Positions 1 to 64,000 of a DNA stretch of 64,000 bases are shown here, one piece after another. Within the stretch, counting starts at the first letter, position 1; each line of letters starts with the position of its first letter. The stretch spans positions 4,800,001 to 4,864,000 of the forward strand of contig OZ245817.1 of the NCBI GenBank assembly GCA_965228475.1, read 5' to 3'. The DNA comes from Myxococcota bacterium. GTDB lineage: Bacteria; Myxococcota_A; UBA9160; JAFDDA01. Below the pieces are notes generated by a model, which did not search any database, was not told the DNA's origin, and saw only the letters and a list, made by a program, of their open reading frames with translations. Position numbers and translations under genes: made by a program.

Positions 1-502
1 CGCCGTCCGGGTCGAGGGCCAGGGCGCCGGTGTCGAGCTCGTCCATCACGCCCTCGAGGAAGACGTTCGCGCGCTGCAGGCCCGAGAGCAGGCGCTCGTT
101 CTCACAGCGCAGATCGTGGAAGTCGACGCCGCGCCGCACGATCTGCTTCAGATCCGCCGGCTCCCAGGGCTTGGTCACGTAGGCGAAGACGTGGCCGTCG
201 TTGATGGCCTTGATCGTGGCTTCCATGTCGGCGAAGCCGGTCAGGATGATGCGGGTGGTGGCGGGATAGCGGTCGTAGACCTGGCTCAGGAACTCGACGC
301 CCGTCGTCCCGGGCATGCGCTGATCCGAGATCACGACGGAGACGGGCGTGTTCTCTTCGAGCAGTTCGAGCGCGCGATCGGCGCTCGAAGCCGTCAGGAC
401 TTCGTAGTCGTCGTCGAAGGTGAACGTCATCGTCTCGAGGATGGCTTCCTCGTCGTCGACGATGAGAATGCGGGATCGGTCGGCTACCTCGTTCTGGCTC
501 AC
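1..502 (-). CDS. Response regulator (REC domain followed by probable PAS domain), truncated by the window edge
   Basis: Hand translation from GTG at 502: MSQNEVADRSRILIVDDEEAIL...VVISDQRMPG...IILTGFAD...YVTKPW. Acidic pocket, phospho-Asp and KP are intact. The start overlaps the upstream stop (GTGA). Not in the ORF track. Confidence 0.85.
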   Translation of the reverse strand, partial: MSQNEVADRSRILIVDDEEAILETMTFTFDDDYEVLTASSADRALELLEENTPVSVVISDQRMPGTTGVEFLSQVYDRYPATTRIILTGFADMEATIKAINDGHVFAYVTKPWEPADLKQIVRRGVDFHDLRCENERLLSGLQRANVFLEGVMDELDTGALALDPDG

Positions 503-1056
503 CAGCCGAGGAATCCCCGCTTCTTCTTGCTGCGGCGCTCGGTGATCTGGTCGCGGATCTTCTTGCGCTCCTCGACCAGGCGCTTGGGCAGCCGCTGGCG
601 AGCCGGGCTCGCCCAGGGCCGCTGCTCCGCGCGCTCGCGGAAGGTGCGGAACTTGCGGTAGCCCCAGAGCTCCGCCTCGAACTCCTCCTCGAGCAGCCGC
701 GTCATGATCGCGTCGTCGAGGTAGCCGAGGCCGGGGATCGAGTCCGGGATCAGATCCTGGGGATCCGAGAAGTAGGCGAGCGTGGCGAGGATCTCCCGGC
801 GCGTTCCGGCCGGGACGGCGTAGTCGTCGTCCTTCAGGAGCTGGGTGAGATCGTCGAGGGGCTCGACGGCCTTGCGCACGAAGTGCGGCGTCTTCTTCGA
901 CTTCTGGATCTTCTTGACCAGATCCTGGCCATCCCGGATGACCTTCTTCTCGTCGAGCTTGGCGGCGTTCCGGCGCGCCTTGCGAAACAAGCCTCGGAAG
1001 TGGTCGAGATCTTCGGCGTCGAGTTCGAAGACGATCTTCAGGGACTTCGTGGCCAT
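499..1056 (-). CDS. YkvA/DUF1232 family protein
   Basis: Signature LAYFSDPQDLIPDSIPGLGYLDD. Confidence 0.85.
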   Translation of the reverse strand: MATKSLKIVFELDAEDLDHFRGLFRKARRNAAKLDEKKVIRDGQDLVKKIQKSKKTPHFVRKAVEPLDDLTQLLKDDDYAVPAGTRREILATLAYFSDPQDLIPDSIPGLGYLDDAIMTRLLEEEFEAELWGYRKFRTFRERAEQRPWASPARQRLPKRLVEERKKIRDQITERRSKKKRGFLGW

Positions 1057-1124
1057 CGGGGGGTCTCTCCTCGGAGCGGCAAGCTCCGGCCCGGAAGCGG
1101 CAGGCTCCGGCGGGCGGAACGATA

Positions 1125-2492
1125 TCAGTAACGCGCGTAGGCGATCAAGCGTTCACGCGAGCGCTCCCAATCGCCTTCCCAGTGTTCGATCACGACCTCG
1201 CCGGGGCTCTTGCCGAGGGCGAGTTGCTTTCGCACCGGGTCCAGGAAGCGGCGTTCGTCCTCGCCGAAGGCGTTCTTTTCGCCGATCCGCTCGAGGCCGC
1301 TGGCGGCGAGGTCGGTCACCTCCCCGGCCCACTCGGCGATCGGGCGGCCGCGCAGCTCGGCGCGCATGCCCCGGCGGGCGACGTCCGCCATGGCCTGGGC
1401 CACGTCCTCGGGCTGCCAGTCGGCCGTGAGGGCGGCGGCATCGGCGAGGGCACCGGTGTCGTAGAGGAGGCCCTTCCACAGGGCCGGGAGCGAGCAGGTC
1501 AGGCCCGGCGGCACCGCGTCGGCGCCGCGCAGTTCGATGAAGCGCTTGAGCCGGACGTCCGGGAAGAGCGTCGTCAGGTGCAGGTCGAAATCGCCGAGCG
1601 TCGCGCGGTCGCCCTCGTGGCCTTCGGCCATGAACTGGCGGAAGGTCTTTCGCCCGAGCGGGATCATGCGCTCGCCGCGCATCAGGAAGAACACCGGCGC
1701 ATCGAGCGCCCACTCGACGTAGTCGCGGTAGCCGAAGTCTTCGCCGTAGGCGAAGGGCAGGCCGCCGGTGCGGTCCGGGTCCGTCGCGGTCCAGATGTGG
1801 AGCCGGCGCGAGATGAAGCCGCTGGCCTTGCCGCCGACGAGGCTCGAGTTCGCGAACACCGAAGACACCACCGGCGTGAGTGCCAGCGCCACGCGCATCT
1901 TGCGCGCCATGTCCGCCTCGTCCGAGAAGTCGAGGTTCACCTGCACGGTGGCCGTCGCGTGCATCATCTCGAGGGCGAGCTCGCCGCGCGTCGGCAGGTA
2001 GCTGCGCATGAGCGCGTAGCGTTCCTTCGGGATGCGCGGCAGCTCCTCGACGGTGTGGAAGGGGTGGATGCCGAGCCCCAGCCAGACGATGTCGAGGGGC
2101 TCCGAGACCTGCTTCATCAGCTCGAGGTGATCGTTGAACTCCTTGCACGTCTGATGGATCGTGCGAAGCGGAGCGCCCGAGAGTTCGAGCTGGCCGCCGG
2201 GCTCGAGCGTGAGGCTCGCACCCGCCTGGCGGAGCGCGACGGTCCGGCCGGCCTCGCGCACGCGCTCCATCTGCGGGTCGGCCGCGACGAGACGCTCGAG
2301 CAGCGCTTCGATGCCGTCCTCGCCGTCGAAGGAGACGGGCTCGAGCGTGCTTTCGCGCAGGCCGATCTTCTCGTGCTCGGTGCCGACCCGGTAGTCCTCG
2401 GGCGGCTTCTCGCCCTTGGAGATCAGACCGACGAGATCGTCGATCGAATCGATCGGGGCCTCGAGCTCCGGCTGCGCCTGGTACTGCGTCAT
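1125..2492 (-). CDS. gshA: Glutamate-cysteine ligase (GCS2, plant/alphaproteobacterial type)
   Basis: GTEHEK, LEPGGQLELSGAP, TVQVNLDF, HLTTLFPDVRLKRFIELRGAD. Confidence 0.92.
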   Translation of the reverse strand: MTQYQAQPELEAPIDSIDDLVGLISKGEKPPEDYRVGTEHEKIGLRESTLEPVSFDGEDGIEALLERLVAADPQMERVREAGRTVALRQAGASLTLEPGGQLELSGAPLRTIHQTCKEFNDHLELMKQVSEPLDIVWLGLGIHPFHTVEELPRIPKERYALMRSYLPTRGELALEMMHATATVQVNLDFSDEADMARKMRVALALTPVVSSVFANSSLVGGKASGFISRRLHIWTATDPDRTGGLPFAYGEDFGYRDYVEWALDAPVFFLMRGERMIPLGRKTFRQFMAEGHEGDRATLGDFDLHLTTLFPDVRLKRFIELRGADAVPPGLTCSLPALWKGLLYDTGALADAAALTADWQPEDVAQAMADVARRGMRAELRGRPIAEWAGEVTDLAASGLERIGEKNAFGEDERRFLDPVRKQLALGKSPGEVVIEHWEGDWERSRERLIAYARY

Positions 2493-2526
2493 GACCGCGC
2501 CTCCGGAGAATCGGATCGGGACTGCG

Positions 2527-3234
2527 TCATGCCGCGACCTCGCCGTCTTCGTAGAGGTCCGGGTGGAGGAAGCGGATGAGCGCGCAGAGGACCGCGTGGC
2601 GGCCGTACTCCTGGCGCGTCAGCACGCCCCCGGTCAGCTTGCCGACGTTGCCCATGCCGCGGCCGCTCGGCGCGCTCGAACGCTCGCCGCGCCGCTCCCG
2701 CCAGAGCGCGTCGAAGAGGTCGCCGATCGGGTCGCGGCCCGCGGCGGCCGGCGCGGTCACGGCCGGCGGATAGGCGAAGCCCGACGAGAATCCGAGCCCG
2801 GTCCGCTGGCCGTCGGTGACGACCGCGCATCCGAGGTTGAAGTACGGGTCCATGGGGGCTCCGGGGCGCGGGGCTTGGGCACTGGGATGCCCGCTCTCGC
2901 CGGAGGTCACGCGGGCCGCCTGCTCCCCGAGCGCCGCGAGGCCGCCCTCGAGGGCCACCAGGCCGTCCTCGATGCCGATGCCGAGCTGGGCCCGGGGGCC
3001 TTCGGCCGAGGCCAGGGCGGCCCGGGCGCGGTTGCCGGCCCCGCGGGCGATCTCCTCGAAGCCGACGGGCTGCTCGGGCACGCCCGAATCCACGGCGACC
3101 CCCGAGACCAGCGCCTCGGGGGCGAAGGGCCGGAGCGCGGCCCGGGCGGCGGCCACCTTGGGCCGGTTGGCCGAGCCGACGCGAACCGTCCGCACCCAGC
3201 CGAGGCCGCGCGGGTAGGCCGCGGGGCCGCTCAC
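2527..3234 (-). CDS. yjjX: Non-canonical purine NTP phosphatase (YjjX/DUF84 family)
   Basis: VGSANRPK, SGVPEQPVG, GAGNRA, GIGIEDG, GKLTGGVLTR. Confidence 0.8.
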   Translation of the reverse strand: MSGPAAYPRGLGWVRTVRVGSANRPKVAAARAALRPFAPEALVSGVAVDSGVPEQPVGFEEIARGAGNRARAALASAEGPRAQLGIGIEDGLVALEGGLAALGEQAARVTSGESGHPSAQAPRPGAPMDPYFNLGCAVVTDGQRTGLGFSSGFAYPPAVTAPAAAGRDPIGDLFDALWRERRGERSSAPSGRGMGNVGKLTGGVLTRQEYGRHAVLCALIRFLHPDLYEDGEVAA

Positions 3235-3247
3235 CGCGGCGCCTCGG

Positions 3248-3697
3248 TCACGGCGTCGCGGCCTGCTCGAGGAAGCTCTCCAGGAAGTCGGCCAGGGCCG
3301 GCTCGAGCTCGGCCTCGGCGCCGAACGGGAACGAGAGGCACGGACCCTCGGTCTTGCCGGCCCGGAAGGGGCCGACCAGCGTCACCTCGCCGCGGCTCTT
3401 CACCGTGACGATGGCCGTGTGCCGGCCGCGCCGGACGTCGAACTGCACCGAGCGCAGATGCTTCTCGTCGGCCCGGGGCTCGGAGACGGTGACGGCGAGC
3501 TGCTCCGCGCCGGCCTCCTTCACCGCCCGGTCGTAGCCGGCGAGGCCCTCGTTCACGAGCGCGTGGAGACGCTCCGCGGCGCGGCGCGCTGCGGCCAGGC
3601 CGGCGGCCTCGCCCGCCTCGCGTTCGGCCAGCCGGCGGCCCGCCTCGGCGAGCCGCGCACGCAAGCCATCCGTGTCGAACTGATGGTCGTCACTCAT
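3248..3697 (-). CDS. Hypothetical protein (149 aa)
   Basis: C-terminal, protein-like part of ORF 3248..5254 from ATG 3697 (MSDDHQFDTDG...). Fills the gap in a co-oriented gene run. Confidence 0.7.
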   Translation of the reverse strand: MSDDHQFDTDGLRARLAEAGRRLAEREAGEAAGLAAARRAAERLHALVNEGLAGYDRAVKEAGAEQLAVTVSEPRADEKHLRSVQFDVRRGRHTAIVTVKSRGEVTLVGPFRAGKTEGPCLSFPFGAEAELEPALADFLESFLEQAATP

Positions 3698-3753
3698 GGG
3701 TTTCCAGATTGTGGCGCGAAGGGGAGGAAAGAGTCTAGAGAGTAGAAGCGGGC

Positions 3754-5079
3754 TTAGAGGGCCTCGCCGAGGGCGGCGATGGGCGTCGGGTCGAGCTCGG
3801 CGAGGCTCGCATCGCGGATCGCGGCGAAGGCTTCGAACTGATCCTCGGGGATCGGCGGCGCGGGCGGCGTGTGGAGCTTCTTCGGGTTCACCGCCTTGCC
3901 GTTCTTCTTGAGGTCGTAGTGGACGTGGGGGCCGGTGGCGAGCCCGGTCGAGCCGACGTAGCCGATCACCTGCTTGCGCTTCACCTTGGTGCCGACCTTC
4001 AGGCCGAGGGCGTAGCGCTGGAGGTGTCCGTAGGTCGAGACGAAGCCGTTGGCGTGCTTGACCCGGACCGTCTTGCCCATGCCGCCCATGCGCGAGGCCT
4101 TCACGATCTCGCCGTCGGCGACGGACCAGACGGGAGTCCCGTACGGGGCGGCGTAGTCGACGCCGAGGTGCGGCCGCCGGACGCGCAGGATGGGATGGAG
4201 GCGGTTCCAGCTGAAGGGCGACGTGATGCGCGTGTACTTGAGCGGCGCGCGTACGAACTGGCGCTCGAGGGCGCTGCCGTCCGGGCGGTAGTAGCCGGCC
4301 TCGTCCTCGGTCCATCCATAGTGGATGGCGGTGTGGACCTCGCGGCTGCGATACTGGGCGGCCAGGATCTGGCCCGGGCCGACGTAGACTTCGTTGCCGT
4401 CGCCGTCGGCCTGGTAGAGCCGCTCGTAGAGGATGCGGAACTCGTCGCCGGGGCGGACGTCGCGGGTGAAGTCGAGCTCCCAGGCGAAGAGCTCGGAGAA
4501 GTCGTGGGCGAGCTGGCCGCTCTCGCCGAGGTTGCGGATCGCGTTGTAGACCGAGTTGGCGACGACGCCCGAGAGCCGCTCGACGCGGCGGACCAGGTTC
4601 ACCTCGAGCTTGTGGGCGACGAGGATCCCGGCCACGCGGTGCAGGCGGTAGCCCTCGGTGGCTGACGTCCGGTACTCGAACTCCATCACGCTGCCGTCGG
4701 GACGGCGCACGAGGCGGAAACGATCGCCGGGCTTCGAGTAGCGGAAGTCGAACTCGGGCCGCATCTCCACGGCAATCTCGTGGACGGTGCCCGCCGAGAT
4801 TCCCATGCTCGTGAGCGTGGAGTGGAGCGACTCCCCGGCTTCGATCTCGCCGCGCAGGACGTCGAGGTGGTCTTCGGGGATGGGCGGGCCGAGCGGGGCG
4901 TCGTCGCTCGGGATCGGCAGGGTCTCGACGACCGCCGAGTTCGTGAGGGAATCGGCGTGGGCATCGTCGGTCTGGAACCAGGCGAGGAACGCCACCGCGG
5001 TGACCGCTCCGCAGACGAGCGCCACGCCATAGGCCATCCAGATCTGGCCGCGTCCGAATGAATCGAGTTTGGAGCCCAT
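3754..5079 (-). CDS. M23 family peptidoglycan DD-endopeptidase (MepM/Csd3-like)
   Basis: N-terminal TM segment; intact HLGVD, YGHL and GPHVHY zinc motifs. Confidence 0.9.
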   Translation of the reverse strand: MGSKLDSFGRGQIWMAYGVALVCGAVTAVAFLAWFQTDDAHADSLTNSAVVETLPIPSDDAPLGPPIPEDHLDVLRGEIEAGESLHSTLTSMGISAGTVHEIAVEMRPEFDFRYSKPGDRFRLVRRPDGSVMEFEYRTSATEGYRLHRVAGILVAHKLEVNLVRRVERLSGVVANSVYNAIRNLGESGQLAHDFSELFAWELDFTRDVRPGDEFRILYERLYQADGDGNEVYVGPGQILAAQYRSREVHTAIHYGWTEDEAGYYRPDGSALERQFVRAPLKYTRITSPFSWNRLHPILRVRRPHLGVDYAAPYGTPVWSVADGEIVKASRMGGMGKTVRVKHANGFVSTYGHLQRYALGLKVGTKVKRKQVIGYVGSTGLATGPHVHYDLKKNGKAVNPKKLHTPPAPPIPEDQFEAFAAIRDASLAELDPTPIAALGEAL

Positions 5080-5256
5080 CTACTCCCGAACCACTCCCGA
5101 AGCGATTGAGGTGGCGACGCCAAACGGGCGTTTGGGTGGCGATGCCCGGCAGGCGCGCGTAGCGTACTGATCGACCGGGCGCTGTGCACGCAGAAGTTGG
5201 ATCGAACCCGCGAAATCCCCGCGGGGAAACCCCCGAAAGGCTGAGGGAATCCAAAG

Positions 5257-6711
5257 GTGAAACGGCCGCGCCCCGCCCTCCTTGCCCTCGCCCTGCCCGC
5301 GGCCTTCCTGCTGCTGACGGTGCCCTTTTCTGCCCAGGCGATCTGGCCGTTCGGCGGCAGCGCGCCGGATCCGAGCGAAGACACGGGCGAGGCCGCCGCG
5401 CGCATCCTCTCGCGGGCCATCCAGATCCGCACGGTGAATCCGCCCGGCGACGAGGCGCCCCTGGCCCGTTTCCTGGTCGACATCCTGAAGGACGCCGACG
5501 TCGAGGCCCGGGTGATCGAGACGCCGCGCGGAGACTCGAAGCCCGGGCGCGCCGCCGCCTGGGCCCGCGTGCGCGGGACCGGCGCGCGCCGCCCGATCGT
5601 CCTGCTCTCCCACCTCGACACGGTACCCGCCGACCCCCGCGAGTGGGCCATCGCCCCCTTCGAAGGGGCGACGGGCGCGGGCTCGGTGATCGGCCGCGGG
5701 GCGCTCGATGCCAAGGGCGTCTCCGTCGTCCACCTGATGACCCTGCTCGCCGTCGCCCGGCGAAGCGAGCCCCTCGACCGCGACGTCATCTTCCTCGCCA
5801 CCCCCGACGAAGAGACCGGCGGCCGCGACGGGTCCGGCTACCTCGTCCGCGAGCGCCGCTCCCTCCTCTACGATGCCGAGTACCTGCTCACCGAAGGCGG
5901 CGGGATCCAGGTCAGCGAAGGCGGCACGGACCCGCTCTGGGGCGTCACCGTCACCGAGAAGGCCCCCTGCTGGATGAACCTCGTCGCGGAAGGCACGCCC
6001 GGCCACAGCTCGATCGCGCCGCCGGACACGTCGGTCACCCGCCTGCTCGACGCCCTCCAACGCATCCGCCGCTACGAACCGCCCGTTCGCGTCGTGCCCG
6101 AGGTCCAGCGCATGTTCGCCTCGGTCGCGGACCGCGCTGCGCCGGAGAACCGCGAGGGCTACCGCGACCTCGCCCGCGCTCTGGCCGAGGATGAAGACTT
6201 CCGCCTGCGCTTTCTCGCGAAGCCCGGCCGCGCCGCGCTCGTGCGCAACACCGTCGCCATCACCGTGCTCTCCGGAAGTTCCCAGACGAACGTCATCCCG
6301 GGCGAAGCGCGCGCGCAGCTCGACGTCCGGCTCCTCCCCGGCGAGCACTGTGCGGACTTCGTCAAGACCATCGAGAACGTCGTGCGCGACCGGACGATCC
6401 GCGTCTCACCGGCCCTCGCCTTCACCACGAGCAGCTCGCCGGTGAACACGGCGCTCTATCGCGCCATCGAGCGGGTGGCCGCGCGCGACGACCCGGGCGC
6501 ACTCGTGGCACCGCGGGTAATCGCGGGCTTCACCGACGCGCACTACTACCGGGACCTCGGGATCGTCGCCTACGGGTTCGTTCCGCGCTGGCTCCCGCCG
6601 AGCGAGACGCGCGGCATCCACGGCACGAACGAACGCATCTCCGTCGCGAACCTCGGGCGCGGCACCGAGACGCTCGTCGCCATCCTCGAAGAGCTCGACG
6701 CCATCGAATAG
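5257..6711 (+). CDS. Secreted M20/M25/M40 family metallo-hydrolase
   Basis: Signal peptide; SHLDTVP, GRGALDAKG, DEETGG, GHSS, GIHGTNE. Confidence 0.9.
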   Translation: MKRPRPALLALALPAAFLLLTVPFSAQAIWPFGGSAPDPSEDTGEAAARILSRAIQIRTVNPPGDEAPLARFLVDILKDADVEARVIETPRGDSKPGRAAAWARVRGTGARRPIVLLSHLDTVPADPREWAIAPFEGATGAGSVIGRGALDAKGVSVVHLMTLLAVARRSEPLDRDVIFLATPDEETGGRDGSGYLVRERRSLLYDAEYLLTEGGGIQVSEGGTDPLWGVTVTEKAPCWMNLVAEGTPGHSSIAPPDTSVTRLLDALQRIRRYEPPVRVVPEVQRMFASVADRAAPENREGYRDLARALAEDEDFRLRFLAKPGRAALVRNTVAITVLSGSSQTNVIPGEARAQLDVRLLPGEHCADFVKTIENVVRDRTIRVSPALAFTTSSSPVNTALYRAIERVAARDDPGALVAPRVIAGFTDAHYYRDLGIVAYGFVPRWLPPSETRGIHGTNERISVANLGRGTETLVAILEELDAIE

Positions 6712-6753
6712 CGAGCTCGAGTCCAGGGCGAGTGCGGGGCGGGCCGCCCCGGC

Positions 6754-8082
6754 TCAGTCCTCGCGCAGTTCCTGGATGGCGCGGTGGATCAGCTCGAAGA
6801 GCGACTCCACCTGGTCGACGTCCGTGCACGAGAAGGCGATCCGCAGATCCGTCTTGCTCGTGGCGACGATGCCGGTCTCGTACTCGTCGAGGAGGCGCTG
6901 GCGCACGGCTTCGGCCTCGACGCCCTCGACCTTCACGCACATGAAGTAGCCGCTGTTGAACGGGTAGACCGCGAAGCTCTCCCGGAAGCGGGGCGCGTTC
7001 GCGACGTCGTAGACGCGCTGGGCGCGCAGCCGCAGCGTCTCCGCCTTCTCCTTGCGCTCCTGGGCGATCGACGGGCTCTGGAGCGCCTTCAACACCACGG
7101 ACTGGGAGACCTTCGGCGAGTTCGAGATGGCGCCGCGGATGGCGCCCTTGAGCTTCGCCTCGAGGACGTCGCACACCGTCTCCGCGCCTTCGGCCCGGCC
7201 CGGACCGACCGTGAAGAAGCCGACGCGAAGGCCCCAGACGAAGAGCTCCTTGGTCGCGCCGTCGAGCTTCAGCGCCAGCAGGTTCGGGTGCGCACCGACG
7301 AGCGCGCCGAAGGGCGACTCGGTCATCGAGGGCTTCCCGAGGTGGAAGAACAGGCCGAAGTACGCGTCGTCGGTCACGACGACGAGCTTCGTTCCCTTCT
7401 CCGCCTGGGCGACGAGCGCCTCGACCATGGCGCGCCCCTCTTCCGGGGTCGGCATGTAGCCCGTCGGGTTGTTCGGGAAGTTCAGCAGCACGACGAGCTT
7501 CTCGCGGCCCTCGGCCTCGCGCGCGAGCGCCTCGGCGAAGCCCTTCGTGTTGAAGCCCCCGCCGTCGTAGAACGGGAAGGTCGCGATCTCCGCCTCGAGG
7601 CGGACTTCGTAGATCAGCCGGTAGTTGCCCCAGAGCTGGTCCGGGAGCAGGATGCGATCGCCCGGGTCGATGAAGAGATCGCCGACGAGCGAGAGGCCGT
7701 GGGTGATCGCCGCCGTCGTCACCGGAACGCCGAAGGACTTCCCCGCGAGCGAGGGGTTCTCGGCCAGGATCTTCTCGCGCCAGGCGTCGCGCAGGGCGGG
7801 GATGCCCGCGGGCGGCGCGTAGTCGAGCGCTTCGCCGGCATCGAGCCCCTCGAACTGCGCGAGCAGCGAGGGCAGGTTCATCGGCGCGCCCTCTTCCGTG
7901 GCGATGCCGATCGTCGCGTTGATGCGCTTGCCCTTGGCCTTGGCCTCGGCGCCCTGGGAGAGGATGCCCTTCGGGAAGTAGAGCCGGCGGCCGCGCTCGG
8001 AGAGCATCGCGAGCACCTCGGGCGCGGCTTCGGACAGTCGATCATTCAACTCCGCAGCGAGCGGATTCAGACGCGGACTCAC
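6754..8082 (-). CDS. Class I/II PLP-dependent aminotransferase
   Basis: NFPNNPTGY, TDDAY, GATKELFVWGLRVG (PLP-Lys). Start placed at GTG 8082. Confidence 0.88.
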   Translation of the reverse strand: MSPRLNPLAAELNDRLSEAAPEVLAMLSERGRRLYFPKGILSQGAEAKAKGKRINATIGIATEEGAPMNLPSLLAQFEGLDAGEALDYAPPAGIPALRDAWREKILAENPSLAGKSFGVPVTTAAITHGLSLVGDLFIDPGDRILLPDQLWGNYRLIYEVRLEAEIATFPFYDGGGFNTKGFAEALAREAEGREKLVVLLNFPNNPTGYMPTPEEGRAMVEALVAQAEKGTKLVVVTDDAYFGLFFHLGKPSMTESPFGALVGAHPNLLALKLDGATKELFVWGLRVGFFTVGPGRAEGAETVCDVLEAKLKGAIRGAISNSPKVSQSVVLKALQSPSIAQERKEKAETLRLRAQRVYDVANAPRFRESFAVYPFNSGYFMCVKVEGVEAEAVRQRLLDEYETGIVATSKTDLRIAFSCTDVDQVESLFELIHRAIQELRED

Positions 8083-8158
8083 GATCGGAACCTCGAGAAG
8101 AGTGCAGGGGGAGGACGCTCGCGCGAGGTTACAGCCGGCCGTGGCGTGCGTCCACGGA

Positions 8159-8665
8159 CTAGAGCGTGCGGTGGAGCACCTCGACGAAGTCGCCGAAGCC
8201 GAGGGCGCGCCAGAAGGCCTGACCCTCGGGGTTCCCCTTCGCCACCCGCACCGCCACGCGCCCGACCCCGCGCGCGGAGACCCAGGCCAGGGCCTCCCCG
8301 ACGAGCGCACGGCCGAGGCCGGCACGCCGGAACTCCGGGCGGACGCCCACGTCGGTCACCTCGGCGCGCTCGATCTCGCGCGTGATCGGCGGCGCGCGGT
8401 CGATGCGCACGAGGCAGATCCCCTCGAGGCGGGCGTCGCCCGAGACGAAGGCGGCGGAATCGGGGTCGTGCAGCCAGGCAGCGATCAGGCGCCGGGCCTC
8501 CGGGCGGGCCCCGGAGCGGAGCTCGAAGGCCGCGTCCAGGGGCTCGTGGTGGCGGCCGATCTCGAGCCAGAGGTCCACGACCTCGTCGAGGTCGAGGGCC
8601 GTCGCGCGCCGGATCCTCGGCGCCGCTTCCCGAACGCCGGGGGACGCTCGACGATTCTTCGTCAC
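8159..8665 (-). CDS. GNAT family N-acetyltransferase
   Basis: VGVRPEFRRAGLGRAL motif A and GNPEGQAFWRALGF. GTG start overlaps the upstream TGA. Confidence 0.85.
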   Translation of the reverse strand: MTKNRRASPGVREAAPRIRRATALDLDEVVDLWLEIGRHHEPLDAAFELRSGARPEARRLIAAWLHDPDSAAFVSGDARLEGICLVRIDRAPPITREIERAEVTDVGVRPEFRRAGLGRALVGEALAWVSARGVGRVAVRVAKGNPEGQAFWRALGFGDFVEVLHRTL

Positions 8666-10137
8666 GGGGCGGCGGGCCCGCCGTAGTAGCCACCGGTCTT
8701 CGGAGCGAACGGCTCGCCCCCCTTGCCCGCGAAACGCACCGGGACCGTCTTCGAGCGGCCCTCCTCGTCCCGGACCCACACGGCGAAGGCCAGGTGCGGC
8801 TCGGCGCTGAAGCCGGTGTTGCCGCTCTTCGCGATCTCCTGCCCCGCCTCCACGCGGTCGCCGACGCCGACCCCGATGCCCTTCGAGAGGTGGAGGTAGC
8901 TCGCGTAGGAGCCGTCCTCGTGGAGCACCATGACCACGTTGGCCTGGCTGCGCAGCGCCTTGCTCGTTCCGCCGCGCTCGTACTGATCGACCACCATCAC
9001 GACCTCGCCGGCCCGGGCCGCGCGCACGCTCTCGCCGACGGGCAGGCGAACGTTCACGGCGTGGGCGAGGCGCGGCTCCGTCGCCGAGCGGCCGAACGTG
9101 CCCAGGGAGAAGGGGCGCGGCTTCGAGGAGGCGAAGGGCAGCCGGTAGACGTGAGCGTCGTCGTGGCGGGCGCCCTTGGGCGCGAACTCGAACTGGCCCT
9201 CCTCCGCCTCGAAGGCCATCTCCTTCTCGAGGATGCGCTGGATCTCGCGCTCGCTCTTGCCTTCGGCGGCGAGCAGCGCGATGCGGCCGGAGACCGCCTC
9301 GAGCTGCGCGTCGGAAACCTCGATCCCCTCCTTCGCGAAGCCGGCCTTCAGCTGCTCGCGCAGCGGCGCCATGTCCGCGCTCGCGGCGTACTGGGAAACC
9401 GCCATCTCGCGGAAGCGCTGGTTCGGGGTCTTGCCGCTGCCCTTCACCCACTGGGTGCCGCCGCTGCGCATCATGCGGAACGTCCCCTCCTGGGTGCCGT
9501 CGCGCTCGTAGCGGCCGGTGAGCAGCAGGCCCGAGGAATCGATGGCCGTCGCCGTGTAGCGCGTCGTGCCCTCGAGGGTCTCCGTCATGCCGGAGGAGAG
9601 AGAGTCCGAGCGGGTGAAGACGGGCTCGTCGGGCAGCCCGGAAACGCTCCAGTTCTCGACGTAGGAGATGAAGTTCATGGAGCCGGGGCGCGCGCGCGTC
9701 GCGGAGGTCCAGGTGCCCTCGTCGTCCGGCTTGATCGTCTTGGTCTTGGCACCGCGCTTGTTCACCTCGAGGCCGGCCTGGATGTTCTCGATCTGCGCCT
9801 CGTTCGGTTCCCAGAAGGCGAGGATGCGCGACTGCCGGTTCGTGCCGAGGCGCTCGAAGCGCCCGGTCTCGTCGTCGAAGACGACGATCGGATAGATCGT
9901 CCACTCGATGCGGTCGCCGGCGCGTTCGAACTTCCAGACGTGATCCACCCAGCGCTCGCGGTCCGGGTGGTCGCTGCCCGCATCCTTGTAGTGCGCGAGG
10001 ACGTGCCAGGAGCCGATCAGGTTCTCCACGTCGAAGGCGCGGGCGCTCCCGGGAAGGAGGCTCGAGCCGAGCAGGGCCAGGGCGGCGCCGAGGGTGAGAG
10101 CCCGGCTCCGGCCGGTGAAGTTCCGAATCATCCGCAT
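8662..10137 (-). CDS. Secreted protein with unknown N-terminal domain and degenerate C-terminal M23 domain
   Basis: Signal peptide after ATG 10137 (GGAGG RBS). C-terminus PVGESVRAARAG...YLHL...SGNTGFSAEPHLAF. Confidence 0.8.
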   Translation of the reverse strand: MRMIRNFTGRSRALTLGAALALLGSSLLPGSARAFDVENLIGSWHVLAHYKDAGSDHPDRERWVDHVWKFERAGDRIEWTIYPIVVFDDETGRFERLGTNRQSRILAFWEPNEAQIENIQAGLEVNKRGAKTKTIKPDDEGTWTSATRARPGSMNFISYVENWSVSGLPDEPVFTRSDSLSSGMTETLEGTTRYTATAIDSSGLLLTGRYERDGTQEGTFRMMRSGGTQWVKGSGKTPNQRFREMAVSQYAASADMAPLREQLKAGFAKEGIEVSDAQLEAVSGRIALLAAEGKSEREIQRILEKEMAFEAEEGQFEFAPKGARHDDAHVYRLPFASSKPRPFSLGTFGRSATEPRLAHAVNVRLPVGESVRAARAGEVVMVVDQYERGGTSKALRSQANVVMVLHEDGSYASYLHLSKGIGVGVGDRVEAGQEIAKSGNTGFSAEPHLAFAVWVRDEEGRSKTVPVRFAGKGGEPFAPKTGGYYGGPAAP

Positions 10138-10448
10138 CGCTTCCTCCGCCCGCTTCGAGCCACTGCGCCGCCCGCCTGGCTTCGACGCAAGCGCCGGCGC
10201 GGGATTCGCACCCTCCGGCGGCGCTCCGCGGCTACTCTTGCAGACGAAGGTTGGGGCTTCAACGTTCCCTCCGGATCTCCACGAACCGGATTTTCGCCGC
10301 GGGAATCCCGGTTTGTGGCGCCTTTTGCCGGCTCGCCCGCGCCATGCGCAACGTTTCGGCAAGGAGTGAGAGTCCGGCGCCCGCGCTGCCACCTAGTATC
10401 GGGGCTCGCGGGCGAAGCCGCCTGCCCTCTGGAGAAGCCGACCCCCCG

Positions 10449-12584
10449 ATGCCGACACTCTGGATCGTTCACCGCGAGCCCGCCGCTCGCCGCACCCTGG
10501 CCCGCCTCGCCGGCGCCCGCGCGGACGTCTTCGCCGGCGGCCCCGACGGCCGCAACTTCGAAGCCGCGCCCGAGCCCGACGTCATCCTGCTCGGCCCGGC
10601 GGGTGACTTCGAGGCGGAGCTCGAGTTCGCCCATCGCCACGCCCAGCGCCGGCCCGGTGCCAGCTGGATCCTGCTTCCCGAAACCGGCGCTGGCGACGAC
10701 GCGCGCCAGCTCTTCGATGCCCTGCCCGCCGAGATTCTCCCCTTTCCGCCGGACCCGAGCCTGCTGCGCCGCCGCATCCGCGCCGCCGCGGCGGGCCGGC
10801 GCCGCCACGACTCGCTCTCCCAGCGCCGCGTGCGCGACGCCCTGGCCGACCGCTTCCGCCGCTGGTTCAGCGACCTCGAGCTGCCGGAACTCCTGCGCGC
10901 GGTCGATCCGCATCTGGCGACGGTGCCGGTCCTCGTGCGCGGCGAACCCGGCACCGGCCGGACGGTCATCGCCCAGTACATCCACGTCTTCGGCGGCTCG
11001 ACGGGCGGCACCTTCGTCCACCTGCCGTGCCGCGAGATCGAAGGCGCGGCGGCCGCCGTGCTCGAGTTGATCCGCAGCGCATCGCGCGGCGGCGAAGCCC
11101 TCACCATCTGCCTCGAGGACGTCGACGCGCTGACGCCGGTGGCGCAACGCCAGCTCCGCGTGTGGATCGAGAACGGGCTCCCGCCGGAGACCGTGCGCAC
11201 GGAGCGCGTGCGCTGGATCGCGACGGCCGGGGAAGAGGACCCGTGGACCGCGAGCGACCTGCTCGACCCCGCCCTCGAAGATGCCCTCGCCGGCATCGTG
11301 ATCCGCATCCCGCCCCTGCGCGAACGCATGGAGGCGCTCGACGCGATGGTGCTCTCGGCGGCCACCTCTTGGTGCGAGCGGCACGGCCAGCGCGCGCGAA
11401 GCTTCACGCCGGACGCCCTCGCCGCCCTGCGCGACGTGCTCTGGCTGGGGAACGTGCGCGAAGTCGAAGCCGTCGTCTCGCGCACCCTCGCCTCGCACAA
11501 CGACGACCCGATCCGGCCGGCGGATCTCGTGCTCGGCGAACCGGAGCCGCGCCTCGAGGCCGTGGTCGAAGCGGGCGACCTCCGGCCCGCCCGCGAGCCC
11601 CACTCCCATGAGGCCGGCATTCGGGAAGCCGAGATCGTGGAGGAGCCCGCGGCCTTCGAAGCGGGGGAACGCTTCGTCGATCTCGAAGCCGAGGTGGATG
11701 CCAGCGGCGAGGCGCCGGTGCCGGCCGCTCCCGGAGCAGAAACGGCGCCGGAGGCGCACCTCGCCCTGGTGCCCGATGCCGAGGCCGCCGCGGCGCCGGA
11801 GACCTCCGACACGCCCTTCTCCGTGTTCGCGGCCGAGACGGAAGCCGCGGCGCCGGAGTCGAGCGCGGCACTCGAAGCTTCCGTGGCCCGGGAGCGCGCG
11901 AACGCCAAGGCCGGCGCGGAGCGCAGCGCGGCGAGCCTGCGGCAGCTCGTCGGCTCGATCGCCCACGAGATCCGCAACCCGCTCGTGGCCGTGCGCACCT
12001 TCGCGCAGCTTCTCCCGGAGCGGTTCGACGATCCGGACTTCCGCCGGCGCGCCGTCGACATCGTCGGGGCCGACGTCCGGCGCATCGAAGCCGTCGTCGA
12101 GCGGCTCTCGCGCCTCGCCGAGCTCTCGAGCCCCGAGCCGAAGCCGGTGAACGTGGTCGAGATCGTCGAGAACGCCCTGGCCGCCGAGCGGGGCACCATC
12201 GGCCGCCGGCGCCTCGTCGTCCTGACCGAGCTCGATCGCGAGAACCCCTTCGCCCTCGGCGACGAAGAGCAGCTCCGCTTCGCCTTCGAGTCCCTGCTCA
12301 CCAAGGCCCTCGAACTCGTACCCGACCGCGGCGACCTCTACTTCGCCTCGAAGCACCACGCCGACGCGCTCGACGGCGCGCCGGCCCTGCGCCTGCTCGT
12401 GCGCTTCCGCAGCCCGGGCGAGCTCGGGGCGACGGGCAGCGTTCCCGGGGTCTCCCTCGACGAGAACTCCCTCGAGATGACGGTCACGCGGAGCATCGTC
12501 GAGGGGCACGGCGGGCGCATGACCGTGGGGAACGACGACGGCCGCGAGACGGTGGTCGTGATCGACCTGCCCGCTCCGGCCTGA
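10449..12584 (+). CDS. Chimeric signalling protein: degenerate REC + degenerate sigma-54-activator AAA+ + acidic linker + HisKA/degenerate HATPase
   Basis: VLVRGEPGTGR, LEDVDAL, WLGNVRE (bEBP-like); AHEIRNPL (H-box); IVEGHGGRM. Start placed at ATG 10449. Confidence 0.8.
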   Translation: MPTLWIVHREPAARRTLARLAGARADVFAGGPDGRNFEAAPEPDVILLGPAGDFEAELEFAHRHAQRRPGASWILLPETGAGDDARQLFDALPAEILPFPPDPSLLRRRIRAAAAGRRRHDSLSQRRVRDALADRFRRWFSDLELPELLRAVDPHLATVPVLVRGEPGTGRTVIAQYIHVFGGSTGGTFVHLPCREIEGAAAAVLELIRSASRGGEALTICLEDVDALTPVAQRQLRVWIENGLPPETVRTERVRWIATAGEEDPWTASDLLDPALEDALAGIVIRIPPLRERMEALDAMVLSAATSWCERHGQRARSFTPDALAALRDVLWLGNVREVEAVVSRTLASHNDDPIRPADLVLGEPEPRLEAVVEAGDLRPAREPHSHEAGIREAEIVEEPAAFEAGERFVDLEAEVDASGEAPVPAAPGAETAPEAHLALVPDAEAAAAPETSDTPFSVFAAETEAAAPESSAALEASVARERANAKAGAERSAASLRQLVGSIAHEIRNPLVAVRTFAQLLPERFDDPDFRRRAVDIVGADVRRIEAVVERLSRLAELSSPEPKPVNVVEIVENALAAERGTIGRRRLVVLTELDRENPFALGDEEQLRFAFESLLTKALELVPDRGDLYFASKHHADALDGAPALRLLVRFRSPGELGATGSVPGVSLDENSLEMTVTRSIVEGHGGRMTVGNDDGRETVVVIDLPAPA

Positions 12585-12625
12585 CCCGATTCCACGCCCT
12601 CGGCCCGGTTCGTTACGTTTCCGGC

Positions 12626-14017
<1,392 letters not shown>

Positions 14018-14032
14018 CGCCAGGATGCGGGG

Positions 14033-14120
14033 GCGTTCCGATCGGAACACCCCCGAAAAGTCGAACCGTTCCATGAGCTTGCGAGCCCAGGGCGCGCCGG
14101 TGCGTTCCTTCGGGAACACC
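14033..14120. promoter_or_regulatory. Two palindromic boxes GCGTTCC-N4-GGAACACC, candidate upstream activator sequences
   Basis: GCGTTCCGATCGGAACACC (14033-14051) and GCGTTCCTTCGGGAACACC (14102-14120), about 100-185 bp upstream of a sigma-54 promoter. Confidence 0.6.
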
Positions 14121-14217
14121 GCGGCCGGGCTCGGCGGGCTCGCCATCCGAACGGCGTTCCGCGCCAAACCGAAATGAATCGCTTGGTTACACGAATGCGG
14201 AACGCCGTTTCCCGGAC

Positions 14218-14233
14218 TGGCATGGGCGTTGCT
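14218..14233 (+). promoter_or_regulatory. Sigma-54 (-24/-12) promoter
   Basis: TGGCATGGGCGTTGCT matches TGGCAY-N5-TTGCW with exact GG-N10-GC spacing. Confidence 0.85.
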
Positions 14234-14246
14234 TTGGAAACGGCAC

Positions 14247-14897
14247 ATGAACCCCCGCCTTCGCCAGGGCGCCCCCGAGGCGCCGTTGGTCGTGATCGCT
14301 GACGGCGATCGCGGCGCCCGTGAATCCTTCCGACACATCCTCGACGCCGAACACCGGGTTCTCACCGCAGCGAGCCGGGACGGGCTTTCCTCCCTCCTCG
14401 CCCGGGAGCGGGCCGACGTGGTGCTCGTCGACCTCGCGCTACCGGGCGCCGAGGACGACGGCTGGCTCGGCGCCCTGCGGCGCAGCCATCCCGACGTCGC
14501 CTTCGTCGCGACCGCCGCGCGCATCCGGCTCGCCACCGCGCGCGAGCTCGTGGCCTCGGGTATCGCGGAGCTGATCCCGAAGCCCATCGACGTGGCGGAG
14601 GTCGCCGCCACCCTCGCGCGCGCCCTGCTCGCGCAGCGTCAACGAAGCCATCTGGTCGGATTCCTCCGCGCGCTCGGGCGCCTGGTGGGGAACGAGCGCC
14701 AGGTGGGTCAGATCCTCGGCGTCGTCGAAGGCGACGGGCCGCTGCGGCGTCAGGTCGGCGAGCTCGTCGGCTGGACGTCGCGCCGCATGGTTCGAGTCGA
14801 GCGTTCCCGGGACGTGACTGCCGTTCGGGGGGAGGGCATCACGCCCGGGAGCGCTGGCTCATGCAACACCGCCGCACCGTCGGCCGCAACGAACTAG
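14247..14897 (+). CDS. Response-regulator receiver protein with uncharacterised C-terminal extension
   Basis: VVIADGD, VVLVDLALPG, LIPKP. ATG 14247 chosen because the track start (14229) lies inside the sigma-54 promoter. Confidence 0.75.
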   Translation: MNPRLRQGAPEAPLVVIADGDRGARESFRHILDAEHRVLTAASRDGLSSLLARERADVVLVDLALPGAEDDGWLGALRRSHPDVAFVATAARIRLATARELVASGIAELIPKPIDVAEVAATLARALLAQRQRSHLVGFLRALGRLVGNERQVGQILGVVEGDGPLRRQVGELVGWTSRRMVRVERSRDVTAVRGEGITPGSAGSCNTAAPSAATN

Positions 14898-14908
14898 GGG
14901 ACGGAGAC

Positions 14909-15337
14909 ATGACCGCGCGCCAGGGCCAGCTCAGTTTCGGATTCGAGGAGGACCCGGCGCGCGTCGCCGGCTGGCTCGACCGGCGTTCCCATCGCCGCGA
15001 AGCGACCGTGCGGCACGTCGAGTTCACTCCGTTCCCGCGCGCCGCCGCCGACGTCTGCGGGCAGCGCGGCTTCACGCGCGACGTCTCCCCGTCCGGAATG
15101 GCCCTGGTCACGGAACATGCGCTTCCCGTCGGCTCCCTCGTCCGCGTGATCGTGCTGCGCGCCGACGGCCAGCCGGACTTCGACGCGGTCGCCCGCGTGG
15201 CCTGGTGCGAAGACGAAGAGGCGGCCGGAAGCGGCGCCGCTCAGGCCCGCGTCGGTCTGAGCCTGCTGGCCGAAGTAAAGAGCGGCATGGCCCGCGTCCG
15301 GAACGTCGGGAGCCCGCCCGTTCGAGCCGCCTGCTAG
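14909..15337 (+). CDS. PilZ-domain (c-di-GMP receptor) protein
   Basis: RxxxR (DRRSHRR) and DxSxxG (DVSPSG); GGAG RBS before ATG 14909. Confidence 0.8.
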   Translation: MTARQGQLSFGFEEDPARVAGWLDRRSHRREATVRHVEFTPFPRAAADVCGQRGFTRDVSPSGMALVTEHALPVGSLVRVIVLRADGQPDFDAVARVAWCEDEEAAGSGAAQARVGLSLLAEVKSGMARVRNVGSPPVRAAC

Positions 15338-15420
15338 GCGAGTTCGCTAGCCGGCCGGGCGCGACGGCACTAGGCTCCGTCGCGGGGACGCGGGACCGTC
15401 CCCGGCGGAGGCACCCAACC

Positions 15421-16542
15421 GTGCGAAAGCTCCTGGCGCGGCTCGCGCTCGTCGCGCTGGCTCCGGTGGTCGTCCTGCTCCTGGCGGAGGCCACCTTCCG
15501 CGCCTTCCCTCGACTCCTGCCGAAGGGCAGCTACGGCACCGGCCGCTACCACCCGGAGCTCCGTGCGAACGTCCACGGCGGCACACAGATCTACAACAAG
15601 GTCGGTTTCCAGCTCCGCTCGCCCAACCCGGACGGCTTCATGGACGTCGCACACGAGCGGCGGGCGGCCCCCGGCGTCGAACGCATCGGGTTCTTCGGCG
15701 ACTCCTACGTCGAATCCCTTCAGGTCCCCCTCGAAGACGCGTTCTTCCGCCGCCTCGAAGGGGCGCTCGACGGACGGGCGGAGACCCTCGCCTTCGGGGT
15801 CTCGGGCTGGGGGACGCTGCACGCGATGCGCGCCTGGCAGCTCTTCGGGCGCCGCTACGACGTCGACCGGGTGGTCTACGTCTTCGTCGAGAACGACCCC
15901 GGCGATCACCTGCAGAGCCTTCGCAACCCCGGCCGCCTCCCCTTCTTCTGGGGGCCGCTGATCTCACCGGGCAGGGTCGCGGGCAGCTACGACGTGCACT
16001 GGCCGCTCCCTCCCGAAGAGGGCTCCCTCGCCCGACGCGTCGCCAAGGCGAGCCAGCGCAACTCGCGGGTCGCGCAGCTCACCTTCCAGCGGCTCTTCGC
16101 GATGGCGAGCCCGGGCGGGGGCCAGGGAGCCGCGGCCGATCAGGTGGAGATGGCCCGACGGACCCGCCCGGGAACGCGCCCCAACTCGAACGATCTCGCG
16201 GGGAGCTGGCCCGAGCCCTTCGCGGAAGAGGCCCGCACCCTCGGAAGCTTCGTCCTGCGCGACTGGGCGAAGCAGGTCCGGCTCGAAGGCAAGACCTTCT
16301 CCGTCCTCTACGTGCCCCGCGGCGAAGCGTACCTGCGCGGAGAGATTGCGGAGCGGGACGTCTGGCGCCCGTGGCTGCTCGCGACCTGCGCAGAGCTCGG
16401 CATCGAGGTCCTCGACCCGAGCGACGCCCTCCGCCGCACGATGGAAGAGGGCCGCCCGGTGTACCGGGACCACTGGACGAGCGCGGGCCACGAAACCATC
16501 GCCCGCTTCCTCGCCGAGTCTCCGGTCGCCCGGGGGCTGTGA
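15421..16542 (+). CDS. SGNH/GDSL hydrolase-family protein (AlgJ/AlgX-like)
   Basis: N-terminal TM segment, FFGDSY, GVSGWG, VEND, DHWTSAGH. Confidence 0.75.
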   Translation: MRKLLARLALVALAPVVVLLLAEATFRAFPRLLPKGSYGTGRYHPELRANVHGGTQIYNKVGFQLRSPNPDGFMDVAHERRAAPGVERIGFFGDSYVESLQVPLEDAFFRRLEGALDGRAETLAFGVSGWGTLHAMRAWQLFGRRYDVDRVVYVFVENDPGDHLQSLRNPGRLPFFWGPLISPGRVAGSYDVHWPLPPEEGSLARRVAKASQRNSRVAQLTFQRLFAMASPGGGQGAAADQVEMARRTRPGTRPNSNDLAGSWPEPFAEEARTLGSFVLRDWAKQVRLEGKTFSVLYVPRGEAYLRGEIAERDVWRPWLLATCAELGIEVLDPSDALRRTMEEGRPVYRDHWTSAGHETIARFLAESPVARGL

Positions 16543-16586
16543 GCCCAGCCACCGTCGCCGGTCGCGGGGGCTGCTACCCTCGGGGC

Positions 16587-16940
16587 ATGTTCGGCATCGG
16601 CATGACGGAAATCGTCGTGATCCTCGTGGTCGCGCTGCTGATCTTCGGGCCCAACAAGCTCCCGGAGCTCGCGCGCTCCCTCGGCCGCGGCTTCGGGGAG
16701 TTCCGCCGGGCGAGCTACGACCTGCGCCAGAGCCTGATGGAGGTCGGCGAGGAGCCGCCGCACCAGGCCCAGGGCCCGACGATCGCCAAGCCGCCGGCGC
16801 CCCCGCAAACGCCCCCCGAGGCCCGGGCGAGCACCGAATCTGCCGAATCTGCCGGAACGGCCGGATCGGCTGAACCGGCCGCGCCGGCGCCCAAGGACGA
16901 CCCGGGCCCGCCCGCCCGCGGCGGAAGCGAGCCGGCGTAG
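16587..16940 (+). CDS. tatB: Twin-arginine translocase TatA/TatB-family subunit (probably TatB)
   Basis: MFGIGMTEIVVILVVALLIFGPNKLPELARSLG, directly upstream of tatC. Confidence 0.85.
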   Translation: MFGIGMTEIVVILVVALLIFGPNKLPELARSLGRGFGEFRRASYDLRQSLMEVGEEPPHQAQGPTIAKPPAPPQTPPEARASTESAESAGTAGSAEPAAPAPKDDPGPPARGGSEPA

Positions 16941-16948
16941 CCCCCGCG

Positions 16949-17731
16949 ATGCAGGTCGACGACAAGCTTCCCCTGCTCGACCACCTGGCCGAACTGCGCA
17001 CACGCCTCTTCCGCATGCTGCTCGGCTGGTTCATCGGCTTCGTGTTCGCGTGGGGCTTCCGCGAGCAGGTCTTCGAGTTCCTGCTCGCGCCGGCGATCGA
17101 ATCCCTCGGCGGGGAAGGCACCCTGCTCCAGGCCCTCTCCCCGCCGGAGATCTTCTTCACCTACCTGAAGTGCGCCCTGCTCGCGGGCTTCGTGCTTTCC
17201 CTGCCCGTCTTCTTCTGGCAGCTCTGGGCCTTCATCGCGCCCGGCCTCTACGACCACGAGAAGCGCTACGCGGTTCCCTTCGTGGCCGTCTCGACCCTGC
17301 TCTTCGCGGGGGGCGCGACCTTCGGGTACGTCATGGTCTTCCCGCTGGTCTTCGACTTCTTCCTGGGCTTCAACAACGACTTCGTCGAGAACGCCTGGAC
17401 CATGCGCGAAGTCTTCACCTTCACGACGCGGCTCTACCTCGCCTTCGGCACCGGCTTCGAGATGCCGGTCGTCGTCTTCTTCCTGGCGCTCGCGCGCATC
17501 ATGAACGCGCGCCAGCTCCTGGCGGGCTTCAAGTACGCCGTCCTCGTCTGCTTCCTGGTGGGCGCGATCCTCACGCCGCCCGACGTGATCAGCCAGGTGC
17601 TGCTCGCCGGCCCGCTGCTCGTGCTCTACCTGCTCGGCGTCGGCGCCGCCTTCATGGTGAACCCCGGCGAAGCCGAGAAGCCGCGCGACCTCCCGGAAAC
17701 CCGCCCGCCCGAGCCGCCGCCGGGCGCCTAG
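16949..17731 (+). CDS. tatC: Twin-arginine translocase TatC
   Basis: HLAELRTRL, WAFIAPGLY, FEMP, AILTPPD. Confidence 0.95.
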   Translation: MQVDDKLPLLDHLAELRTRLFRMLLGWFIGFVFAWGFREQVFEFLLAPAIESLGGEGTLLQALSPPEIFFTYLKCALLAGFVLSLPVFFWQLWAFIAPGLYDHEKRYAVPFVAVSTLLFAGGATFGYVMVFPLVFDFFLGFNNDFVENAWTMREVFTFTTRLYLAFGTGFEMPVVVFFLALARIMNARQLLAGFKYAVLVCFLVGAILTPPDVISQVLLAGPLLVLYLLGVGAAFMVNPGEAEKPRDLPETRPPEPPPGA

Positions 17732-17747
17732 GGCCGCGGGTAACCCG

Positions 17748-18059
17748 TCACGCGCCGGGCAGCACCACCCAGCTCGGGTCGTCGAACTCGCCGACGATGC
17801 GGATCTCGACGTGCTCGGACTGTTCGTCGAGGATGGCCTGGACGCGCGGGTCGCGGGCGGACTCGGCGCGGTCGCGATCGGGCTTGGAATCCCAGCTCGC
17901 GATGGCGAGCAGCACGCCCTCCTCGCCGATCTTGCGGTGGAGACGCGTTCCCCGGGCGCCCGGCGCCTGCTGGATGATCTCGCTCGCGCGCACCCAGGCC
18001 TCGCCGTAGGCCTCGGCCGTGGCCCCAGGCTTGACGCGCACCTCGAAGACGAAGATCAG
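17748..18059 (-). CDS. Antibiotic biosynthesis monooxygenase (ABM)-fold protein, start uncertain (probably CTG)
   Basis: IFVFEVRVKPG...PGARGTRLHR...AIASWDS pattern. Confidence 0.7.
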   Translation of the reverse strand: MIFVFEVRVKPGATAEAYGEAWVRASEIIQQAPGARGTRLHRKIGEEGVLLAIASWDSKPDRDRAESARDPRVQAILDEQSEHVEIRIVGEFDDPSWVVLPGA

Positions 18060-19297
18060 CTCGGTTCCTCGATCGTGAAGGCCATGCCGGCGTGGGCTTC
18101 GAGCCGAACCAGGAGGGGTTCCGCCATCGCCGAGGTCGGCGTGTGGATCCCGCCGGGCGACGTGAGTTCGTCTTCGGCGAGGCACACGGCGGCCTCACCG
18201 AGCATGCGCGAGGTGGCGCCGTAGCCCGGGTCGCGGTCGCCGGTGACGCGGGCGAACAGGCTCTTCCCGGCGTCGCTCGGGTGTTCACCGAAGAGGCGGA
18301 CGTCGAAGTAGCCCTCTTCGCGCTGCTTCTGGTTCGGACCTTCGCCCGGAGCCGGGAGGAAGCGTCCGAGTACGCCGCGCAGCGGGCCGATCGCCGCCGC
18401 CGCCATCGTGCCGACGACGCCCGCCGAGAGCCCGGCCGCCTTCACCGCGGAGACGGGGCCCGTGCCGAGCAGCGTGGCTTCGTCGTAGCGGAACTCGCGG
18501 CCGTAGGGGAAGCCGAGCAACGCGTTGCTCCTGCGCACGACGCGCTCGTTGATGGCCGCCATCACGAAGGGACCGATCCACTGGCCGAAGTCTTCGTCGA
18601 AGGAGGGCCCGGTGCGGTCGCGGCCGTCGGGGCCGTGGCGCTCGCCTTCCGGGTTCAGGCCGTAGGGGTTCGCGAGGATGCGGCGCACCTTCGGGTCGCG
18701 GCTCGCCTCCTCCATCAGGTTCATCATGCTCGCGATCGTGCCGCCGCTCGCCGCTCCGGAGAAGCCGGCGACCCGGAAGCTCACGCGCGGCGCGACCACG
18801 CCGTGACGCGCGCGCATCTCGCGCTGGAGGAAGTGGACGCCGAGGTCCGAGGGGATGCTGTCGAAGCCGCAGGTATGGACGATCCGTGCGCCGGTCGCGG
18901 CGGCCTCCTTCTCGTGGGCGTCGATCATGCGGCGAATCCACTGGGCTTCACCGGTGAGGTCGCAGTAGTCCGTGCCCTTCGCCGCGCAGGCCGCGACGAG
19001 CTTCGAGCCGTATTGGGCGTAGGGTCCGACGGTCGTGCACACGACGGCGGTCCGCTCGGCGAGCTCCGCGACGAAGGCGTCGTCGTCCGAGTCGCCGACG
19101 ATGAGCGGCAGCGCGGCGGCACCTTCGCCGAGCTCCTTGCGCACGGATTCGAGCTTGGCCTGGTTGCGCCCGCCGATCGCCCAGCGCAGTCCGCCTTCGG
19201 CGCCGTGACGCTCGAGCAGGTGCTCGGCGACGAGCTTGCCGGTGAATCCCGTGGCACCCCAGACGACGACGTCGAGTTCTCGATCCTTGCGATTCAT
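18056..19297 (-). CDS. Saccharopine dehydrogenase-like / trans-acting enoyl reductase oxidoreductase
   Basis: GATGFTG, TTVGPY, YCDLTGE, CGFDSIPSD, SGGT, DPGY. Confidence 0.9.
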   Translation of the reverse strand: MNRKDRELDVVVWGATGFTGKLVAEHLLERHGAEGGLRWAIGGRNQAKLESVRKELGEGAAALPLIVGDSDDDAFVAELAERTAVVCTTVGPYAQYGSKLVAACAAKGTDYCDLTGEAQWIRRMIDAHEKEAAATGARIVHTCGFDSIPSDLGVHFLQREMRARHGVVAPRVSFRVAGFSGAASGGTIASMMNLMEEASRDPKVRRILANPYGLNPEGERHGPDGRDRTGPSFDEDFGQWIGPFVMAAINERVVRRSNALLGFPYGREFRYDEATLLGTGPVSAVKAAGLSAGVVGTMAAAAIGPLRGVLGRFLPAPGEGPNQKQREEGYFDVRLFGEHPSDAGKSLFARVTGDRDPGYGATSRMLGEAAVCLAEDELTSPGGIHTPTSAMAEPLLVRLEAHAGMAFTIEEPS

Positions 19298-19331
19298 TCT
19301 GCCCTCCTCGGGCTTTGCGCGGCCATTCGGC

Positions 19332-20279
19332 CTAGAGCGTGGTGAGCCGGGCGACGATCGCCCGTTCGGCGGTGTGGGCGTCGACGGCGGTGGCCACCGT
19401 GGTCGGCATGCCGATACCGAGGTTCGGATCCACCTCGTGTGTCCGGAGCGTACCTCGTTCGATGGTCGTGACGACCGAGAGCCGTTCGAACGTGAGGGGG
19501 CTCGGGTCGACCAGCGCCCAGACCGTGAGCGGGTCGTGCAGGTAGGCGGCGTTGTCGGGCTCGAGATCGCCCCCGATGCCGGTGAAGAGCCTGTGCTGGA
19601 CGGGCTTCCACAGGCCGATCTGGTGCGCGATCACCCGGGCCAGGGGGCCGGCGGCGGCCATGGCCTCGACGTCGGCGTCGCGCAGCCAGGTCGCGAGGGT
19701 GACGTCGGCGGCCACCAGGGTCGTCTCGAAGCCGGCGCCAAGAACGGCACAGGTCGCCTCGGGGTCGGAGCAGAGGTTGTAGTCGATGCCCGGCTCGCAG
19801 ACGTGCTTCCCGATGGCGACGCGTCGGATGTGCCCGCCCATCACGGTGAGGCGCGCGACGCGCTGCGGAAGCTCCGGGTCGAGCGCCACGGCGCGCGCGA
19901 CATTCGTGAGCGGCCCGATGGCGACGATCTCGAGCCCGGGCGTCTCCTTCGAGAGCCGCACGATCGCCTCGGGCGCGGGCTCGTCGTGGATCGCCGCGTC
20001 GACGGTTCCCGCCGGGACCATCTCGTCCTCGTGCCCGAACCACGAGTACCGGGACTGCGACCGGAGAGCAGGCTGCGTCGGGCCCGCGAAGACCGGAACG
20101 TCCGTGCGCCCCGCGATCCCGAGCAGCCGCGCCGCGATCTCGGCCCGAAGCTTCGTATCACCGGCCACGGTCGTCACGGCGACGAGGTCGAGTTCTTCGG
20201 CGCACGCGAGCACGAGGCCGAGGGCGACGGCGTCGTCGACGTCGCTTCCGATGTCCGTATCGAAGAGGATCTTCTTCAT
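19332..20279 (-). CDS. Nucleoside hydrolase (IU-NH family)
   Basis: DTDIGSDVDD, IGPLTN, VMGG, LHDPL; GAGG RBS before ATG 20279. Confidence 0.9.
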   Translation of the reverse strand: MKKILFDTDIGSDVDDAVALGLVLACAEELDLVAVTTVAGDTKLRAEIAARLLGIAGRTDVPVFAGPTQPALRSQSRYSWFGHEDEMVPAGTVDAAIHDEPAPEAIVRLSKETPGLEIVAIGPLTNVARAVALDPELPQRVARLTVMGGHIRRVAIGKHVCEPGIDYNLCSDPEATCAVLGAGFETTLVAADVTLATWLRDADVEAMAAAGPLARVIAHQIGLWKPVQHRLFTGIGGDLEPDNAAYLHDPLTVWALVDPSPLTFERLSVVTTIERGTLRTHEVDPNLGIGMPTTVATAVDAHTAERAIVARLTTL

Positions 20280-20299
20280 CTGGGGGTTCCTCGGGAGGC

Positions 20300-20427
20300 G
20301 CCGGCGGAGCGCGTCGGTATGGTTCTGGCTCATGGCTCGCCCTGGCGGGCTCCGAGGCGTTTTCAGTATCGGAGTGCGGGCTGCGCTTTACTTCGCCTGA
20401 ACCATACCGACGCGCTCCGCCGGCTAC
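20300..20427. repeat. Fold-back repeat element, copy A
   Basis: Perfect 26-bp inverted repeat (20300-20325 / 20399-20424) enclosing 22-nt and 26-nt blocks identical to copy B at 48979-49103. Confidence 0.9.
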
Positions 20428-22130
20428 GAGTCGGTTTCCGCCACCTTGAGTCGAAGCCGTAGTCCGCCAGCGAGGACGTCGAACTCGTTCGCGGTGATCT
20501 CAGCGACGACGACCTCGCTCTGCCGGCCGGCTTCGAGGACCGTGTAGATCCCCCGCCCGGCGTCGGCGACGTCGAGTGAGAACGTGCGCCCGTCGGCGGC
20601 GATCTCGAATCGGTGCGCTTCGATCTGGCGAAGCTCGATTCGACGGGGATCCGTCTTCGCCTTCTTTTCGGAGACCTCGTAGATCTTCGCGGCCCCGGCG
20701 GCGGTGGACGGTGACCCGGCCCGATGGGCGGCGATCGCCGCCATCGCGTTCGCCAGGCGCACGGCTTCCTCGTCCGCGGACCGCTCGAAGCTTCCGCCCA
20801 TGTGCTCGTCGATGAAGCCCGTGTCGTAGTGCCCCTCGACGAACACCGGATGGTCCATCACCCGCTCGTGGAACGGGATCGAGGTGCGGATCCCCGCAAC
20901 GACATACTCGCCCAGGGCGCGCTTCATGCGGTCGATCGCCTCTCGCCGGTCCCGGCCCGTCGTGACGAGCTTCGCGACCATCGGGTCGTAGAAGACCGTG
21001 ACCGTCGCCCCCTCGAAGACGCCATCGTCGACCCGGACGCCGGGCCCGCCCGGCGGACGGTAGACGCGGATCTCGCCGGGCGAGGGGAAGAAGTTCTTCT
21101 CCGGGTCCTCGGCGTAGATGCGCGCCTCGATCGCGTGGCCGCGAATCCGAACGTCGCCCTGCTCGATCCCGAGCGGCTCGCCGGCCGCCACGCGGATCAT
21201 CGCCTTCACGATGTCGACGCCGGTGATCTCCTCGGTGATGGCGTGTTCGACCTGAACGCGCGTGTTCATCTCGAGGAAGTAGAAGCGCTGGTTCTCGTCG
21301 ACGAGGAACTCGCACGTTCCCGCGCCGTGGTAGTCGACCGCCCGGGCCGCGGCGAGGGCGGCGGCGCCCATCTGCTCGCGAAGCTCCGGCGTCATGCGGT
21401 TCGCCGGCGCTTCTTCGACGAGCTTCTGGTGCCGGCGCTGGATGGAACACTCGCGCTCGCAGAGGTGGATCGCGTGGCCGTGCCGGTCGGCGAGGATCTG
21501 GATCTCGACGTGGCGCGGCCTCTCGATGAACTTCTCGACGTAGATCGCGTCGTCGCTAAAACCGGAGCGGGCTTCGCTGCGTGCGCGCTCGATGGCGCCC
21601 GCGAGCTCGCTCTCCTCGCGCACGAGGCGCATGCCCTTGCCGCCGCCGCCGGCGCTCGCCTTCACCATCACGGGCAGGCCGATCTCCTTCGCGAAGGCGA
21701 GAGCCTCCTCGTCGGTCAGGGCCTCGGTCGTTCCCGGGACGATCGGGACGCCGGCCTGCTCCATCGTGCGGCGGGCGGTGACCTTGTCACCCATGCGCTC
21801 CATCACCTCGGCCTCGGGCCCGATGAAGGTGATGCCAGCGTCCTGGCAGGCGCGCGCGAAGGCGCCGCGCTCCGAGAGGAAGCCGTAGCCGGGGTGGATG
21901 GCCTCCGCGCCGCACGCCTTCGCCACCGCGAGGATCCGTTCGATCGCGAGGTAGGACTCGGCGGCGGGCGGGGGACCCACAGGGTAGGCCTCGTCCGCAA
22001 GCCGGACGTGCAGGGCGTCGCGGTCGGCTTCCGAGTAGACGGCGACGGCCTCGATGCCCATCTCGCGACAGGCCCGGATCACGCGGACGGCGATCTCGCC
22101 GCGGTTCGCGATCAGGATCTTCTTGAACAT
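20424..22130 (-). CDS. accC: Acyl-CoA carboxylase biotin carboxylase subunit (no biotin-carrier domain)
   Basis: MFKKILIANRGEIA, HPGYGFLSE, GGGGKGM, ERECSIQRRHQK, EMNTRVQVEH, YDPMVAK; no MKM motif. Confidence 0.9.
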   Translation of the reverse strand: MFKKILIANRGEIAVRVIRACREMGIEAVAVYSEADRDALHVRLADEAYPVGPPPAAESYLAIERILAVAKACGAEAIHPGYGFLSERGAFARACQDAGITFIGPEAEVMERMGDKVTARRTMEQAGVPIVPGTTEALTDEEALAFAKEIGLPVMVKASAGGGGKGMRLVREESELAGAIERARSEARSGFSDDAIYVEKFIERPRHVEIQILADRHGHAIHLCERECSIQRRHQKLVEEAPANRMTPELREQMGAAALAAARAVDYHGAGTCEFLVDENQRFYFLEMNTRVQVEHAITEEITGVDIVKAMIRVAAGEPLGIEQGDVRIRGHAIEARIYAEDPEKNFFPSPGEIRVYRPPGGPGVRVDDGVFEGATVTVFYDPMVAKLVTTGRDRREAIDRMKRALGEYVVAGIRTSIPFHERVMDHPVFVEGHYDTGFIDEHMGGSFERSADEEAVRLANAMAAIAAHRAGSPSTAAGAAKIYEVSEKKAKTDPRRIELRQIEAHRFEIAADGRTFSLDVADAGRGIYTVLEAGRQSEVVVAEITANEFDVLAGGLRLRLKVAETDS

Positions 22131-22182
22131 GGGAGGGAGGGCTGCATGGACGAAACCCTCAGGATCCAAGAGCCTCGAGAAC

Positions 22183-23472
22183 CTAGAGCGACGCGATGTC
22201 GCGGATCCGGCGCTCCAGGACTTTCCGGTACTCGTCGATGTCGACGGTCTGCCGCGCGACGCCCGAGTCCATCGCCGCCTGGGCGACGGCCGGTGCCACG
22301 TGCAGCAGCACGCGCGAATCGAAGGGCTTCGGGATGATGTAGTTCGGCCCGAAGTGGAAGCGTTCGCCCGGGTAGGCGCGGCGCACGGCGTCCGGGACCT
22401 CGTCCTCCCCGTGCCGGGCCAGCTCGGCCAGCGCGTGCACGGCGGCCTGCTTCATCTCCTCGTTGATCGCGCGCGCGCGCACGTCGAGGGCGCCGCGGAA
22501 GATGAAGGGGAAGCCGAGGACGTTGTTCACCTGGTTCGGGAAGTCCGAGCGGCCCGTCGCCATGATCGCGTCTTCGCGCACGGAGCGGACCTCGTCGGGC
22601 GTGATCTCCGGGTCCGGGTTGGCCATGGCGAAGATGATCGGGTTCGGCGCCATGGCCTTCACCATCTCCGGCGTGACGAGACCGGCCGAGGAGAGGCCGA
22701 CGAAGGCGTCGGCGCCGACCAGCGCCTCCGCAAGGGTGCGCAGCTCGGTCTTGCGGGCGTACCGGGCCTTGTACTCGTTCATGCCCTCGGTGCGGCCTTC
22801 GTAGATCACGCCCCGGCTGTCGACGTGGATCAGGTTCTCGGGCGCGAGCCCGAGGTCGAGCCAGAGCTGCGCGCAGGCCAGCCCCGAGGCGCCGGCGCCG
22901 GAGAAGACGACGCGCGCCTCCTCGAGCTTGCGCCCGGTCACTTCCAGCGCATTCAGGAACGCGGCGGCCGAGATGATGGCCGTGCCGTGCTGATCGTCGT
23001 GGAAGACCGGGATGTCGAGCGTCTCCTGCAGGTGGCGCTCGATGATGAAGCACTCGGGGGAGCGGATGTCCTCGAGGTTGATGCCCCCGAAGGTCTTTGC
23101 CGTGAGCTCGCAGACGCGGATCACGTCTTCCGCGGACTCGCTGTCGACCTCGATGTCGAAGACGTCGATGTCGGCGAAGCGCTTGAAGAGGACGCCCTTG
23201 CCCTCCATCACGGGCTTGCTCGCGGAGGCGCCGATGTTGCCGAGGCCGAGGACCGCCGTGCCGTTGGTGATGCAGGCGACGAGGTTGCCGCGCGCGGTGT
23301 ACCGGAAGACCTGGTCGTCGTCCTTCGCGATCTCGCGGCAGGGCTCGGCGACCCCGGGCGTGTAGGCCAGGGACAGATCGTCCGCCGTCAGGGTCGGCTT
23401 GGTGGGAACCACCTTCACCTTCCCCGGCCGCCCGTCGGCGTGGTACGAAAGCGCCTGATCGCGCGTGCTCAA
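22183..23472 (-). CDS. NAD(P)-dependent malic enzyme (MaeB-type catalytic part, no PTA domain)
   Basis: [44 protein letters not shown] start with AAGGA RBS. Confidence 0.9.
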
Positions 23473-23650
23473 CCGTCGTTTCCTTCCGTGTGTCCGCCCC
23501 GGACCGAGGGAGACCGTCGAGGGCCGGTCGGCCCCGGACTCCATCCAAGGTGGCGGCGCGGAGAGGCGGAGTCTATCAGATCCAGGATTCGGCCGCAGAG
23601 GCGAAAACCCTTCTCTTCCAAAGGGTTGCCGCCTTCCCGGGCCTTCGCCC

Positions 23651-24790
<1,140 letters not shown>

Positions 24791-24872
24791 GTTGGAACCC
24801 CTTTTCTACTGGGAAGGAGGGCAAACTACGTCAACTGACGCGGTGCGGCAATCGCCGGGAGCCCGAGAAGCA

Positions 24873-24908
24873 GCGAGCCGGAGCGGGCCATGCCTCGCTC
24901 CGGCTCGC
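24873..24908 (-). terminator. GC-rich hairpin downstream of the IclR gene, possible terminator
   Basis: GCGAGCCGGAGCG...CGCTCCGGCTCGC, 13-bp perfect stem; weak U-tract. Confidence 0.45.
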
Positions 24909-24933
24909 GGATGGATCCGGGTGCCCTGGGGCG

Positions 24934-25722
24934 CTAGGCGCCGGCGCCGAGCTGGCGCGAGAGCTCCTGGGCGGCGGCCTGGACCACCGGGACGATCCGG
25001 CGGTGCAGCTCGTCCGAGCCCATCCGGACGGTCGGGGCCGAGACGGAGATCGCGGCGACGACCTGGCCGGCCTCGTCCTGGATGGGAGCGGCCGCACAGT
25101 CGAGACCGATCTCGCACTCCTCGAGGTCGATCGCGAAGCCCTGGCCCGCCACCGTGCGGAGCTCGTCGAAGAACTTCTCGCGGTCCGTGATCGTGGCCGG
25201 CGTGCGCGCCTCGAGGCCGGCGCCGACGCGCTCGCGGTCGAACCGCTCGCGCCGGGCATCGTCGGAGAAGCCCAGGAGGACCTTCCCGAGCGCCGTCGCG
25301 TGGATCGGCAGGGTCATGCCCGTGCGGTCCGCCGTGACCAGGAGCTGGTTCGGCAGCTCCGCGGCGAGATGGGCGACCTCGTCGCCGCGGATGGCCCCCA
25401 GGTGCGCCGTCTCTTCGAGCTCTGCGGCGATCTCGGCAAGGATGGGACGGGCGCGGCACAGGAGGCTGCGGCTCCGCGAGTAGGACTGGCCGAGTTCGAG
25501 GCAGCGCAGGCCCAGGCGGTACTGGTCGTCCGAGGAGGTCTGTTCGATGTAGCCCGACTGCTCGAGCGTCGCGAGCAGGCGGAACACGTTGTTCTTGTGG
25601 AGGTCCAGGCGGCGGGACAGCTCGGTCACACCGAGCCGCTCCTCTCCGTCGAACATCTCCAACAACCGCAGCGCGTTGGTGACCGTCTGAATCGCGTAGT
25701 CGCTCTTGGGCTTCCTCGTCAT
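24934..25722 (-). CDS. IclR family transcriptional regulator
   Basis: N-terminal wHTH (LGVTELSRRLDLHKNNVFRLLATL), HATALGK, CAAAPI. Confidence 0.93.
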   Translation of the reverse strand: MTRKPKSDYAIQTVTNALRLLEMFDGEERLGVTELSRRLDLHKNNVFRLLATLEQSGYIEQTSSDDQYRLGLRCLELGQSYSRSRSLLCRARPILAEIAAELEETAHLGAIRGDEVAHLAAELPNQLLVTADRTGMTLPIHATALGKVLLGFSDDARRERFDRERVGAGLEARTPATITDREKFFDELRTVAGQGFAIDLEECEIGLDCAAAPIQDEAGQVVAAISVSAPTVRMGSDELHRRIVPVVQAAAQELSRQLGAGA

Positions 25723-26281
25723 GCGCGTGACGCTCCGCCCCCGGGAAGGCCGCAGCCCCTGGGGGTACTAGGGATGGTTCAACCTCTCACCACGCGCCCG
25801 GATCCAGAAGATCGAGTCGGGCGCGAAAGAAGCTTGGGCATCCCTCGGCGAAGCAAAGAGTGGCGCCCGACGACCGTCGGAGCGCAGGAGCGGAGCTGTA
25901 GGCGACGAAATTCACTCGTTGTATCCGGGTGGAGGGATGGTCCCGGGAACGAAAACGAAGCTCACACCGACGAGAACGACGAGAAATGGAGACGAGAAAC
26001 GCAGAGAATCGGGGAGGAGTCGGAGCCTTCTTCGTTTTCGAACGCCGCTTCACTCGCGGCTCGATCGTTCTATCTCAGTCCCGAAAACCGGTCAAGCAAA
26101 CTTCCCCAAAAAGACCCGAAAAAAGAGGTGAGACACAGTTCGGTGTCGGACGTTCGGTATCGCACGTGCGCGATGCGCGGAGAAGATGGCTTCCCCGTCG
26201 AGGGATCGCGTCGAAGCGAACTTTTTTCGAAGCGAGTCGGGAGCGCAGCGTTCCTGCGGGGAAGCGCGTACGAAGCGACGG

Positions 26282-26866
26282 CTAGACGCGAGCGTCCTCG
26301 CCCGTCGTGCCGTCGGAAGGAGTCGACGACTCCGAAGCGTCCGCTCTTTCCGACGAGGAATTCGCATCCGCACCGCTGCGGTCCTCTCCCTCGGTCACGA
26401 GGAGTTCGAGGATCAGCAGACCGACGCCGACGACGATGAACGTGTCCGCGAGGTTGAAGTCGGGCCAGGAGTAGCCACTCCATAGCCGGAAGTGCAGGAA
26501 GTCGACGACCTCGCCCCCGCGGAACACGCGGTCGACCAGGTTGCCGGCCGCACCGCCGAGGATGCTGCCGAGCGCGAAGGCCGGAAGCCGATCCCCAGGG
26601 GCGAGCTGTCGGTAGAAGGAGAAGATGATTCCGATCGCGAGTAGGGAAACCCCGACGAAGAAGAACATGCGGATGTTCTCGGGGGCGTCCGCGAAGAGAC
26701 TGAATGCCGCGCCGGGGTTGCGGACGTGGGTCAGGTAGAAGAAGCCATCGATGACGGCCCGGCGGTCGGCGAAGGAAAGGTTGTCGAGCACCCACTGCTT
26801 CGTGGCCCAGTCGAGAACGAGGCTGATTGCCCCGGTCGCCGTAAAGATCTTCGATTTCGCCGACAT
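26282..26866 (-). CDS. lspA: Lipoprotein signal peptidase II
   Basis: NPGAAFS, GGAAGNLVDR, VVDF, FNLAD. Confidence 0.95.
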   Translation of the reverse strand: MSAKSKIFTATGAISLVLDWATKQWVLDNLSFADRRAVIDGFFYLTHVRNPGAAFSLFADAPENIRMFFFVGVSLLAIGIIFSFYRQLAPGDRLPAFALGSILGGAAGNLVDRVFRGGEVVDFLHFRLWSGYSWPDFNLADTFIVVGVGLLILELLVTEGEDRSGADANSSSERADASESSTPSDGTTGEDARV

Positions 26867-26877
26867 GGCGCGCGACG

Positions 26878-27393
26878 CTAGCGCAGCTCGCCCGCTTCGA
26901 GCATTCCGTCGCCCCAGGCGTTCGGTGCGCGCCGCCGCGCCTCGTCGAGCAGCGGCGCGGCTTCGCGGCCGCGCCCGAGGGCCTGGAGCGCGCCGCCGCG
27001 CAGACCGAGCAGGTGGGTCTCGGCCTCGGGGGTCAGCTCCTGGTAGGCCTCGAGCAGCGAACGGCAGCGATCGAGGGCCGAGAGGGCCCGCGCGGGGTCA
27101 CCTCCTTCGAGTTCGTGGCGCGCCAGGGCCATGTACGCCCACGGATTCCCGGGGTCGACGGTCAGTGCCATCTCGTAGCGGTCGAGCGCGTTTCGCCGGT
27201 CGCCGAGGTCGTCGGCGCCCAGGCCTTCGTCCACGAGATGGTTGGAAGCGACGCGGCGGTCGTCGCCCTCGTCGAGGACGTCTTCGAACTCGAGGGCGTC
27301 GTCGCGCTCGGGCAGCGTCGGCGCGAAGCCCGACTGACAGGCGAGCGTTCCCAGGGGGAGCAGTAGGGTGGAGAGAAGCCGCAGTGTCTTCAC
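26878..27393 (-). CDS. TPR-repeat lipoprotein (LpoP-like)
   Basis: GTG start overlapping the mrcB stop; lipobox TLAC; TPR-like ALTVDPGNPWAYMALAR. Confidence 0.75.
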   Translation of the reverse strand: MKTLRLLSTLLLPLGTLACQSGFAPTLPERDDALEFEDVLDEGDDRRVASNHLVDEGLGADDLGDRRNALDRYEMALTVDPGNPWAYMALARHELEGGDPARALSALDRCRSLLEAYQELTPEAETHLLGLRGGALQALGRGREAAPLLDEARRRAPNAWGDGMLEAGELR

Positions 27394-29768
27394 GCGTCGT
27401 TTCCTCTTCCGCGACTGGCGCCGGGTTCCCCGCGGCGCCGCGCGAACCCGGGGCAGGTGGTCTCGGGCTCGGTCCCCGAGAGGAAGTATTCGGCCCGGCG
27501 GCGCGGGCAGGCGCGCAGGGCGCGCGCGCCGCTCTCGGGATCGATGTCCATGCGGACCACCCCTTGGGGAGGGAAGAAGGCGCCGCGGATGTTGCCGCCC
27601 GTCGCTTCCCGAACGAACTGAGCCCAGATCGGCAGCGCGGCGCTCGCGCCCGAGAGCCCGATGCTGCGCGGCTCGTCGAAGCCGACCCAGACCGCCACGA
27701 CCAGTTCTGGCGTGAAGCCGATGAACCAGGCGTCGCGCTCGTCGTCGGTGGTGCCGGTCTTGCCGGCGAGCGCGCCGGTGAGCCCGTGGCTCGAGAGTGA
27801 GCGCCCCGTCCCGCGCTCGATCACGCCTTCGAGCAACGACGTCGCCAGGTAGGACGTGCCTTCGTCGAGCACGCGGCGGAAGCTCGTCTTCCTGCGCTCG
27901 AGCTGTTCCCCGCGGGCGTCCACCACCTCGTCGAAGGTGCGCACCACGGGGCGGATCCCGCCGCTCGCCAGGGTCGCGTAGGCACGCGCCATCTCGAGAG
28001 GCGAGACGTCCGCGGTCCCGAGGGCGAGGCTCGGCACCTCGGGCAGGTCGCTCTCGATGCCGAGCCGCCGCGCCACGTCGACCACGCGGTCGACGCCGAT
28101 GTCCTGGGCGAGCCGCGCCGTCGCCACGTTGAGCGAGCGCTCGAGCGCCTCGCGCACCGCCACCCGGCCGTGGAACTGATGGTCGTAGTTGTTCGGGGCC
28201 CAGACCCCCGAGGGCGTCTTCACCTGGAGCGGTTCGTCCGAAAGGAAGTCGGCCAGTGTGATTCCGTCGCCCTCCCGCGCCCGTTCGAGGGCGGCGATGT
28301 AGACGAACGGCTTGAACACGCTGCCCGCGGGGCGCCGGGCCTGGGTGCAGCGGTCGAACTGAGAGACGCCGTAGTCGCGCCCACCCACCAGCGCGAGCAC
28401 CTCCCCCGTCTGGGGGCGAAGCGCGACGACACATCCTTGAATGCGCGCGAGGGGGTCTTCGCTCTGCTTTTCGGGGTGGCGTTTCTCGATCGCGTCGAGG
28501 CCCTCGCGCAGGGCCTTCGCCGCCGCGAGCTGGAGTCGGAGATCCACGGTGGCGTGGATCTGCATCCCCTCGCTCGCGAGCTGCTTGCGGTCGTAGTGGT
28601 CGGGGAGCTGGCGCTCGAGGGCCGCCATGAAGTATCGGGCGTCCCGGGCGTCGGGTGTGACCTCGGCGAGCAGGAGCGGCTCGTTCTTCGCGTGCTCCCA
28701 GGTCTTGCGGTCGATCCGGCCCTGGTCGTGCATGAGGTCGAGCACGAGGTTGCGGCGCTCGATGGCCCGCTCGGGCCGGCGGTTGGGCGAGATCGCGTTG
28801 GGGCTCTGGATGATCGCCGCCAGCAGCGCGGACTCCGCGGGTTCGAGATCGCTCGCCGCCTTCCCGAAGTAGAGCCGCGCGGCCTGGCCGACGCCGTGGA
28901 CGGCCGTCGGCCCGCGCTGGCCGAGGTAGATCTCGTTCAGGTAGGCCTCGAGGATCTCGCCCTTCTCGAACCGCCACTCGACGAGCAGCGCCATCACCGC
29001 TTCCTGGAGCTTGCGCGTATAGGTCCGCTCGGGCGTGAGGAAGAAGTTCTTCACGAGCTGCTGGGTCAGGGTGGAGCCACCCTGGCGAACCGAACCGGCC
29101 TGGAGGTTCGCGATCAGGGCGCCGGCGATGCGGCGCGGATCGATGCCCGAGTGGGTCGGAAAGCGCTGGTCCTCGACGGCGAGGATGGCGTCGACGAGCG
29201 CCGGCGGGAGGTCTTCGAGCTGGACGAGCTCGCGCTGCTCGCGGTCCGGCCCGTAGTAGAAGCCGACGGGCTCGGGCGCGAGCGGCACCGCGCCGAGCCG
29301 GCGTCCGCCGGGCGTCGTGACGCGGACGATGATCGGGCCGACCAGCCGGAGTTCGACCTTGGTGCTCTGCTCCCCCGCCCCGGGCCGCTTCGACGGCCGC
29401 AGGTGCAGGCGGACGCGATCCCCCTCCCAGTCGTACTGGCCGGGCGCCGGCGTGCGCCCGCGAACGCGCCGGTAGCCGAGCCGCGCGAGCGTCCCGCGCA
29501 GGTCCGTCTGCTGCCAGTCGAGCCCCTGGTAGAGGACCACCGGCTGCGAGAGCACCTGGCTCGGAACCTGGAACGTGCGGCCCTCGAACCGCTCCACCAC
29601 GATGCGATCGAGGCGGATCACCCAGACCGCGAGGAACACGCCGGTCACGAAGGCCACCGCGGCGATCGGAATCCAGAGCTTGCGGATCAGCGCGGCGATG
29701 CCGCCCGCCGTGCGGGCGATGATGCCGCGCGAGCCCCTCTTCCGACTCTTCTTCTTGGTTCGGGCCAC
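27390..29768 (-). CDS. mrcB: Class A penicillin-binding protein PBP1B
   Basis: UB2H-like region (LARLGYR); EDQRF, GGSTLTQQ, RKLQE; SVFK, SLN, KTGT. Confidence 0.92.
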   Translation of the reverse strand: MARTKKKSRKRGSRGIIARTAGGIAALIRKLWIPIAAVAFVTGVFLAVWVIRLDRIVVERFEGRTFQVPSQVLSQPVVLYQGLDWQQTDLRGTLARLGYRRVRGRTPAPGQYDWEGDRVRLHLRPSKRPGAGEQSTKVELRLVGPIIVRVTTPGGRRLGAVPLAPEPVGFYYGPDREQRELVQLEDLPPALVDAILAVEDQRFPTHSGIDPRRIAGALIANLQAGSVRQGGSTLTQQLVKNFFLTPERTYTRKLQEAVMALLVEWRFEKGEILEAYLNEIYLGQRGPTAVHGVGQAARLYFGKAASDLEPAESALLAAIIQSPNAISPNRRPERAIERRNLVLDLMHDQGRIDRKTWEHAKNEPLLLAEVTPDARDARYFMAALERQLPDHYDRKQLASEGMQIHATVDLRLQLAAAKALREGLDAIEKRHPEKQSEDPLARIQGCVVALRPQTGEVLALVGGRDYGVSQFDRCTQARRPAGSVFKPFVYIAALERAREGDGITLADFLSDEPLQVKTPSGVWAPNNYDHQFHGRVAVREALERSLNVATARLAQDIGVDRVVDVARRLGIESDLPEVPSLALGTADVSPLEMARAYATLASGGIRPVVRTFDEVVDARGEQLERRKTSFRRVLDEGTSYLATSLLEGVIERGTGRSLSSHGLTGALAGKTGTTDDERDAWFIGFTPELVVAVWVGFDEPRSIGLSGASAALPIWAQFVREATGGNIRGAFFPPQGVVRMDIDPESGARALRACPRRRAEYFLSGTEPETTCPGFARRRGEPGASRGRGNDA

Positions 29769-29802
29769 GCTTCACCCCCCGGCGCCGCGACCGACGCCGG
29801 GC

Positions 29803-29922
29803 CTAGCCCGACGCGGATTCGACGTAGGTGAACTCCTCGATGGGCTCGGCCGGCACCACGCCCGTCGGCTGGGCCCGCTCCGGCGAATCGGGCTGCGTGT
29901 CCGCCTTCATCACGATGATCAT
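29803..29922 (-). pseudogene. 39-aa ORF resembling a truncated N-terminal regulatory domain of type I-beta DAHP synthase (remnant or small protein)
   Basis: MIIVMKADTQPDSPERAQPTGVVPAEPIEEFTYVESASG*, AGGAG RBS, GC3-rich codons. Family resemblance is by eye only. Confidence 0.5.
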
Positions 29923-30024
29923 GGTGCGCTCCTGGGGGGTGTTGCCCCCGGGGGAACCCGAAGCGGGCGAGGAGGCCGAAAGCCACCGCCAGCCGGATGG
30001 GATACCGTCTCGGAAGCGGTGCGG

Positions 30025-30054
30025 AGGCTAGGGGTGGGGAGCTGCCCCCGTCAA
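30025..30054 (-). promoter_or_regulatory. Sigma-70-like promoter upstream of the small ORF-mrcB-lspA run
   Basis: TTGACG-N18-TAGCCT on the minus strand. Confidence 0.5.
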
Positions 30055-30097
30055 GCCCGCCCTTGAAATTCCACAACGATTCCTGAGATTTGCACGA

Positions 30098-31525
30098 ATG
30101 GTGGCGAAGAAGCCCTGGGCTGGCCGGTTCGGCCAGGCAACAGACCCTGCCGTCGAGCGGTTCAGCGCCTCGGTCCACTTCGACCGGGCCCTGGCCCGCT
30201 ACGACCTGCGCGCCTCCCGGGCCCACGCCCGGATGCTGGCCGCCCAGGAGCTGATCTCCGCGGCGGACCGGGACGCCATCCTAAAGGGTCTCGACGACCT
30301 CGAAGCCGACATGGCGGAGGGCCGCTTCGACTACGACCCCGCGCTCGAAGACATCCACATGAACGTGGAGACCCGGCTGCGCGAGCGGATCGGCGACGCG
30401 GCGGCCCGGCTCCACACCGGCCGCAGCCGCAACGACCTCGTCGCGACGGACCTCGCGCTCTACCTGCGCGAGACGAGCCTGGCCGCGGAGCAGGGTCTCG
30501 TCGAGATGCGGCAGGTCCTGTGTGAGCAGGCCCGCGAGCACGTCGATACGGTGCTGCCCGGCTACACGCACCTGCAGCGCGCCCAGCCCGTGCGGCTCGC
30601 CCACCACTGGCTCGCCTACTGCGAGATGTTCGAGCGCGATGGCGAACGCTTCGCCGGCGTTCGCGAGCGCGTGCGGCGCTGCCCGCTTGGCTCCGGCGCC
30701 CTCGCCGGCAGCACGCTGCCCCTCGACCGCGACGCCACCGCCCGCGAGCTCGGCTTCGACGAGCCGACGCGCAACAGCCTCGACACCGTGGCCGCGCGCG
30801 ACGCCGCCCTCGAGTTCCTCTCGGCGGGAGCGATCGCCATGGTGCACCTCTCGCGGCTCGCCGAGGAGCTCGTGCTGTGGTCGACGGCGGAGTTCGGCTT
30901 CATCGAGCTCTCGGACGCCTATTCGACGGGCTCGAGCCTGATGCCCCAGAAGAAGAACCCGGACGTCCCGGAGCTCGTGCGCGGCAAGGCCGGGCGCGCC
31001 GTCGGGAACCTCGTCTCCCTGCTCACCGCGGTGAAGGGCCTTCCGCTGACCTACAACCGCGACCTCCAGGAGGACAAGGAGCCGATCTTCGACACGGCGA
31101 ACACCCTGCGGGATTCGCTGCGCGTCATGGCCGGCGCGGTGGCGACGCTGCGCGTACAAATTGACGGGATGCGGGCCGCGGCCGAAGACCCGATGCTTCT
31201 GGCGACGGACCTGGCCGAGGTGCTGGTCCGCGAGGGCGTTCCCTTCCGGGACGCCCACGAGGTGGTCGGCCGGGTGGTCGGCCACTGTGTGGAGAAGGAC
31301 GTGAGCCTGCGCTCGCTCTCGCGCGAAGACCTGGTGGCGTTCCATCCGAGCTTCCCGGATGGCGCGGATGCCCTGCTCGATCTCGACCGCTCCCTCGAGC
31401 AGCGGAGCCTCGCCGGAGGCACCGCCCGGCCGAACGTGCTGGCCGCCCTCGAACGGGAGGAGGCGGCGACGAGCGCGCGGGCTGCGGAGCTTGCGGCAAT
31501 GACCTCGGAAGGGAACGCGGAGTGA
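30098..31525 (+). CDS. argH: Argininosuccinate lyase
   Basis: WAGRF, HTGRSRND, GYTHLQRAQP, GSSLMPQKKNPD, YNRDLQEDK. Confidence 0.97.
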   Translation: MVAKKPWAGRFGQATDPAVERFSASVHFDRALARYDLRASRAHARMLAAQELISAADRDAILKGLDDLEADMAEGRFDYDPALEDIHMNVETRLRERIGDAAARLHTGRSRNDLVATDLALYLRETSLAAEQGLVEMRQVLCEQAREHVDTVLPGYTHLQRAQPVRLAHHWLAYCEMFERDGERFAGVRERVRRCPLGSGALAGSTLPLDRDATARELGFDEPTRNSLDTVAARDAALEFLSAGAIAMVHLSRLAEELVLWSTAEFGFIELSDAYSTGSSLMPQKKNPDVPELVRGKAGRAVGNLVSLLTAVKGLPLTYNRDLQEDKEPIFDTANTLRDSLRVMAGAVATLRVQIDGMRAAAEDPMLLATDLAEVLVREGVPFRDAHEVVGRVVGHCVEKDVSLRSLSREDLVAFHPSFPDGADALLDLDRSLEQRSLAGGTARPNVLAALEREEAATSARAAELAAMTSEGNAE

Positions 31526-31683
31526 GGAGTTCGACCCCTGTGCGCTCGACGAAACGATGGACGGCAGGGATCCTGGCTCTCGCCCTCGCGGCAAGCGTTG
31601 CGGCGTGCGGCCGGTACGGGCCGCCGGAGCCCTACCCGCCGGACCGGCCCGCCGCCGAGGAAGAAGAGGAGGAGCGGCGGTGA
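31522..31683 (+). CDS. Small lipoprotein, LptM/YifL/LppL-like (53 aa; alternative GTG start at 31540)
   Basis: Hand translation MRSSTPVRSTKRWTAGILALALAASVAACGRYGPPEPYPPDRPAAEEEEEERR*; lipobox VAAC; GTGA overlaps with both argH and lysA. Confidence 0.75.
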   Translation: MRSSTPVRSTKRWTAGILALALAASVAACGRYGPPEPYPPDRPAAEEEEEERR

Positions 31684-32948
31684 GCGTGCCCGAAGCCTTC
31701 ACCCGCCGCGGCGGGCACCTCTTCGCGGAGGACGTCTCCCTCGACGCGCTCGCCGAGCGCTTCGGCACGCCGCTGTTCGTCTACAGCGCGACCGCCCTGG
31801 CCGGCGCCTATGACGCGCTCGACCAGGCCCTCGGCGACGTGCCCCACACGCTCTGTTACTCGATCAAGACGAACATGAACCTCGCGGTGGTGCGCACGCT
31901 CGTGGCGCGCGGCGCGGGCATCGACGTGACCTCGGGCGGCGAGCTCTTCCGCGCGCTCAAGGCCGGCGCCTCGCCGGAGAAGATCGTCTACTCGGGCGTC
32001 GGCAAGCGCGACGACGAGATCGACGCCGCGCTCGAGGCCGGCATCAAGATGTTCAACGTGGAATCGCGTGCGGAGCTGCGGCGCATCGACGCCGTGGCCG
32101 GCGCCCGCGGCGTGCGCGCGCCCGTCGCCTTCCGCGTGAACCCGGACGTCGACCCGCAGACCCACCCCTACATCTCGACCGGGCTCAAGACCAGCAAGTT
32201 CGGCATCCCCTGGGGCGAGGCGAGCGATGCCTACGCCGAGGCCAAGGCCCTCGAGCACGTCGAGGCCGTGGGCATCGATTGCCACATCGGGAGCCAGCTC
32301 ACCCAGGTCCGGCCCTTCGTCGACGCGCTGAACCGCGTGCGGCATCTCGTGCTCGAGCTGCGCGACGCCGGCCACCCGATCCGCACGATCGACGTCGGGG
32401 GCGGCCTCGGCGTGCGCTACGACGACGAGACCCCGCCGAGCTTCGCCGAGTACGCCCAGGGCGTCATCGAGAGCGTCGGCGGCCTCGAGTGCGACCTCGT
32501 CTTCGAACCGGGCCGTTCCTTCGCCGCCAACGCCGGCGTCATGCTGACCCGCGTGCTCTACGAAAAGACCAACGGCGACCGCCGCTTCGTGATCGTCGAT
32601 GCGGCCATGAACGACCTCATCCGCCCCGCCCTCTACCAGGCCTACCAGGCGGTGGAGACCGTGGCCCCCGCGCGCGGCGAGGCCGTGGCGGCCGACGTCG
32701 TCGGGCCCGTGTGCGAATCCGGGGACTTCCTCGCCAAGGACCGGCCGATCCCGCCCGTCGAGCGCGGCGACCTGTTCGCCGTGCGCTCCTCGGGGGCCTA
32801 CGGGTTCAGCATGTCCTCGAACTACAATGGGCGGGTGCGCGCGGCCGAGGTGCTCGTGAAGGGCGACCGCTTCGAGCTCGTGCGCGAGCGCGAGACCTAC
32901 GAAGACCTCGTTCGGGGCGAGACGATCCCCGAAGGACTGACGGGCTGA
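31680..32948 (+). CDS. lysA: Diaminopimelate decarboxylase
   Basis: FGTPLFVY, YSIKTN, SKFG, HIGSQ, EPGR, GPVCESGD, SNYN. Confidence 0.96.
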   Translation: MSVPEAFTRRGGHLFAEDVSLDALAERFGTPLFVYSATALAGAYDALDQALGDVPHTLCYSIKTNMNLAVVRTLVARGAGIDVTSGGELFRALKAGASPEKIVYSGVGKRDDEIDAALEAGIKMFNVESRAELRRIDAVAGARGVRAPVAFRVNPDVDPQTHPYISTGLKTSKFGIPWGEASDAYAEAKALEHVEAVGIDCHIGSQLTQVRPFVDALNRVRHLVLELRDAGHPIRTIDVGGGLGVRYDDETPPSFAEYAQGVIESVGGLECDLVFEPGRSFAANAGVMLTRVLYEKTNGDRRFVIVDAAMNDLIRPALYQAYQAVETVAPARGEAVAADVVGPVCESGDFLAKDRPIPPVERGDLFAVRSSGAYGFSMSSNYNGRVRAAEVLVKGDRFELVRERETYEDLVRGETIPEGLTG

Positions 32949-33808
32949 TGACGACCCTGCCTTTCACCAAGATGCACGGCGCCGGGAACGACTTCGTCGT
33001 GCTCGACGCGCTGGCCCACGAGATCCCGCCCCTCGAGCGGCTCGCGGAGCGGATCGCGGACCGCCACTTCGGAATCGGCTGCGACCAGATCCTCGTGATC
33101 CGCCCCTCGGAGATCGCGGACTTCCGCATGGACATCTACGACGCCGACGGCTCGCGCGTGGAGATGTGCGGCAACGGCATCCGCGCCCTGCTCAAGTACG
33201 TGCGCGACCGCGGCCACACCCAGGCCGAGGAAGTCGGCGTCGAAACCCTCGGCGGCGTCGTGCGCCCCCGCTGGATCCGCCGCGAAGCCGACGGCTCGGA
33301 CTGCGTGCGCGTCGACATGGGCCGGCCCGTGCTCGTGCCCGAGAAGATCCCCACCCGGCTCGGGAGCGGCGAGGGCCCCGTCCTCGACGCACCCCTCGAC
33401 GTCGAGGGCGAGCGCGTCACGGTCTCCTGCGTTTCGATGGGCAACCCGCACGCGGTCCTCTACGTCGACGACCCGGACACCGCGCCCGTCGAGACCCTCG
33501 GCCCGCGCATCGAGAACCATCCGGCCTTCCCGAACCGGACGAACGTCGAGTTCGTGACCGTCGTCGCCCGCGACCGCATCCGCCAGCGCACGTTCGAGCG
33601 CGGAACCGGCGAGACCCTCGCCTGCGGCAGCGGCGCCTGCGCCGTGGCGGTGGCCTCGATCCTGCGCGGGGTGGCCGACCCGGAGCTGACCGTCGAGCTG
33701 CGCGGCGGCGCGCTCGAGCTCGCCTGGGCCGGCGGTGACGCCTCCGTCTTCATGACGGGCCCCGCCGCCGAGGTCTTCACCGGCACCTTCCCGCTGGAGG
33801 AAGTCTGA
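32948..33808 (+). CDS. dapF: Diaminopimelate epimerase
   Basis: KMHGAGNDF, EMCGNG, SMGNPH, ERGTGETLACGSG. Confidence 0.96.
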   Translation: MTTLPFTKMHGAGNDFVVLDALAHEIPPLERLAERIADRHFGIGCDQILVIRPSEIADFRMDIYDADGSRVEMCGNGIRALLKYVRDRGHTQAEEVGVETLGGVVRPRWIRREADGSDCVRVDMGRPVLVPEKIPTRLGSGEGPVLDAPLDVEGERVTVSCVSMGNPHAVLYVDDPDTAPVETLGPRIENHPAFPNRTNVEFVTVVARDRIRQRTFERGTGETLACGSGACAVAVASILRGVADPELTVELRGGALELAWAGGDASVFMTGPAAEVFTGTFPLEEV

Positions 33809-34680
33809 TGTTCGAGGGTGTCCACACTGCACTGGTGACCCCGTTCCGGAATGACGCCGTCGACGAGGCGGCCCTGCGGCAGCTCGTCGAGCGCCAGGTC
33901 GAGGCCGGCGTCGACGGGATCGTGCCCTGCGGCAGCACGGGCGAGTCCGCCACGCTCTCCCACGCCGAGCACCGGCGCGTGGTCGAGGTCGTGGTGGAGG
34001 CCGCGCGCGGCCGCGTCCAGGTGATTGCGGGCACGGGCTCGAACAACACCAAGGAGGCGATCGCCCTCACCCGGCACGCGAAGGAGGCCGGCGCGGACGG
34101 CGCGCTCCTGATCTCGCCCTACTACAACAAGCCGACCCAGCGCGGAGTCGTCGAGCACTTCGCGGAGATCGCACGCCAGTCGGCGTTCCCGCTGGTCGTC
34201 TACAACATCCCGGGGCGCACGGCCTCGAACCTGCTGCCCGAGACCCTCGCCGAGCTCTCGACGATCGAGCAGATCGTCGGCGTGAAGGAAGCGTGCGGGG
34301 ACATCCACCAGATCTCCCAGGCCGTGATCGCCTGCGCCGAGGGCTTCACGTTCCTGGCGGGCGACGACGCCATGACCCTGCCGCTGCTCGCCGTCGGCGG
34401 GCACGGCGTCATCACCACCGTGGGCAACCTCGTCCCGGCCGAGATGGTCGAGCTCGTGCGCAGCTTCAAGAGCGGCGACGTCGCCCAGGCCCAGCGCCTC
34501 CACCAACGCCTGCTGCCGCTGATCGACGCCGTCTTCTGCGAAACGAACCCGATCCCGATCAAGGCGGCCGTCGCGCTCCAGGGCCTGGTGTCGGACGAGA
34601 TCCGGCTTCCGCTCACGCCGATCGCGGACGAGAACCGCGAACGGCTGCGCCTGGTCATGAAGGAGTTCGGCCTCCTGTGA
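33808..34680 (+). CDS. dapA: 4-hydroxy-tetrahydrodipicolinate synthase
   Basis: ALVTPF, GSTGES, PYYNKP, YNIPGRT, GVKEA, ETNPIPIK. Confidence 0.96.
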   Translation: MFEGVHTALVTPFRNDAVDEAALRQLVERQVEAGVDGIVPCGSTGESATLSHAEHRRVVEVVVEAARGRVQVIAGTGSNNTKEAIALTRHAKEAGADGALLISPYYNKPTQRGVVEHFAEIARQSAFPLVVYNIPGRTASNLLPETLAELSTIEQIVGVKEACGDIHQISQAVIACAEGFTFLAGDDAMTLPLLAVGGHGVITTVGNLVPAEMVELVRSFKSGDVAQAQRLHQRLLPLIDAVFCETNPIPIKAAVALQGLVSDEIRLPLTPIADENRERLRLVMKEFGLL

Positions 34681-34717
34681 GCGAGCCGCGCGCAGGACTT
34701 CGCCGGGAGAGGCGCTC

Positions 34718-35506
34718 GTGAGCGTCCGCGTCTGCGTCGTCGGCGCACTCGGACGCATGGGCGAGCACGTGCGTGCCGCCGTCCGGCAGGACCCCGGAAC
34801 CGAGCTGGCTTCCCTGCTCGAAGGCCCCGGGCACCCGGGCGTCGGCGAGAGCCACGACGGCTGCACCGTGACCGACGATGCGGCGGCGGCCTTCTCGGCG
34901 GCGGAGGTCGCCATCGACTTCTCGATCCCGGCCGCGACCCTGGCGAACCTCCCCGTCGCCGCCGAGGCCGGCATCGCCTACGCCACCGGCACCACGGGCT
35001 TCAGCGCCGAGCAGAAGCTCGAGCTCGAACGCATCGCGGCGCGCATCCCGCTGCTCCAGGCTGCGAACTTCTCGATCGCGGTGAACGTGCTGAACCACCT
35101 CGCCGGGCGGGCGGCGGAGCTCCTCGGCGACGCCTTCGACCCGGAGATCGTCGAGCTCCACCACGGCCAGAAGCGGGACGCCCCGAGCGGCACCGCCCTC
35201 TGGCTCGGCGAGACCGTCGCCGCCGCCCGGGCGACCACCCTCGAGAAGTCCGGGACCCTCTCCCGCGAGGGCGACGTCGGCGCGAGGCCCCACGGCGAGA
35301 TCGGCATCCAGACCCTGCGCGGCGGCGACAACCCGGGAGAGCACACGGTGATGTTCGTCGGCCGCGGCGAGCGCATCGAACTGATCCACCGCAGCGCCAC
35401 CCGCGAGCACTTCGCGAGCGGCAGCGTGCGCGCGGCTCGCTGGCTCGTGGGCCAGCCGGCCGGTCTCTACGGCATGGCCGACGTGCTCGGCCTCTCGGCC
35501 CGATAG
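34718..35506 (+). CDS. dapB: 4-hydroxy-tetrahydrodipicolinate reductase
   Basis: GALGRMG, TGTTG, ELHHGQKRDAPSGTA, GEHTV. Confidence 0.96.
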   Translation: MSVRVCVVGALGRMGEHVRAAVRQDPGTELASLLEGPGHPGVGESHDGCTVTDDAAAAFSAAEVAIDFSIPAATLANLPVAAEAGIAYATGTTGFSAEQKLELERIAARIPLLQAANFSIAVNVLNHLAGRAAELLGDAFDPEIVELHHGQKRDAPSGTALWLGETVAAARATTLEKSGTLSREGDVGARPHGEIGIQTLRGGDNPGEHTVMFVGRGERIELIHRSATREHFASGSVRAARWLVGQPAGLYGMADVLGLSAR

Positions 35507-35520
35507 GGGCGCCGCTCGCC

Positions 35521-36912
35521 ATGGCGCCGCGAGGCCGACAGCCCCTCGCCGAGCGGCTTCGACGCTGCGCGGCCCTGGTCCTCGTCCTCGCCGGGTGCGC
35601 CCCGGATCCGGGCGGCCCGCCGAACGTCGTCGTCTACGTGATCGATACCCTGCGCGCGGACGCCCTCGGCGCCTACGGCCAGCCGCTCCCGACCTCGCCC
35701 GTGTTCGACGCCCTCGCGGCCGAAGGCACCCTCTACGAGAACGCCGTCGCCCCCGCACCCTGGACGCTGCCCTCGGTCGCCTCGCTGCTGACCGGCCTTC
35801 CGCTCTGCGACCACGGCGTGCGCCTCGACGGCGACCGCATCCCCGAGGACGTCGCGACCTTCGCCGAGCGCTTCCGGGCGGCGGGGTACCGCACCGCGAA
35901 CTTCCACGCGAACCCCTACGCCGGGGAGATGAGCGGCCTCGACCGTGGCTTCGAGACGACGGCGCTCTTCCGCGGGCAGGCCGCCGTCGATCCGAACGTC
36001 CTGCTCCGCTGGCTCGAAGAGGACGACCGGCCCTTCTTCCTCTATCTCCACTCGACCGAACCCCACGACCCGTACACGGGACACCGCGAGAGTCTCGATG
36101 CGCTCGGGGGCGGCGTCGGCGACGCCGAGCGACGCGTGCTCAACCGCGAGCTGCAGCGCTACCGCCAGCTGACGCGGGCCGACTTCACCGAGGGCCTGCC
36201 GCCGGGCACCACGGACAACGCCGAGGAGCAGGAGGCCACGATGAAGGGGCTCGAAGCCGAGCGCGCGGCCATCGAACGCCTCTACGCCGCGGACGTGCGC
36301 GTGGCCGATGCGAACCTCGGCCAGGTCCGGGCGGCCCTCGAGCGCGCCGGCGTTCTCGACCGCACGATCCTCGCCGTGACCTCCGACCACGGCGAGGAGT
36401 TCGGCGAGCACGGCGGCTGGCAGCACGACCAATCGCTCCATCGGGAGCTCTTGCACGTGCCCCTCTTGATCCGCGATCCGCGAAGCGCGAACCAGGGGGT
36501 GCGCGTGAGCGAACCGTTTTCCGTGACCGCGCTCCTGCCCCGGCTCTTCGAAATGGCCGGACTCGGCGAGAGCCCGGTCGGAGCCCCGGAGGTCGTCGCC
36601 GTGCGGGACAACCGCAAGAAGTACTTCGAGCCCTTCAAGCGCGAGCGGGGCGACCTGAACGTCGCCCTCTTCGATGGAGGCCTGAAGGCGATCTACAACG
36701 CCGAACCCGGGACGATCGAGCTCTACGATCTCGGCGACACCGGCGAGCGGACGGACCGCGCTGCCGACGCTCCCGAGCGCGCCGCAGCCTTGCGCGAGCG
36801 CGCGCGGGGCTGGGTCGATCGCTGCCGCGCCAACGATCGCGAAACCTCGTCCCTCCGAGACCTCGACCCGGAGCAGCGCGAACGGCTCCGCGCCCTTGGA
36901 TACATCGACTGA
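35521..36912 (+). CDS. Sulfatase-like alkaline-phosphatase-superfamily lipoprotein
   Basis: Lipobox LAGC; IDTLRAD, PWTLPS, EPHDPY, TSDHGEEF; C-terminal LRALGY. Confidence 0.85.
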   Translation: MAPRGRQPLAERLRRCAALVLVLAGCAPDPGGPPNVVVYVIDTLRADALGAYGQPLPTSPVFDALAAEGTLYENAVAPAPWTLPSVASLLTGLPLCDHGVRLDGDRIPEDVATFAERFRAAGYRTANFHANPYAGEMSGLDRGFETTALFRGQAAVDPNVLLRWLEEDDRPFFLYLHSTEPHDPYTGHRESLDALGGGVGDAERRVLNRELQRYRQLTRADFTEGLPPGTTDNAEEQEATMKGLEAERAAIERLYAADVRVADANLGQVRAALERAGVLDRTILAVTSDHGEEFGEHGGWQHDQSLHRELLHVPLLIRDPRSANQGVRVSEPFSVTALLPRLFEMAGLGESPVGAPEVVAVRDNRKKYFEPFKRERGDLNVALFDGGLKAIYNAEPGTIELYDLGDTGERTDRAADAPERAAALRERARGWVDRCRANDRETSSLRDLDPEQRERLRALGYID

Positions 36913-38192
36913 TGCAGAACCTCACCCCGATCCTGCTCGCGCTTCTGCTCCTTCCCACCGCGTGTGGGGAACGGAGCGAACCCACCGAGGCTTCCTCGGA
37001 GGCCGAGACCCCGTCGGGCACCGACATCGAGATGTCGAAGGAGGAGCGCGAGCTCCTCGAGGCCCTCGGCTACGTCTACTTCTCGGCCGATGAGCCGACC
37101 GGCGAGACCGGCGTCGTCCGTCACGACCCCGAGCGCGCCTTCCCCGGCTACAGCCTCTACACGATTCGCCACCGCTGCCGCGCGGAGCTCGTCGACATGG
37201 AGGGGCGCGTCGTGCACGCCTGGGAGAAACCCCCGTGCCGATTCTGGTCGACGGCCGACCTCCTTCCTTCGGGCGACCTGCTCGTCACCGGCATGGACCT
37301 CACCGGAAACGACCGCAAGGAATCCCTCGACGCCATGTTCGCCCTGCGGCTCGCCTGGGACGGGACGGAACGCTTCAAGCGCGCGATTCCCGCGCACCAC
37401 GATCTCGAGCAGACGCCCCGCGGCGACCTCCTCACCCTCGTCGGGCGCTACCGCACCCTTCCCGCGGTCTACCCGGACGCCGAGGTGAAGGACGAGTGGC
37501 TGACCCTGCTCACGCCCGACGGCGAGACGATCGCCGAGGCCTCCGTCCTCGAGATCCTGCAGAAGACCCCGGAGATCTTCCGCATGCGGAAGATCAACGC
37601 CCGGCTGCGCGACGAGCGCCAGGCCGTCGAGCTCTTCCATGCCAACTCGATCGAGTGGATGAACCGGCCGGAGCTCTTCGGAACGCACCGCGTCTACGGG
37701 CCGAACCACATCCTCACCTGCCTGCGCAACCAGGACACCATCGCCATCATCGATTGGGAAGCCCGACGGCTCGTCTGGGCCTGGGGCAAAGGGAAGCTCG
37801 AGCTCCCGCATCACCCGACGCTGCTCGCGAACGGGAACATCCTGCTCTTCGACAATGGCGTGCGGCGGCGCACCTCACGCGTACTCGAGGTCGACCCGCG
37901 CACCGACGAGATCGTCTGGGAGTACCCGGGCGAGACGGGCGAGCCCTTCTTCTCGGCGAACCGCGGGTCGAACGAGCGGCTCCCCAACGGCAACACGCTG
38001 ATCGCGGATTCCGATTCCGGCCGCGCCTTCGAGGTGACCCGGGAGGGCGAGACGGTCTGGGAGTACCTCGTCCCCGACGTCGACGACGAGGGCCGGCGCG
38101 CCACGATCGAGCGCATCAAGCGCTATCCCCTCGAGGCCTTCGCCGACCGGATCGGGAGCCCCGCGGAAGCGGCCCCGCTAGAGGGCGAGTAG
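36912..38192 (+). CDS. Aryl-sulfate sulfotransferase (ASST)-like beta-propeller lipoprotein
   Basis: ATG overlapping the upstream stop; lipobox PTAC; AHHD, FHANSI, LLFDNG, RLPNGNTLI. Confidence 0.8.
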   Translation: MQNLTPILLALLLLPTACGERSEPTEASSEAETPSGTDIEMSKEERELLEALGYVYFSADEPTGETGVVRHDPERAFPGYSLYTIRHRCRAELVDMEGRVVHAWEKPPCRFWSTADLLPSGDLLVTGMDLTGNDRKESLDAMFALRLAWDGTERFKRAIPAHHDLEQTPRGDLLTLVGRYRTLPAVYPDAEVKDEWLTLLTPDGETIAEASVLEILQKTPEIFRMRKINARLRDERQAVELFHANSIEWMNRPELFGTHRVYGPNHILTCLRNQDTIAIIDWEARRLVWAWGKGKLELPHHPTLLANGNILLFDNGVRRRTSRVLEVDPRTDEIVWEYPGETGEPFFSANRGSNERLPNGNTLIADSDSGRAFEVTREGETVWEYLVPDVDDEGRRATIERIKRYPLEAFADRIGSPAEAAPLEGE

Positions 38193-39503
38193 CGCGTAGC
38201 CGTAGAGCGCGACGGTGAGCACGGGCCAGAGCCCGTGGAGCGCGAGGGCGCGGGACCAGGCGGCCGCGCCGGCCGCTTCGAAGGCCGGCCCCTCCCGCGC
38301 GAACAGGAGCGGCGGGAGCGCGATCCCGAGCAGCACGAGCAGCAGGACGTGCCGCGGCAGCATGTGCAGATGCGCGAGGCCGTGCTGGGGCATGAGGAAT
38401 GCCCAGGCGACCGTCGAAGCCAGGGCGATGGCGAGAGCGAAAGCGCCGACGCCGAGGGCACGGAACGACCCGGCGCGCAGGCGCGGCGCGAGCCCGGTGC
38501 CGAGCGCCGCGAGCCCGGCCGCCGCCGCCACGAGCAGCAACCCGGGCGAAGTCCAGCGCGGGTTCGCGAACTGGCCGGCGAGCTGCCCGATCACGTAGGT
38601 CCGGGAGAGATCCCCGCCCGCCCCGTAGGCCTCGGCGAGGGTCTGCGTGTTCGCGCGGATCTTCGCGCCGTACTCCGGGTTGAGCCGCTCGGCACCGTCG
38701 GCGCCCGCCCGCGCCGCGGCCGAGCCGAGCAGGTCGCGCAGCGCGGTCTCCGCGTCGCCGAAGTAGAGCACCAGCTGGAACGTGTGGGCGAGGATCGCGA
38801 GCGAGGCGCCGGCGGTGAACTTGAGCGTGTCGAGCACGCCGTGCAGGAGAGCCTGGGTGAGCGGCAGCGCTTCGTCCCGCGCGGCGACGAGCCAGCGTGC
38901 GCCGAACAGAACCAGCGCCTGGCCGGGCAACCAGTCGTAGCCGACCCAACCCGCGACGAAGCCGAGGGCGACGAAGGGCCAGCTCCTGCCCGCGGGCAGG
39001 AGCGTGGCGAGCACGACCGCGAGGAGCGCGACGGTCACCGCGTAGGAGTGTTCGTGGATCGCCCCCTGCCACTGGACGTAGGCCGGCTGCAGCAGGAGGA
39101 TGCAGCACCCGCCGACGACCCACGCGAGCATCCAGCGCCGGAGACTGACCCGGGCGAGCACGAAGGCGAACCCGCCGAGCGCGAAGGAAGACAGGAGGAG
39201 CGGCAGCCAGCGCATCGTGCCGCGCTCGAGGCCGACGGCCGTCATCGCCGCCGTCAGGTAGAGCGGCCCGTTCGGATAGTGGGTGTACTCGACGATGCCG
39301 AACCGCTGATCGCCCCGCGCCATGCGCTCGGCCTCGGCGAAGGTGGTGGCTTCCGCCTGCGCGCCCGTCTCGACCGAGCCGAGGAAGGCGGCCCCGAGCA
39401 CCAGGGAAGCGAGCAGGACCGCGGCCGCGGTGATCCACGCGGCGCGCGGACCCGGAGCGGCGGCGGGGGGCGTGGCGGAATCCATCGGCGCGTCACCGCT
39501 CAT
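38178..39503 (-). CDS. Polytopic membrane protein, possibly a GT-C fold (ArnT/PMT-like) glycosyltransferase
   Basis: About 10 hydrophobic segments; YTHYPNGP loop after the first TM segment. Confidence 0.55.
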   Translation of the reverse strand: MSGDAPMDSATPPAAAPGPRAAWITAAAVLLASLVLGAAFLGSVETGAQAEATTFAEAERMARGDQRFGIVEYTHYPNGPLYLTAAMTAVGLERGTMRWLPLLLSSFALGGFAFVLARVSLRRWMLAWVVGGCCILLLQPAYVQWQGAIHEHSYAVTVALLAVVLATLLPAGRSWPFVALGFVAGWVGYDWLPGQALVLFGARWLVAARDEALPLTQALLHGVLDTLKFTAGASLAILAHTFQLVLYFGDAETALRDLLGSAAARAGADGAERLNPEYGAKIRANTQTLAEAYGAGGDLSRTYVIGQLAGQFANPRWTSPGLLLVAAAAGLAALGTGLAPRLRAGSFRALGVGAFALAIALASTVAWAFLMPQHGLAHLHMLPRHVLLLVLLGIALPPLLFAREGPAFEAAGAAAWSRALALHGLWPVLTVALYGYALLAL

Positions 39504-39523
39504 GACGCGCGATAATAGCGACG

Positions 39524-40936
39524 ATGCTCCACCCGACCCGGCACCGCGCCTCTCCCCGCTCGCGCAGATGCATCGTGACCACGCTGGCCGTGCTCGGCCT
39601 CGTCTCCTGCGGCGAAGCCGAGCCCCCCGGCGCAAGCGGAGCGGCCGCACCGCCGCCCGATGCCCCGAACGTCCTGCTCGTGGTCGCCGACGACCTCGGC
39701 TGGAACGACGTCGGCTACCACGGAAGCGAGATCCGCACGCCGCGCATCGACGCCCTCGCCGCCGAGGGAGTTCGCGCGGAGCGTTTCTACGCCCTGCCGA
39801 CCTGCAGCCCGACGCGCGCCGCCCTGCTCACGGGACGCTTCCCCGCACGCTACGGGTTCCAGGGCGGCGCCGTCCGTCCGTGGGACGGCTACGGACTCCC
39901 GGAAAGCGAATCCACCCTTGCGGACGACCTCCGCGCGGCCGGCTACGAAACGGCGCTCGTCGGGAAGTGGCACCTCGGCATGACGCGGCCGGAGCACCTG
40001 CCCTCGGCCCGCGGCTTCGAACATCACTACGGCCCCTACGGCGGCATGGTCGACTACTGGCGCCACCGGCGCCTGGGCGCCCTGGACTGGCATCGCGCGG
40101 GCCAGCCCGTCCGGGAAGAGGGTCACGCGACGGATCTTCTCGCGGCCGAGGCGGTGCGCATCCTCGAGGAACGCCCCCTCGAGCGTCCTCTCTTCCTCAT
40201 GCTGAGTTTCACGGCCCCCCACACCCCCCTGCAGCCGACCGCCGAGGACGAGGACGCCTACGCCGAAACGGCGGATCCGAACCGCAGGAATTTCTCCGCC
40301 CTGGTGAGCCAGCTCGATCGCGCGGTGGGCTCGGTCCTCGACGCCCTCGCTCGCGAAGGCCTGGCCGACCGCACCCTCGTGATCTTCCTGAGCGACAACG
40401 GCGCGTCGGCGAGCGACGGCGGAAGCAACGCACCGCTTCGCGGCGGCAAGGGGCAGCTCACCGAGGGCGGCGTGCGCGTCCCGGCGGTGTTCACGTGGCC
40501 GGGCCGGCTGCCCGCAGGCGCGGTCGCCCGAGCCCCGCTGCACGCGGTCGACGTACGGGCCACGGTTCGGGCGCTCGCGGGGATCGCGCCGGCCGGGCCG
40601 GACCTCGACGGCATCGACGTCTTTCCGGTGCTCCGCGGAGAGGCGCAGGCGGCGCGGCCGATCCCCCTGAACGTGGAGGCGCGGCGGGCGGCCGTCGTGT
40701 TCGGCCCGTGGAAGCTCCTCGTGCGCGGGCCCGTCGCTTCGCCCGAGGCGCTCGGCCTGTTCGACGTCGCCGCCGACCCGGGCGAGGCCACGAACCTCGC
40801 CCAGCGCGAGCCCGAGCGCGTCGAGCAGCTGCTCTCCCACCTGCGGGAGCTCGAGGCAGGCGCGGCGGCTCCGCTGGCGCGGCATCCGAACATGCCGCCC
40901 GGGTTCGAGCCGCCCGACGTATGGGGGCCGCGCTAG
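39524..40936 (+). CDS. Arylsulfatase (formylglycine-dependent, ARSB/I/J-like)
   Basis: ADDLGWND, CSPTR motif, GKWHLG, APHTP, SDNG. Confidence 0.92.
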   Translation: MLHPTRHRASPRSRRCIVTTLAVLGLVSCGEAEPPGASGAAAPPPDAPNVLLVVADDLGWNDVGYHGSEIRTPRIDALAAEGVRAERFYALPTCSPTRAALLTGRFPARYGFQGGAVRPWDGYGLPESESTLADDLRAAGYETALVGKWHLGMTRPEHLPSARGFEHHYGPYGGMVDYWRHRRLGALDWHRAGQPVREEGHATDLLAAEAVRILEERPLERPLFLMLSFTAPHTPLQPTAEDEDAYAETADPNRRNFSALVSQLDRAVGSVLDALAREGLADRTLVIFLSDNGASASDGGSNAPLRGGKGQLTEGGVRVPAVFTWPGRLPAGAVARAPLHAVDVRATVRALAGIAPAGPDLDGIDVFPVLRGEAQAARPIPLNVEARRAAVVFGPWKLLVRGPVASPEALGLFDVAADPGEATNLAQREPERVEQLLSHLRELEAGAAAPLARHPNMPPGFEPPDVWGPR

Positions 40937-40939
40937 ACC

Positions 40940-40979
40940 GCGCCGCCAGCGCGAATCGAGCGCCGCTAGCGCGAATCGA
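40940..40979. repeat. 20-bp tandem duplication (1 mismatch)
   Basis: GCGCCGCCAGCGCGAATCGA then GCGCCGCTAGCGCGAATCGA. Confidence 0.7.
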
Positions 40980-42129
40980 CGTAGGGCGACCAGCGTTCGC
41001 CCTCGCCCGACGCCTCGAACAGATTCTGGATGCACACGTTGTCACCGCCGCACGGCGCGGTCTCGGCGAGGTGGACGCACGGGGAGCAAGGGATCTTGCG
41101 GTAGACGGCCTCTTCCTCGAGCCCGTCGAAGGGCTTGAGCCGGGTGCGCGGATCCGTCGGCCCCCAGTAGGAGAGGCACTTCAAGCGGAAGAGGCGGGCG
41201 TAGTGGAGAAGCCCGGAGTCGACGCCCCAGTACCCGTCGGCGCTCGCGAGCTCGGCCAGGCTCTCGGGGAGGCTGCACTCGCCGCAGAGGTTCTCGTAGG
41301 CGTGTTCGGGCAGCGCCGCCTGCGCGCGCCGGATCACCGCCTCGGCGAGCTCCCGGTCGCGCGCGGCGCCGAGGAAGACGAAGCGCCGCGCTCCGCTGCC
41401 CGCGCGCTCGCGGAAGACCCGCTCCCACTGCTCGGGCGAGAGCATCCGCTCGGGCGCGAGCTCCGAGCACGCGACGCCCACGCAGATCCGTTCGCGCCCG
41501 TCCGCCTCCGCCGCGCGCGGCGCCGGCAACCCCTCTCGGATGCGCGCATCGCACGCGGCGGCGCCTGCGGGCGTCGCGTCGAGGAGCGCCATCGCCTTCT
41601 CGTAGAAGTAGTAGCTGCCGGAGAACCGGTTGAAGAAGATCAGGTGCGTGTGCAGACCGCGGCGCCAGAACGTGTCGTGGAGGAAGAAGCCGAGCCGATT
41701 GCGCGCGCAGGTCGCCACGGAGAAGATCGTCGAGAGGCGGCTGTGCACTTCGAGGTCGAGCACGGTGTCGGATCGGAACGTGCGGCGGAGCGCCGAGATT
41801 CCGCTCGCCAGGAGCTTCGCCGGGCTGCCGTCGTCGATCACGCGGATCTCGTCGAAGACCCGGAAGGTCCGTGCGAAGACGGCGACTTCGGGCGAGCAGA
41901 CCAGGGCGAGCCGTGCATCGGGATGCCGCTCCCGCAGCCCGACGAGGGCCGGATAGGCCAGCAGCAGGCTCCCGCCACCCATCAGCTTCAGGATCGTGAT
42001 CTCGCGCCCGACGCGCAGCGTGTGATCCCGCCGCAGGAGGTGCCCGAGCCCCCGGACGATCGGGCGCAGCAGGAAGATGGCCGCTCCGCCGAGGTAGAAG
42101 TCGATGCGCTGCTTGGCGCGGAGCTTCAC
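40966..42129 (-). CDS. Glycosyltransferase family 9 (heptosyltransferase-like)
   Basis: LKLMGGGSLL, GVDSGLLHYA, WGPTDP, CSPC; GTG start overlapping the upstream stop. Confidence 0.85.
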   Translation of the reverse strand: MKLRAKQRIDFYLGGAAIFLLRPIVRGLGHLLRRDHTLRVGREITILKLMGGGSLLLAYPALVGLRERHPDARLALVCSPEVAVFARTFRVFDEIRVIDDGSPAKLLASGISALRRTFRSDTVLDLEVHSRLSTIFSVATCARNRLGFFLHDTFWRRGLHTHLIFFNRFSGSYYFYEKAMALLDATPAGAAACDARIREGLPAPRAAEADGRERICVGVACSELAPERMLSPEQWERVFRERAGSGARRFVFLGAARDRELAEAVIRRAQAALPEHAYENLCGECSLPESLAELASADGYWGVDSGLLHYARLFRLKCLSYWGPTDPRTRLKPFDGLEEEAVYRKIPCSPCVHLAETAPCGGDNVCIQNLFEASGEGERWSPYVDSR

Positions 42130-42956
42130 GGTGCCGGCTCCGGCGTCGGCACCCGCGCGAAGACGAGCCCCATCTCCCCGAAGTTGAAGTAGAGCCGGAC
42201 GCGCCCGAGCAGGGCCTCGAGCTTCGCGGGAAGCGCGAGCCGCCCGAGCTTGTGGGCGAGGTGGGCCGCGACCATGGCGCCCGAGACGTACTTGCCCGGG
42301 TGGAAGTCCGTCGTCGCCCGGAAGCCGTGGGCCTCGAAGAGCTCCCCGAGTCCGCGGCGCGACCAGTGGAAGGCATGGTCCGGGATCTTGTGGGGCCAGA
42401 GCCGGCCGAGCCAGCGCTCGGAGGCCGAGCCCGCCTCGGGCGCGACGAGCAGCACCCGTGCATCGGGTGCGGAGTTGTCGGCCATCCAGACCAGGAACTC
42501 GGCGGGTTCGGGGAGGTGCTCGAAACTGTCGAGGAAGAGCCAGAGATCGACCGGCCGCGCGAGCCGCTCGGGCCGGTCCGAGAAGGCGTGGACCTCCGTG
42601 ACGCCGAGGGAGCGTGCCCGTTCGAGATTCGCCTCCACGGCCTCGACGCCGCTGGCATGGCCCGCCCGCTTCGCCATCTCGGCGAGGCAGTGCGCGCCCC
42701 CGAAGCCGACCTCGCAGACGTGGGCGTTCCGGACGTCGATCCCGGCGCGCTCGAGCCAGCGGTCGAGGGAGCGGGTCTTCAGGGCGCCGATCTGCGCGTC
42801 GAAGTGGCCGCGGCTCTCGGGGTAGGCCTCGTCGTAGGTGAAGGGCTTGCCGGCGTGGTCGCCGTCGAAGAAGGAGCCGCAGGTCGGGCACCGCATCCGG
42901 TAACCCACGCGCTCGAGGCCGGACCGGCCATGTCCGCAGGGAGGCTCGGGAATCAT
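42126..42956 (-). CDS. Class I SAM-dependent methyltransferase
   Basis: CPTCG, EVGFGGA, DSFEHLPEP, PDH. Confidence 0.8.
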   Translation of the reverse strand: MIPEPPCGHGRSGLERVGYRMRCPTCGSFFDGDHAGKPFTYDEAYPESRGHFDAQIGALKTRSLDRWLERAGIDVRNAHVCEVGFGGAHCLAEMAKRAGHASGVEAVEANLERARSLGVTEVHAFSDRPERLARPVDLWLFLDSFEHLPEPAEFLVWMADNSAPDARVLLVAPEAGSASERWLGRLWPHKIPDHAFHWSRRGLGELFEAHGFRATTDFHPGKYVSGAMVAAHLAHKLGRLALPAKLEALLGRVRLYFNFGEMGLVFARVPTPEPAP

Positions 42957-43144
42957 CCGGCGGCTCGGCGCGAAGGCGACATCGCGGCGACTCTACCAAA
43001 CCGACCGCGGCGCCTGCGGCGCTGCCGGTTGCTTGCCGGCGCGGCGAGAAGGCCGGAAAGACCCGCGCGCCCGAACGGCGAAGACCCCCGGAACCTGCAT
43101 TCCGGGGGCCTTCTTCTGCCGTCGGGTCTTGGGTTGTATCGTGC

Positions 43145-43492
<348 letters not shown>

Positions 43493-44893
43493 CTAGCTCT
43501 GCTCACTGGCGAGGGACGCCGTGGCCACGGGAACGGGTTTCGCGGAACCGGTCACCTCGTCGAGGAGGCCGCCGCCGCTGCCGCCGAGCTCGTAGCAGTG
43601 CATGCCGTGCTCGGCGTGGTCGAGGCCTTCGATCTCCTCCTCTTCGCTGACGCGCAGGCCCATCACGGCCTTGATGCCGAGGAAGAGGACCATCGCGCTG
43701 CCGAAGGAGAAGACGCCGTAGCAGACGACGCCGACGAACTGGTACCAGAGCTGGCTGGCACCGGCCATCGCACCGAACATGCCGACGGCGAGCGTTCCCC
43801 AGATGCCGCACACCAGGTGCACGGAGATCGCGCCGACCGGGTCGTCGATCTTGATGCGGTCGAACATCATCACCGAGAACACGACGATCGCGCCGGCGAC
43901 GCCGCCGATGATGATCGACGAGCCCATGGCCATCTGGTCCGCGCCGGCCGTGATGCCGACGAGCCCGGCGAGGATGCCGTTGAGACCCATCGAGAGGTCC
44001 GGCTTGCCGGACACGCCCCAGGAAACGAAGCAGGCGACCAGGCCGCCCGCCGCCGCCGCGAGGCAGGTGGTGACGAGGGTGAGCGAGACGAGCGCCGCGT
44101 CGGCGTTCAGCACCGAGCCGCCGTTGAACCCGAACCAGCCGAGCCACAGCAGGAAGACGCCGATGGTCGCCATCGGCAGGTTGCTGCCGGGGATCGGGTT
44201 GATGCGGCCGCCGACGTACTTACCGAGCCGCGGCCCGAGCACCATCGCGCCCGCCAGCGCGCCCCAGCCGCCCACGGAGTGGACGAGGGTCGAACCCGCG
44301 AAGTCGTAGAAGCCCATCTCGTCGAGGAAGCCCGCGCCCCACTTCCAGGAGCCGGCGATCGGGTAGACGATCGCGACGAACAGGAGCGCGAAGACCATGA
44401 AGCTGCCGAGCTTGATGCGCTCGGCGACCGCGCCCGAGACGATCGTCGCGGCGGTCGCCGCGAACATCGCCTGGAAGAGGAAGTCGGTCCAGTACGTGTA
44501 GTTGCCGTCGGCGTAGGCCGTCGAGACGGCCGCGGCGTCCGCCGCCACACCGAAGCCGGCGAACCCGAGGATGCCGCCGATGAACTGGAAGTCACCGGGG
44601 TACATCAGGTTGAAGCCGACGAAGGCGTAGGTGAGGATGCCCGCGCAGATGATGAAGACGTTCTTGAACAGGATGTTCGTCCCGTTCTTCGCGCGGGTCA
44701 GGCCGGTTTCGAGGCTCGCGAAACCGAGGTGCATGATGAAGACCAGCGCGGCCGCGATCATCATCCAGAGGTTGTTGACGGTGAACATTTCCGAGGACAC
44801 GGCCTCCTCGGCTCGCGCCACGTCCGGCAGCATCGCTGCTCCGGCCAGGGCGAGCGCGGGGACGACGGCCCTCGCGTGAAGCTTCTCGAACAT
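43493..44893 (-). CDS. amt: Ammonium transporter Amt
   Basis: FQAMFAAT, IVSGAVAER, DFAGSTLVH, WFGFNGGS, DDPVGAISVH; AAGGAG RBS before ATG 44893. Confidence 0.95.
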   Translation of the reverse strand: MFEKLHARAVVPALALAGAAMLPDVARAEEAVSSEMFTVNNLWMMIAAALVFIMHLGFASLETGLTRAKNGTNILFKNVFIICAGILTYAFVGFNLMYPGDFQFIGGILGFAGFGVAADAAAVSTAYADGNYTYWTDFLFQAMFAATAATIVSGAVAERIKLGSFMVFALLFVAIVYPIAGSWKWGAGFLDEMGFYDFAGSTLVHSVGGWGALAGAMVLGPRLGKYVGGRINPIPGSNLPMATIGVFLLWLGWFGFNGGSVLNADAALVSLTLVTTCLAAAAGGLVACFVSWGVSGKPDLSMGLNGILAGLVGITAGADQMAMGSSIIIGGVAGAIVVFSVMMFDRIKIDDPVGAISVHLVCGIWGTLAVGMFGAMAGASQLWYQFVGVVCYGVFSFGSAMVLFLGIKAVMGLRVSEEEEIEGLDHAEHGMHCYELGGSGGGLLDEVTGSAKPVPVATASLASEQS

Positions 44894-44932
44894 TCCGGGT
44901 CTCCTTGGGAGTTGAGGTCCGGCCTGCTCTAA

Positions 44933-44948
44933 AGCAACGGGCGTGCCA
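44933..44948 (-). promoter_or_regulatory. Sigma-54 promoter of amt-glnK
   Basis: Minus strand TGGCACGCCCGTTGCT, a full consensus match. Confidence 0.9.
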
Positions 44949-45018
44949 TCGCGTTCCGACCCCTGCGCGGGCATGCACGGGCCCCCAGGCCCCGAATGGG
45001 CCGATATCGGCACCCTGC

Positions 45019-45058
45019 TGCTCGCCCGCCGGGCACCCGGCTGTCCAAAGGCTGGGCA
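45019..45058. promoter_or_regulatory. Tandem NtrC-type 17-bp boxes
   Basis: TGCTCGCCCGCCGGGCA (45019-45035) and TGTCCAAAGGCTGGGCA (45042-45058); geometry of TGCAC-N7-GTGCA. Confidence 0.65.
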
Positions 45059-45120
45059 CCGCTGCGGCTCGATCGGGTCGCGCCGGGAACGACCCGGCCG
45101 GAAGAAGCCCGACGGGCCGA

Positions 45121-45136
45121 TGGCATGCGCCTTGCG
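45121..45136 (+). promoter_or_regulatory. Sigma-54 promoter of the WS/DGAT gene
   Basis: TGGCATGCGCCTTGCG with GG-N10-GC, ending 37 bp before ATG 45173. Confidence 0.75.
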
Positions 45137-45172
45137 AAAGGTCCCTTGCAAAGCGGCCCAGGAGGACGAGCC

Positions 45173-46579
45173 ATGGCGAGCTTGCGGCGACCTTCCGTAC
45201 GAGTCCGCGCCCCCGAGCAGCGCATGTCCTCGGTGGATGCGGGCTTCCTCTACCTGGAGCGCGGCCACGCGCCGCTCCACATCGGGTGCGTCGCCATGGT
45301 CGACGGACCCGTCGAGCTCGACGCCCTCGCCCGCCGGATCCACGCGCGCATCGACCGCATGCGGCGCTACGCCGAGCGGGCCATCCCCGTCCCCTTCTCG
45401 CTCGGGCACCCGACCTGGGAGCCGGACCCCGACTTCGACCCCCGAAACCATCTCCACCGCTGGTCCGTCCCGGCCCCCGGCGGCGAGCACGAGCTCGGCA
45501 ACCTGCTCGAAGAGCTGCTGCTCCAGCCGCTCTCGCGCGACCGCCCGCTCTGGGACATGCACGTGATCGACGGCGCCGCGGGCACGACGGCGGTCTTCCT
45601 GAAGGTCCACCACTGCATGGTCGACGGCATGGCCGGGGCGCGCCTGCTCGAGGTCCTGCTCGACGAAGCGCCCGATGCCCCGGACCGCTTCCGTCCCACC
45701 GCCGTTCCGGGCCCGCTGCCCGAGGCCGGGGAGCGCATGGTCCGCGCGCTCGGCGACGGGCTGCGCGGACAGCTCTCGAGCCTCGGCCGCTTCGCGAACG
45801 CACTCATGAGCCCGGCGGCGGTGCGCAAGGCGAGCGAGGAACTGCGCCAGGCCGCGTGGTCGGCCCTCCGCCTCGCCGCGCGAGACGTCCCGCAGCTGCC
45901 CTGGAACGAGCGCATCTCCCACCGCCGCCGCCTGCACTTCCTCGAGCTGCCGATGGAGGGCGTGCAGGAGATCCGGCACGGGCTCGGCGGAACCGTGAAC
46001 GACGTCGTGCTCTCGGTGCTGGCCGGCGGACTGCACCGTTACCTGCGCAGTCAGGGCATCGAGACGCGCGGGATCGAGCCGGTGGCGATGGTCCCGGTGA
46101 GCCTCCGCCGGGAGGAGGAGTCGGGCGCGATGGGCAATCGCATCTCCGCGATGCTCGTCCCCCTGGCCGTCGACCCCGAGGGCGAGCGGCCGCGCCTGAA
46201 CGCCACGCGCGGCATCACCGACCGGCTGAAGGCCACCGCGTCCTGGACCGGGATCGACACCCTGCTCCGCGCGCTCGACGGCGTCCCGGCGCCGGTGCTG
46301 GCCCTGGCCGGGACGCGCATGACTCTCTCGGGCGTCGCCAACGTGATCGCGACCAACGTGCCCGGCCCGCGGGAGACCCGCTGGCTGTGCGGTGCACGGG
46401 TGACGGCACTCCGACCGATCGTCCCGATCTGCGACGGCATCGGCCTCGGCCTCGCGGTCTTCTCCTACGACGGTCGCCTGTGCTTCGGGCTCAACGCCGA
46501 CCCCACCTGGCTGCCCGACCTCGACAAGCTCGGCTTCGGCATCCAGGAGAGCTTCGCGGCCCTGCTCGCCTCCGCTTGA
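45173..46579 (+). CDS. Wax ester synthase / diacylglycerol acyltransferase (WS/DGAT)
   Basis: DAGFLYLE, LSRDRPLW, catalytic HHCMVDG, TVNDV, TNVPGP; GGAGG RBS. Confidence 0.93.
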   Translation: MASLRRPSVRVRAPEQRMSSVDAGFLYLERGHAPLHIGCVAMVDGPVELDALARRIHARIDRMRRYAERAIPVPFSLGHPTWEPDPDFDPRNHLHRWSVPAPGGEHELGNLLEELLLQPLSRDRPLWDMHVIDGAAGTTAVFLKVHHCMVDGMAGARLLEVLLDEAPDAPDRFRPTAVPGPLPEAGERMVRALGDGLRGQLSSLGRFANALMSPAAVRKASEELRQAAWSALRLAARDVPQLPWNERISHRRRLHFLELPMEGVQEIRHGLGGTVNDVVLSVLAGGLHRYLRSQGIETRGIEPVAMVPVSLRREEESGAMGNRISAMLVPLAVDPEGERPRLNATRGITDRLKATASWTGIDTLLRALDGVPAPVLALAGTRMTLSGVANVIATNVPGPRETRWLCGARVTALRPIVPICDGIGLGLAVFSYDGRLCFGLNADPTWLPDLDKLGFGIQESFAALLASA

Positions 46580-46586
46580 ACCCGGG

Positions 46587-48080
46587 TCAGGAGCAAAGGT
46601 AGCCGGGAACGTCCCAGCGCTCGACCGGGTCGGTCTCGCTCTCGGGCTCGATCACTTCGAGCCGGATCGTGAGGTCGATGCGCGTGAGCCGCTCCTCCGG
46701 TGGATGGCTCGCGTTCCACTCGCGGCAGAGATGGTCCGAGAGATACCCCCAGAGCATGTGCGGCTGCTTCTGGTCGCGGGATTTGTGCATGAGCCACCAG
46801 AAGTGGATCTTCCACTTGAAGCTCGGGAAGTACGGCGCCACCGATTCCGGCTGATCCTCGAGCACGGGCCCGCCGGTGAAGGGGTCGACGAGGCGCCCGT
46901 CGGCGAGGCGTCCGCGCAGCACGGGCCACGCGTCGAAGGGCGGCGGGTTCGGGCTGAACATCGGCCAGTGCTGCTCGATGCGGAGCGCCTTCGCCGCTGC
47001 GTTCACCGCTTGCGGGAGCGGCGCAGCGCGGCCGCGGGCCCAGCCCACGGTGCTCGCGAGGATGCTCGCCACCATGAAGAGGCACAGCACCGCGGCGGGG
47101 AGTTCGATCCAGCGCGGCGTGGCGAGCCGGGCGCCGCCTTCCGGCCCCTGGGAGCCTCGCCAGCGCGCCACGAAATCCCACACCTGGCTCGACAGGAGCG
47201 GCAGCCACATCACCATCGAGACGGGCGAGAAGAAGCCGACGCTCATCATCACGAGCACGCCGAGGTGGAACCCGTAGAAGCTCGCCATGGCGACGAGCCG
47301 GAAGGCCCAGGTCTGCCACGGGACGAGGAGCAGGAAGGGCCCGAGCAGTTCGAGGTAGCGGCTGAAGTGGCTCAGGAACGTCAGCAGGCCGTCGAACTGA
47401 CGCATCCACACGCCGAAGGGCGCACCGAAGTAGTCGTTGCGCAGGGTGTAGGCGAGCGCCTGGCCGTTCAGCCATTGGTCGCCGGTCTTGGCCATCCCGG
47501 TGATCCAGTAGATCGCGCAGACCTGGAGGACGAAGAGCGCCGTCGCCGGCGTGCAGAGCCAGTCCGCGCCCGCCGGGATGCCGCGGCGTGCGCGGCGCAG
47601 GGCGTCGAGGGAGAAGCGCGCGCCGACCGGCGCCAGCATGCTCCAGAAGAGCAGGATGCGGAGCACCTTGTCCGCGCCCTCCCAGGAGACCAGGGGGTGG
47701 CGCACCTGCAGGCTCACGAGCAGCGCCCAGGAGACGACCGCGGCCACGCGCGAGTGGAAGCCGACGAGCAGCGCGAAGGCCGCGGCGAAGGAGAGCGCGA
47801 GCAGCGCCCACTGGGCCATCGCGCTGTCCGCCAGCCAGACGTGGATCGAGAAGCGCGCGCCGCCGGTCACGAGCGAGAGCGCCGAGGTCGGGAGCGTTCC
47901 CGGGTCGACGTAGTGCGCGCCGACGGACTTGCTGCGGTCGTAGAGGTCCCAGAGCAGGACGGTCGCGAGACCGATCCGGAAGACGGCGAGGGAGCGAAGG
48001 TCGGAGCCGAAGACGGGATCCGCGAGGGACTTCAGGCGCGCGAGGGCGGAGGGGTTCGAGATCTCGCGATCGGAGGGCAA
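46587..48080 (-). CDS. HTTM-domain membrane protein
   Basis: DLRSLAVFRIGL, LLFWSMLAPVGARFSLD, IYWITGMAK...W..G, QHWPMFSP. Confidence 0.8.
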   Translation of the reverse strand: MPSDREISNPSALARLKSLADPVFGSDLRSLAVFRIGLATVLLWDLYDRSKSVGAHYVDPGTLPTSALSLVTGGARFSIHVWLADSAMAQWALLALSFAAAFALLVGFHSRVAAVVSWALLVSLQVRHPLVSWEGADKVLRILLFWSMLAPVGARFSLDALRRARRGIPAGADWLCTPATALFVLQVCAIYWITGMAKTGDQWLNGQALAYTLRNDYFGAPFGVWMRQFDGLLTFLSHFSRYLELLGPFLLLVPWQTWAFRLVAMASFYGFHLGVLVMMSVGFFSPVSMVMWLPLLSSQVWDFVARWRGSQGPEGGARLATPRWIELPAAVLCLFMVASILASTVGWARGRAAPLPQAVNAAAKALRIEQHWPMFSPNPPPFDAWPVLRGRLADGRLVDPFTGGPVLEDQPESVAPYFPSFKWKIHFWWLMHKSRDQKQPHMLWGYLSDHLCREWNASHPPEERLTRIDLTIRLEVIEPESETDPVERWDVPGYLCS

Positions 48081-48091
48081 CTGCTTCGCCC

Positions 48092-48552
<461 letters not shown>

Positions 48553-48620
48553 CCCGTGCCGCGATTCCGAGCATCCGGCGCGCCGGCCGGGGCGGAGGGC
48601 GCGCCCGCTCGGCTTCGGCA

Positions 48621-48636
48621 GGGCACGGCCCTTGCA
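48621..48636 (+). promoter_or_regulatory. Sigma-54 promoter of the Fis-like gene
   Basis: GGGCACGGCCCTTGCA with GG-N10-GC. Confidence 0.75.
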
Positions 48637-48669
48637 GTATCGACCCGCATGGTATCGGCAGCACACGGC

Positions 48670-48939
48670 ATGACTCGGGTCGAGAGAGAGCCGAGTAGCG
48701 CTTCGAGCTCCCTCGACGCGCTCTTGGAAGAAGTCTATCGGGCGGCGCGCACCCAGCGCGCTCAGCCGAACCTTCCGCTGCGCGAATGGCTCGAGATCGC
48801 CGAGGCGTGGCGCATCGTCGTGGCCCTGCGCGAAGCGAAGGGGAACCGGTCCACGGCGGCTCGCACGCTGGGGATCGGGCGGCGGACGCTCTACTCGAAG
48901 ATGAAGAAGTTGGGGATCAACGCGGACTGGTCGCTGTAG
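48670..48939 (+). CDS. Stand-alone Fis-family helix-turn-helix protein (89 aa)
   Basis: ALREAKGNRSTAARTLGIGRRTLYSKMKKLG. Confidence 0.85.
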   Translation: MTRVEREPSSASSSLDALLEEVYRAARTQRAQPNLPLREWLEIAEAWRIVVALREAKGNRSTAARTLGIGRRTLYSKMKKLGINADWSL

Positions 48940-48978
48940 GAGGCGGGCCGGGGCTGGGTTGATCTTTGGTTGGTGGGC

Positions 48979-49103
48979 GCGGCTCGGGGCGAGCTGCGTC
49001 TTGGCTCATGGCTCGCCCTGGCGTGCTTCGGTGGACGACTGCCGCTTGGAGAGTGCGGGCTGCGCTTTACTTCGCCAAGACGCAGCTCGCCCCGAGCCGC
49101 TAC
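48979..49103. repeat. Fold-back repeat element, copy B
   Basis: Perfect 27-bp inverted repeat (48979-49005 / 49074-49100) with the same inner blocks as copy A. Confidence 0.9.
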
Positions 49104-49141
49104 TCGGCAACGCGTAGCGTCCAGTCCGCGTCGAGGGTTTG

Positions 49142-49180
49142 AAAAGGAAGGGCCCGGCTGCTGGTGCAGCCGGGCCCTTC
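49142..49180 (-). terminator. Rho-independent terminator of porin 1
   Basis: GAAGGGCCCGGCTGC-N4-GCAGCCGGGCCCTTC stem followed by CTTTT on the minus strand. Confidence 0.8.
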
Positions 49181-49202
49181 GGTCGTTGCTGGAGTGGTCT
49201 TA

Positions 49203-50585
49203 CTAGAAGGCGTAGATGGCTTCGACGCCGACGAGGACCTGGTCGTCGCCACGCGTGGCGGCGGATCCGCCGGCGGCGCGGCGGCGGCCGGTGTCGTTGT
49301 CGAAGAACACGTCGTCCGAGTTGTCGTGGATGTCCGAGACGTCGTAGCGGACTTCACCCTTGATGGTGAGCGCTTCGGTCAGCGCGAAGTCCGTCGTGAG
49401 CGTCACGGTGTGGATCTGGCACTCGGTCTCGATCTCGGAGGCCGGCTGGGCCGCCGGGTTCGAGCAGCCGAAAGCACGGCCATCGTCATCCACGAAGTCG
49501 TACCGCAGGGCCGTTCCCAGGCGCTCCGTCCACGCGTAGCGCGAGGCGAGCGAGATGCCCCAGGCGTTCGGGTCGTTGCGGAACGCGTCGTCGTCGCGCA
49601 GCAGCAGGTCCGCGTTCATCAGGAACGCCAGCCGGTCCGTGATGTCCCAGCTCACGACGAGGTCGAGGATCGTCGTGGTCGGCTGGTCGTCGAAGGCCGT
49701 GTCGTTCGCGTGCAAGGCAGCGAACGAAGCGGACCAGCTCTCGGCCGTGTAGCCGAGCTTCCCGATGAAGCCGACGCCGTCCGTGCTCGAGGGCTGCGGC
49801 GTCGCGAAGACGAAGTCGTTGATGACGCCGACCGAGAGGTCGAAGCCGCCGCCGAGATCCGCCGAGGCGAGCACGCCGACGTGGTCGATCGGCTGCAGCA
49901 GGTTGTAGACGTTGCTCCGGGTGATGTTCCAGTTGTAGGGAGCCTGCGCGACCTCCGCGCCGATCAGCGTCCCGAACTTGCCCATCTTGAAGTTGACGTC
50001 GTGGCCGCCGAAGTCCGCGAGGTACTCGACGTACGCGCTGTTCAGGTAGAGGCTGTTGCCGCCGATGTCGACGCCGACACCGCCCGAGCCGTTGCCGCCG
50101 GGCAGGAGCGCGGCCGTCCGGCCGAAGGCGATCTCCGCGAAGAAGCCCGCGCGGTCTTCCACCGTCGCCGGCTTGCCGATCTCGAACCACAGCTGGTCGA
50201 AGGCGAAGTTGTTGTCGTCCGGCTTGAAGGGCACGCAGCAGCCGTTGCCGCTGTTGCCGCCGACGAGATCCCGCGTGTCGAGATCGTTCAGGTTGTGGAA
50301 GTAGCTGACGGAAACCCAGCCGGCCATTTCGAGCTTCTCGAAGAAGCTCGAGATCCCGGACGAGGAATCCCCGAGGCGCACGTCCTCGATCCCGGCCCGG
50401 TCGATCACCGTCCGCTGCTGCTCGATCTCGCTGGACTGGGCCTTCACCGTGTCCTGCAGCTGGAGGATCATGTTCCGCATCTCGTTCATCTCTTGGCGGA
50501 GGGTCTCGTCTTCCGCCAAGGCGACTCCCGGCAGCATGGCGGCGGTCGCCAGTGCCAGAAGCGCGTCGGTCCATCGAATTCGCAT
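49203..50585 (-). CDS. Outer-membrane beta-barrel porin (BBP2-like), copy 1
   Basis: Signal peptide, coiled-coil N-terminus, GKFGTLIGAEV, NWNITRS, C-terminal beta-signal VEAIYAF; GAGGAG RBS. Confidence 0.8.
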   Translation of the reverse strand: MRIRWTDALLALATAAMLPGVALAEDETLRQEMNEMRNMILQLQDTVKAQSSEIEQQRTVIDRAGIEDVRLGDSSSGISSFFEKLEMAGWVSVSYFHNLNDLDTRDLVGGNSGNGCCVPFKPDDNNFAFDQLWFEIGKPATVEDRAGFFAEIAFGRTAALLPGGNGSGGVGVDIGGNSLYLNSAYVEYLADFGGHDVNFKMGKFGTLIGAEVAQAPYNWNITRSNVYNLLQPIDHVGVLASADLGGGFDLSVGVINDFVFATPQPSSTDGVGFIGKLGYTAESWSASFAALHANDTAFDDQPTTTILDLVVSWDITDRLAFLMNADLLLRDDDAFRNDPNAWGISLASRYAWTERLGTALRYDFVDDDGRAFGCSNPAAQPASEIETECQIHTVTLTTDFALTEALTIKGEVRYDVSDIHDNSDDVFFDNDTGRRRAAGGSAATRGDDQVLVGVEAIYAF

Positions 50586-50635
50586 GTTCGGGGTTCTCCT
50601 CACCCGGTAGGGAATCGTTCCAAGCGCGGGACAAG

Positions 50636-50651
50636 AGCAATGCCCATGCCA
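50636..50651 (-). promoter_or_regulatory. Sigma-54 promoter of porin 1
   Basis: Minus strand TGGCATGGGCATTGCT. Confidence 0.88.
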
Positions 50652-50723
50652 TCGCGTTCTGCGCAATTCGATACCCAACTGTGCGAGAAACCGCCCGAAA
50701 ACCGACCCGGACGGGTCGGCGGC

Positions 50724-50760
50724 TGCCCAACTCGAGGGCATGCTGCCCAAGCCCTGGGCA
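50724..50760. promoter_or_regulatory. Tandem NtrC-type 17-bp boxes
   Basis: TGCCCAACTCGAGGGCA (50724-50740) and TGCCCAAGCCCTGGGCA (50744-50760), 20 bp centre to centre. Confidence 0.75.
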
Positions 50761-50801
50761 AGAAAGAAAGAGGGGCGCGGTGCCGCTGCACCGCGCCCCT
50801 C
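50760..50801 (-). terminator. Rho-independent terminator of porin 2
   Basis: GAGGGGCGCGGTGC-N4-GCACCGCGCCCCTC (50770-50801) followed by TTTCTTTCTT on the minus strand. Confidence 0.85.
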
Positions 50802-50839
50802 CGGGACCGCTTGGCGCGCCAGGCGCGCCGGCTGGTTCG

Positions 50840-52375
50840 CTAGAACTCGTAGATCACGTCCACGCCGGCCACGAACTGATCCGAGTCGCCGCCCCGGACG
50901 TTGCCGGTCGCTTCGCTCGTGCGCTCGTTGAAGATCGAGTCCGTGCAGGCGCGAGCGTTGGCCGGACCGCCGGCCCTGCGGCAGAACCGCTCGTAGTCGT
51001 CCCAGCGGATCTCGCCGCGCACCTTGATCTGATCGGAGAGCTGGTAGTGCAGCGTGCCGGTGATCGAGAGCGCTTCTTCGTCGAAGCCCGCGCTGCGGCG
51101 CAGGACCACGCCGGCGGGCAGGCCCGTAACGAGCGGACCGGTCGGTGCGGCGAAGGCGCCGAAGGTCGGCGAGAAGCCCGTACCGCTCGGGTTCTCGACC
51201 TGGGCGAAGTCCACGCGCAGGGTGGCGCCGATGCGCTCGTTGATCGTGTAGTGGCCGCCGACGGAGATGCCCCAGCCATCCGGGTCCGCGCCGTCGGGGT
51301 TGCGCCACTCGCGGTCGAAGTTCATCCACAGGTTGAGATCCGTGAAGGGATCCCAGGTGAAGATCACGTCGAGCACCGTGCGCTTGTCGCTCTCGCTGCC
51401 CGCGAACTCCGGACCCGTGATGCCCGCCACCGCGATCGACCAGTTCTCACCGGTCATGCGGATGCGGCCGGTGTAGGTCTTGTCGTGGTTGATGTCCGGG
51501 TCGTCCGGAGCGAAGCCGTTCACCACGCCGAGGTCGAGATCGATCACGCCCTCGCTGCCGAGGAAGTGGAAGCGGCGGTCGACCGTCTTCGACATCAGGA
51601 AGCCCAGGTGATCGACGGGCTGGAACGTCGCCCACAGGATGCTGCGGGAGATGTTGTAGTTGTAGGGCGCCTGCGCGACCTCGTAGCCGAGGAGCGTGGC
51701 GACCTTGCCGAGGGTCAGCTTCACGTCGCCGATCTTCGGGGCGTCCCACAGGTACTGGATGTTCGCCTGGTGGACGTAGATGTCGTCGTCCGAGTCGCCG
51801 CTGGCGAAGTTGCCCGAGAGCAGGTCCGCGACCTTGCCGAGCACGATGTCGGCGCGGAAGCCGGAGCGCTGCTCGGGGCTGACGGGCCGCTCGAGCTCGA
51901 ACCAGAGCTGATCGAACGAGAAGCCCTGGGCGTCCGGGTTGAGCGGGTTGAAGGCGCCGCCGCCGGCGAGGCCGCAGGTCGCGCCCGAAGCCGTCGCGCC
52001 GTTGCCGGTGTTGGCGTTGTTCGACGCCGACGCGCCGGCGCAGGCCTCGCCGTTGCCCGGCTGGTTGAAGTTGTGCCAGTAGCTGATGTTGACCCAGCCA
52101 CCGATCTCGAGGGACTGGAGGAAGGAGTCGATGCCCGAGGCGCCGTCGTCGTCGACCTTCAAGCCCGCGTTCGACATGACCTGCTTCTGCTGATTCACCT
52201 GGTCGGTGGCCGCCTCGAGCTGATCCGTCGTGTTCGTGAGCTTGTCTTCGAGCAGCATCAGACGCTCTTGCATCTGCCGAAGCTGCTCCTGAACCTGGGC
52301 GTCGTCGGCCGACGCAAGCTGCGGGGCAACGACGAATGCCGTGGCCACCAAGAGGCTGATCCAGCCGGAGCGCAT
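50840..52375 (-). CDS. Outer-membrane beta-barrel porin (BBP2-like), copy 2
   Basis: Paralogous to copy 1 (FDQLWFE, EVAQAPYNYNISRS); C-terminal VDVIYEF. Confidence 0.8.
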   Translation of the reverse strand: MRSGWISLLVATAFVVAPQLASADDAQVQEQLRQMQERLMLLEDKLTNTTDQLEAATDQVNQQKQVMSNAGLKVDDDGASGIDSFLQSLEIGGWVNISYWHNFNQPGNGEACAGASASNNANTGNGATASGATCGLAGGGAFNPLNPDAQGFSFDQLWFELERPVSPEQRSGFRADIVLGKVADLLSGNFASGDSDDDIYVHQANIQYLWDAPKIGDVKLTLGKVATLLGYEVAQAPYNYNISRSILWATFQPVDHLGFLMSKTVDRRFHFLGSEGVIDLDLGVVNGFAPDDPDINHDKTYTGRIRMTGENWSIAVAGITGPEFAGSESDKRTVLDVIFTWDPFTDLNLWMNFDREWRNPDGADPDGWGISVGGHYTINERIGATLRVDFAQVENPSGTGFSPTFGAFAAPTGPLVTGLPAGVVLRRSAGFDEEALSITGTLHYQLSDQIKVRGEIRWDDYERFCRRAGGPANARACTDSIFNERTSEATGNVRGGDSDQFVAGVDVIYEF

Positions 52376-52506
52376 TGGGTTTCCTCCTCGGGTATCTGAT
52401 GCGCGGCGTCCGGGCCTGGGCCCCGGACAAGAGATCGGGATGCGGATACGCTCGGCCGGCCCGCTGGCCGGAACTCGCCCACACCCCCTAGTAGCGGTCC
52501 CACCCC

Positions 52507-52535
52507 GGGATACGAAATTCCCCCGGCCATTGCAA
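52507..52535 (-). promoter_or_regulatory. Possible sigma-70 promoter of porin 2
   Basis: TTGCAA-N17-TATCCC on the minus strand. Confidence 0.4.
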
Positions 52536-52606
52536 TCGTTTACGGCGATTTCTTGCGGTTCGGCTGCCGCCGCCGAGTGCCTTTCCCTACGCGGAAGCGG
52601 GGCCGC

Positions 52607-53314
52607 TCACCGGGCGACGGGCCGCGCCTCGGCGGCGTCGAGCCAGCGCAGGGTCCGCGGGCAGGGAAGCGGGCCACCCGGGCCGGCGCCGCGCAGGCCG
52701 GCCAGGCGTGCGAGATCCTCGGCGGTGTCGAGATCGAAACACGGTTCGACGCGGTGACACGAGAGGCCCGCCGCCTCTGCCCGCTCGAGCGTGGCGTCGA
52801 GCACCCCGGCGTGGCTCATGGCGTGGTCGAACAGGCCGTCGACCGGGCGCCGCAGACCGAGCAGGCTGTAGCCGCCGTCGACGTCCGGGCAGACCACGAG
52901 GTCGTGCTCGTCGAGCCCCGCGCAGACCTCGGCGATGCGTTCGGCCGGGAGTGCGGGGCTGTCGCTCCCGCGCAGGAGGATCCGCTGCGCCCCGCCCGCC
53001 GCGCACTCGGCGACCGCATGCGCCATGCGGGCCGAGAGGTCTTCGCCCTGCTGGGCGACCACGCTGAAGGCCGAGGGCGCGCGCCGGGCCATCTTCGCGC
53101 GGGCGCCCTCGGGCGCCACGGTCAGGATCGGCGCGAGGCCGATCGCCTCCGCGGCCCGCGCGGAGGTCTCGAGCACGTCGTCGAGCATGCAGGCGTAGAG
53201 CTCGGCGGCCTGTTCCGGAAGGAGCGGCGGGCAAAGGCGCGTCTTCACCTGCCCGGGCGCGGGAGCCTTCGCGAAGACGACCAGGACGCCGCCGGCCTCG
53301 CGGGTCGCCGTCAC
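52607..53314 (-). CDS. DUF2064 / TIGR04282-family glycosyltransferase-like protein
   Basis: VFAKAPAPGQVKTRL, QQGEDLSARM, GSDSP, DGGYSLLG, DLDTAED. Confidence 0.85.
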   Translation of the reverse strand: MTATREAGGVLVVFAKAPAPGQVKTRLCPPLLPEQAAELYACMLDDVLETSARAAEAIGLAPILTVAPEGARAKMARRAPSAFSVVAQQGEDLSARMAHAVAECAAGGAQRILLRGSDSPALPAERIAEVCAGLDEHDLVVCPDVDGGYSLLGLRRPVDGLFDHAMSHAGVLDATLERAEAAGLSCHRVEPCFDLDTAEDLARLAGLRGAGPGGPLPCPRTLRWLDAAEARPVAR

Positions 53315-54288
53315 GATGCAGGCAGGAAGGGAAGCGCGCTCACGCGAACCGGGCCCGCTTCGCTCGCGAGTTCCGTGCCCTCGTCCTCGTGCTCGCGTCG
53401 AACGAAGCCGAGCCCGATCGCGCCGGCCTCGGCGGAGAGTGCGGTGCTCGTCACCTCCCCCGCACGCTTGCCGTTCGCGTCGCTGAGCTCGAGACCCGCG
53501 GGCGGCAGCTCGCCGGAAAAACGCAGACCGACGAGCAGGTGGTTCACCTGTCCGCGCGAGCGGATGCGCTCGACGATCTCCTGCCCCGTGTAGCAGCCCT
53601 TCGTCGTCGAGATCGCGTGGTGCAGGCGCGCTTCGGCGGGGAAGACGTCTTCGTCGAGCTCGCTGCCGAGGCCCGCCACGCCCGACTCGACGCGGAGGGT
53701 CTCGCGAACGGCTTCGTCCGCTTCGATCAGTCCGGAAGCAGACCCCGCAGCCAGGAGCGCCTCGCGAACGGCCGAAACTTCGGGACCCGGCACGAAGAGC
53801 TGACACGCCGGCAGGTTCGTGAAGCCGAACCGCCACGCGAGCACGTCGACCCCCGCCACGGCGGTCTCGACGGCGCCGAACTCCGCAGAAGGAAAGGCCG
53901 CCCCCGCGGCTTCGAGCACCGCCGCGGTCGCCGGGCCCTCGAGGCCGAGGCGAGCGAAGCCCGGCGTCGCATCGGCGAGGGCGACGTCGTCGGCCACGAT
54001 GTAGCGGTCGAGGCGCGCGTGCACCGCCTCCTGCACGCTCGCGCCGGTCTCGAGCCAGAAGCGGTCGCCTCGCGCGAGCACGCGGAGGTCCGCGATGATG
54101 CGGCCCTTCACCGTCAGCACCGTCGCGTAGCAGCCTTCGCCCGCGGAGAGGGCGGCGACGTCGTTGCTGATCTGGCCCTGGAGCCAGCGCACGCGGTCGC
54201 CGCCGGTGACCTCGAGGATCACGCGGTCTTCGTGAGCGAAGAGGCCGGCGCCGGCGCGGACCTGGCGCGTGGCCTCCGCGGCGCTCAC
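53311..54288 (-). CDS. ygfZ: YgfZ/GcvT-family folate-binding Fe-S repair protein
   Basis: KGCYTGQE signature, LQGQISND. Confidence 0.9.
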   Translation of the reverse strand: MSAAEATRQVRAGAGLFAHEDRVILEVTGGDRVRWLQGQISNDVAALSAGEGCYATVLTVKGRIIADLRVLARGDRFWLETGASVQEAVHARLDRYIVADDVALADATPGFARLGLEGPATAAVLEAAGAAFPSAEFGAVETAVAGVDVLAWRFGFTNLPACQLFVPGPEVSAVREALLAAGSASGLIEADEAVRETLRVESGVAGLGSELDEDVFPAEARLHHAISTTKGCYTGQEIVERIRSRGQVNHLLVGLRFSGELPPAGLELSDANGKRAGEVTSTALSAEAGAIGLGFVRREHEDEGTELASEAGPVRVSALPFLPAS

Positions 54289-55292
54289 TCGCCGCCCCCG
54301 GCGCGGGCGGGGAGCGCGCCGTAGAGCGCCTCGCCGCGCGCGATCTGCGCGGGCATCCATTCTTCGTAGCGCGTGCGCGCGGCGTGCAGATCGTCTTCGT
54401 TGTCGATGTCGACGGCGCAGCCGCCCACCTCCGTGACGGCCAGTCGGAAGTTCGTTCCGAGCAGCCGCGACATCGTGCGCTCGACGCGCGTGAAGGGCAG
54501 GAAGGAGCGGATCCAATCCGAGAGCCGGTTCCAGCCGGCGCGGTTCGCGAAGGCGCCGAACTGCAGGAGCGAGAAACCCCAGAGCACCGAGAGCCCCCCG
54601 CCGTCCCGCGTCGCCAGACGCCAGGCCAGGCCGAGGATCGGCAGGAGCTGCTTCTGGTAGCGGTGCTCGTACATCTCCTCGATGTAGTTGCGGTGGCCGA
54701 GCTTCATCGGCTTCACCACGAACAGATTGCTCTGCCGGAAGCGGCCCTCGCCGACGTTGAAGTAGGCCATCTCGATGCCGGGCTCGCCGGGCGCCTTCGG
54801 GTAGAAGGGCTCCATGCTCTCTTCGGGCACGAGACCCGTCACGAAGTCCGCGCCGGTCTCGAGCGCGCGGCGCGTGAAGGCCGAAAGTTCGTGGGGCGTC
54901 GCGAAGGGGAGATCGGCGGAGAGGAAGAGCGCCGCGCGCTCCTCTTCGTCGGGGCGCGGGTCGCGCCCTTCGGGCGGCGCGCCGGGCAGCGTACGGCGGA
55001 ACGTCTCCCAGAGATTCTTGTAGAGGTTCCGGAACTGCGGAACGACGTGGAGGGACTTTTTCAGCGCGTCCCGAACGCCCGATTCCGAGAGGACGCTCTC
55101 GAGCCGCTCGGCGTTGCCGACGAGCCAGACCTCGCTCACCTCGGGAACGTCCTGGAGAGCCAGGACCGCGCGCGCCACCAGCGGCAGCCCGCCGACCTCG
55201 AGATACACCTTGCTCTCGCCGTGGACCGCCCGAGAGGCCTTGCCCTCGCCAGCGGCGACGATCGCCGGGATTCCTCGAGACACCTCGTTCAT
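54285..55292 (-). CDS. MobA-like nucleotidyltransferase family protein
   Basis: AIVAAGEG, SKVYL, SADLP, DIDNEDD. Confidence 0.75.
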   Translation of the reverse strand: MNEVSRGIPAIVAAGEGKASRAVHGESKVYLEVGGLPLVARAVLALQDVPEVSEVWLVGNAERLESVLSESGVRDALKKSLHVVPQFRNLYKNLWETFRRTLPGAPPEGRDPRPDEEERAALFLSADLPFATPHELSAFTRRALETGADFVTGLVPEESMEPFYPKAPGEPGIEMAYFNVGEGRFRQSNLFVVKPMKLGHRNYIEEMYEHRYQKQLLPILGLAWRLATRDGGGLSVLWGFSLLQFGAFANRAGWNRLSDWIRSFLPFTRVERTMSRLLGTNFRLAVTEVGGCAVDIDNEDDLHAARTRYEEWMPAQIARGEALYGALPARAGGGE

Positions 55293-55340
55293 GGGTTGGA
55301 GACTAGTCCGAAAGGCACTGCCTGGGGTCGAGACCCGGGG

Positions 55341-55416
55341 TGGTGGAGCCGAGCGGGATCGAACCGCCAACCTCCGCGTTGCGAACGCGGCGCTCTCCCA
55401 ATTGAGCTACGGCCCC
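55341..55416 (-). tRNA. tRNA-Ala (anticodon CGC)
   Basis: GGGGCCGTAGCTCAATTGGGAGAGCGCCGCGTTCGCAACGCGGAGGTTGGCGGTTCGATCCCGCTCGGCTCCACCA: cloverleaf, G3:U70, encoded CCA. Confidence 0.97.
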
Positions 55417-55460
55417 GGAGACCGGACCCCCGCCCGGAGGGCGGAGAGGTCGGAGCCGGG

Positions 55461-55489
55461 ACGGTAGGTCCCGGCCGTGGGGGCGTCAA
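55461..55489 (-). promoter_or_regulatory. Sigma-70-like promoter of tRNA-Ala
   Basis: TTGACG-N17-TACCGT on the minus strand. Confidence 0.6.
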
Positions 55490-55553
55490 CCAGCCGCCAC
55501 CAAACGGGAAATGGAGGCTTGCCGCCGGGCGCCCGGGACCCCAGGCTTACGGA

Positions 55554-56009
55554 ATGAGCGTACAAATCGGAACCATCCTGGCCCCTCTCGACTTCTCCGA
55601 CCATGCCGACGGCATCCTCGACTGGGCGGTCCACCTCGCCAAGGCGCACGGAAGCCGCCTCGTCCTGATGCACGCCTACCACCTGCCCGTCGAGTTCCAG
55701 CAGATGGAGGGCGCCTACCTCCCCGCCGAGTTCTGGACCCAGGTGAAGAGCGAGGCCGAGAAGACCCTCGAAGGCCATGCGGCCCGGCTCCGCGGCGAAG
55801 GCATCGAGGTGGTCGTGAAGGTGGTCGAGGGCTACCCGGCCACCGCGATCGAGGACACCGCCAAGGGCGAGAACGCGGACCTCATCGTGATCGGAACCCA
55901 CGGCCACACCGGTCTGAAGCACCTCCTGCTCGGCAGCGTCGCGGAGCGCGTCGTCCAGAAGGCGCCCTGCCCGGTGCTGACGGTGAAGACGGGCGACGTC
56001 GACGACTGA
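55554..56009 (+). CDS. Universal stress protein (UspA family)
   Basis: ILAPLDFS, DLIVIGTHGHTG, LLGSVAERVV..APCPVL. Confidence 0.93.
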   Translation: MSVQIGTILAPLDFSDHADGILDWAVHLAKAHGSRLVLMHAYHLPVEFQQMEGAYLPAEFWTQVKSEAEKTLEGHAARLRGEGIEVVVKVVEGYPATAIEDTAKGENADLIVIGTHGHTGLKHLLLGSVAERVVQKAPCPVLTVKTGDVDD

Positions 56010-56038
56010 GTTCCCCAGGTTCGCGGTAGGATGGACGG

Positions 56039-56692
56039 ATGGTGAAGAAGCCCGAAGGCGGGGAGAGCCCGCGCGCGGTGCGCAAGCCGCAGCAGGCGCG
56101 CAGCCGGCGCACGCGGGAGCGCGTGCTCGTGGCCGCCGTCGCCTGCTTCGAAGAGGCCGGCTACGACAAGACCACCACCGCGGCCATCGCGCGCCGGGCC
56201 GGCATCGCCGTCGGCACGCTCTACGGCTACTTCCGCGACAAGCGCAGCATCCTGCTCGAGCTGATCGATCGCACGATCAAGGAGAACGTCGACTACGTCG
56301 CGAAGGAGCTCGAGCCCGAGGCCTGGGTCGGGACCGACCCCCACGAGAACACGCGCGCCCTGATCGACGCCGTCTTCCACACGCGCAGCCTCAACCCGGG
56401 CATGCAGCGCATCCTGTGGGAGCGCTTCTTCAAGGATCCGGAGGTGCGCGCCGCGATGGAGGAGCTCGAGGGGCGCGTGCAGGGCGCGCTCGCGGAGCTG
56501 CTCGCGCACCTGAAGGCGAGCGGCCAGCTCCGCATCGACGACGTCGAGACGGCGGCGCGCGTGATCAGCCTCTCGGTCGAGTGGATGGCGAACCGGCTGC
56601 TGCTCGGGGGCGACGAGCTCCAGACCGACTCCGCCGTCGCCGCCACGGCGGACATGATCTCGCGGTTCCTTTTCGAAGACCGTCCGGCGTAG
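56039..56692 (+). CDS. TetR/AcrR family regulator
   Basis: GYDKTTTAAIARRAGIAVGTLYGYFRDK. Confidence 0.93.
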   Translation: MVKKPEGGESPRAVRKPQQARSRRTRERVLVAAVACFEEAGYDKTTTAAIARRAGIAVGTLYGYFRDKRSILLELIDRTIKENVDYVAKELEPEAWVGTDPHENTRALIDAVFHTRSLNPGMQRILWERFFKDPEVRAAMEELEGRVQGALAELLAHLKASGQLRIDDVETAARVISLSVEWMANRLLLGGDELQTDSAVAATADMISRFLFEDRPA

Positions 56693-56699
56693 AGCCCGA

Positions 56700-58358
56700 C
56701 TACTCCGAATCCTTGCGCAGCCGCGCGCCGAGGCTTCCGCCCGGGTGACGGGCGGCGTAGTCCGCGGCGGTGAAGTCGCGGGCATCCTCGAGGGCGGCGG
56801 AGAGCGCCGCCATCACCAGCACCTCGGCGGCGACGCTCGCGCGCGGCGCGAGACCGAGCCCGCCCCCCTCGCGCGAGACGCCGGCGAACAGGAACACGTC
56901 GGCGTTCCGCCCGAGCCAGGAGGCTTCGTTGCCGGAGATGCCGATCACGCGCACGCCGAGCCGCTGAACGGTCTCGACGGCGCCGCGCAGCTCCGCCGTG
57001 TCGCCGCTGTTGCTGATCGCGATGACGACGTCGCCCGCCGCCACCTGGCCGGCGCTGCCGTGGGTCGCCTCGGTGCCGTGCAGGAACGTCGCGGGCGTGC
57101 CCGTCGAGGCGAGCAGCGAAGCGCCGTAGCGCGCGACGTGCTCGGGCTTGCCGATGCCGGTGACGTGGACGCGGCGCTCCTTCTCCTCCGCGCCGCGAAC
57201 GAGCGCCGTCGCCGCGTCGAAGGCCGCCGGTTCGAGGCGCGCGCGCAGCGCCACGACCTCTTCGAGCATCACGTCCAGGGTCGCGAAGGCCTCCGCGGCC
57301 GCGCGGCCGATCTCGGCGGCGCGGGGTGCCGGGGCGAGCTCGAGCGGCGCGCCCTCGTAGAGTTGGAGCACCCGGTCACGGGCGGCGGCGGGGTCCTCGG
57401 GGAAGGCCCCGAGGCGTTCGCAGCAGGCCGCACCGCAGGCGTTCGCCAGGGCGCCGGCGTCGCGCCAGCCGAGCCCGGCATCGAGCGCCGCGAGGAGACC
57501 GCCGAGGAACGCGTCCCCGGCGCCGGTCGTGTCGACGACGTCGACGCGCGACGCCGCGAGGGTCTCCTCGAACCCGTCCGCGCAGATCGCGCAGCCGCGC
57601 TCTCCGTCCGTCACCACGACCGCGCGGCTGCCGAAGCGATCGCGCGCGGCGCGGGCGAGGGCGAGAGCCTCGCTCCCGGCCTCGGGGAAGAGCTCCGCGA
57701 GCGCGGACTTCGAAGGCTTCAGCACGTCCGCCGCGCGGAGCACGGCATCGAGCGCCTCGGCGCTGCCGAGCGCGGGCACGGCGGCGCTCGGCGGGAGATC
57801 GAGATCGAGCACGCTCGGCACGTCCGCCTCGCGCGCGATGGCGAGCACTTCGGCGACGGCAGCGAGCGGGAGCTGGGAGACCTCGGTCGTCACCCGGCGC
57901 GCGCGGCGGATGAACGCCTCGTGGTGGCTTCGAACGTGCTCGGCCGTGGTCTCGGCCGTCGCGCCGGGCGCCATGTAGATCGCGCGGCCGCCCTCGGCAT
58001 CGACGAAGATCTCGGCGGTCGAACTCGCCGAGCCGTCGAGCACGAGGTCGTGCTCGATCCCCGCGCGGTCCATCGCCGCACGCAGGGTCCGACCGACCGC
58101 GTCTTCCGCCTGCTTGCCGAAGATCCCGGTGCGCAGCCCGAGCGCCGCCGCCCAGCCGAGGTGGTTGAGCACGACGCCGCCGATCTTCTCGGAGACCGGC
58201 GCGCCGTCGTCGAGCGGAAGCACGCTCGCCTTCTCGTCCGGCCCGAGCACCCGCTCGACCCGGTGCATGCGGTCGAGGACCATGCTGCCGATCCCGGCGA
58301 CGGCGAGCGGGCCCGGGCGTCCGCCCTGCGCGTTCGTTCGGCGGGGCGCCTCGCTCAT
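56700..58358 (-). CDS. Fusion of a PfkB-family sugar kinase and a KdsD/GutQ-type SIS sugar-phosphate isomerase
   Basis: PfkB: IGGVVLN, VTDGERG, DTTGAGDAF. SIS: VTGIGK, EATHG, ISNSGDT, GLAPRAS, HPGGSLG. No CBS domains. Confidence 0.85.
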   Translation of the reverse strand: MSEAPRRTNAQGGRPGPLAVAGIGSMVLDRMHRVERVLGPDEKASVLPLDDGAPVSEKIGGVVLNHLGWAAALGLRTGIFGKQAEDAVGRTLRAAMDRAGIEHDLVLDGSASSTAEIFVDAEGGRAIYMAPGATAETTAEHVRSHHEAFIRRARRVTTEVSQLPLAAVAEVLAIAREADVPSVLDLDLPPSAAVPALGSAEALDAVLRAADVLKPSKSALAELFPEAGSEALALARAARDRFGSRAVVVTDGERGCAICADGFEETLAASRVDVVDTTGAGDAFLGGLLAALDAGLGWRDAGALANACGAACCERLGAFPEDPAAARDRVLQLYEGAPLELAPAPRAAEIGRAAAEAFATLDVMLEEVVALRARLEPAAFDAATALVRGAEEKERRVHVTGIGKPEHVARYGASLLASTGTPATFLHGTEATHGSAGQVAAGDVVIAISNSGDTAELRGAVETVQRLGVRVIGISGNEASWLGRNADVFLFAGVSREGGGLGLAPRASVAAEVLVMAALSAALEDARDFTAADYAARHPGGSLGARLRKDSE

Positions 58359-59443
58359 GCGGCGGGCGTGCGCCACGGCGCCTGCAGGCGCTCGCTGGCG
58401 AGGGAGCGGACTTCCTCGAAGACCTCGTCGAAGCGCTCCGCGTCGGGCCGCGCGAGCGCGGGGGTTCCCGGCGCGACGGCGTCGCTCGTGGTCACGCCGA
58501 GGGTCACGAGCGCGCGCTTCAGGCAGGCGATGGTGCGGCGGCCGCTCGCGGCCCGCGTGCCGACGCGGAAGCGGTCCACGACCTCGCGCACGGCGTCCAT
58601 GCGCTCGACGTCGCCGGCCCGGCAGACCTGCCAGGCGTGCGCCCACTCCCGGGGCAGCACGTTCGCCGGCCCGGCCACGACGCCGACCGGCATCTCGCCG
58701 CGCAGGCGGTAGCGCACCCAGCGTTCCATCACGCGGCCGAGCGGCCCGCCGCGGGGCCGGAAGATCTCGAAGATCAGCATCGCGTTCCCGACGTAGATCC
58801 CGAACTCGCCCCGGTCCCGGAAGTTCCGGGCGGCCTTCGTGTAGTTGCCGAGCACCTTGCGCGCGGCGGAGACCTTGATCCCGCGCACGAAGTCGAGCCG
58901 CGACATCTCCTTCACCTGACGCGTGCGGATGTGGGGCACGCGCGCGTCGATGGCGATGTCGGCGTTGTCGTAGAGGTAGACGGGGATGCGGCGCGGGGCG
59001 GCATCGAGCCGGTCCGCGATGTCGCGGCGCAGGAACTCGACCGGGTCGCGCACGTCGACGATGGAGAGCGGGGCAAGCACCGCGGCGTCGGCGCCGCAGG
59101 CGATGGCGAACTCGAGGTTCTCGAGGGTCTCGCTGCGCGTCGGGGTCGTGATCCCGGCCCAGGATTCGACCTTGCGCTCGCCGTCGGCCGAGAGCTGCGC
59201 GTTCACCTTGGCCACCTCTTCCGAGCAGACCTGGATCACGCCCTGGCGCACGTCGTTTCCGAGCTGATCCCACTCACCGGTCGTCCCGGCGGAGAAGACG
59301 ACGTCGGCGCCTCGCCCGTCCTGGACGACGTGGCGCACGAGCGCGCGCTGATCCGCCTCGATCAGCGCGCCCGACTCGTCCACCACCGTGACGACGGGAA
59401 CCGAGAGCCCGGGCCTCGGCCGAATGTCCTCGAGCGTCCTCAA
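58355..59443 (-). CDS. DHDPS/N-acetylneuraminate-lyase-family aldolase (divergent)
   Basis: VPVVT, GTTGE, YLYDN, Schiff-base Lys in GIKVS. Confidence 0.8.
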   Translation of the reverse strand: MRTLEDIRPRPGLSVPVVTVVDESGALIEADQRALVRHVVQDGRGADVVFSAGTTGEWDQLGNDVRQGVIQVCSEEVAKVNAQLSADGERKVESWAGITTPTRSETLENLEFAIACGADAAVLAPLSIVDVRDPVEFLRRDIADRLDAAPRRIPVYLYDNADIAIDARVPHIRTRQVKEMSRLDFVRGIKVSAARKVLGNYTKAARNFRDRGEFGIYVGNAMLIFEIFRPRGGPLGRVMERWVRYRLRGEMPVGVVAGPANVLPREWAHAWQVCRAGDVERMDAVREVVDRFRVGTRAASGRRTIACLKRALVTLGVTTSDAVAPGTPALARPDAERFDEVFEEVRSLASERLQAPWRTPAA

Positions 59444-59553
59444 GCGAGAAAGTCCTCCAGACCTGATGACCGCGATCTCGCGACCGCAAATGAGCCTAGT
59501 GACTCACCCGGCGGCGGGCCACGCCGGGAGGCAGGGAAGCCCGCTCCGCGGCG

Positions 59554-62481
<2,928 letters not shown>

Positions 62482-62512
62482 GAAGCGGGCCCGGCGACGG
62501 GACGGAACGGAT

Positions 62513-63535
62513 TCACGAGGCGAACACCGTGCGGTGATGACGGCGGAGCAGGAACAGGAAGAGCGGGCCCCCGACGATGGCGGTGATCGCGCCGACCGGG
62601 AGCTCGCGCCCCGGCAACACCATGCGCGCCGCCGTGTCGCACAGGACGAGGAAGGCCGCGCCGCCGAGCGCCGAGGCCGGCACGAGCAGGCGGTGGTCGG
62701 GGCCGAGCACGAGCCGCAGCAGGTGCGGGATGATCAGCCCCACGAACCCGATCAGCCCCGAGACCGCGACCGCCGCCCCCACCATGAGCGACGTCGCGAG
62801 CAGGAGGATGCGCTTGTGCCGCTCGACGTCGACGCCGAGCTGGCTCGCGGACTCGTCGCCGAGCGCGAGGAGATTCAGCCCGCGCGCCAGAGGCAGGGCG
62901 CACGCGAGGCCGAAGAAGAGGAAGGCCGCGACCCAGAGCGAGAGCTGCACGTCGCCCGTCGAGAGGCTTCCGATCAACCAGAGGAAGATGCTCGCGCCCT
63001 CGGCGAGGCCGGCCACCGAGGCGATGAACACGATCGCCGCCGAGGCGAAGGCGTTGAAGACGACGCCGGTCAGGAGCAGGCCCGTCGTCGAGACCCGGCC
63101 GCCGAAGCCGGTGAGCCCGAACAGGAGCACGGTCGTCACGATCGCGCCGGCGAAGGAGGCGACGGGCACGGCGGATTGCGCGAGACCGATCGCCGTCCCG
63201 AAAGCGAGCACCGAGATTCCGCCCAGGGCCGCGCCGCCGGAGATGCCGAGGATGAAGGGGTCCGCGAGCGGGTTGCGCAGGAGCGCCTGGAAGAGCACGC
63301 CGGCGACGGCGAGGGAAGCCCCGACGCCCGCGGCCAGCGCCACCCGCGGGAGGCGGATGCGCAGCACGATGTCCGCGCTCGCACCTTCGGCTCCGCCCAA
63401 GAGCGCGCCGAACACCTCGGCGAGCGACAGGCCGCTCTGGCCGAGCACCAGGCCCGCCGACAGCGCCGCGGCCAGCAGCGCGGCCAGGGCGAGCAGGACG
63501 GAGACGAGCCGCGTCTTGGTGAGGGCGCCTTTCAC
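62513..63535 (-). CDS. FecCD/BtuC-family ABC permease
   Basis: IRLPR, RNPLADP, GLIGFVGLIIPH, LPVGAIT. Confidence 0.93.
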   Translation of the reverse strand: MKGALTKTRLVSVLLALAALLAAALSAGLVLGQSGLSLAEVFGALLGGAEGASADIVLRIRLPRVALAAGVGASLAVAGVLFQALLRNPLADPFILGISGGAALGGISVLAFGTAIGLAQSAVPVASFAGAIVTTVLLFGLTGFGGRVSTTGLLLTGVVFNAFASAAIVFIASVAGLAEGASIFLWLIGSLSTGDVQLSLWVAAFLFFGLACALPLARGLNLLALGDESASQLGVDVERHKRILLLATSLMVGAAVAVSGLIGFVGLIIPHLLRLVLGPDHRLLVPASALGGAAFLVLCDTAARMVLPGRELPVGAITAIVGGPLFLFLLRRHHRTVFAS

Positions 63536-64000
63536 GGGGCCGGGTCACCCGCCGCGGGCCCGGCGAGATCGCCGTGCACGCTTCGCGCGAGCAGACGCAG
63601 GGCTTCGTCGAGGGCCGGGCCGGGGAGGGTCGCCGCGCCGGAAGGGATCGAGACGACGCGCTTCTCCCGCACGGCCGGCAGCGAGGGCCAGCGCGCCCAG
63701 TAGTCGGGAGCGGGCTCGGCGTCGTGGCTCGCGTCGAGGATCACCTCCGGCGCCCGGGCCACGAGCCACTCGAGCGAGATCCTCGGGTAGGAGCCCTCCA
63801 CCTCGCGGCCGAGGTTGCGCGCGCCGGCGCTCGCGAGCATCTCGTCGATGAAGTTCCCGCCGCCGACCACGAAGAGCGGATCGCGCTGGAGGACGAGCAC
63901 GGCCGAACGAACCGGACGGCCGGCGACGGCGGCCTCCACCTCGGCCCGCGCGGCGCGGATGGCCGCGACCCGCTCGCGTGCCTTCGCCTCGCTTCCGGTG
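63532..64000 (-). CDS. BtuF/FepB-type substrate-binding protein, C-terminal part (truncated by the window edge)
   Basis: FIDEMLASAGARN, YPRISLE, PEVI, LPAVREKRV; stop overlaps the permease start. Confidence 0.8.
   Translation of the reverse strand, partial: TGSEAKARERVAAIRAARAEVEAAVAGRPVRSAVLVLQRDPLFVVGGGNFIDEMLASAGARNLGREVEGSYPRISLEWLVARAPEVILDASHDAEPAPDYWARWPSLPAVREKRVVSIPSGAATLPGPALDEALRLLARSVHGDLAGPAAGDPAP

Follow-up and report, generated by a model that had tools for sequence, protein, structure and literature searches.

Two fold-back elements in the window (the whole 64,000-nucleotide stretch of DNA analyzed here) belong to a dispersed family of hairpins in which a conserved core is held between paired arms of variable sequence. 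We consider it probable that this family is a non-autonomous, REP-like single-strand DNA element that is moved in trans by a nuclease or ligase reading the internal loop and upper stem of the hairpin.

Architecture of the hairpins

Copy A begins with a left arm of 26 bp (20300 to 20325) that is perfectly complementary to its right arm (20399 to 20424), and between the arms lie block A (20326 to 20347), a variable tip (20348 to 20371), and block B (20372 to 20397). Copy B comprises a left arm of 24 bp (48979 to 49002), a core at 49002 to 49076 that is divided into block A (49002 to 49023), the tip (49024 to 49050), and block B (49051 to 49076), and a right arm that ends at 49100 and is followed by a TAC tail (together 49077 to 49103). 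All of these coordinates refer to the plus strand. Direct comparison confirmed the original prediction that both blocks are letter-identical in the two copies. The predicted perfect inverted repeats of 26 to 27 bp also held, with the qualification that three of the 27 contiguous pairs in copy B (48979 to 49005 with 49074 to 49100) are core bases. Folding z-scores of the window copies ranged from −6.8 to −9.2, and 0 of 200 shuffled sequences were equally stable, on both strands and with both RNA and DNA energies.

The two copies differ in their genomic context. Copy A is antisense to both of its flanking genes, which lie outside the element on the minus strand and encode an acetyl-CoA carboxylase biotin carboxylase subunit (20424 to 22130; TIGR00514, above cutoff) and a member of the nucleoside hydrolase family (19332 to 20279; match below the curated cutoffs). 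Copy B lies 40 nt past the stop codon of a co-directional gene that ends at 48939. The trinucleotide TAC directly follows both copies, and on the minus strand of copy A the 5′ foot of the hairpin reads GTAG (20424 to 20427). The last three letters of this foot (20426 to 20424) serve as the TAG stop of the accC-type gene. Searching the whole window against Rfam at the gathering score produced no match to the element, in line with the earlier failure to recognize it as a known RNA family; the single match was a tRNA gene on the minus strand at 55344 to 55416. A search of six element loci at E values of up to 1 gave one unrelated match, located outside the element.

This genome (G000), a single 5.0-Mb contig that is 96% complete, contains 17 copies, of which 16 are complete and one is a half copy. 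The half copy (C1:3992584, locus L017) consists of a left arm and block A after a stop codon and has neither block B nor a right arm, and no partner for it was found. Core copies without arms, which had been named as evidence that would count against the structural model, did not turn up among the complete copies: paired arms of 21 to 29 bp were present in 16 of 16, and the armless metagenome matches that were examined lay within genes and were attributed to chance. In the called arms of these 16 copies, six mismatches were counted, of which four are A.C and none is G.T. Their covariation comprised 106 two-sided changes and no one-sided changes, a result that none of 500 shuffles matched, although such a control can be beaten by kinship among the sequences and the copies of one genome are not independent, so that the counts overstate the support. 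All of these changes were of the Watson-Crick type. As a further control, pairings slid from the named structure were 39 to 52% paired, versus 95% for the named structure itself. The original description of the arms as unrelated between copies was too strong, since the 16 left arms share a mean identity of 51% versus 36.5% for shuffled arms.

Across the family, the invariant sequence is shorter than the two blocks, comprising approximately ATGGCTCG and CTGCGCTT(T/G)A(C/T)TTC, which in copy A correspond to approximately 20332 to 20340 and 20381 to 20394. We refer to the strand that reads ATGGCTCG...CTGCGCTTTACTTC as the core strand, which for copies A and B is the plus strand. The arms are mostly 24 to 32 bp long and about 50% identical between copies, the core ranges from 27 to more than 100 nt, and the total element measures 75 to 190 nt, with a minimal form of 75 nt. 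The tip between the blocks varies from 3 to more than 100 nt and is long in all 16 complete copies of this genome. The GTAG end, which had been proposed as a shared tag, holds for both window copies and fails as a feature of the family: it occurs in 2 of the 16 complete copies (the window copies only), with GGAG in 6 of 16. Among 144 copies the tag was degenerate (GGAG in 36, GTAG in 4), and it was weak in the genome with the most copies (G355).

Distribution, placement, and turnover

Of 61 genomes of the order, 21 (counting the present one) had covariance model matches; at least one of these matches, in G037, had arms without the core and was set aside as an arm-only hairpin. Block B was detected in 23 of 48 genomes of the order, with up to 28 matches each, and in 9 of 253 genomes from the rest of the phylum, with one or two matches each, which did not exceed the reversed control. 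The family thus occupies about half of the genomes of its own order. In a gammaproteobacterial order, 7 of 151 genomes are carriers after removal of matches without block A, and the largest numbers were 62 copies in one assembly (G355) and 41 in a relative. Single block B matches without block A (13 gammaproteobacterial genomes; G054, G239) were discarded. The form with a short tip was absent from 400 other genomes of the phylum of the gammaproteobacterial carriers. A metagenome scan found at least 121 matching stretches, and the family was not found in the viral contigs or in the phage and plasmid collections searched. Its presence is patchy and spans two phyla with nothing found between them, most of the genomes compared being incomplete assemblies.

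A simple in-house gene caller was used to predict neighboring genes. For 87 of 109 copies (78 of 90 in the gammaproteobacterial set), the upstream gene ran in the same direction as the core, and copies between co-directional genes were split 41 to 17 (21 to 8 in that set). The arm mostly starts within about 20 nt of the upstream stop codon. Since the core is usually co-directional with the upstream gene, the strand opposite the core, which we argue below is the one that folds, is in most cases the template strand, although not at copy A. The flanking genes are syntenic housekeeping genes, and no leading- or lagging-strand bias was evident in this genome (7 versus 10 copies, judged by skew). 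Among 32 close pairs of copies, 27 were convergent, 5 were tandem, and none were divergent. Some single loci deserve mention in their own right. Locus L276 (G365:C5:76808-77165) contains three copies in direct tandem with a period of 171 to 172 bp. Within the spacers of several doublets (G000:C1 1389355-1389666 and 4017951-4018254; L163) lies another perfect hairpin, which is flanked on either side by A/T runs and resembles a bidirectional terminator. Copies in two genera (L021, G044:C144; L029, G038:C13) lie behind the same elongation-factor-G-like gene and represent a reused space. A pattern scan found no dif-like site.

A search of orthologous loci for empty sites, suggested with the original prediction, was made against a genome of the same genus (G001), in which 23 of 25 model matches were compared with this genome; the comparison resolved 14 of the 23. 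Seven of the 23 copies lie in spaces that are empty in this genome, and seven lie in six spaces that are occupied in both genomes, a coincidence far above chance (approximately 1e-7 with 1,262 spaces). At the shared spaces, the core is the variant of the respective species, the arms and tips show no greater similarity than at other sites (permutation p of 0.60), and at the copy A space the element is inverted in G001 and in a metagenome contig. These features imply that whole elements have been replaced or reinserted. Flipping of the core between arms that stay bound to the locus was rejected because the arms at the shared sites are unrelated. Contigs aligned across 18500 to 23000 gave no usable junction at copy A. 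Further, one convergent doublet and its spacer occur at two unrelated loci of G001 that are both empty in this genome; the two versions are 83% alike, and homology stops at the arm feet with no evident target duplication, the empty sites of this genome being too diverged from G001 for a clean reading of such duplications. The doublet appears to have moved as a single unit.

In G355, copies with long tips that are 87 to 93% identical have arms that are only about 50% identical, and an 18-nt insert is found at mirror positions in either arm, which indicates that the arms change fast and yet remain paired. Paired change of this kind can arise by template switching, as described in PMC5941160. The 18-nt module itself (L261, L299, L300, L310, L314, L318, and L328) folds into a small hairpin with CTAC and GTAG at its borders, lies at an equal distance from the core in either arm, and is free-standing in L313; it may be a further, very small mobile unit targeting the hairpin family.

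Several of these patterns would also agree with a host-maintained DNA signal at gene ends, in which a hairpin extruded by transcription-driven supercoiling would be read by a host protein and would spread and be homogenized by recombination and conversion without a dedicated transposase. In its favor, the core is near-invariant with free arms, the copies are closely linked to stop codons and the template strand, and gene spaces are reused far more often than by chance; no enzyme was found and no copy was seen in the viral, phage, or plasmid collections, and GNA mini-hairpins, the tip of the short copies described below, are a feature of sites for primase and N4 polymerase (PMC13037366). We nevertheless regard this explanation as unlikely, because carriers have only 2 to 62 copies against thousands of gene ends, roughly half of the order's genomes yielded none, the family recurs in a second phylum across a gap, and the G001 doublet appears to have moved with sharp ends.

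The strand that folds

From the comparison of copies, we conclude that the molecule that folds is likely DNA of the strand opposite the core, on account of both the classes of mismatch and the hairpin tip. Read on the core strand, 144 distinct arms contain 61 A.C versus 13 G.T mismatches and 79 pyrimidine-pyrimidine versus 11 purine-purine mismatches; without the nine core-proximal positions, the corresponding counts are 46 versus 13 and 27 versus 10. On the opposite strand, these A.C and pyrimidine-pyrimidine mismatches become G.T wobbles and purine-purine pairs. Short-tipped copies carry a GNA triloop on the opposite strand in 78 of 85 cases, 46 of the 85 coming from one genome, and an exact GC-GNA-GC tip was present in 69 of 84 such copies at the first count, with N being C, T, A, or G. 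The GNA tip forms the majority in each of nine genomes from both phyla and occurs in three of three copies in two genomes of the family's own order; this evidence comes from relatives, the complete copies of the present genome being long-tipped. In the available text of Kimoto and Hirao (PMC13037366), GNA alone among the 64 GCNNNGC triloops gives a very stable DNA mini-hairpin, and the RNA counterparts measured were far weaker. DNA folding energies favor the opposite strand in 94 of 144 copies. The original prediction had inferred folding of the plus strand from G-T wobbles in the inner stems, and this part is not supported, since the mismatch classes and the GNA tip point to the other strand, even though RNA energies favor the plus strand of the window copies.

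Those RNA energies bear on a second alternative, in which the hairpin would be a 3′ untranslated RNA element whose stem serves as a nuclease-protection or RNase III site and whose core, as mRNA-sense sequence, would bind a protein. In about 80% of copies, the core does read in the mRNA sense of its upstream gene, and RNA energies give preference to the core strand for copies A and B and for 81 of 144 copies overall. However, G.U one-sided changes on the core strand number zero in the 16 copies, the core-strand mismatches are of the A.C and pyrimidine-pyrimidine classes, the short loop reads TNC on that strand, copy A is antisense to both of its neighbors, and gain, loss, and inversion would be left unexplained. 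We therefore consider an RNA element quite improbable as the basis of the family, while a secondary effect of the element on mRNA stability is possible. Of the originally proposed choice between a structured noncoding RNA and a single-stranded DNA element, the dispersed, structured, single-stranded-DNA-type, and probably non-autonomous element is supported, whereas the RNA option is not.

Search for a mobilizing enzyme and proposed mechanism

The GTAG ends had been read as a REP/RAYT signature, and this reading proved weak, given the degeneracy of the tag and the lack of any RAYT associated with the family. The Y1_Tnp model found no Y1 transposase in this genome or in G006, G007, G032, G089, and G097, which have 12 to 21 copies each. 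A search of this genome with NF047646 found no RAYT, and a custom Y1 profile applied to the loci and to all six frames of this genome found nothing. Thirty Y1 loci from the family's own order and 30 RAYT loci from the gammaproteobacterial order had no copy at a distance of up to 1.5 kb, and no copy adjoined the Y1 genes of G001 and G355. The test of RAYT adjacency is able to reveal such links, as RAYTs in two carrier genomes were flanked by GTAG REPs of their own that are unrelated to the family. The proposal that copies might sit beside RAYT/HUH or reverse transcriptase genes found no example apart from L035/L246, where a copy lies close to a Y1 gene but flanks it on a single side and follows a broken transposase gene.

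Among other enzyme classes, Y2_Tnp (the IS91/ISCR type) was detected in 0 of 5 carrier genomes (the control genomes were equally silent) and TnpB in 0 of 5 genomes, IS110 was found in 3 of 5 genomes but not in this one or in G001, and XerC/D-like tyrosine recombinases were present in every genome tested. Among 186 neighboring proteins scanned with Pfam (129 of 225 predicted neighbors, plus 57 of the 63, from 162, without a homologue in this genome), no mobile-element families were identified, and 47 of the 186 matched no family. Clustering of the neighboring proteins returned housekeeping families only. Divergent pairs resembling REPtrons turned out to enclose ordinary genes, and no copy was seen in which a gene separated blocks A and B, as it might in an autonomous form. 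Two other mobile arrangements were encountered along the way: a Y1 transposase gene inside its own long terminal inverted repeats, which is TIRtron-like and unrelated to the family (L270, G355:C32:94594-94935), and three IS110-family copies adjoining an integron-type integrase gene (G013:C1:166106-177214).

A retroposed element, in which RNA of the core strand would be reverse-transcribed to the opposite DNA strand in the manner of retron msDNA and would then fold and integrate, would account for the orientation relative to transcription and for the DNA-type fold of the complementary strand; yet RVT_1 was absent from G000, G001, G089, G355, and G444 (1 of 6 genomes tested was positive), the G001 doublet has no evident target duplication at its ends, and the adjacent reverse transcriptase gene that marks a retron msr-msd locus was not found, so that we regard this route as very improbable. 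It is likewise highly unlikely that the hairpins are ordinary REPs whose cognate RAYT was lost from, or left unassembled in, the genomes examined: REPINs do persist awhile after RAYT loss according to the available text of 10.1101/2021.07.10.451892, a G(G/T)AG-like foot occurs in 43 of 144 copies on the folding strand versus 12 on the other, and most of the genomes are incomplete assemblies, but the same source reports decay after the loss, and the variable positions of block B agree in 61 of 62 matches of G355 and in 15 of 15 of this near-complete genome, and the RAYTs of two carriers have unrelated GTAG REPs of their own.

A single-strand DNA element moved in trans could operate as follows. 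The opposite (usually template) strand, as single-stranded or cruciform DNA, would fold into one long hairpin with a stem of 24 to 30 bp in which the sequence is free and pairing and length are kept; above this stem would come a conserved purine-rich internal loop and then a short imperfect stem, with a d(GC-GNA-GC) mini-hairpin as the tip in the minimal form. A trans-acting single-strand nuclease or ligase would read the core, copy whole elements or convergent doublets, and insert them into spaces directly after stop codons, often reusing the same spaces, and paired changes would let the arms drift, with template switching from arm to arm as the probable route. By analogy, an enzyme of the HUH type would be the likeliest class, as distinct from a recognizable RAYT. 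We infer that the core is recognized by a protein, that the hairpin folds in vivo, and that template switching acts on its arms. More speculatively, and on balance doubtfully, the hairpins may be vertically persistent single-stranded DNA replicators that have crossed two phyla and that depend on an enzyme outside RAYT/IS200, or on a host enzyme, which would read the internal loop and the GNA-capped stem, measure a stem of about 25 bp of free sequence, and insert the element with fixed polarity relative to the template strand after stop codons.

Among small extragenic hairpins, the means of spread and maintenance are settled for RAYT-associated REPs and for no others. The present family retains a near-invariant core in genomes without a detected RAYT, reverses the conserved and free parts relative to REPINs, and bears a clear single-stranded DNA signature. 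Its minimal 75-nt form is a ready bait for isolating a putative binding protein, and an enzyme that reads a short core with any stem sequence would, if it exists, be an interesting single-strand DNA tool.

Comparison with known repeat systems

Integron attC sites follow a stop codon, fold on the bottom strand, have a variable terminal part, and are defined by the RYYYAAC...GTTRRRY consensus. The hairpin family resembles them in its position after stop codons, its bottom-strand fold, and its variable terminal part, but it lacks the RYYYAAC/GTTRRRY ends. An attC scan of this genome found a separate, unrelated array and matched 0 of 17 family copies. The genome contains a canonical chromosomal integron (C1:4362462-4385336), with intI and approximately 35 attC sites of 133 to 134 bp, and two detached attC sites at C1 positions 3912628 and 3917736.

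The family is like REPs and BIMEs, as these are described in the available parts of PMC3733652 and PMC6006769, in that it consists of extragenic GC-rich hairpins just past stop codons, between co-directional or convergent genes, which occur as singles, dimers, and a few tandem arrays in lineage-specific sequence types and have a tag-like tetranucleotide at one foot that is able to provide a TAG stop. It is unlike them in its length (75 to 190 nt, compared with 20 to 40 nt for REPs) and in conserving the internal loop and upper stem while leaving a long basal stem free. The REP definition includes a GT[AG]G tag 0 to 2 nt 5′ of the foot, a short conserved palindrome, and a tnpA-REP gene flanked by the repeat (PMC6006769, accessible text). 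The family shares with REPs its multicopy, extragenic occurrence downstream of coding regions and its inverted dimers; it was found to have neither a short conserved palindrome nor a repeat-flanked tnpA-REP gene, and its tag is mostly GGAG or missing instead of GT[AG]G, with no RAYT association.

As in REPINs (10.1101/2021.07.10.451892; 10.1101/2024.10.14.618302), orthologous spaces hold differing versions in related genomes, and in the one G001 case an inverted doublet and its spacer may have moved as a unit; for REPINs, the available text of 10.1101/2024.10.14.618302 gives mixed types across related genomes at 13 of 20 always-occupied spaces. In those partly available reports, however, REPIN palindromes are conserved and the middle varies, whereas the units described here have variable arms around a conserved core. 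Further, our copies are mostly single and have no RAYT. The short tips have the same closing pairs, GNA loop, free N, and single-strandedness as the d(GCGNAGC) mini-hairpins of single-strand origins and N4 promoters (PMC13037366), but those sites, as far as that partial text describes them, are single and belong to phages and plasmids, whereas the family is chromosomal, repeated, and unseen in the corresponding collections.

The CIR elements of Caulobacter and MITEs are likewise intergenic repeats of about 110 bp with long inverted repeats, but a CIR element folds as two arms connected by a linker with GANTC sites (PMC2229807), a pattern that is absent in the family. MITEs conserve their terminal repeats and generate a target duplication (PMC2229807, in the part available), whereas the arms of the family vary and no duplication was seen at the doublet ends, so the original contrast with MITEs, a conserved core within variable paired arms, is upheld. 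The suggestion of an undescribed family is also supported, in that it was absent from Rfam and from the papers searched; repeat-consensus figures, supplements, and most subscription papers lay outside that search, so a prior description is possible. The hairpin family is apparently undescribed and, in its position, dimers, and turnover, works like REPs, BIMEs, and REPINs while standing outside REP membership.

Follow-up and report, generated by a model that had tools for sequence, protein, structure and literature searches.

Organization of the locus

The window is the whole stretch of DNA analysed, 64,000 nucleotides in length, and carries on its minus strand two genes that overlap by four bases. 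The upstream gene (58355..59443) begins with a TTG codon and encodes a Schiff-base aldolase of DHDPS/NAL fold, 362 residues long and belonging to its own subfamily. A Shine-Dalgarno-like GGAGG was seen in the sequence 10 nt upstream of the start codon (59454..59458, minus strand). The second gene (56700..58358) encodes a 552-residue fusion with PfkB (residues 52-318) and SIS (residues 393-512) domain matches. The kinase part, of PfkB/ribokinase fold with the catalytic D282 in DTTGAGD, extends over residues ~18-340 (57339..58358, minus strand), and the CBS-less, KdsD-like SIS isomerase part over residues ~352-550 (56700..57308, minus strand). The ATGA overlap that joins the aldolase stop to the fusion start was confirmed at 58355..58358 on the minus strand and would allow translational coupling of the two genes. 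The first-pass annotation had also placed a separate canonical dapA at 33808; the gene (33808-34680) indeed scored above the TIGR00674 cut-off (351.8 bits).

Linkage in other genomes, proposed by that annotation as a check, was found. From 498 metagenome loci, 80 were kept for the linkage count; the kinase directly followed the aldolase in 73, and the remaining seven had less than 300 nt of contig left. Such aldolase-kinase linkage greatly exceeds what chance would give. Fusions of the aldolase with SIS, and with both kinase and SIS, also exist. The PfkB-SIS fusion had been described as unusual, which does not hold within its own lineage, where it is the norm of the class. Neighbouring gene clusters varied by lineage and included eno, a FecCD-type ABC transporter, dnaK, a MobA-like gene and other unrelated genes; no transporter or regulator was conserved beside the module genes in these clusters. 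A TetR gene adjoined 10 of the 80 loci, and the one in the window (56039-56692) was rejected as part of the module, being convergent and not conserved. Scavenging of D-arabinan was likewise rejected: the gene after the fusion, which we take to be DUF2961/GH172-like and which had no NCBIfam match, lay 3′ of the fusion in just 2 of 73 loci.

The aldolase is a divergent member of the DHDPS/NAL superfamily

The proposed membership of the DHDPS/NAL family was borne out. The match to PF00701 was weak (32 bits), and the AlphaFold model (pLDDT 89.9) matched DHDPS/NAL barrels at ~20% identity (5c54, TM 0.73-0.75), with 4xky (Z 34.8) and 5c54 (Z 34.5) tied. In common with the NAL/KDG aldolase branch (5c54 of C. 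glutamicum NAL, 4xky and YagE 2v8z), the protein has a TIM barrel with GxxGE (GTTGE, 53-57), the tyrosine Y158 and the Schiff-base lysine K190. These residues were conserved in free-standing members of the family (G56 and E57 in 73/73, Y158 in 72/73, K190 in 71/73). Scores fell far under every NCBIfam cut-off, including those for DapA (TIGR00674, 20.2 bits against 206) and NanA (TIGR00683, 15.2 bits against 382). The family differs from the NAL/KDG branch further in its own inserts, among them a helical one rich in Arg and Trp (residues 228-250), in having lysine-less members fused to SIS, and in carrying G219-[ND]-A221 (GNA) where NAL has GxDE, its sugar-binding motif (PMC4016182). Retention of the carboxylate-binding GxxGE points to a 2-keto acid substrate. 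Kdo-8-phosphate or Kdo is the candidate substrate, by a small margin more likely than not.

Fusion to the SIS domain was accompanied in some proteins by decay of the aldolase. In three proteins fused to SIS (P0279, P0281 and P0296) the lysine, the tyrosine and GxxGE of the aldolase are gone, which indicates that catalysis is dispensable in those fusions, and the tree placed at least two losses of the catalytic lysine among SIS-fused members. The lysine-less proteins retain the surface motifs RxxTR..K.L.R, Y.K.AR.[FY]..R.EFG and W.R, a hint of a second, non-catalytic role, and some free paralogues show the reverse, keeping the lysine and losing the basic/aromatic surface motifs. Such a pattern would fit a barrel that serves mainly to bind SIS and takes over from the lost CBS pair, whether as a scaffold, as a membrane anchor or by sensing Kdo/Kdo-8P. 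We regard this as improbable, given the near-invariance of K190 and Y158 in free-standing members and the fact that the fused proteins are singletons out of metagenome assemblies. Moreover, the decay of surface motifs expected where SIS is absent was not seen when eight SIS-less genomes were compared with 18 others, which lowers the binding-partner reading further; aldolases of SIS-less Blastocatellia were equally conserved, at 94% of 116 conserved columns. A role of the insert as membrane anchor was rejected, its helix having an amphipathicity of 0.44 against 0.20-0.60 in ordinary barrel helices.

The kinase domain is separable from the module

The kinase scored well above the PF00294 cut-off (135.4 bits against 25.8), carries the GAGD motif, with D282 present in 67/67 sequences, and has the lidded PfkB fold (TM to target 0.85-0.88) of ribokinase (E. 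coli RbsK, Thermus 6znx) and YihV. It is not a recognisable ribokinase: the TIGR02152 score was 105.6 bits against a cut-off of 299.65, and four of the seven RbsK residues N14, D16, G42, K43, N46, E143 and D255 were kept, as judged from numbering that was transferred through the Thermus enzyme by inference. The equivalents of D16, G42, N46 and D255 are invariant; N14 is replaced by V or A (V27 or A27), K43 by V, E143 by Q, and NxxE by KP[SA]K. Unlike ribokinase, the domain shares DxD with the sulfofructose kinase YihV. The ribokinase asparagine that is thus missing binds ribose and not arabinose (PMC9604405). D-arabinose may be the kinase substrate, a proposal that we place just short of an even chance.

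In the class of the window's genome, the kinase has been deleted in place in G011, G125 and G087, and it was missing from 24 of 32 SIS-bearing Blastocatellia. Conversely, G099 and G106, which bear KdsD, retain the kinase alone at the eno-hyp-[aldolase]-kinase-[SIS] locus. The kinase is therefore a separable, accessory part of the module. Replacement of KdsC by the kinase is no more than a lead, as seven kdsC-less Blastocatellia had no kinase and the kinase-less genomes G011, G063, G087 and G125 of the window's class also had no kdsC.

The SIS domain resembles arabinose-5-phosphate isomerases

The hallmarks attributed to the SIS domain by the first-pass annotation (GIGKPE, EATHGS, LAPR and HPGG) are present, HPGG being mostly HPAG in relatives. 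Alignment to 2xhz and 5uqi showed that K404, E430, H433, E456, E497 and H538 are kept. Equivalents of KdsD K59, E85, H88, E152 and H193 occurred in 67/67 aligned sequences, and that of E111 (E456) in at least 90%; we take these six to be the catalytic residues of KdsD, which normally catalyses the first step towards Kdo, a sugar of the outer membrane. The domain shares its fold and these residues with KdsD/KpsF/GutQ (TIGR00393; E. coli KdsD SIS, 2xhz) and, judged by the exclusion described below, fills the same genomic role. It differs from them in having no CBS match anywhere in the fusion protein, in a TIGR00393 score of 134.1 bits, under the cut-off of 203.7, in the motifs GK[PS]E, HGS..Q and PR.S, and in being fused to a kinase or an aldolase and not beside kdsA. 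In the tree it formed its own clade (SH-aLRT 88, unstarred), with the signatures P405, S435 (64/67), Q438 and R506 (67/67). Two changes found across the clade (D90→S and T161→R) lie close to the active site and may indicate a different substrate. GKP is not decisive for the clade; the canonical KdsD of G001 has GKPG.

The best solved relative was 5uqi (E 1.6e-31), which we take to be E. coli CFT073 c3406. Like the single-domain A5P isomerases of the 5uqi/3etn type, 3etn presumably being the Bacteroides fragilis enzyme and the Clostridium tetani enzyme presumably another of this CBS-less kind, the domain is a lone SIS ending in HPGG or HHGG. In contrast to it, those enzymes keep HGDLG and have T/S at the position of R506, so that HGD and the APT/S substrate-loop residues are absent here. 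We know of no aldolase partner for a single-domain isomerase. The SIS fold need not signify A5P isomerase activity, since the look-alike 3fxa is a Listeria glucose-6-phosphate isomerase. The B. fragilis enzyme complements an E. coli A5P isomerase mutant (PMC11301363). Given the conserved catalytic set, interconversion of ribulose-5-phosphate and A5P by the SIS domain is quite probable.

Distribution in the class of the window's genome

Among motif scans, only the six-frame one was relied on for pathway genes, those on a filtered ORF set having proved unreliable. The genome of the window has kdsA (above cut-off), kdsB and waaA. Its five SIS matches were two GlmS, the SIS of the fusion, a MurQ-like and a GmhA-like protein (the last two labels resting on sequence reading); the check for kdsA and kdsD elsewhere thus yielded a kdsA and left the fusion SIS as the only KdsD-like domain. 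A small TalC/FSA-like gene, also carried, is a possible other source of A5P.

Among 151 genomes of the class, the aldolase was found in 120, the SIS clade in 121 and both in 118. The two aldolase-only cases lay at contig ends. Across the whole survey, SIS without aldolase was found in G080, G085, G145 and G216; G085 has retained the fusion despite the absence of kdsA and waaA. Canonical KdsD was present in four genomes, none of which had the aldolase or the SIS clade. The aldolase was missing from 11 of the 16 genomes without kdsA, compared with 20 of the 135 with it, and waaA was missing from all five of the genomes tested that had neither kdsA nor aldolase. Fourteen genomes, of which G128 is a single contig, had kdsA and neither KdsD nor the module; all four that were tested for waaA had it. 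A5P can therefore come from elsewhere, and the exclusion of KdsD could partly be history.

Distribution in Blastocatellia and Acidobacteriota

Exclusion was repeated in Blastocatellia, in which 39 of 81 genomes had KdsD, 40 had the aldolase and none had both. Thirty-one of the 32 genomes with the SIS clade carried the aldolase, unlinked to SIS. In an Acidobacteriota sample, KdsD was found in 152 of 161 genomes and the aldolase in three, all without KdsD. In the genomes searched, the module and canonical KdsD never occurred together. Related genomes are not independent, and trees and families put the count at ~4 to 7 switches, not hundreds; the KdsA tree of 64 Blastocatellia requires at least two. 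In kinase-bearing Blastocatellia, kdsC was missing from 7/9; all 24 kinase-less SIS carriers had it.

Eight or nine Blastocatellia had the aldolase and no match to SIS or KdsD, among them G206, with the genes on a 9.5 Mb contig, and G173, with a lone kinase piece near a contig end. A search of five SIS-less genomes with PF01380 for a hidden isomerase returned just GlmS, a NagB-II-like double SIS and weak matches that resemble MurQ and GmhA by length. The aldolase-fold protein might be imagined to make A5P itself by Schiff-base chemistry (pentose-phosphate isomerisation or epimerisation, or another aldol step), with SIS serving an adjacent step or acting on a different sugar. Of the 42 KdsD-less Blastocatellia, 40 had the aldolase and only 32 SIS, and the aldolase adjoined transketolase (a label by sequence reading) in 8 of 15 loci. 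This is the least probable of the explanations considered, and a very doubtful one: the GxxGE motif speaks for a 2-keto acid, the aldolase and not SIS decays in fusions, and the 14 genomes with kdsA manage with neither system.

The aldolase could also work synthetically, as a PEP-independent Kdo or Kdo-8P synthase joining pyruvate to D-arabinose or A5P, so that KdsC, and in some places KdsA as well, would not be needed. Its persistence without SIS would fit, as would the failure to find kdsC in 145 of the 151 genomes of the window's class, the window's own included. In Blastocatellia all 14 kdsC-less and all six kdsA-less genomes carried the aldolase, and kdsB and waaA were kept in all five kdsA-less genomes tested. 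However, kdsA was kept in 115 of the 120 aldolase-bearing genomes of the window's class, the four KdsD-bearing genomes of that class likewise had no kdsC, and at least one kdsA 'loss' (G222) was a contig break, the others being in draft genomes. The aldol equilibrium at cellular concentrations favours cleavage, and a synthase does not account for the exclusion of KdsD. Synthesis in this direction is thus improbable, and replacement of KdsA by the aldolase was rejected on the same kdsA counts.

Proposed function of the module

The aldolase and the CBS-less SIS likely serve together as a housekeeping substitute for the absent KdsD. In the predicted scheme, SIS would make A5P from ribulose-5-phosphate and so supply the KdsA of the cell, surplus Kdo-8-phosphate or Kdo would be cleaved by the aldolase to pyruvate and A5P or D-arabinose, and the accessory kinase would re-phosphorylate the free arabinose. 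The observations beneath this reading are the domains and their catalytic residues, the linkage and fusions, the exclusion of KdsD, the co-loss with kdsA and waaA, and the separability of the kinase. It is also in keeping with the ability of NAL enzymes to form Kdo out of pyruvate and D-arabinose, at ~1% relative activity (PMC4016182). We give the reading as a whole an even chance. Its biosynthetic direction is probable; an overflow role that replaces CBS-linked control is a tentative suggestion, which we doubt somewhat more than we believe. A loop between KdsA and the aldolase would waste PEP. In a bolder version the protein would be the orphan Kdo(-8P) aldolase and, paired with the remodelled isomerase, would have two tasks: control of that isomerase as a substitute for the CBS pair, and production of Kdo from pyruvate with no need of PEP, of KdsC or, in a few genomes, of KdsA. 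The pair would then be an alternative entry to Kdo across the class and half of Blastocatellia; we hold this unlikely.

The first-pass annotation had linked the genes to Kdo and A5P in either of two directions. Supply of A5P for Kdo synthesis agrees with the exclusion of KdsD and with the absence of the module where kdsA and waaA are absent. The other direction, breakdown of LPS-derived or other foreign Kdo as a carbon source (Kdo to pyruvate and D-arabinose, then A5P and ribulose-5-phosphate), fits poorly, since nothing in a catabolic pathway would call for the exclusion of KdsD, unless the reversible isomerase made the loss of kdsD a by-product. Three activities in a chemically coherent order, the existence of triple fusions, and a kinase without the asparagine that binds ribose but not arabinose (PMC9604405) would suit such a route, as would the Kdo aldolase activity EC 4.1.2.23, which is defined by its cleavage of Kdo into pyruvate and D-arabinose and is cited as uncloned in PMC12199768. 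However, the kinase is dispensable in most SIS-bearing Blastocatellia and in several genomes of the window's class, no transporter or regulator is conserved (TetR included), genomes without kdsA and waaA are without the aldolase too, and the joint loss of aldolase and SIS in the KdsD-bearing G099 and G106 is left unaccounted for. Catabolism of foreign Kdo is accordingly a rather unlikely explanation.

The module shares with NanA-NanK-NanE the logic of an aldolase, a kinase and an isomerase or epimerase acting on an ulosonic acid. The nan genes of sialic-acid catabolism are accompanied by transporter and regulator genes and occur alongside biosynthesis, whereas the module has no conserved linked transporter and regulator of the kind found in nan-like operons, its kinase is optional and KdsD is excluded.

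What is new is the distribution of the module, namely its exclusion of KdsD; searches, mostly without subscription journals, found no literature on the module, the PfkB-SIS fusion or this exclusion. Almost all sampled Acidobacteriota that make Kdo have KdsD (152/161); the different, two-part system that replaces it in two unrelated phyla suggests an undescribed supply or regulation of an essential LPS precursor. Two other gaps came to light in the survey. One is a class of Kdo producers that has no kdsC; the other consists of at least 14 kdsA-bearing genomes in which no isomerase can be recognised. The Kdo aldolase activity (EC 4.1.2.23) goes back to a citation of 1966, and literature searches returned no reference sequence for it; the aldolase gene of the module is a concrete candidate.

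Gene structure and predicted folds

The two genes, both on the minus strand, share an ATGA overlap in the window sequence. The aldolase gene (58355-59443) encodes 362 aa from a TTG start with GGAGG 10 nt upstream, and the PfkB-SIS fusion gene (56700-58358) encodes 552 aa. The aldolase was a weak member of PF00701 (32 bits) and scored far under the DapA and NanA cut-offs; the genuine dapA at 33808 in the window scored 351.8 bits. Its model (pLDDT 89.9) was a DHDPS/NAL barrel, with 5c54 (C. glutamicum NAL) and 4xky as the closest structures, at ~20% identity. In the fusion, PfkB occupied residues 52-318, closest to ribokinases and YihV, and SIS residues 393-512, closest to structures 5uqi, 2xhz and 3etn. 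The KdsD architecture is given in a passage of PMC10448790 as SIS plus two CBS; the domain search found no CBS pair in the fusion. The first-pass annotation, a divergent aldolase distinct from the canonical dapA at 33808 and an ATGA overlap with a PfkB-SIS fusion, was thus borne out for both genes.

Nearby were a probable tRNA-Ala-like stretch (~55380-55460) and, at 55554-56692, genes for a universal stress protein and for a TetR regulator, the latter convergent on the fusion. Further off, a tandem paralogous secreted pair (49203-52375 and 48092-48493, both minus strand) resembling outer-membrane porins is predicted upstream of a glnB/glnK-like gene.

Conservation of active-site residues

SIS residues were numbered by comparison with 2xhz. 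K404, E430, H433 and E497, corresponding to KdsD K59, E85, H88 and E152, and H538, corresponding to the C-terminal His of KdsD, were kept in 67/67 sequences, and E456 (KdsD E111) was kept in at least 90%; we take these six KdsD residues to be its catalytic set. The substitutions S60P, D90S and T161R were clade-wide, although GKP was not confined to the clade, being present also in the canonical KdsD of genome G001. The SIS sequences formed a single clade among the arabinose-5-phosphate (A5P) isomerases (SH-aLRT 88, not starred).

The kinase kept the equivalents of ribokinase D16, G42, N46 and D255 and did not keep those of N14, K43 and E143. According to PMC9604405, N14 binds ribose, not arabinose, and A98 disfavours arabinose. 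The A98 equivalent was retained as A115; since the loss of N14 and the retention of A98 give opposite hints on arabinose, these residues do not fix the sugar specificity of the kinase.

In the aldolase, G56 and E57 were found in 73/73 sequences, Y158 in 72/73 and K190 in 71/73. Three SIS-fused aldolases, all singleton metagenome proteins, had lost the lysine, the tyrosine and GxxGE and retained the basic surface motifs; the tree required at least two separate losses of these residues.

Probable Kdo synthesis in the window's genome

The window's genome (G000) contained kdsA, kdsB and waaA; kdsC was not found in it. Its five SIS matches were two GlmS, one MurQ-like, one GmhA-like and the fusion SIS. 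These assignments suggest that Kdo is made in this cell, with the fusion SIS as the sole KdsD-like candidate. The first-pass annotation had raised the question of kdsA and kdsD elsewhere: kdsA was present, and the genome held no KdsD-like domain besides the fusion SIS. The genes kdsA-kdsD-kdsC usually sit in a pyrG-lpt-rpoN run; none of the three was found inside the pyrG-lptC-lptA-lptB-rpoN run of G000 (C1:1918207-1924280, labels by sequence reading).

A six-frame motif scan of G000 found tkt, tal, rpe, rpiA and rpiB-like genes and no zwf or gnd signatures; judged by this motif scan, the pentose phosphate pathway may lack its oxidative branch. A small TalC/FSA-like gene without a CBS tail (C1:1769064-1769801; TIGR00875 178.9 bits, under cut-off) was surrounded by ATP-grasp and glycosylation-type genes.

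Distribution in the class of the window's genome

Among 151 genomes of this class, the aldolase was found in 120, the SIS clade in 121 and both together in 118. In the two aldolase-only genomes the gene sits at a contig end; G080, G085 and G145 had SIS without aldolase. Canonical KdsD occurred in G001, G031, G099 and G106, none of which had the aldolase or the SIS clade; G099 and G106 retained an intact btuD-eno-hyp-kinase locus from which both aldolase and SIS were missing. Conversely, the kinase was missing from G011, G087 and G125, where the aldolase directly abuts SIS. In G059 aldolase and SIS were missing and KdsD was likewise not found.

kdsA was present in 135 of the 151 genomes and kdsC in 6, the latter not being found in the other 145. 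Neither system was present in 24 genomes, 10 without kdsA and 14 with it (G013, G021, G051, G052, G059, G065, G070, G079, G101, G108, G112, G117, G128 and G133). Of these 14, the four tested all had waaA, and G128 is a single contig. waaA and aldolase were both absent from five kdsA-less genomes tested, and neither kdsA nor waaA was found in G003, G041, G043, G084 and G085 (90-97% complete); two genera of the class may have lost Kdo-type LPS.

Distribution in Acidobacteriota and possible alternative functions

The second-phylum survey covered 81 genomes of Blastocatellia, the class of G151. KdsD was found in 39, the aldolase in 40, both in 0 and neither in 2. The SIS clade occurred in 32, 31 of them with the aldolase; the kinase (at least 50% identity) occurred in 9, kdsA in 75 and kdsC in 67. 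A KdsA tree of 64 Blastocatellia genomes required at least two switches between KdsD and aldolase states. In a phylum sample of 161 genomes, including the unpublished KdsD-positive G369, G281 and G257 and with at most 12 aldolase candidates scored per genome, KdsD was found in 152, the aldolase in 3 and both in none. Overall we count roughly 4 to 7 switches between KdsD and aldolase-SIS, the surveyed genomes being non-independent kin.

Nine Blastocatellia genomes had the aldolase without SIS or KdsD, and their aldolases showed no decay; a search of five genomes lacking SIS (four of the nine, and G128) turned up no other A5P isomerase-like protein. Across the surveys, four genomes kept SIS without the aldolase. 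Together with the 14 kdsA-positive genomes that have neither system, these cases point to other A5P sources in the lineages concerned and to a SIS-independent function of the aldolase, which leaves room for rival roles. The aldolase could be a synthetic Kdo aldolase: it was present in all kdsC-less and all kdsA-less Blastocatellia, and kdsB and waaA were retained in 5/5 kdsA-less genomes tested, although one kdsA-less case is a contig break. The same cases leave room for a non-catalytic partner or for a Schiff-base A5P source.

Model for the aldolase-SIS module

The simplest account of the sequence data is that aldolase and SIS form a unit that would do the job of KdsD. SIS would most likely turn Ru5P into A5P for KdsA. 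For A5P isomerases in general, the equilibrium is given as favouring A5P (PMC11591822). The aldolase would be a recycling or overflow enzyme acting on Kdo-8P (or on Kdo, to arabinose), because it retains a Schiff-base site for 2-keto acids, accompanies SIS and is lost where Kdo synthesis is lost, and because Kdo-8P (or Kdo, giving arabinose) is the sole 2-keto-3-deoxy acid linked to A5P and NAL enzymes act on Kdo weakly (PMC4016182). Kdo aldolase activity is cited from 1966 and 1990 papers in PMC12199768. A phosphorylated aldolase substrate would account for the kinase being optional.

A5P isomerases are under CMP-Kdo feedback; the literature searched yielded no confirming paper on this, and none on the module of aldolase and PfkB-SIS. 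The aldolase-SIS module is real, conserved and uncharacterised, and appears to be a new partnership of known folds displacing KdsD in two phyla.

Linkage and gene fusions

The best 120 relatives of the aldolase were at least 62% identical and those of the fusion at least 68%, with named sources among them being Myxococcota, Deltaproteobacteria or Proteobacteria MAGs. Co-occurrence of PfkB-SIS with the aldolase, suggested for checking in the first-pass annotation, held up. On 80 metagenome loci kept of 498, the kinase directly followed the aldolase in 73 and the contig ended in the other 7; SIS was found in 41/41 loci with enough room for it. The aldolase adjoined 19 of 73 fusion-bearing genome loci; at Blastocatellia-titled loci it was not adjoining, yet was present elsewhere in those genomes. 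A profile search of 1.84 billion representative proteins recovered two kinds of fusion protein, aldolase-kinase-SIS in P0262 and P0296 and aldolase-SIS in P0279 and P0281.

The aldolase domains of P0279, P0281, P0296 and P0312, fused to SIS and/or kinase, lacked the catalytic lysine. A broken second aldolase-kinase copy lay at G115:C12:110315-112183, with an intact copy elsewhere in that genome. In Latescibacterota (L064-L066 and L073, genome G155), three sites on one chromosome had the kinase followed by an SIS interrupted by stops or frameshifts, which may reflect decay or errors of assembly. The aldolase was divergent from a transketolase-like gene in 8/15 Acidobacteriota loci (L077, L079, L080, L082-L085, L088), usually separated from it by a small cupin-like gene, an arrangement that may reflect shared ancestry. 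Upstream of fusion loci were GH127 genes in 10 and SGNH genes in 20. In 2/73 loci the fusion was followed by a gene that we presume to be DUF2961/GH172-like (L009:7680-8783, L020:7889-8998), a 44% homologue of which lies elsewhere in G000 (C1:4188751-4189830).
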